From NCBI GenBank assembly GCA_016840425.1, contig JAEOSI010000019.1, positions 1 to 18,539 of the forward strand: a stretch of 18,539 nt of DNA, written 5' to 3'. The translations under genes were made by a program, and so were the position numbers. This DNA is from Candidatus Wukongarchaeum yapensis (lineage in GTDB: Archaea; Asgardarchaeota; Wukongarchaeia; Wukongarchaeales; Wukongarchaeaceae). Position 1 is the stretch's first letter. Each line of letters starts with the position of its first letter. The notes under the pieces are model-generated. The model made no database searches. It was not told the DNA's origin and saw nothing but the letters and a program-made list of their open reading frames with translations. Below, in pieces: positions 1 through 18,539 of the stretch.

Positions 1-103
1 TGCATTTTCTTTTTCTGTTTGCTTTTTTAGGTTAGGTTTATTTGGTGTTTTTGCGTATTTTTAAGACGGATTAATTGTGGTTTTTTGATTTTTTGGGGGT
101 TTT

Positions 104-2092
104 TTGGTTTTGTGTGTTTTTGAGGTTGTTCGAAAGGATGTTGGTGGTAGGTTTGGTAAGTTTGTGGTTAACGGAAAGGTTGTTAGGACTCCTGCTTTGT
201 TACCTGTTATTAATCCCAATCGTTTGATTGTTTCTCCACAGGAGTTAGAGAAGGATTTTGGGGCGGAGGTTTTGATTACTAATGCTTATATTATTTGGAG
301 GAATAAGGATTTGAGGGAGAGGGCGGAGGCTGAGGGTATTCACAAGTTTTTGGATTTTGGAGGGGTTGTTTTTACTGATAGTGGTGCTTATCAGGCGATG
401 AGGGGTAAGGAGTTGGAGGTTAGTAATCGGGAGATTGTTTTGTTTCAGGAGAAGATTAATCCTGATGTTGGGATTTTTTTGGATGCTCCTACGGGGGATG
501 TGGGTTATGTAGAGGCTGAGAGGACTGTTTTTGATACGATCGAGAGAGCTAAGGAGTGTAAGGAGTTAACTGGAGATTCTAAGATTTTTTGGGCTTGCCC
601 TGTTCAGGGGGGTGTTTATCCTGATCTTGTTTCTTACTGTGCTGAAGAGGTAGGTGGTTTGGGTTTTGATGTTTATTGTGTGGGTTCTTTGGTGACGCGT
701 CTTGAGGCTTATGAGTTTGGCGTGGTTTGTGAGCAGTTGTTGTCTGCGAGGTTTAGTTTGCCTTTTAATAGACCTTTGCATGGTTTTGGTATTGGATTGC
801 CTTCCTTTTTTTCTTTGTCTGTTGCTATTGGTTGTGATTTTTTTGATTCTGCTGCTTATGCTCTTTATGCTCAAAAGGGCAGATATATGAGTGTTCATGG
901 AACGTATTATTTGGCTGAGCTGGATGAATTCCCTTGCTCTTGCCCTCTTTGTGTTGATACTACTCCTGAGGAGGTTAGACGTTTTGATAAGGATGAGCGT
1001 GAGCGGTTTTTGGCTCGGCATAATCTTTATGTTAGTTTTGAGGAATTAAGGCTTGTTCGTCAGGCTATTCGTGAGGGATGGTTGTGGGAGTTGGTGCAGG
1101 AGCGTGCGAGGTCGCATCCTCGTTTGTTAGAGGCTTTTAATGTTTTTAAGCTGTATCCCGAGCTGGAACGTTTTGATCCTGTAACTAAGAAAAGCGCTTT
1201 TTTTTATTCTGGGCAGGAGTCTTTTTTGAGGACTGAAGTTAGTTCTTTTAGGCATCGTTTTTATGAAAATTATAGACCAGAAAAGGGAAGATCTTTGGTT
1301 GTTCTTCCTTATTCTGAGTCTAAGCCTTTTTCAAAATTTTATAATGTTTGGAATACTAAGGATATTCATTTTGCTGTTATGACTCCTTTTGTTTGCGTTC
1401 CTTTGGAACTTGAGAATGTTTATCCTGTTTCTCAGAATGTTTTTGTGCGAAACGATGTTTTGATTTATAAGGAAATGGAGGAGCAGTTTGGAGTGTTTTT
1501 AGATCGTTTTGGTAGTTATTATTATGATATCAAGGTGCTTTATGATGTTTCAAGTGTTAGGGGTTTTGTTAAATCTTTAAGACTAGAAAATAAGGGAAAG
1601 AAAGCGGGGGGTTCTGCATGGGATTATTTGTTGGATCTTAAGGGTTTGTTGAATTTTCAGTTTGGTTATCCTGCTGGTGATATTTTTGGGGAGAATGTTT
1701 TTGTTAGGTTGAGTAAGCGTACTGGTAAGATTAAGGAGATTTATGATGAAGAAAATCTTTTAGGGGTTTTAAGGATGGATGGACTCTTTATTCCTTCTGT
1801 TTATTGTGCTGAATTGTTGAAAAATGTTCTAGATTATCCGAAGAGACGTGTTGTGGTGGGTGATGATGAGGTGATTTCTTTTATAAGGGCTGGTCGTTCT
1901 GTTTTTGTGAAATTTGTTGAGAATTGTGATCCTAAGATACGTCCAAAGGAGGAAGTTTTAATTGTTGATAAAAGTGATCGTTTGGTAGGCGTGGGTACGT
2001 CGTTTCTTTCGGCTGAGGAGTTGTTAAGTTTTGATAGGGGGGTAGGTGTTAAAACAAGAAGTACTATTAGAGAGGAGAAAAAATCTTATTGA
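104..2092 (+). CDS. tgtA: Archaeosine tRNA-guanine(15) transglycosylase (ArcTGT) with C-terminal PUA domain
   Basis: Motifs RTPALLPVINP, FTDSGAYQ (catalytic Asp), VQGG, HGFG, FDSAAY, Zn site CSCPLC...ARHNL, C-terminal PUA-like region (RAGRSVFVKFV...IRPKEEVLIV...GVGVKTR). Exact TTG start uncertain. Confidence 0.95.
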   Translation: MVLCVFEVVRKDVGGRFGKFVVNGKVVRTPALLPVINPNRLIVSPQELEKDFGAEVLITNAYIIWRNKDLRERAEAEGIHKFLDFGGVVFTDSGAYQAMRGKELEVSNREIVLFQEKINPDVGIFLDAPTGDVGYVEAERTVFDTIERAKECKELTGDSKIFWACPVQGGVYPDLVSYCAEEVGGLGFDVYCVGSLVTRLEAYEFGVVCEQLLSARFSLPFNRPLHGFGIGLPSFFSLSVAIGCDFFDSAAYALYAQKGRYMSVHGTYYLAELDEFPCSCPLCVDTTPEEVRRFDKDERERFLARHNLYVSFEELRLVRQAIREGWLWELVQERARSHPRLLEAFNVFKLYPELERFDPVTKKSAFFYSGQESFLRTEVSSFRHRFYENYRPEKGRSLVVLPYSESKPFSKFYNVWNTKDIHFAVMTPFVCVPLELENVYPVSQNVFVRNDVLIYKEMEEQFGVFLDRFGSYYYDIKVLYDVSSVRGFVKSLRLENKGKKAGGSAWDYLLDLKGLLNFQFGYPAGDIFGENVFVRLSKRTGKIKEIYDEENLLGVLRMDGLFIPSVYCAELLKNVLDYPKRRVVVGDDEVISFIRAGRSVFVKFVENCDPKIRPKEEVLIVDKSDRLVGVGTSFLSAEELLSFDRGVGVKTRSTIREEKKSY

Positions 2093-2174
2093 CATTTAAT
2101 AATTAATTTGCATAATCGCAATACGCTTTTTAATTTTTCATGTTAGTTTTTTGTTGACAACTTTTTTTGTTTTT

Positions 2175-2687
2175 TTAAAAGTTGAACGGTCTTTGTCTTG
2201 TTTTTGTTCGGACAAATCCTCTCATGATTGAGGTTATTGGGAATTTTATGAAGATTGCTGTGACTCCTACTTGGAAAAATTGGGGGATTATTACCCTTAG
2301 TCTGTATTCGGATTCGTTGCTCCAGGATGTGGGTAATATGACGATTTCTTTGACTTCTTCTTTAGTTTTTTGGCATTTTATGGTTAGTTCTAGTCCGTCT
2401 ATTATTCTTTCGGGAAATCTTTCTTTGTTACACAGGATTACTAAGAGCTCTTTGCACCCTTCTTTTTTACCTGGGATTTGATTCCATTCTATTTTCTTTT
2501 CGAAGAAGGAACTTTTAAAGCAATTTTTAACGCCTTCTGTTAGGTCTTTAATCGTTTTTAAGGGTTTTTTATACTGTGAAAAAAATTTTTCCATCCTTCT
2601 ATGGCCATATAACTCTTTTAGTTTTTCTGCAAATTGCGGCGGTGGGTTTCTTATGTCGAATTCTTCAAAGGATTGCCACCAAGTCAT
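2175..2687 (-). CDS. Hypothetical protein (about 170 aa)
   Basis: Open frame from the track (2175..2702). ATG at 2687 follows an SD-like GGATGGTG (rc of 2693-2700) and is the more likely start. No family recognised. Confidence 0.6.
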   Translation of the reverse strand: MTWWQSFEEFDIRNPPPQFAEKLKELYGHRRMEKFFSQYKKPLKTIKDLTEGVKNCFKSSFFEKKIEWNQIPGKKEGCKELLVILCNKERFPERIIDGLELTIKCQKTKEEVKEIVILPTSWSNESEYRLRVIIPQFFQVGVTAIFIKFPITSIMRGFVRTKTRQRPFNF

Positions 2688-2726
2688 TAAAACACCATCC
2701 AAAAGAACAAAAAATAGGAAGAAATT

Positions 2727-2759
2727 GTTTATATTTTGTTTATATTTTGTTTATATTTT
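2727..2759. repeat. Three perfect tandem copies of the 11-mer GTTTATATTTT
   Basis: Read directly: units at 2727-2737, 2738-2748, 2749-2759. Confidence 0.9.
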
Positions 2760-2865
2760 TATACGTTTATTTTAAAAGTTAAGTCCTTATTCGCTTTTAA
2801 AATGGATAGAATGGTTTGAAAGGTAAAGTTTTATTTATTAAGTCCTTTATTAAATTTGAAAATAT

Positions 2866-3102
2866 ATGGAAAAAAAAGAGAATTATTATAAAGGTAAGAA
2901 AGCTGCAATGATTAGCGTGACCTTAGACATAATAGATCTTATCTCTATTATTTCTGGAATAATTTTGGATTCTCTCATTATTTGGCGGTGAGAAAAAGCT
3001 CTAGAACGAGGAAATACGACGGGAAAAATTGGCATAATCCTTGGAATCTTCGATATTAATCTGTTTATTTATTTCATTCATTATCCTGTGTTTTTTAGTT
3101 GA
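2866..3102 (+). pseudogene. Small two-TM membrane protein ORF interrupted by one in-frame TGA (2989-2991)
   Basis: Manual translation: MEKKENYYKGKKAAMISVTLDIIDLISIISGIILDSLIIWR*EKALERGNTTGKIGIILGIFDINLFIYFIHYPVFFS*. The hydrophobic-loop-hydrophobic pattern continues across the stop. Confidence 0.45.
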
Positions 3103-3118
3103 AAAATTTGAAGAAATT

Positions 3119-3154
3119 AAAGGGGGGAAATAAGGGTTATAACCCCCTTTTTTT
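3119..3154. terminator. GC-stem hairpin with T-tract between convergent ORFs (probable terminator)
   Basis: AAAGGGGG...CCCCCTTTTTTT; also contains the palindrome GGGTTATAACCC (3134-3145). Lies just past the ferredoxin stop and past the + strand membrane ORF. Confidence 0.55.
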
Positions 3155-3172
3155 GAGCTTCTTTCGTTTATT

Positions 3173-3394
3173 TTAACAGGAACTGTGTTCGATTGCTTCT
3201 GTGGGGCAAGCGTCTACGCATTTGCAGCATTCTGTGCAGTCGTCGATGTTTTTGGGTACCGCTTTTCCTTCTACAAGTTCGTATATGTCTTCAGGACAAA
3301 CATCTACACATTCAGCGTGACCTTCGCATTTGTCGTAATCGATCATTATATCAATATCTAACTCGTCTGAATGCCATGTTTTTACATTTGCCAT
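3173..3394 (-). CDS. Dicluster-type (2x[4Fe-4S]) ferredoxin
   Basis: CEGHAECVDVCP and CTECCKCVDACP motifs; SD GGTGAT at 3406-3401. Confidence 0.95.
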   Translation of the reverse strand: MANVKTWHSDELDIDIMIDYDKCEGHAECVDVCPEDIYELVEGKAVPKNIDDCTECCKCVDACPTEAIEHSSC

Positions 3395-3643
3395 TTTTTA
3401 ATCACCACTCTTTTTTTACAGTTCTTTTGTGTGTTTTTTTTCTTTTTGACCATCAGGCGTCTAAAATTAGCATAAAAAGTTTATATCTTTTTTTGTATGA
3501 TTTCATTTCATTTAAAAAGTTTATTTTGATAATAGTTTTTAATTTAATCATCTTGTCAATCTATTATTATGGTGAAACTGAAATTTTTTTGCGTAATAGT
3601 AATTTTTATAGCATTTTTTCTCCTGTGGAAAATTTTTTCGGTT

Positions 3644-3657
3644 CGAAAATCTTAAAT
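3644..3657 (+). promoter_or_regulatory. Putative BRE-TATA promoter of the Lrp/AsnC gene pair
   Basis: CGAAAAT-CTTAAAT about 50 nt upstream of the TTG start, with an SD-like GAGGGTGG before the start. Confidence 0.45.
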
Positions 3658-3707
3658 CTTATTGGTCTTAAAATAAGAAGCTAAATTGTTTTTTTTGAGG
3701 GTGGTTT

Positions 3708-3944
3708 TTGATCTTGTATTCTTGTATGCTTGTTGAGTGTGAAGGTGGGGTTTTTAAGAAGGTTATAAAAGAGTTTGAAAAACTTGAAGGCGTGAAAGAA
3801 GCTTTTACTTGTACTGGTCGTTTTGATATAGTGGTTTTGTTAGAGTTAAAGGATTTAAAGTCTGTAGGTGAGCTTGTTTTGAAAGCTCACGATATCCTTG
3901 GTGTAAAACGTGTTGAAACTTTAGTGGAGGTTCCAGGGGAATAA
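3708..3944 (+). CDS. Stand-alone Lrp/AsnC ligand-binding (RAM) domain protein
   Basis: Pattern LEGVKEAFTCTGRFDIVVLLE...ILGVKRVETLV; no N-terminal HTH. Confidence 0.88.
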   Translation: MILYSCMLVECEGGVFKKVIKEFEKLEGVKEAFTCTGRFDIVVLLELKDLKSVGELVLKAHDILGVKRVETLVEVPGE

Positions 3945-3946
3945 GA

Positions 3947-4174
3947 ATGACTAAAGGTTGTATTCTTGTAAGGTTTAAATCTGGGATGGTCCCTCAAGCT
4001 TTTGAAGCTATAAAACAGATAGATAAAGTAAAAGTTGCTTTTTTAGTCTTTGGTCAATGGGATGCTGTTGTTTTTACAGAAACGCCTGACTCAGTCTCTA
4101 TGGTTCAAATTGTTATAAAAATTAACAGTATAGAGGGGGTAAAATCTACAGAATCTCTTTTAGAAATACCTTAA
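3947..4174 (+). CDS. Second stand-alone Lrp/AsnC ligand-binding domain protein
   Basis: IDKVKVAFLVFGQWDAVVF...IEGVKSTESL; starts 2 nt after the previous stop. Confidence 0.85.
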   Translation: MTKGCILVRFKSGMVPQAFEAIKQIDKVKVAFLVFGQWDAVVFTETPDSVSMVQIVIKINSIEGVKSTESLLEIP

Positions 4175-4228
4175 AATTTCTACCTTTCCACACCTTTTCG
4201 TTTTTTTAGTTTTAAGACAGTTTGGTTT

Positions 4229-4954
4229 TTATCCGAGTTTTTTGCCTATTTTTTGGGCTTTTTCGAAGAGTTTTAACGCTTCTTCTTTTTTCCCTTCCTT
4301 TTTAAGAATTATTGTTTTTCTATACAGTGCTTCCGCATTTTCTGGGTCTATTTCTAATAATTTTTCAAAACATTTAAGGGCTTCTTCTGTTTTTTCCATA
4401 GTTTCTAATGTTAATCCTTTATTGTACAAGATTTTTGGACTTTCTGGCTTTATTGTAAGGGCTTTTTCGAAGAGTTTTAACGCTTCTTTTGGATTTCCTA
4501 ACCTCCTTAGAGCTGCTCCTTTGTTTACTAACGCTTTTATGTATGCTGGCTCTATTTTAAGGGTATTGTCAAAACATTCAAGCGCTTTTTCAATCTCCCC
4601 AATAGCCCCGTGAATTACCCCTTTATTATACCATGCTTCTACATCCTTTGGATCTATTTCTAGGACTTTTTCAAGGCATTTTATCGCTTCTCTTGGCATT
4701 CCTATTTCATCCAATAAGATTGCGACGTTCATCCATGCTGCTGTATTTTGGGGTTCTATTTTTATGACTTCTTTGAAGCTTTTTATCGCTTCTCCTGTTT
4801 CTTCTAGTTCATTTTGAGTTATCGCTTTTCCAAACCATGCTTTTGCGTTTTCTGGGTCTTTTTCTAACACTTTTCCAAAAAGTTTTAAGGCTTCTTTAAG
4901 TCCTCCTTTTTCCAATAATTGCCATGCTTCTTCTTGGTTGTCTTTTTCTTGCAT
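4229..4954 (-). CDS. Tetratricopeptide repeat (TPR) protein
   Basis: Repeating 34-aa units (AWxNKG...G..EEAL.CF.KALEIDP). Confidence 0.92.
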   Translation of the reverse strand: MQEKDNQEEAWQLLEKGGLKEALKLFGKVLEKDPENAKAWFGKAITQNELEETGEAIKSFKEVIKIEPQNTAAWMNVAILLDEIGMPREAIKCLEKVLEIDPKDVEAWYNKGVIHGAIGEIEKALECFDNTLKIEPAYIKALVNKGAALRRLGNPKEALKLFEKALTIKPESPKILYNKGLTLETMEKTEEALKCFEKLLEIDPENAEALYRKTIILKKEGKKEEALKLFEKAQKIGKKLG

Positions 4955-4972
4955 TTTATTTTTCCTTCATTT

Positions 4973-5737
4973 TTATCCGTATTCTTGAAAGACGTAATAG
5001 AGGAGGGTTGGATTTAGCTTGAAGGCATGCATAATACATGCATCTGCTTCTTTTGTTTTTCCTAATTCTTCTAGGGCTCTTCCTTTGTTGTACCATGCTT
5101 CTGCAAAGTTTGGGTCTATCTCTATGGCCTTGTCGAAACATTCTATCGCTTTTTCTATATCCCCCTCTCTTCTTAGAAATTCTCCTTTGTTTATCCATGA
5201 TTGTATATGTTTTGGGTTTATTTTTAGGGCTTTATTGTAGCTTTTAATCTCTTCTTCTTTCATTCCAAGCATGTTATATGCTACCCCTTTACAATACCAT
5301 GCATCTTCAAAGTTTTCATTTATTTCTAGGGCTTTATCGTAATATATTAAAGCTTCTTTTGGGTTTTTCATACAACACAAAACGTTTCCATGCTGTAACA
5401 TTGCTTCCGTGAAGTCTGGTTTGAATTTTATAGCATTCTTTAAGCTCTCTTTAGCTTTCTCAATTTCGCCTTTTGTATAATGTATTAAACCTTTCCAGTA
5501 CCATATTTCTGGCTGTTTTTGGTCTATTTCTAGGGCTTTTTCATAGCATCTAAGTTCTTCTTTTGTTTTTCCGAGGGAACGCATCACTACTGCTTTTAAT
5601 TTCCAGGCTTTTATCAAACGAGGTTCAGTTTCTATTGCTTGGTCAAAGCACTCTATAGCTTCAATTATTCTTCCTTTATCATACTCTTCTATTCCTTTTT
5701 CGACGAGATCTTCTGCTGTTCTTTCTATTTCATTCAT
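4973..5737 (-). CDS. TPR protein
   Basis: Units such as AWYCKGVAY, SWINKGEFL, AWYNKGRAL, CFDKAIEIDP. Confidence 0.92.
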   Translation of the reverse strand: MNEIERTAEDLVEKGIEEYDKGRIIEAIECFDQAIETEPRLIKAWKLKAVVMRSLGKTKEELRCYEKALEIDQKQPEIWYWKGLIHYTKGEIEKAKESLKNAIKFKPDFTEAMLQHGNVLCCMKNPKEALIYYDKALEINENFEDAWYCKGVAYNMLGMKEEEIKSYNKALKINPKHIQSWINKGEFLRREGDIEKAIECFDKAIEIDPNFAEAWYNKGRALEELGKTKEADACIMHAFKLNPTLLYYVFQEYG

Positions 5738-5800
5738 TTTAATCCCCTATTTCCTTGACTACCACTTAAATTGTTTGTGCCCTGTGTAGTTTTTGATTTG

Positions 5801-6247
5801 TTAAATTAGGCTCATCATGTGTCCATAATAGCTTGGATCTATTTGAACTGCTTGTCTTAAACATTCTGAAGCTTCTTTATCCCTCCCCAATAGGTGGAGT
5901 GAGAGGCCTTTTGTAAACCATGCTTTTGCGCTTTTTAGGTCTTTTTCTAAGACTTTTTCCGCATGTTCTAATGCTTCTTTTGGTTTTCCCATGATCGCTA
6001 ACACTAGTCCTTTATTTGTTAATGCTTCAAGATTTTCTGGGTCTATTTCTAATACTTTGGAGAAATAGGGCAAAGCTTTTTTTTCTTTTCCCATGGCAAT
6101 TAACGTGTTGCCCTTGTTTATAAGAGCCTCTACCGAGTTTGAGTCTGTTTTTAACGCTTTGTCAAAACATTTTAGCGCATCTTTCATTTTTCCCAGTTCT
6201 TGGAATTCTAATCCTTTTCTGATCAATTCTTTAGTGCTTTCACTCAC
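5801..6247 (-). CDS. TPR protein (about 4 repeats)
   Basis: ALINKGNTL, ALTNKGLVL, AWFTKGLSL units; GTG start. Confidence 0.9.
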   Translation of the reverse strand: MSESTKELIRKGLEFQELGKMKDALKCFDKALKTDSNSVEALINKGNTLIAMGKEKKALPYFSKVLEIDPENLEALTNKGLVLAIMGKPKEALEHAEKVLEKDLKSAKAWFTKGLSLHLLGRDKEASECLRQAVQIDPSYYGHMMSLI

Positions 6248-6534
6248 TCTTTAAGCCTCTTTAATTTTTAATCTTTAAACAAGACCTTTTAGCTTATTTT
6301 TTGGCCTTTCATTTCCGATTAAATGCTTTTATTTTGAAAACCTAATCTAGTAATGTCTTTTAAACCCTCTTTTTTATTTTTTTAAAATTTAGCTTTCGTA
6401 AAATACGTTTTCAATTAAAAATTCCCTACTTTACTTTTATTTTTCGTATCCCAGTAATAAAAAAAACTTAGAAGTAAAAATTTAACCAAAATTTGGCTTG
6501 TTTTTAACATAGATTCCTTCCTATATCCCTCATC

Positions 6535-6718
6535 TGCGGGTTAGAAATTGATAGAGACTATGATTTCGCCTTTTTTGTAGTCTTGAAAAAAGGTTTAGAA
6601 GTGTTAGGGCAGGGCCTGTCCGAATTTACGCCTGCAGACAGAACCTCTACCGAGAGAAATCCCGGCAAGTTCAGTTGTTGAAACAGGGAACTCCTTCCGC
6701 TAGGGAGGAGTAGTTCAC
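6535..6718 (+). mobile_element. tnpB: IS200/IS605-family remnant: decayed tnpB 3' end plus transposon right end (…TAGTTCAC)
   Basis: Frame 6535-6681 reads CGLEIDRDYDFAFFVVLKKGLEVLGQGLSEFTPAD…, matching the TnpB C-terminal CG-x3-DRD-x-NA…GL…GQG-x2-EFTP pattern (RuvC-III). A shifted frame gives RQVQLLKQGTPSAREE* (6663-6713). The element ends in a hairpin plus TTCAC (6714-6718). No start codon or upstream TnpB body found. Confidence 0.85.
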
Positions 6719-6738
6719 CTATCTGCTCTATTGCTTGC
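6604..6738 (+). ncRNA. Putative TnpB reRNA (omegaRNA) scaffold plus predicted 3' guide
   Basis: Hairpins GGGCAG/CTGTCC (6607-6621), CTCT/AGAG (6645-6656), ACTCCTTCC/GGGAGGAGT (6690-6711, one G-U pair). Possible TGAA/TTCA and CCTG/CAGG long-range pairs. Guide = flank 6719-6738 CTATCTGCTCTATTGCTTGC. Ends and expression are inferred. Confidence 0.6.
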
Positions 6739-8148
6739 TTCGTATATTTTGAGTTTCAGCACCGTTTTTACTAATTTTTTATAAGTTAGTTCTTTGCTTG
6801 GAGATATGTGCCCCATGATTGCAACCGTTTTTGTAGTGAGAATTTTCCAAGGTTCAGGAGGCATATGAAAAATCGTACCATATCTTCTCTCATAATATTT
6901 TTCTTTTCCAAAGATCATCGTTGTTGGATAGTGGGTATATTGGTTAATGTAATAACTAGTGATAGAAGGTTTCTGGTTTAAGCTTATGAACTTTAACGTT
7001 TCTTGAAGCGAGGCCTCGTTTTCTCCTGGAAAGCCTAAAATAAGCGCGCATCCGATAGGCAACCCTATTTCTTCTGCTTTTTTAACTGTTTCTTCTGCTC
7101 TTTTGATGTAGTTTTCTGGGTCTCTTGTTTTTCCCATGATTTTCGCCATCCGCTTACTTACTCCGTCAATACCGAAGTCTACTTGGGCAAAATTTAGTTT
7201 TAGATATCTTTCTAAATCTTTATCGGATGTATAGTCAACCCGTGTCTCGCAATAAAATTCATTTTGAGTTCTTTCTTTCTCCAGAAGTTCTAAAAACTTA
7301 TTTTTCCATTCTTTTTTACAGCCAAAAAACGCGTCTGAAAAGTCGATCCTATCTGGCAAATATTCCTTAACTATCTCTCGAAGTATTTTTATCGCTTTTT
7401 TTGGTGAGAGTACTCGCCATTTTTTTGGCAAGTTTCCGCAAAATTTACAACCCTGGGGACATCCTCTGCTAACGATCACAGGGTAGCTTGTTTTACCTTT
7501 ATCTTTCAACGGTTCTGCAAGTCCCCAAAGGTATTCTATAGCGTTCATTTCCTCCTCAGTGAGAGGGGTACTATTTAAAGTGGTTGTGTTTTCTGGTCTT
7601 TTTCCCTTTTTCATTAGCTCATATAGTGCATGTTCTCCTTCTCCCCTGATAACATAATCAAAAACATGATACCTCTTCTTTTCTATCTCCTCTACATATT
7701 CAAAAATTTTTTCAGGAAACTTTATGTTTTCTCCTTTTAAAGTTCTTAGTTCAATGTTTGTTATGTCGTAGAAATTTTTCGGCATCGCTGTTGGGTGTAT
7801 TCCTCCTACAACAATCTTGGTTTCAGGCTTTAGTGCTCGCGTTATAAAACCTACCAATATTGAGGGAATATATGCCAACGTACTGTAACAAGATATTCCT
7901 ATCATGGAGTAGTTATTATTTTCCGTGAGAAGTTTTTCCAGATGATCGATTAAAATCCCTAGTTTTTTTAAAGGCTCATCAATTACAGCTATATTAGAAA
8001 ATTGATCGATTTTTATTTCTATGTCCTTGTAATGGTGTTTCAGGTAGGAGGCTATGTTTATTAATGCTATAGGAAAAAGCACTGGGCCAGTGTTTAAGTC
8101 TCCTCTTACCATCTTTGGAGGCTGTAAAAACAAGATTTTTTCGCTCAT
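6715..8148 (-). CDS. Cobalamin-binding radical SAM enzyme (class B methyltransferase-like)
   Basis: N-terminal B12-binding region (IGISCYS, IVVGGIHPT, DYVIRGEGE), SRGCPQGCKFC (CxxxCxxC), FYCETRVD, LILGFPGE. Confidence 0.92.
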   Translation of the reverse strand: MSEKILFLQPPKMVRGDLNTGPVLFPIALINIASYLKHHYKDIEIKIDQFSNIAVIDEPLKKLGILIDHLEKLLTENNNYSMIGISCYSTLAYIPSILVGFITRALKPETKIVVGGIHPTAMPKNFYDITNIELRTLKGENIKFPEKIFEYVEEIEKKRYHVFDYVIRGEGEHALYELMKKGKRPENTTTLNSTPLTEEEMNAIEYLWGLAEPLKDKGKTSYPVIVSRGCPQGCKFCGNLPKKWRVLSPKKAIKILREIVKEYLPDRIDFSDAFFGCKKEWKNKFLELLEKERTQNEFYCETRVDYTSDKDLERYLKLNFAQVDFGIDGVSKRMAKIMGKTRDPENYIKRAEETVKKAEEIGLPIGCALILGFPGENEASLQETLKFISLNQKPSITSYYINQYTHYPTTMIFGKEKYYERRYGTIFHMPPEPWKILTTKTVAIMGHISPSKELTYKKLVKTVLKLKIYEASNRADR

Positions 8149-8160
8149 GGAAACCGTCCC

Positions 8161-8502
8161 TTATTGCCCTTCTTCCCCCGCATGCACTATTTCTACGACT
8201 TTTTCCATCACTCCCGAAAGGTTTAAAAATTTAAGGATATTGTTTATTCTTTCAAGTTCTTTTCCCGTTATTTTTTCTGCTATTTTCCTTACCTTCTCGA
8301 TGAAAATATCGGAAGATTCCGATGTTTTCCTTATCATTTCAAAGATTTGAGGAAACTCGTTTTCAAAATTTTTTAAAAACGTTTCATATGCCTCTTTTTC
8401 TAAGTTTATGTTCTTATAATCTAATTCTAAAAAATCTATAAGTTCTTTAAAACTTAGACTTTTTGCGTCATATTTGTCCTCTATTTTGATCTTTAAAGGC
8501 AT
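8161..8502 (-). CDS. Hypothetical 113-aa protein, possibly PqqD/RRE-like or winged-helix
   Basis: SD-like GAGGG before the ATG; 12-nt gap to the radical SAM gene. The C-terminal half (QIFEMI…INNILKFLNLSGVME) loosely follows the PqqD helical pattern; the fold call is weak. Confidence 0.65.
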   Translation of the reverse strand: MPLKIKIEDKYDAKSLSFKELIDFLELDYKNINLEKEAYETFLKNFENEFPQIFEMIRKTSESSDIFIEKVRKIAEKITGKELERINNILKFLNLSGVMEKVVEIVHAGEEGQ

Positions 8503-8606
8503 ATATATCCCTCAAAAAATCCGCTAACTTAAAAAAACAGTGTTAAAAGTTAAAAAAAGAAATGAGGAGTTTGTTTTTTCTTGCTTCTTTTGCATTTTTT
8601 AGACCT

Positions 8607-8723
8607 TTAAGGCACGCATGGGTAAAGCGGCTGCGAAGGATTTGCTCTCATTGGGTGTTTTGCCATGGAGTTCACTAAAGAAAGTACCACTAGAGCAGTT
8701 ACAAAGACTTCTTTCTTTACCAC
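8607..8723 (-). CDS. Unannotated 38-aa small ORF MVKKEVFVTALVVLSLVNSMAKHPMRANPSQPLYPCVP
   Basis: GTG start preceded by GGTGAT-TAAA (SD at 8733-8728), nearly the same as the ferredoxin's GGTGAT-TAAAAA-ATG. T-rich tract downstream. Below the track's length cut-off. Confidence 0.45.
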   Translation of the reverse strand: MVKKEVFVTALVVLSLVNSMAKHPMRANPSQPLYPCVP

Positions 8724-8965
8724 TTTAATCACCAAGATTCTATTCTTTTCTCTTGTTTTAAGCCCAAGCTCCCTCAAAATCTCTTTTTTAATTCCTAGTT
8801 TTATAGTTTAAATTTACAATCGCGCTATTCCTTGACAATCTTTTTTCATCCCCTCTCTCTATGTTGAAAATATTCTTTTCCGAATTTATGCTCTCTCCCC
8901 CACTTTAACTTATTTTTTATTTTGGTTTTCTTTTTTCAAAGCCTTAATCGTTCCTAATTTTTTCT

Positions 8966-9441
8966 CTATTTTATGAATTGCCTTAATCTTTCTAGACTTC
9001 TAATTTTATTCTTTTCATCTATTTTTGCTTTTTCAACAGCTCTTTCTAAGATTTTAGCTGTTTTTATCATATCCTTTGTTTTGACTGGGTAAAGCCTTCC
9101 TGATTTAGAGCCAAAAGCAAAGTTAAATTCTGAAGTTCTTGTGGCACTTTTTTGCTAGTTTTTCCCTTTCCTCCTACTAAAATCACACCATGGGTTTCAC
9201 GGTTTAAGGCTTCCCTAAGTGCTGCAGTAATAACAGTTGTTGAACCACTACTATCATATTCATAACCCAAAAGACATGCAAAGGCCTGAAACCAAAAAGG
9301 GTCATTGAAACATTCAAGGAGAAACTTTATTCCAAACTCTTCGGTCAAAACCTTACATGCCGCTCTTGCTAACTTAACCATGGTCAGAAAATATTTTGGG
9401 GCGGGACAACTAACTAACCGAAGATACCTTACCCTTTTCAA
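8966..9441 (-). pseudogene. DUF763-family gene with a large internal deletion and frameshift
   Basis: N-part 9067..9441 has DPFWFQAF…DSSGSTTV…GGKGK. A different frame, 9091..8966, reads YPVKTKDMIKTAKILERAVEKAKIDEKNKIRSLERLRQFIK*, resembling the DUF763 C-terminus. Confidence 0.78.
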
Positions 9442-9596
9442 GTTTTACCCCTTAAACTTAAAATTTTAACCTAATTCTCGCTTAATATTCTTCAAAAATG
9501 TTTTCATTTCCTTAAAAATAAGGCCTTTAATAATTATAAAATAATTTAAAGGTTGGGAATAAAACGTAAAACTAGTCTTACAATACCAATAACTCT

Positions 9597-10868
9597 TTAG
9601 ATTTTGTTTTCATCTATTTTTTCTTTAATTAAGGAAAATATCTTTCTTATTTTTTGATTTTTATTTTCGATCATTATTTGTTCAAGTTTGGGGAAATATG
9701 CCTTTAATATTTTTATGTGATCTGGAGGAATTTTTTCTATTGTAGTAATTGCTTCAAACTTTACTACAGGATCTTTATCCTTTGCCAATTCTAGTAGTAA
9801 TGGTAAACTTTTTTCTAGTGGTTTACCTCCTTTTACTACAACCTCTTTAAGCATTACGACTATTTCTCTTCTTACCTCCTTTGAGGGCTTTCTCCCCATC
9901 TCTAAGAGATAGGGTAAAATTTTTTCCATCGATTTTTTGTTTCTTCTTATTCTAGTTCGTAGAACTTGGCTTACACTATGTCTCTCTTCCCACTCTTTGG
10001 CCTCTATTCTCTCAATTAATGTTGGTATGACCTCCTCTAACACCTCTGTTTCTACTTCTAGAATATCTCCCAAAGCTAAAATAACGTTTTTTCGCACCTC
10101 CACATCCCTATTCTCTAAAAAGCTTATAAAAGTTGAAATAAGTCTTTTTCGAATCCCAGGATCAATTATTTGTGGCCCAACATTCCTTATTATATCACTT
10201 AACGAAATTATTGCGCTCTTAAAAACAGCTTCATCTTCGCTCTTTAAATGTTTCTCTATCTCCTGCACTATTTCAGGAATTGCCTTTACTGCTTTCCTTA
10301 AAGCGAGAGCGCTATATATCCTCACGCTTTCATCATCATCATTTAAAAGCTTCATTAATGTCGGCAAAACCTCTTTCATCTTTTCTGGGCTCCTTTTAAT
10401 TATTTTTCCTAAGGCTATAGCCGCCCCCCTTCTTACAACACTGTCTCCCTTTTCTGTTAGTTCTATTAACGCTGGTAACGCTTCTTTCGCTCCTTCCTCG
10501 TTCACTTCCACCCAATCATCTAAAGAGCGCGAAAAATCAGAATACCATGACTGGGAATACCATCCTCCATCCCTAATCATCCAAATAATCCTTGAAACTT
10601 CATCCTTTAAAATCTCAGGGTAAATATAAAGAATTTCATTTAAACACTCACAGGCATTTTCATGCACTTCCCATTCTTCATCCTTTAAAAGCTTAAAAAT
10701 AATAGGTAGCGCGCTTTCTGCCAAAGTTTTACTTTTAAACACGATTTCTTTCAATTTTACAGCGCTTTTTATTCTTGTTGATTTATCTTTCGCTTTTACT
10801 CCTTCCCGTATTTCTGATAAAAGATTCACACTTATTTCATCACTATCTTTTTTACTTTCCTTTTCCAC
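9597..10868 (-). CDS. HEAT-repeat (alpha-solenoid) protein
   Basis: Repeats such as LLKDEEWEVHENA, DSVVRRGAAIALG, DDESVRIYSALAL, DVEVRKNVILALG, KDPVVKFEAI. Confidence 0.9.
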   Translation of the reverse strand: MEKESKKDSDEISVNLLSEIREGVKAKDKSTRIKSAVKLKEIVFKSKTLAESALPIIFKLLKDEEWEVHENACECLNEILYIYPEILKDEVSRIIWMIRDGGWYSQSWYSDFSRSLDDWVEVNEEGAKEALPALIELTEKGDSVVRRGAAIALGKIIKRSPEKMKEVLPTLMKLLNDDDESVRIYSALALRKAVKAIPEIVQEIEKHLKSEDEAVFKSAIISLSDIIRNVGPQIIDPGIRKRLISTFISFLENRDVEVRKNVILALGDILEVETEVLEEVIPTLIERIEAKEWEERHSVSQVLRTRIRRNKKSMEKILPYLLEMGRKPSKEVRREIVVMLKEVVVKGGKPLEKSLPLLLELAKDKDPVVKFEAITTIEKIPPDHIKILKAYFPKLEQIMIENKNQKIRKIFSLIKEKIDENKI

Positions 10869-10899
10869 TATTTTTAATCCTCCTTGTTTATTTTCTTCC

Positions 10900-11964
10900 T
10901 CATACTGCTGCTATTTCATGACACCTTATACTCCGCACATTAATTTCGTGTATTGTCCTATCGCCAACTTTCTGGACATTTTTGTTAGGGCTGATTGTCC
11001 ACTCTTTAAGCGTCCGAAAAACTTTATGTGCATTATACTTAAAAATACTCATTATCGTTTCAAAAACAGTTTCATGAAGTTCTTCTCTTCCCCTTTCTAC
11101 TATGCTTTTTAAAACTTCTAAAACTTCCCACCAAAATAGCTTGGTCCATGTAGGTTCACTTAAAGTTTTAGCTATAATCCAGTGTGTATAGGGATGGTCT
11201 TCTTTTATCCACTCTTTTAATGCTTTAAAAACTATTCCTGGGTTTTCCCTCCTAACATCACTAAAAAGCAAATTTTGATCTTTTCCTATCGTTTGCAAAC
11301 AATAATAAACACCCTTTCTAACGTATAAACTTTCATCGTGAAGCAGTTGTTTCATAAGCTCCAAAATCGGCTCAGGGTCTTTCCAACCATAGCTTAAAAG
11401 GGCTTGAGTAGACACCCTTCTAATCTTTTCATTTCTGTCTTTTGCCCATGCTTTCATCATGTTAAAGAGTTGCTCAGGATAAGCTTTTCCTATCTCCTCA
11501 TCAAGTACCCTTGCTATAAAATCCCTTACCCTCCAGTCTTCATCCATTGCAAGCTTATACATGTAAGGTATTACTGCTTCAAGGTCTTTTTTTCCTGTTT
11601 CTCCAAGGGCTACACATCCAACACATCGCATCTCAGGCCTACTATTGTTAAGGATGTTTGAAAGGATTTTTTGCCCTTTGCTTTCTTCTTTTTTCATCAA
11701 CATTATCTTACCAATAATTTTTCCTAAAGGATAAAGCACCTCCCTTATCCCTAAACCATCTTCAGGGAAACCGTTTCCTTTTAAAAGAATTTCTAACTCT
11801 TTAAAATTTCCCAAAATTTTCTCTTCATCCCACTCTAAAAAGCCAATTAAGATATGGTTTAAAATATCTTGGATAGGGATCCTTAATCCTTTCCTTTGAT
11901 ACAAATGATCTTCAACTTTTTTTGCCTCTTCTTCTATCCATATATCCTCCATATAATCCTTCAA
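10900..11964 (-). CDS. HEAT-like repeat protein, possibly AlkD/DNA-alkylation-repair-like
   Basis: DEDWRVRDFIA, WAKDRNEKIRRVS, LLHDESLYVRKGV, WTISPNKNVQ repeats. Confidence 0.82.
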   Translation of the reverse strand: MKDYMEDIWIEEEAKKVEDHLYQRKGLRIPIQDILNHILIGFLEWDEEKILGNFKELEILLKGNGFPEDGLGIREVLYPLGKIIGKIMLMKKEESKGQKILSNILNNSRPEMRCVGCVALGETGKKDLEAVIPYMYKLAMDEDWRVRDFIARVLDEEIGKAYPEQLFNMMKAWAKDRNEKIRRVSTQALLSYGWKDPEPILELMKQLLHDESLYVRKGVYYCLQTIGKDQNLLFSDVRRENPGIVFKALKEWIKEDHPYTHWIIAKTLSEPTWTKLFWWEVLEVLKSIVERGREELHETVFETIMSIFKYNAHKVFRTLKEWTISPNKNVQKVGDRTIHEINVRSIRCHEIAAV

Positions 11965-11983
11965 AATTCAACACCTTGAAAAA

Positions 11984-12012
11984 TAGATAAACATAATATG
12001 CCTATTTATCTA
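11984..12012. promoter_or_regulatory. Inverted repeat TAGATAAA-N13-TTTATCTA (candidate operator)
   Basis: Perfect 8-bp arms at 11984-11991 and 12005-12012, with an inner CATA-A-TATG. Lies between a minus-strand BRE/TATA-like GATAAAG-TTTTTTAAAA and the TTG start at 11964. Confidence 0.45.
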
Positions 12013-12156
12013 ATTTTAAAAAACTTTATCTTATCTTCTACCTTACATAATTATTAGCTATATTTTATTAACCAAAATTAATATATTTTAAAATCTTAAT
12101 TTTTCCGTGGAAAGTGCGACTTTTTACGTCTATATTAAGGATCTGGTTGGTGTTTA

Positions 12157-14103
12157 ATGAGTTCTCACGAGGATATGGGTTCCAGAGAGGATTTTTGCCC
12201 TGTTTGTATCCTTGATTTTCCTGAGGAGGTCTTTCCTTTTTGGAAGAAAAAAGGTTTGATTGTTTTAATCTCTTCAGGGATACTTCTTTTCATAGGTTTG
12301 ATGATTGATTTTTTCTTAAAAGAAGAATTTTTAGCGTTGCTTTTCTTTTTTAGCGTTGCTCTAATTTCTGGCCATGAAATAGTGATAAAGGGCATCACAT
12401 CCCTGTTTAATGGGCATGTTACTATAAATTTTCTCATGACTTTGGCCTCTGTTGGCGCCTTCTTAATTGGGCATCCTGAGGAAGGAGCCGCTGTTCTTTT
12501 ACTGTTTTATGGTGCCGAATTTTTAGAAGAATATGCCGCAGAAAAGCAAAAAAAATCGACAGAATCTCTGATAAAACTTGCTCCTGAAACCGCTACTGTG
12601 AAAAAAGACGGTAAGGAGCTTTCAGTACATGTTCACGATGTAAACTCTACGGATATAATTGTCGTGCGTCCTGGTGAAAAAATTCCTTTAGATGGTGTTA
12701 TTATTGAGGGTTATTCAAGCATAAATCAGGCCCCTATTACCGGCGAATCGATTCCTGTAGCTAAAACTGTCGGCGATGAGGTCTATGCGGGAACCCTTAA
12801 TTGTGAAGGTTTTCTCGAGATTTCTGTTAGTAAAAAGTCAGATGAGACAATGCTTTCTAAAATTTCTAAGTTAATTAATGAAGCTCAAATGAGAAAAGCT
12901 CCTGCTGAGCGATTTATAGAGAAGTTTTCTAAATACTATACGCCTATAGTCATATTATTTGCCTTTTTTGTTGCAACGATCCCAGTCTTGCTTTTTGATA
13001 AAGATTTTAAGGATTGGTTCTATAAAGCCCTCATACTCCTTGTGGTTTCTTGCCCTTGTGCTTTGGCTATCTCTATACCCGTATCCATCGTTTCCGGGAT
13101 AACAAATGGCGCAAAAAATGGCGTTTTAATAAAAGGAGGAAGTTACGTTGAAGAATTAAACAAAATAAGAGTGTTTGCTTTTGATAAAACAGGTACTCTT
13201 ACCGAAGGAAAACTGGAACTTACTGATGTTATACCCTTAAATGATTCTTTTTCCAAAGAAGAAACTTTGAAGATTGCAGCCTCTATTGAATTTTTTTCTG
13301 AACATCCGATTGGTAAAGCGATCGTAGAATATGCAGAAGAAAAAGGAATAAAACCCTTTTTTGTTTCCGATTTTAAAGCCTTGCCGGGGAGGGGTATTAT
13401 GGGTGAAATCGATCGAAAATTTTACTATATCGGCAGTAAAAATCTGTTTAAAGAACTATTTATCGATTTCCCGGAGAAACCGGTCGAAACGCTTGAAAAC
13501 CAGGGTAAAACTGTTTTTTTGGTAGGTACAGAAAAAGGCATTTTAGGTGCAATTGCAGTTGTGGATAAAATAAAAAAAGAGAGCATAACCGTTATAAAAG
13601 AGTTAAAAAAACGGGAAATAAAAACAGTTATGATTACAGGGGACGGTGAAAAAACGGCAAAGGCCGTTGCAAAAAAGCTTGATATTGATGAATATTACGC
13701 TGAACTATCCCCGAAAAATAAAGTGGAAACTGTTGAAAAGCTTATTGAGCAGTACGGGTATGTTGCTATGGTTGGCGACGGTGTTAATGATGCCCCTGCC
13801 TTGGCTAAATCAACTGTAGGAATAGCCATGGGGGCTGCTGGAAGTGACATTGCCTTAGAAACCGCCGATGTCGCTTTAATGAAAGACGATTTATTAAAAA
13901 TACCCTATCTCATAGATCTAAGTAAAAAAACGGTCAGAGTGATGAAGCAAAACGTTTCTCTATCCATCTCTATAAAAAGTGCTTTAATATTTCTTGTTTT
14001 TCCAGGGCTTATAACCTTGTGGATGGCTGTGGGAATAGGCGATATGGGATTATCCCTGACAGTCATATTAAACGCTATTAGAATCCAGTTTACCATCCGT
14101 TAA
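12157..14103 (+). CDS. cadA: Heavy-metal-translocating P1B-type ATPase (Zn/Cd/Pb, P1B-2-like)
   Basis: TGES, SCPCAL, FDKTGTLT, SEHP, MITGD, GDGVNDAPAL; late TM helices carry K (SIKS) and D (GDMG) typical of ZntA/CadA. No N-terminal HMA domain. Confidence 0.93.
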   Translation: MSSHEDMGSREDFCPVCILDFPEEVFPFWKKKGLIVLISSGILLFIGLMIDFFLKEEFLALLFFFSVALISGHEIVIKGITSLFNGHVTINFLMTLASVGAFLIGHPEEGAAVLLLFYGAEFLEEYAAEKQKKSTESLIKLAPETATVKKDGKELSVHVHDVNSTDIIVVRPGEKIPLDGVIIEGYSSINQAPITGESIPVAKTVGDEVYAGTLNCEGFLEISVSKKSDETMLSKISKLINEAQMRKAPAERFIEKFSKYYTPIVILFAFFVATIPVLLFDKDFKDWFYKALILLVVSCPCALAISIPVSIVSGITNGAKNGVLIKGGSYVEELNKIRVFAFDKTGTLTEGKLELTDVIPLNDSFSKEETLKIAASIEFFSEHPIGKAIVEYAEEKGIKPFFVSDFKALPGRGIMGEIDRKFYYIGSKNLFKELFIDFPEKPVETLENQGKTVFLVGTEKGILGAIAVVDKIKKESITVIKELKKREIKTVMITGDGEKTAKAVAKKLDIDEYYAELSPKNKVETVEKLIEQYGYVAMVGDGVNDAPALAKSTVGIAMGAAGSDIALETADVALMKDDLLKIPYLIDLSKKTVRVMKQNVSLSISIKSALIFLVFPGLITLWMAVGIGDMGLSLTVILNAIRIQFTIR

Positions 14104-14172
14104 TTAGATTAAACCTAACGCCTATGGTACTACTCAAAAATTAAAAACCTGATTATTTATTTTAAGCCACTT

Positions 14173-14418
14173 TTACCTTATTCTCTCGCTACATATTGGG
14201 CAATAATTTTCAAATCCTACCAACTTATAACCACAATTTGGGCAATATTTCATCCTTTTATTTAGATAGAGTTTTTCATGCTTTCCTCCAAAAATCAAGG
14301 GAAGAAAAAGAAACAGGAAAAGAAAAGGAAATCCCCAAAAAACATAAGCTATAATTGATATAAAAGTGATGATAAGTGATATGAGAACGATTATTTTTCC
14401 ACGCATTAACAAACGCAA
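14173..14418 (-). CDS. Small membrane protein with a C-terminal zinc ribbon
   Basis: Hydrophobic N-terminal segments, then YCPNCG…YCPICS. Confidence 0.8.
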   Translation of the reverse strand: MRLLMRGKIIVLISLIITFISIIAYVFWGFPFLFLFLFLPLIFGGKHEKLYLNKRMKYCPNCGYKLVGFENYCPICSERIR

Positions 14419-14497
14419 GAAGTAAACTCCCCTTTAACGTGAATTTTTAAGGTATGTTTTACTTTCCAAACCTTGTTTTGTTTTCTTTTATAATATT

Positions 14498-15301
14498 TCA
14501 TTTTGCTATCAGTTTGATCAATTTCTTATGTAACTCTTTGCTCCCCGTAGCTAAAACATTTACTATTTTTGTTAAATCTTTATTTATAGGTAACTTTTCT
14601 CCCCTTAAAGTCGTTATGACGCCCCCTGCACATTGGAGTATATATGCTGCAGCAGCATAATCTACTGTTTTCAATCCCCTTGTAAAATCTATAAAACAGT
14701 CCATTGAACCGCTAGCTATATAAGCAACATCCAAAGCAGCAGAACCGCTTATCCTTATAAATTTGCAATTTTTACGTATTTTATCAATTATTTCCATATG
14801 TTCTGACGCGGTTGGTCTTATTAGGGTTATTCCCGCTTCTTTTAACTCTCTATGAACTGTTTTTGTCGACTTTTCGTTATAATACGTTTTTCCCTGATAC
14901 GCAAAAAACTCATCATTGTTTCCTAGGTTATTTATATACCCTGCATAAGGATCTTTTCCTTCCAAATCAGTGTAAAAAGATATAACAAAAGCGTAAAAAG
15001 GATAACCTCTTACTGCGTTTTTTGTACCATCAATGGGATCAATTATGACCAATTCTTCATCTTTCCCAAGTTTTTCTAATCCCTTTTCTTCAGTTAAAAT
15101 CGTGCCATTAAAACCTTCTTTCAAAACGTTTAAGGCTACCTCCTCCGCTATCATATCGATCTGTAAAGTTGCATCTTTATCTGCTCCTATCCCCCATTCT
15201 TCAGAAAGATCCGCTCCCCTTTCTTTAGCTAGCCGAATCCTCTCCTGGATCTGTTCTACTATTTGTCGACATAATTCTAAAGTTTTTACTTTTGAATACA
15301 T
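14498..15301 (-). CDS. suhB: Inositol monophosphatase / FBPase (archaeal bifunctional type)
   Basis: GADKDATLQID, TEE, IIDPIDGTKNA, GSAALD, D-x-AA motifs. Confidence 0.92.
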   Translation of the reverse strand: MYSKVKTLELCRQIVEQIQERIRLAKERGADLSEEWGIGADKDATLQIDMIAEEVALNVLKEGFNGTILTEEKGLEKLGKDEELVIIDPIDGTKNAVRGYPFYAFVISFYTDLEGKDPYAGYINNLGNNDEFFAYQGKTYYNEKSTKTVHRELKEAGITLIRPTASEHMEIIDKIRKNCKFIRISGSAALDVAYIASGSMDCFIDFTRGLKTVDYAAAAYILQCAGGVITTLRGEKLPINKDLTKIVNVLATGSKELHKKLIKLIAK

Positions 15302-15304
15302 GTT

Positions 15305-16768
15305 TTAAGCTCTCCACATGATTTGTTCCCCTATCTTTTCATCAACGTGTTTTATGTACTCTCTTAATTTTTCTTTTGGTATGATCGCTCCTGCTGCAAT
15401 ATCGTGGCCTCCTGCCTCACTTTTTTCAAGTTTAAGCTCATTTTTTGCCTTGACGAGTGCCTCTCTTAAATTAACGCCTCTTTTAATATGCTCCTTTAGC
15501 GCTCTAGCGCTTATTTTTACCATACCCTCTTGTTCCGTCATGTCTGCCGCTATCAAGGCAGGTTTTTTAAAGTCTATTATTCTCCCGCCTAAAGCCATGC
15601 CTAAGACAACACCAACAATCCTATCATTTATAACATCTTTAACATACGTGGCCGTTATGTTTGGCAAACTTTCTATTAACCCTCCCTTTTTAACATCGTT
15701 TAAAGCTTTAATTCCCTCCGCTAACATTTTCTTATATTTAACCAACACCCCTGCTGCTTCTCTTATTGCTTTCTCACGATCGTAGACATTTTTGTCGTAT
15801 TGAACAACTTTTAAACCCACCTCATATCTCTTTAACCTACCACAAGCGTTTAACATCGTACTATACTCCCTCAGATCCCGCAAAAATGGTTTTTCATTTG
15901 GTAACCTATACACAAACCCTACCAAACTTTTATACTTCTTTAAAGGAACCCCGTTCCTTATCAATAATTTAACTAAACCATCTACCAACTTAGTTTTCTC
16001 TTCTGGCGCCAAATCTGCGATTGTCTTCCATCCCCCATACTCATCCTTCAAAGGTATTCTTAAACTTTTCAAAAAGTTAAGACATGCTTCTTTATCCCCT
16101 GTTAATCCTGGCAAAAAAGGCTCAGTACAATACCCCAACGTCACATATATTGGCCGCGTTTCACGCCCATATAATGTTATATCCAACCTTTCCTCCACAG
16201 CAGAATTTGGGAGTATATGTGTATAGTTATAACCAACTAAACGCCCCTTTTCATGATACCTAAACTGCATGTCCCCAATGGCACCTACAAGAGCCAACTC
16301 TGGCCTCAATTTTGTAACGGCGTATGCCACCCCTGCCCCGCTTATTTCCTTACTTCCATCCAACCCAAACAAATGTGCATTAACTTGTACAATCTCGGTT
16401 TTCCTTGGAAAATCGGGTCTAAATTCCGCTATTTCCGGCTTGTGATGATCCAAAATAACTATTTTTTGTGCCCCTGATAAATATCTTTTAATAGTGTTAA
16501 CTTGTCCACTTCCTAAGTCCAAAAACACTATATTTTCTGCTCTTAATTTAGAAATTTTCATCGCTCTAACAGGATCAAACCCGCTTAGAACAACGATTTT
16601 TATCGGTTCTTTCTTAAAAAAAGACATAAGTACGCCGCTAGCACTTATACCATCTGCATCGTGATGCGTAATAATAACCGGATATTCCATCTCTTTAATC
16701 ATGTTTCTTGCCAGTTCACAGGCCTCGTGAAACTCATCCTCAAAAAAACTCCTCTCTGAGACAACCAT
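15305..16768 (-). CDS. Archaeal DHH-family phosphoesterase (RecJ/Cdc45-like) with DHHA1 domain
   Basis: HHDADG, DLGS, DHH, GAIGD, LNACGR, GGHDIAAG. The ATG at 16768 (MVVSE…) is preferred over the track start at 16801. Confidence 0.92.
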   Translation of the reverse strand: MVVSERSFFEDEFHEACELARNMIKEMEYPVIITHHDADGISASGVLMSFFKKEPIKIVVLSGFDPVRAMKISKLRAENIVFLDLGSGQVNTIKRYLSGAQKIVILDHHKPEIAEFRPDFPRKTEIVQVNAHLFGLDGSKEISGAGVAYAVTKLRPELALVGAIGDMQFRYHEKGRLVGYNYTHILPNSAVEERLDITLYGRETRPIYVTLGYCTEPFLPGLTGDKEACLNFLKSLRIPLKDEYGGWKTIADLAPEEKTKLVDGLVKLLIRNGVPLKKYKSLVGFVYRLPNEKPFLRDLREYSTMLNACGRLKRYEVGLKVVQYDKNVYDREKAIREAAGVLVKYKKMLAEGIKALNDVKKGGLIESLPNITATYVKDVINDRIVGVVLGMALGGRIIDFKKPALIAADMTEQEGMVKISARALKEHIKRGVNLREALVKAKNELKLEKSEAGGHDIAAGAIIPKEKLREYIKHVDEKIGEQIMWRA

Positions 16769-17066
16769 TTCAAACCGCGCCTTAACAAAATAAAAGCCCA
16801 CTATCTAAAAGGTTCTAAAATCATTAAATAAACAAATGTTGGTAAGATGAGGAAAACAAATGTTCCCCTCATATGTAATTCTTACCTTTATTTATCTCCA
16901 TCTTATAAACAAAACATTATGTGTAAAATTTGTTACTAAAAGTTTACATATATTTAATTTTATTAATTCTAATACTTAATAATGCGTCAGATGTTTTATA
17001 GAAAATTATGTGAAATTATCTTTGGGATGGCCTTTGGTACAACTGGTAAAATCTTCGAGTTATTTA

Positions 17067-18155
17067 ATGGAGTTTGATACCGATAATTGCCTAAACATCT
17101 ATATCGAAGTTATAAACAAAGAAATTGAAAATTTCTTACTTCCAACCTTTGATAAGGGTGTCCTTGTTTCAACAAACTTTTCGACGAATACCTTTACTTA
17201 TAAAAACATAAAAGAGTTTATTTTGCGTGGTGGTAAAAGGCTTAGACCCGCCCTCCTTTTAAACTCCTATAAAGCCATAAAAGGCAAGATTGATGAACAA
17301 ATTATTCGTGTCAGCTTATCCGTTGAATTTTTACACACGGCAAGCCTAGTACATGACGATTTATTAGACCAGGATAAAATGAGGAGAGGAGGACCTACGA
17401 TCCATGTTTTATATGAAGATCATGCTAAGTCTCTTCACCTACCTAAACCCTATGTTTCCCTTTTTGGCACATCTATGGGTATTTTAGTCGGCGACTTGAT
17501 ATGGTCCTTGGGATGGAGAGCCTTCTTTACTTCCAAATTTAACAACGAGCTCTTAATAAAAGCTTTAGATCTTTTTAATCAAACTCATACTAAAATCGCT
17601 GATGGTCAGATAAAAGAACTGGACCTTGCAATTAAAGAAAATATTACTGAAGCTGAGTATTTTGAAACTATATACCTCAAAACTTCGTCTCTCTTTGAGA
17701 CTTCCTGTGTAATTGGTGGCATTCTTGCAGAGGGCGTTCCTTCTCAAATTGACGCGTTAAAATCATATGCTTCTGCTTTAGGAATGGCGTTCCAAATAAA
17801 GGACGATATTCTCGGAACTTTTGGAGACGAAGAAGAGACAAAAAAGCCCAATGATAGTGATATTAAAACGAATAAAAAAACCCTCCTTGTTATTAAGGCT
17901 TTAGAGCACGCTTCAGAAAATAAAAAAACCTTTCTTAAAAAAGTATTAGGGAACCCCCAAGCTACCATTAAAGAAATCAACCTCATACGTGATATTTTTA
18001 AAGAAACTGGCGCCCTTAATTATGCAGAAATGAAAGCTTTTGAATTCGGGAAAATCGCAAAATCACACCTCAAAAAAGCAAAACCTAAATTTCGAAAGGA
18101 AGCTTTAGACTGGTTTAACACCCTTGTTGATTTTGTTATTAATCGCACATATTAA
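17067..18155 (+). CDS. Trans-polyprenyl diphosphate synthase (GGPP synthase-like)
   Basis: GGKRLRP, HDDLLDQD…RRG (first Asp-rich motif), GQ, KT, FQIKDDILG (second Asp-rich motif). Start is ATG 17067 or the track's GTG at 17010. Confidence 0.93.
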   Translation: MEFDTDNCLNIYIEVINKEIENFLLPTFDKGVLVSTNFSTNTFTYKNIKEFILRGGKRLRPALLLNSYKAIKGKIDEQIIRVSLSVEFLHTASLVHDDLLDQDKMRRGGPTIHVLYEDHAKSLHLPKPYVSLFGTSMGILVGDLIWSLGWRAFFTSKFNNELLIKALDLFNQTHTKIADGQIKELDLAIKENITEAEYFETIYLKTSSLFETSCVIGGILAEGVPSQIDALKSYASALGMAFQIKDDILGTFGDEEETKKPNDSDIKTNKKTLLVIKALEHASENKKTFLKKVLGNPQATIKEINLIRDIFKETGALNYAEMKAFEFGKIAKSHLKKAKPKFRKEALDWFNTLVDFVINRTY

Positions 18156-18226
18156 ATAAAAAATCTATTTTAGCTCCCCTAAGTTTCTCCCTATATCTAT
18201 CCATAAATTAAAATTAATAGAAATAT

Positions 18227-18240
18227 TTATTTGCAAATAA
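18227..18240. promoter_or_regulatory. Perfect 14-bp palindrome TTATTTGCAAATAA
   Basis: Read directly; about 90 nt upstream of the AbrB-like ORF. Confidence 0.35.
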
Positions 18241-18328
18241 TGGTTTACCAAAATAGATACACTTTAAATCTTCTTCTAATACTTATTTTAGGACATTTTA
18301 AAATTAAAGCCATGAGGTTGATCTTAAA

Positions 18329-18539
18329 ATGACACGTGAAGGAAACGGGACTGTTGTGTTTAGAGAATCAAAAACAGGGAATCGTGTTTATCGGAAATGC
18401 TGGGTTTATATACCCTCCCAAGTTGCTAACGATTCTTCATTCCCTTTTGAACATGGTGAAAAAGTCTGTATTAAAATCATAGGTAGCAATAATTTAATCG
18501 TTTGGAGTGGAAAATGTTCAGAAAAGGCAAAATTTACCC
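18329..18539 (+). CDS. AbrB/SpoVT-like swapped-hairpin protein, truncated by the window end
   Basis: Manual translation MTREGNGTVVFRESKTGNRVYRKCWVYIPSQVANDSSFPFEHGEKVCIKIIGSNNLIVWSGK…; the YIP-x8-PF-x2-GEKV-x-I pattern fits; SD-like GAGGTTGA upstream. Confidence 0.7.
   Translation, partial: MTREGNGTVVFRESKTGNRVYRKCWVYIPSQVANDSSFPFEHGEKVCIKIIGSNNLIVWSGKCSEKAKFT

Follow-up and report, generated by a model that had tools for sequence, protein, structure and literature searches.

A solo right end of an ISDra2-like IS200/IS605 element beside a radical-SAM gene of Candidatus Wukongarchaeum yapensis is probably a transposon fossil

We analysed a stretch of 18,539 nucleotides of Candidatus Wukongarchaeum yapensis, referred to here as the window, and found that its positions 6534–6718 (plus strand) are, by homology, the 5'-truncated right end of an ISDra2-like IS200/IS605 tnpB element, 185 nt in length. 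The locus is probably a dead transposon fossil, left by one insertion of a tnpB-only ISDra2-like element, and not a maintained stand-alone guide-RNA gene. We favour this reading because the orthologous site is empty in the sister species, the left end and a TATA-like box are missing, the coding and RNA parts have diverged equally, a 2-nt loss is unique to this copy and no tnpB lies nearby. The preliminary description had proposed a stand-alone locus loaded in trans; cognate TnpBs do exist, but the locus behaves as what that description called a simple fossil.

The source assembly comprises 2.16 Mb in 277 contigs with 35% G+C. The remnant lies in a 467-nt spacer separating two minus-strand genes, which encode a radical-SAM and a TPR protein. 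Two further genes of the window point to an archaeal host: one codes for an archaeosine-type TGT carrying C2 and PUA domains, the other for a DHH-CID nuclease. The features of the locus are as follows:

5801–6247, minus strand: TPR gene, the other neighbour of the 467-nt spacer
6510–6536, no strand: left junction of the proposed deletion, where homology to the sister spacer fades; tnpB homology runs from 6534
6534–6602, plus strand: tnpB C-terminal coding trace, with the last Zn-ribbon Cys, the DRD of RuvC motif III and ...VLKKGLEVLGQGL; not a gene
6603–6718, plus strand: guide-RNA (omega/reRNA) scaffold, 116 nt, matched at 115.2 bits (E 4e-25) by a covariance model built without the window copy
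6607–6621, plus strand: stem-loop 1 (GGGCAG/CUGUCC), intact
6631–6639, plus strand: 5' strand of the long-range helix, with a 2-nt loss between 6635 and 6636
6674–6687, plus strand: 3' strand of the long-range helix, with T at 6676 where the family has C
6690–6711, plus strand: terminal right-end hairpin of 9 bp, intact, with compensatory changes in the family
6708–6718, plus strand: conserved terminus of the transposon, GAGTAGTTCAC, with 6718 as the last position of the element
6715–6717, minus strand: radical-SAM stop codon TGA, contributed by the transposon end
6715–8148, minus strand: gene for a B12-binding radical-SAM protein of 477 aa, not shortened by the insertion
6719–6738, plus strand: flank and would-be guide CTATCTGCTCTATTGCTTGC, antisense to the final radical-SAM codons

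The remnant is 78–87% identical to the 3' ends of 16 other loci in the same genome. All 16 paralogous matches end at ...GAGTAGTTCAC and the flanks beyond are unrelated, so that the element stops at 6718 and the guide would start at 6719, as had been predicted. Upstream of the 116-nt scaffold are about 23 codons of the TnpB C-terminus. Frame +0 (ICGLEIDRDYDFAFFVVLKKGLEVLGQGLSEFTP...) aligns with residues 342–385 of the intact 397-aa TnpB on contig C137 at 67% identity (BLASTP, E 3e-15); the 57-aa coding trace has no Pfam match, but BLASTP against the intact paralogue does recognise it. The paralogous right ends and the TnpB-aligned coding trace bear out the proposal that the locus is a TnpB guide-RNA scaffold that has lost its protein. 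The homology to tnpB starts at the last Cys codon of the Zn-ribbon (6534–6537), so that the Zn-ribbon codons, previously described as disrupted, are rather cut off. The remainder of tnpB is missing, as noted before, and no left-end homology was found upstream of 6534 either. Two further signs of damage had been read from the coding trace. The replacement of NA-x-N after DRD is not one of them, since the intact TnpBs of the family read DRDYNS(S/A)F and the canonical NAxN is missing throughout the family; only a change from N to D and one extra codon after DRD are special to the window copy. The frameshift exists, although the family alignment and the GG that follows 6635 in paralogous contigs place it at the 2-nt loss between 6635 and 6636 and not near 6660.

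The window family resembles ISDra2 in that its scaffold overlaps the tnpB 3' end, measures about 116 nt and reaches as far as the right end, in that the adjacent flank forms the guide, and in having a 5-nt target motif 5' of the insertion. This motif is TTTAA in the window family and TTGAT in ISDra2. The window locus further differs in lacking a protein, a left end and an evident promoter, and its host is an uncultured archaeon.

Evidence for the history of the locus comes from G001, the sole other genome of the genus and the single sister genome compared. Its radical-SAM orthologue is 92% identical, as are both flanks, which are equivalent to window positions 5244–6509 and 6719–8300. Between these flanks, G001 has a spacer of about 230 nt that is unrelated to insertion sequences, single-copy in G001 and missing from the source genome (G000). 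The spacer ends in ...TTCGTTTTAA|CTATATGCTC, i.e. ...TTTAA|CTATATGC. The same TTTAA|flank boundary repeats at two further occupied/empty pairs (G001 C79/G000 C156 and G001 C61/G000 C124), which identifies TTTAA as the target-adjacent motif and the G001 allele as an empty site. We also considered loss of the element in G001 and rejected it, given the single-copy, IS-unrelated spacer that ends exactly in the TTTAA target.

The two further pairs each involve a short element found in one species. On G001 C79 a scaffold-bearing element (L068, 1497–1711) is present in one species only, the counterpart at G000 C156:1018–1021 being empty. On G001 C61 (L070, 1380–1596) the orthologous TTTAA site, at about G000 C124:5160–5185, is empty. 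Such pairs between the two species suggest recent mobility or precise excision.

We infer a history of two steps. The element would first have inserted 3' of a TTTAA that overlaps the radical-SAM stop codon. The last codons of this gene are ...AGT TAA in G001 and ...AGG TGA in the window, with the length unchanged; the G001 stop TAA is part of the TTTAA target and occupies the codon position of the window TGA. The insertion falls inside the last sense codon, and the C-terminus ...AYS* became ...ADR*. It would have been harmless because the transposon end GTTCAC, read as G-TGA-AC on the opposite strand, yields a new in-frame stop at the old position. This terminus shows how an insertion into the last codon can be tolerated. 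In a second step, a deletion of about 1.3 kb at a 3-nt microhomology would have taken the left end, most of tnpB (about 94%) and some 230 nt of the former spacer, so that the final 185 nt were left over. The microhomology is visible at the junction (6534–6536), where CTG is common to both partners. That the scaffold can still be recognised would follow from its place in the last 116 nt of the element and from an event that postdates the divergence from the sister species.

The remnant is found in the same context, with its private letters kept, in contigs from two other studies. Since these contigs bridge the remnant, the stump exists beyond the source assembly. Over the remnant the strains of these studies share about 99% identity, which is too close for a measurement of constraint, and their sharing of the stump fits fixation by drift or by selection. 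Sequencing runs from marine sediment and from mangroves also contain this archaeon. The locus itself is of little importance, yet it offers a clean, datable case of the decay of an IS605 element to a solo right end.

We then asked how the window scaffold compares with its family. All short copies retain the last ~116 nt, starting from GUAGGGCAGGG (window position 6603), and this defines the bounds of the scaffold. RNAalifold, applied to 20 copies, predicted stem 1, the long-range helix (6631–6639 with 6674–6687), inner hairpins and the terminal hairpin. A covariance model trained on 29 copies, excluding the window copy, matched 27 copies in the source genome. Besides the window copy these are 26, half of them behind a tnpB (13, two of these genes being intact) and half protein-free (13). 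Other scaffold copies with different flanks, which the preliminary description had suggested looking for, are therefore present and include protein-free ones. Across the phylum the model matched 36 of 151 genomes and 16 of 52 genera. Up to 20 copies occur per genome, many of them length variants of 95 nt or 146–149 nt, which no Rfam family covers.

In a cross-genus alignment of 35 sequences, 94.5% of the cells pair and 14 of the 23 pairs carry compensatory substitutions, values that none of 500 shuffles reached, with the caveat that the alignment had itself been fitted to the model. Pairing, compensatory changes and the shuffle test together indicate that the family scaffold is a real and constrained RNA. 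Rfam contains no family that matches the scaffold at gathering score, with matches only at chance level (E of 1 or more). Folded as a single sequence, 6535–6738 is no better than shuffles (z −1.1), and the claim of structure is accordingly drawn only from the family alignment. Of the three stems originally proposed, those at 6607–6621 and 6690–6711 are real and show compensatory changes. The putative stem at 6645–6656 is possible only: it competes with a GAGA/UCUC hairpin, and covariation was seen for neither.

The window copy matches the covariance model over its full length (1–118). Its 115.2 bits lie below the training copies (123–144) and above the broken copy on C125 (110.6), a comparison biased against the window copy, which was not among the training copies. 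The score nevertheless exceeds that of every match from other genera. In a leave-one-out HMM the window copy reached 108.9 bits and ranked 17th of 19, the best copy scoring 131.9. It keeps 20 of the 23 consensus pairs, compared with 21–23 in most other copies. One lesion is the 2-nt loss, where the family GCCUGYGGAGAY reads GCCUGCAGAC in the window. This loss frameshifts the coding trace and also deletes two G-U pairs of the long-range helix, so that the earlier statement that the RNA pairs cleanly was too strong. It was seen in no other sequence of the cross-genus alignment, in which the YGGAGA motif is near-universal. A search with a 30-nt pattern for a tnpB-linked lineage that shares the loss gave no match in genome contigs or in metagenome contigs, collections that may lack records of the source genome.

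The loss is one of four private changes at columns that are otherwise invariant, the others being A to C at 6615, C to T at 6676 and A to G at 6688. Position 6615 is a loop letter of stem-loop 1, which is A in all 29 other copies. The change at 6676 turns a G-C pair into G-U, and 6688 adjoins the 3' strand of the long-range helix; both of these variants turn up occasionally in the cross-genus alignment. Against the family consensus, substitutions affect 7 of 66 positions (10.6%) of the coding trace and 12 of 116 (10.3%) of the scaffold, a comparison of little power because much or most of the divergence may predate the insertion. The RNA part thus shows no sign of better preservation than the dead coding part, contrary to the idea, itself weakly tested here, that the stems were kept while the coding trace decayed. 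Nothing indicates selection on the window scaffold. Some observations count against the fossil reading: neither stem 1 nor the terminal hairpin has a flaw, the score of 115 bits comes from a model built without the window copy, and intact cognate TnpBs make loading in trans physically plausible.

Such TnpBs were identified, as the preliminary description had proposed to search for. The genome contains 31 matches to the TNB domain (PF07282) and one full Y1 transposase. Two TnpBs are intact, on C137 (397 aa) and C59 (412 aa), with their D-E-D residues present. The C137 protein has OrfB_IS605, TNB and HTH domains and aligns with ISDra2 TnpB (8EXA, 8H1J) over 356 residues (E 6e-48), with the catalytic motifs GIDMG, AVEKL and GRDYN in place. 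The TNB-domain search of the genome found no tnpB match on the window contig.

The same genome carries at least 12 protein-free mini-elements of about 190–220 nt, which consist of a left end, TATGTTGGCGGGAAGTCCCC...GGGGGATGAAAGCCGA, and the scaffold. In an element of this kind the left end would be expected to have a subterminal hairpin and to follow the TTTAA target motif. These elements are located on C77 (3083–3186 and 6087–6190), C168, C253, C88, C147, C201, C160, C177, C175 and C268 (loci L015, L016 and L018–L026), and at least one mini-element is occupied in G001 where the source genome has an empty site. TATTTATA stands at about −30, its end some 25 nt short of the scaffold, in 10 of 12 mini-elements and in none of 13 tnpB-linked copies. 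The latter read GTTTGTAG at this position, from which TATTTATA is one G-to-A step away. The window copy has no TATA-like hexamer at −30 and reads TTTTTTGTAG, resembling the tnpB-linked copies. The stump is useful mainly for this contrast, which shows what a cassette has and a fossil lacks: the left end, the promoter and a central helix free of damage.

Several of these loci are informative in other respects. One subfamily of mini-elements has a shorter hairpin, GGATGAATAATGATGATCC, in place of the inner stem-loop. The element encoding the intact 397-aa TnpB (C137:8208–9516) is orthologous to L069 on C29 of G001, which is internally deleted and retains positions 1–150 of the left end together with the last 101 nt. 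This pair shows how a single deletion could yield a two-ended mini-element. The mini-element at C177:4059–4257 is on the opposite strand to an adjoining tnpB TNB match (4252–4404) and looks like an insertion into another tnpB copy.

PATEs are protein-free IS200/IS605 mini-elements that often encode omega-RNAs needing TnpBs from elsewhere (Meers et al. 2023, bioRxiv 10.1101/2023.03.14.532601). The window copy is likewise a protein-free omega-RNA scaffold, which would depend on a TnpB encoded elsewhere. Unlike PATEs, which have both ends and can be mobilised, it has no left end and no box, and a deletion junction bounds it on the left. The concept of a guide RNA used in trans is already published for PATEs, and in the source genome it applies to the mini-elements and not to the stump.

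The best-surviving alternative to a fossil, which we nonetheless consider unlikely, is that plus-strand RNA occasionally made across 6603–6738 undergoes trimming and is loaded in trans by intact TnpBs of the family, making the locus active but not domesticated. The resulting complex would cut chromosomes carrying the empty TTTAA-CTATCTGC... allele, as in usual omega-RNA homing, but would be tied to this single site, since the element is no longer mobile. The two TnpBs with D-E-D residues speak for it, as do the 115-bit scaffold with 20 of 23 pairs kept and the abundance of protein-free scaffolds in the genome, given that PATE omega-RNAs are used in trans (bioRxiv 10.1101/2023.03.14.532601). 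The guide provides a further argument. The sole TTTAA-adjacent match found for it is the empty site of G001, a TAM-adjacent target in the sister species with one mismatch. For any IS605 copy, an empty allele of this kind is the usual target of homing. The suggested TAM-adjacent targets did not materialise elsewhere: the source genome has no TTTAA-adjacent site with up to 3 mismatches in 16 nt, partial matches being at chance level, and the 20-nt guide has no match in viral contigs. Loading in trans is further opposed by the lack of the TATA-like box that mini-elements have at −30 and by the 2-nt loss, which hits the near-universal YGGAGA of the central helix. Moreover, the missing left end precludes excision, so that the donor joint never arises in this lineage.

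As an extension of this alternative, the left-end-less stump might be a guide-only selfish locus, loaded by sibling TnpBs and cutting and converting chromosomes of the species with an empty TTTAA through recombination. We regard this as quite improbable. If true, it could explain the stump in contigs of several studies.

Domestication by the host, either as a guide for a TldR-like dead TnpB or for antisense or 3'-end control of the radical-SAM gene, is scarcely credible: the radical-SAM stop inside the transposon end, the right-end hairpin directly behind it on the mRNA strand and the remnant in contigs of other studies would suit it, but there is no tnpB-like gene in the window or on the contig, the sister species lacks the locus while its gene ends at the same codon position regardless, and no sign of constraint was found beyond the stop codon. 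The locus does recall TldR systems (bioRxiv 10.1101/2023.11.30.569447) in its immobile scaffold, fixed guide and adjacent host gene. It differs from them in having neither an adjoining TldR or tnpB gene nor a TAM-adjacent genomic target, and in its absence from the sister species. The nuclease-dead TnpB that had been envisaged as a partner accordingly has no candidate nearby.

No evidence that the remnant is expressed was found. Among the reads and contigs compared with 5900–7300, the one RNA library, X20, covered parts of both neighbouring genes and nothing at 6040–6604, at a depth too low to indicate absence of expression. The X20 contigs over 6636–6718 carry the flanks of other copies. One of these metatranscriptome contigs runs from a scaffold into the flank that borders the C54 copy (TGTAGCAATTCTAACCATC...) and is possibly a read-out transcript of this sibling copy, or else DNA carry-over.

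Follow-up and report, generated by a model that had tools for sequence, protein, structure and literature searches.

The radical SAM (rSAM) gene of Candidatus Wukongarchaeum yapensis analysed here ends within the terminus of a transposon, which raises the question of how a mobile element came to provide the stop codon of a host gene, and whether the gene was truncated, left unharmed or brought under a new control in the process. The gene lies in a stretch of 18,539 nt that was analysed at its full length (hereafter the window), and the features around its 3′ end are listed in Table 1. On the plus strand, the junction reads ...GGAGGAGTAGTTCAC up to position 6718 and then CTATCTGC..., and the initial annotation, in which the rSAM TGA is the complement of the TCA within the terminal TTCAC, was correct to the base. 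The protein, in which Pfam detects a B12-binding domain (PF02310) and a Radical_SAM domain (PF04055), ends in ...EASNRADR, followed by TGA in the ORF list. Its last sense codon straddles the junction, with two bases from the flank and the terminal base of the element in third position. An ORF of 113 aa with no Pfam family is located 12 nt upstream of the rSAM gene (8161-8502, minus strand), at a position conserved in a genome of the same genus (G001, the sister genome; L022 1147-1488). Another ORF of 124 aa (9067-9441, minus strand) covers no more of the 319-position DUF763 profile than positions 4-118 and could represent a truncated or split gene. The window was found to contain neither tRNA nor tmRNA genes.

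Table 1. Features at and around the junction between the rSAM gene and the transposon right end (window coordinates).
Feature	Position	Strand	Description
Syntenic DNA shared with the empty-site genome	5702-6509		TPR gene 5801-6247 (minus strand) and its upstream region, 91% identical
Deletion junction or filler	6510-6533		Between conserved intergenic DNA and the remnant; from local alignments
Right-end remnant	6534-6718	+	5′-truncated tnpB-only IS200/IS605 element, 185 nt
Right-end subterminal hairpin	6691-6710	+	8-bp stem (6691-6698/6703-6710), GCTA loop
Right-end cleavage pentanucleotide TTCAC	6714-6718	+	Complement GTGAA mimics TTAAA (complement of TTTAA) in register
rSAM gene	6715-8148	-	477 aa, intact; class-B (B12-binding) radical SAM; sole long ORF there
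rSAM stop codon TGA	6715-6717	-	Complement of TCA in GTTCAC; lies wholly in the transposon right end
Last sense codon AGG (Arg)	6718-6720	-	Native codon AGT (Ser), from comparison of the gene ends
Guide-equivalent flank	6719-6738	+	Antisense to rSAM codons 471-477; what omega-RNA read-through would carry

When the window's assembly (2.16 Mb in 277 contigs, 92% complete) was searched with the unit 6534-6718, at least 16 copies were retrieved, with identities of 78-87%. They all terminate at the base corresponding to 6718 (...GAGTAGTTCAC), the flanks beyond being unrelated, and all copies whose flanks were printed end in ...GAG(T/C)(A/G)GTTCAC. Since at least 16 copies end so sharply next to unrelated flanks, position 6718 is the true end of the element. 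A strict pattern for the right end has 16 matches in the window's genome and four in the one other genome of the genus; it is absent from the 59 other genomes of the same phylum that were searched, and controls with the reversed pattern gave zero matches. In full copies, the 185-nt unit corresponds to the 3′ end of an ORF of 397-412 aa plus 15 nt. The 397-aa TnpB encoded by one of them (L002, 479-1672) contains PF01385, PF07282 and PF12323 (OrfB_IS605, Cas12f1-like TNB zinc-ribbon and HTH_OrfB_IS605) and aligns over its full length with the ISDra2 TnpB structures (PDB 8BF8, 8EX9/8EXA and 8H1J; E = 6e-48), its GxDxG, AVE and RD motifs lining up with the RuvC D/E/D triad. The left ends carry a hairpin similar to that of the right end, which starts right after TTTAA at seven independent junctions. 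The right-end hairpin, with a folding energy as DNA of -6.7 kcal/mol (z = -3.0), is retained in all copies, one of its pairs varying in a compensatory manner (CG/GC). The copies thus have imperfect subterminal hairpins at both ends and no terminal inverted repeats, and they are inserted 3′ of TTTAA without target-site duplication, as seen at the seven left ends and at two empty sites described below (rSAM and aIF5B). The element is therefore classified as a tnpB-only member of the IS200/IS605 family (IS1341-type).

Among the closest known systems is ISDra2, which shares the subterminal hairpins at both ends, the insertion 3′ of a fixed pentanucleotide without target duplication and, by prediction, a structured RNA overlapping the 3′ end of tnpB and the right end. 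ISDra2 uses TTGAT, whereas the present element combines the motif TTTAA with the right end TTCAC, and the copy in the window is a 185-nt remnant that has neither left end nor tnpB. The same TTTAA motif has been reported as the 5′ TAM of an archaeal IS200/IS605 TnpB, SisTnpB1 from Sulfolobus islandicus REY15A (bioRxiv 10.1101/2023.03.06.531077), to which our element is likened by this motif; the host of SisTnpB1 belongs to the Thermoproteota, that of the present element to the Asgard archaea.

Several members of this family in the window's genome depart from the common type. The tnpB copies on contigs C180, C19, C34 and C109 are similar to the others, but they have a different T-rich upstream region containing ...ATATATTCAC instead of the TTTAA-plus-hairpin left end of the copies on C137, C143, C5, C226 and C97. 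Only one clear Y1_Tnp gene is present in this 92%-complete MAG (L041 on contig C70, 1453-2432). The element to which it belongs has a different left end, and its partner TnpB-like ORF is only distantly related and runs off the contig end; because of the left end and the distant partner, we did not accept the C70 TnpA as the cognate transposase of the TTTAA subfamily, and no other candidate was identified. The same contig also carries an aIF2-alpha gene whose stop codon comes from a right-end remnant.

The state of the rSAM locus before the insertion could be read from the sister genome. There, the orthologue is 92% identical without gaps, has 477 aa and ends in ...NRAYS; its gene ends AAT AGA GCA TAT AGT TAA, compared with AAT AGA GCA GAT AG|G TGA in the window, so that TAA occupies the codon position of the TGA. 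Synteny between the two genomes breaks exactly at the element end: window positions 6798-6719 correspond to L022 2851-2930 and positions 6509-5702 to L022 3161-3967, the similarity stopping at 6509 and resuming at 6719. Read on the strand of the element, the empty site shows TTTAA directly abutting the guide-equivalent flank, which is unique in the window's genome and differs from the empty site by one mismatch. TTTAA accounts for only 0.4% of the positions in the window's genome, and its presence at seven left ends and at the two empty sites (rSAM and aIF5B) identifies it as the target (transposon-adjacent) motif. What had been put forward as a guess, a TTTAA TAM and an empty site reading GAT AGT TAA with a restored stop, is thus borne out, the orthologue reading TAT AGT TAA; the proposal that the element landed in the last codons and replaced the native stop agrees with the 477-aa orthologue and its ...NRAYS end. 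Between the two syntenic blocks, the window has 209 nt (6510-6718) where the sister genome has 230 nt (L022 2931-3160), and no copy of this 230-nt segment was found elsewhere in the window's genome.

Further empty sites were sought in the sister genome: the C137 site is occupied there, and neither the C59 flanks nor the HD gene was found. At the position of the full-length C137 element (L002), the sister genome carries an internally deleted derivative (G001:C29, 7492-9493), in which the left end and about 50 nt of tnpB are joined to the last approximately 100 nt. The shared position and the deleted derivative indicate that this insertion is older than the separation of the two genomes and that mini-elements arise in situ.

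Comparison of alleles addressed whether the insertion had damaged the gene. In a protein cluster at 90% identity, six other sequences from other assemblies end in ...NRADR (477 aa, 98-100% identical), three end in ...NRAYS (477 aa when full-length, one being partial) and three from a further lineage end in ...IRAQ or ...IRTQ (476 aa when full-length, one being partial). The native C-terminus was therefore never longer, the ...AYS and ...IRAQ/...IRTQ alleles having 476-477 aa, and the possibility of a truncated gene, raised in the initial annotation in case element-free orthologues should have a much longer C-terminus, is not supported. The ratio dN/dS between the window gene and the orthologue of the sister genome is 0.15. 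The rSAM gene is thus neither truncated nor decaying and evolves under purifying selection, and the ...ADR insertion allele is probably common to a species-level clade. At the DNA level, nothing was found for the other ...ADR alleles in two metagenome pattern scans, and a pattern scan of genome contigs matched only the empty-site MAG. Of the two fates initially suggested, tolerated or co-opted, the first is the one supported, by the unchanged length, the presence of the ...ADR ending in six other assemblies and the dN/dS of 0.15; co-option has no support, and the geometry on which it was based recurs elsewhere, as described below.

The reason why such an insertion may be harmless can be found in the two motifs of the element. 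The complement of TTTAA is T-TAA-A and that of the right-end TTCAC is G-TGA-A; at a site xxT TAA A, an element entering convergently cuts between the second and third bases of the last codon and converts T TAA into G TGA. As the TGA lands in register, the length of the ORF is kept and at most the last residue is altered. IStrons, in which an IS605-type element is fused to a group I intron (PMC4227781), offer another example of an IS200/IS605-type insertion that is harmless to the host gene. In IStrons, this is achieved by RNA splicing, whereas here no ribozyme is involved and the right end itself re-creates the stop in register.

The explanation that we prefer, with a probability of about 0.85, is that the locus is a tolerated and now immobile fossil of a tnpB-only IS200/IS605 insertion that came to lie on the rSAM stop codon. 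The ancestral gene ended in T-TAA-A, made up of the third base of a Ser codon, the stop TAA and the base after it. Insertion was convergent and took place between AG and T; the right end, G-TGA-AC on the gene strand, restored a stop at the same codon, and the replacement of Ser477 by Arg was the only forced change. The window now has no left end, lacks about 1.1 kb of tnpB and the TTTAA motif, and has also lost about 200-230 bp of native downstream DNA, including the native stop and 3′ UTR. A single later deletion probably removed all of these together: the left end, most of tnpB, TTTAA with the native T and TAA, and the native 3′ UTR. The order of these events, insertion and then deletion, we infer from one empty-site genome.

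The remnant comprises the last approximately 55 codons of tnpB, frameshifted in alignments with full copies (3 nt inserted, 2 nt deleted) and ending in a TAG at 6701-6703, together with the predicted omega-RNA scaffold, which overlaps this part of tnpB, and the right end. Similarity to full copies sets in at about 6522-6534, the start near 6522 resting on weak homology, and neither a tnpB ORF nor the left end of this copy is present in the window. With only one of the two ends, the window copy is a remnant of an IS200/IS605 member and not a functional one. Inspection of the junction for microhomology left the exact deletion breakpoint ambiguous, since the 24-nt filler aligns weakly both with host intergenic DNA (15/27) and with tnpB (20/25 with gaps). 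Such a remnant could probably neither be excised by TnpA nor be targeted by TnpB-omegaRNA. PATE-type mini-elements and stand-alone omega-RNAs are likewise devoid of genes and retain the right end and RNA scaffold, but PATEs keep both ends and stay mobilisable, whereas the remnant of the window, without left end and target motif, is a dead end. Expression of archaeal omega-RNAs has been documented (PMC12558985).

The arrangement seen at the rSAM gene is not unique in this genome. The aIF5B gene (607 aa, identified by Pfam) ends in AC|G TGA here and in AC|T TAA in the sister genome, the protein being unchanged, and the junctions read at ino1 and aIF2-alpha have the same stop geometry with right ends from other subfamilies. 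In a survey requiring a hairpin of -8 kcal/mol or stronger and a convergent ORF of at least 100 codons, nine of the 44 hairpin-preceded NAGTTCAC sites supply the TGA of the convergent ORF; adding one GGTTCAC end, about 10 of 45 right ends in the window's genome (about a fifth) provide stops. The corresponding control, NAGTTCAC sites without a hairpin, gave six of 125 (one-sided Fisher test, P = 0.004). As a null for the enrichment, about 2.5% of non-genic TTTAA sites were taken as stop sites, based on crude ORF calls, and binomial P values range from 1e-6 to 7e-3 for null values from 2.5 to 8% of non-genic TTTAA sites (P = 0.007 at 8%). Eight of the ten genes with element-supplied stops have Pfam domains, and a second radical SAM enzyme, the ATP synthase subunit F, a lipoate ligase and an HD hydrolase are found among them. 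Since about one in five right ends shows this junction geometry, the placement at the rSAM gene is no accident. In the sister genome, seven right ends were sampled, and no stop codon comes from any of them.

Among the ten, the case on C109 is equivocal, since the orthologue of the gene already ends in TTG TGA A without an element. In this pair (L005, G000:C109, 1119-1123, and L061, G001:C13, around 1497), the orthologue of a 187-aa gene has the five bases complementary to the right end and no element; it could be the footprint of an element loss, or the insertion could have occurred beside a TTCAC-like site. The aIF5B locus (L059, G000:C239) has an unusual structure of its own. A 691-nt insert (852-1542) is located between the aIF5B stop (gene 1539-3362, minus strand) and the TTTAA-side flank, upstream of rpS6e (327-791, minus strand). 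Only its last approximately 250 nt are tnpB and right end; the rest holds an ORF of 160 aa on the minus strand, without a Pfam family, and no recognisable left-end hairpin, and the adjoining motif is GTTAA, with one extra G compared with the TTTAA of the sister genome.

The recurrence could be taken further, by supposing that the TTTAA/TTCAC pair is an adapted device for docking on stop codons, a safe-harbour strategy in which the share of about 20% on stops exceeds what selective filtering of random TTTAA hits would leave. We regard this as unlikely. If true, host proteins would be spared, including essential ones like aIF5B and aIF2-alpha, and the guide would lie within slowly evolving coding sequence, making TnpB homing effective for longer. 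The paper on SisTnpB1, which has the same motif, does not discuss stop-codon docking (bioRxiv 10.1101/2023.03.06.531077), and no description of the stop-codon swap or of an enrichment on stops was found in the literature searched.

The position of the remnant also has consequences for RNA. As proposed in the initial annotation, the guide-equivalent flank is antisense to the 3′ end of the rSAM mRNA, and any rSAM transcript must enter the complement of the right-end hairpin, placing it in the 3′ UTR; both statements hold by geometry alone. The first run of at least five T is located about 140 nt past the rSAM stop, near 6572-6577, where the 3′ end of the rSAM mRNA is predicted, and this mRNA would now end in element-derived sequence. 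This arrangement could suggest a co-opted regulator, a putative plus-strand RNA from the remnant that would pair with the 3′ end or 3′ UTR of the rSAM mRNA and control its stability or the termination of its transcription. The complementarity is real, the allele persists in several assemblies, and the remnant keeps nearly all pairs of the consensus fold despite its lost reading frame: in the RNAalifold consensus of 11 copies (-45.8 kcal/mol), all but two pairs are retained in the window copy. However, the copies are only about 15% diverged, and recency alone predicts such a retention; only one pair of the consensus is clearly compensatory, the copies being close relatives. Minimum free energy folds of 6500-6740 are unexceptional on either strand (z = -1.2 and -1.8), and Rfam searches of 6200-6800, at gathering and permissive thresholds, gave nothing credible, no family matching the putative regulator. 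The same geometry arises automatically at about 10 unrelated genes, with no need for selection, and no sign of a regulatory role was seen for the remnant. The antisense arrangement is thus a by-product of the landing site, since it recurs at these unrelated genes, and we hold a regulatory function to be very improbable.

TldRs, the RNA-guided repressors derived from TnpB (bioRxiv 10.1101/2023.11.30.569447), likewise combine a TnpB-family guide RNA with a guide matching a host gene. TldRs are nuclease-dead, encoded beside their guide RNA and directed to promoters; at the present locus, by contrast, there is no adjacent protein gene, the TnpB of the family keeps its RuvC motifs, and the target is merely the flank of the insertion.

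Full-length tnpB genes with aligned RuvC motifs are present in the genome, and the putative omega-RNA of the remnant might be loaded in trans by their products as an orphan guide, cutting empty rSAM alleles so that repair copies the remnant allele. In favour of such a guide, the empty-site allele of the sister genome has TTTAA and matches the first 16 nt of the flank at 15 positions, and the scaffold of the remnant is 81-85% identical to those of the full copies, its fold being largely kept. Omega-RNAs are normally made from a tnpB mRNA context, which the remnant lacks, and, compared with intact copies, two pairs of its scaffold are broken and indels are present; there is also no target in the window's own genome, where no second match to the guide with TTTAA was found at up to three mismatches. 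With these points against it, we consider a role as orphan guide quite improbable. Under the preferred reading of a tolerated fossil, we assume that the RNA of the remnant has no function, and any plus-strand transcript of it, although antisense to the rSAM mRNA, would be a by-product.

The locus is therefore of a kind already known, the dead right end left by a TnpB element that targets TTTAA, in which the built-in stop swap and its recurrence are mildly interesting. It provides a reconstructed case of an IS200/IS605 element sitting on a gene without harm, from the empty site and its target motif to the two junctions and the deletion that followed. For annotation, it means that transposons are the source of some stop codons and 3′ UTRs in these Asgard genomes, and that 'orphan guide RNAs' in antisense to the ends of genes appear automatically, such that reading them as regulators needs expression data. 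At the level of the family, the enrichment on stop codons is a modest but testable point on the target choice, or the retention, of TnpB elements.
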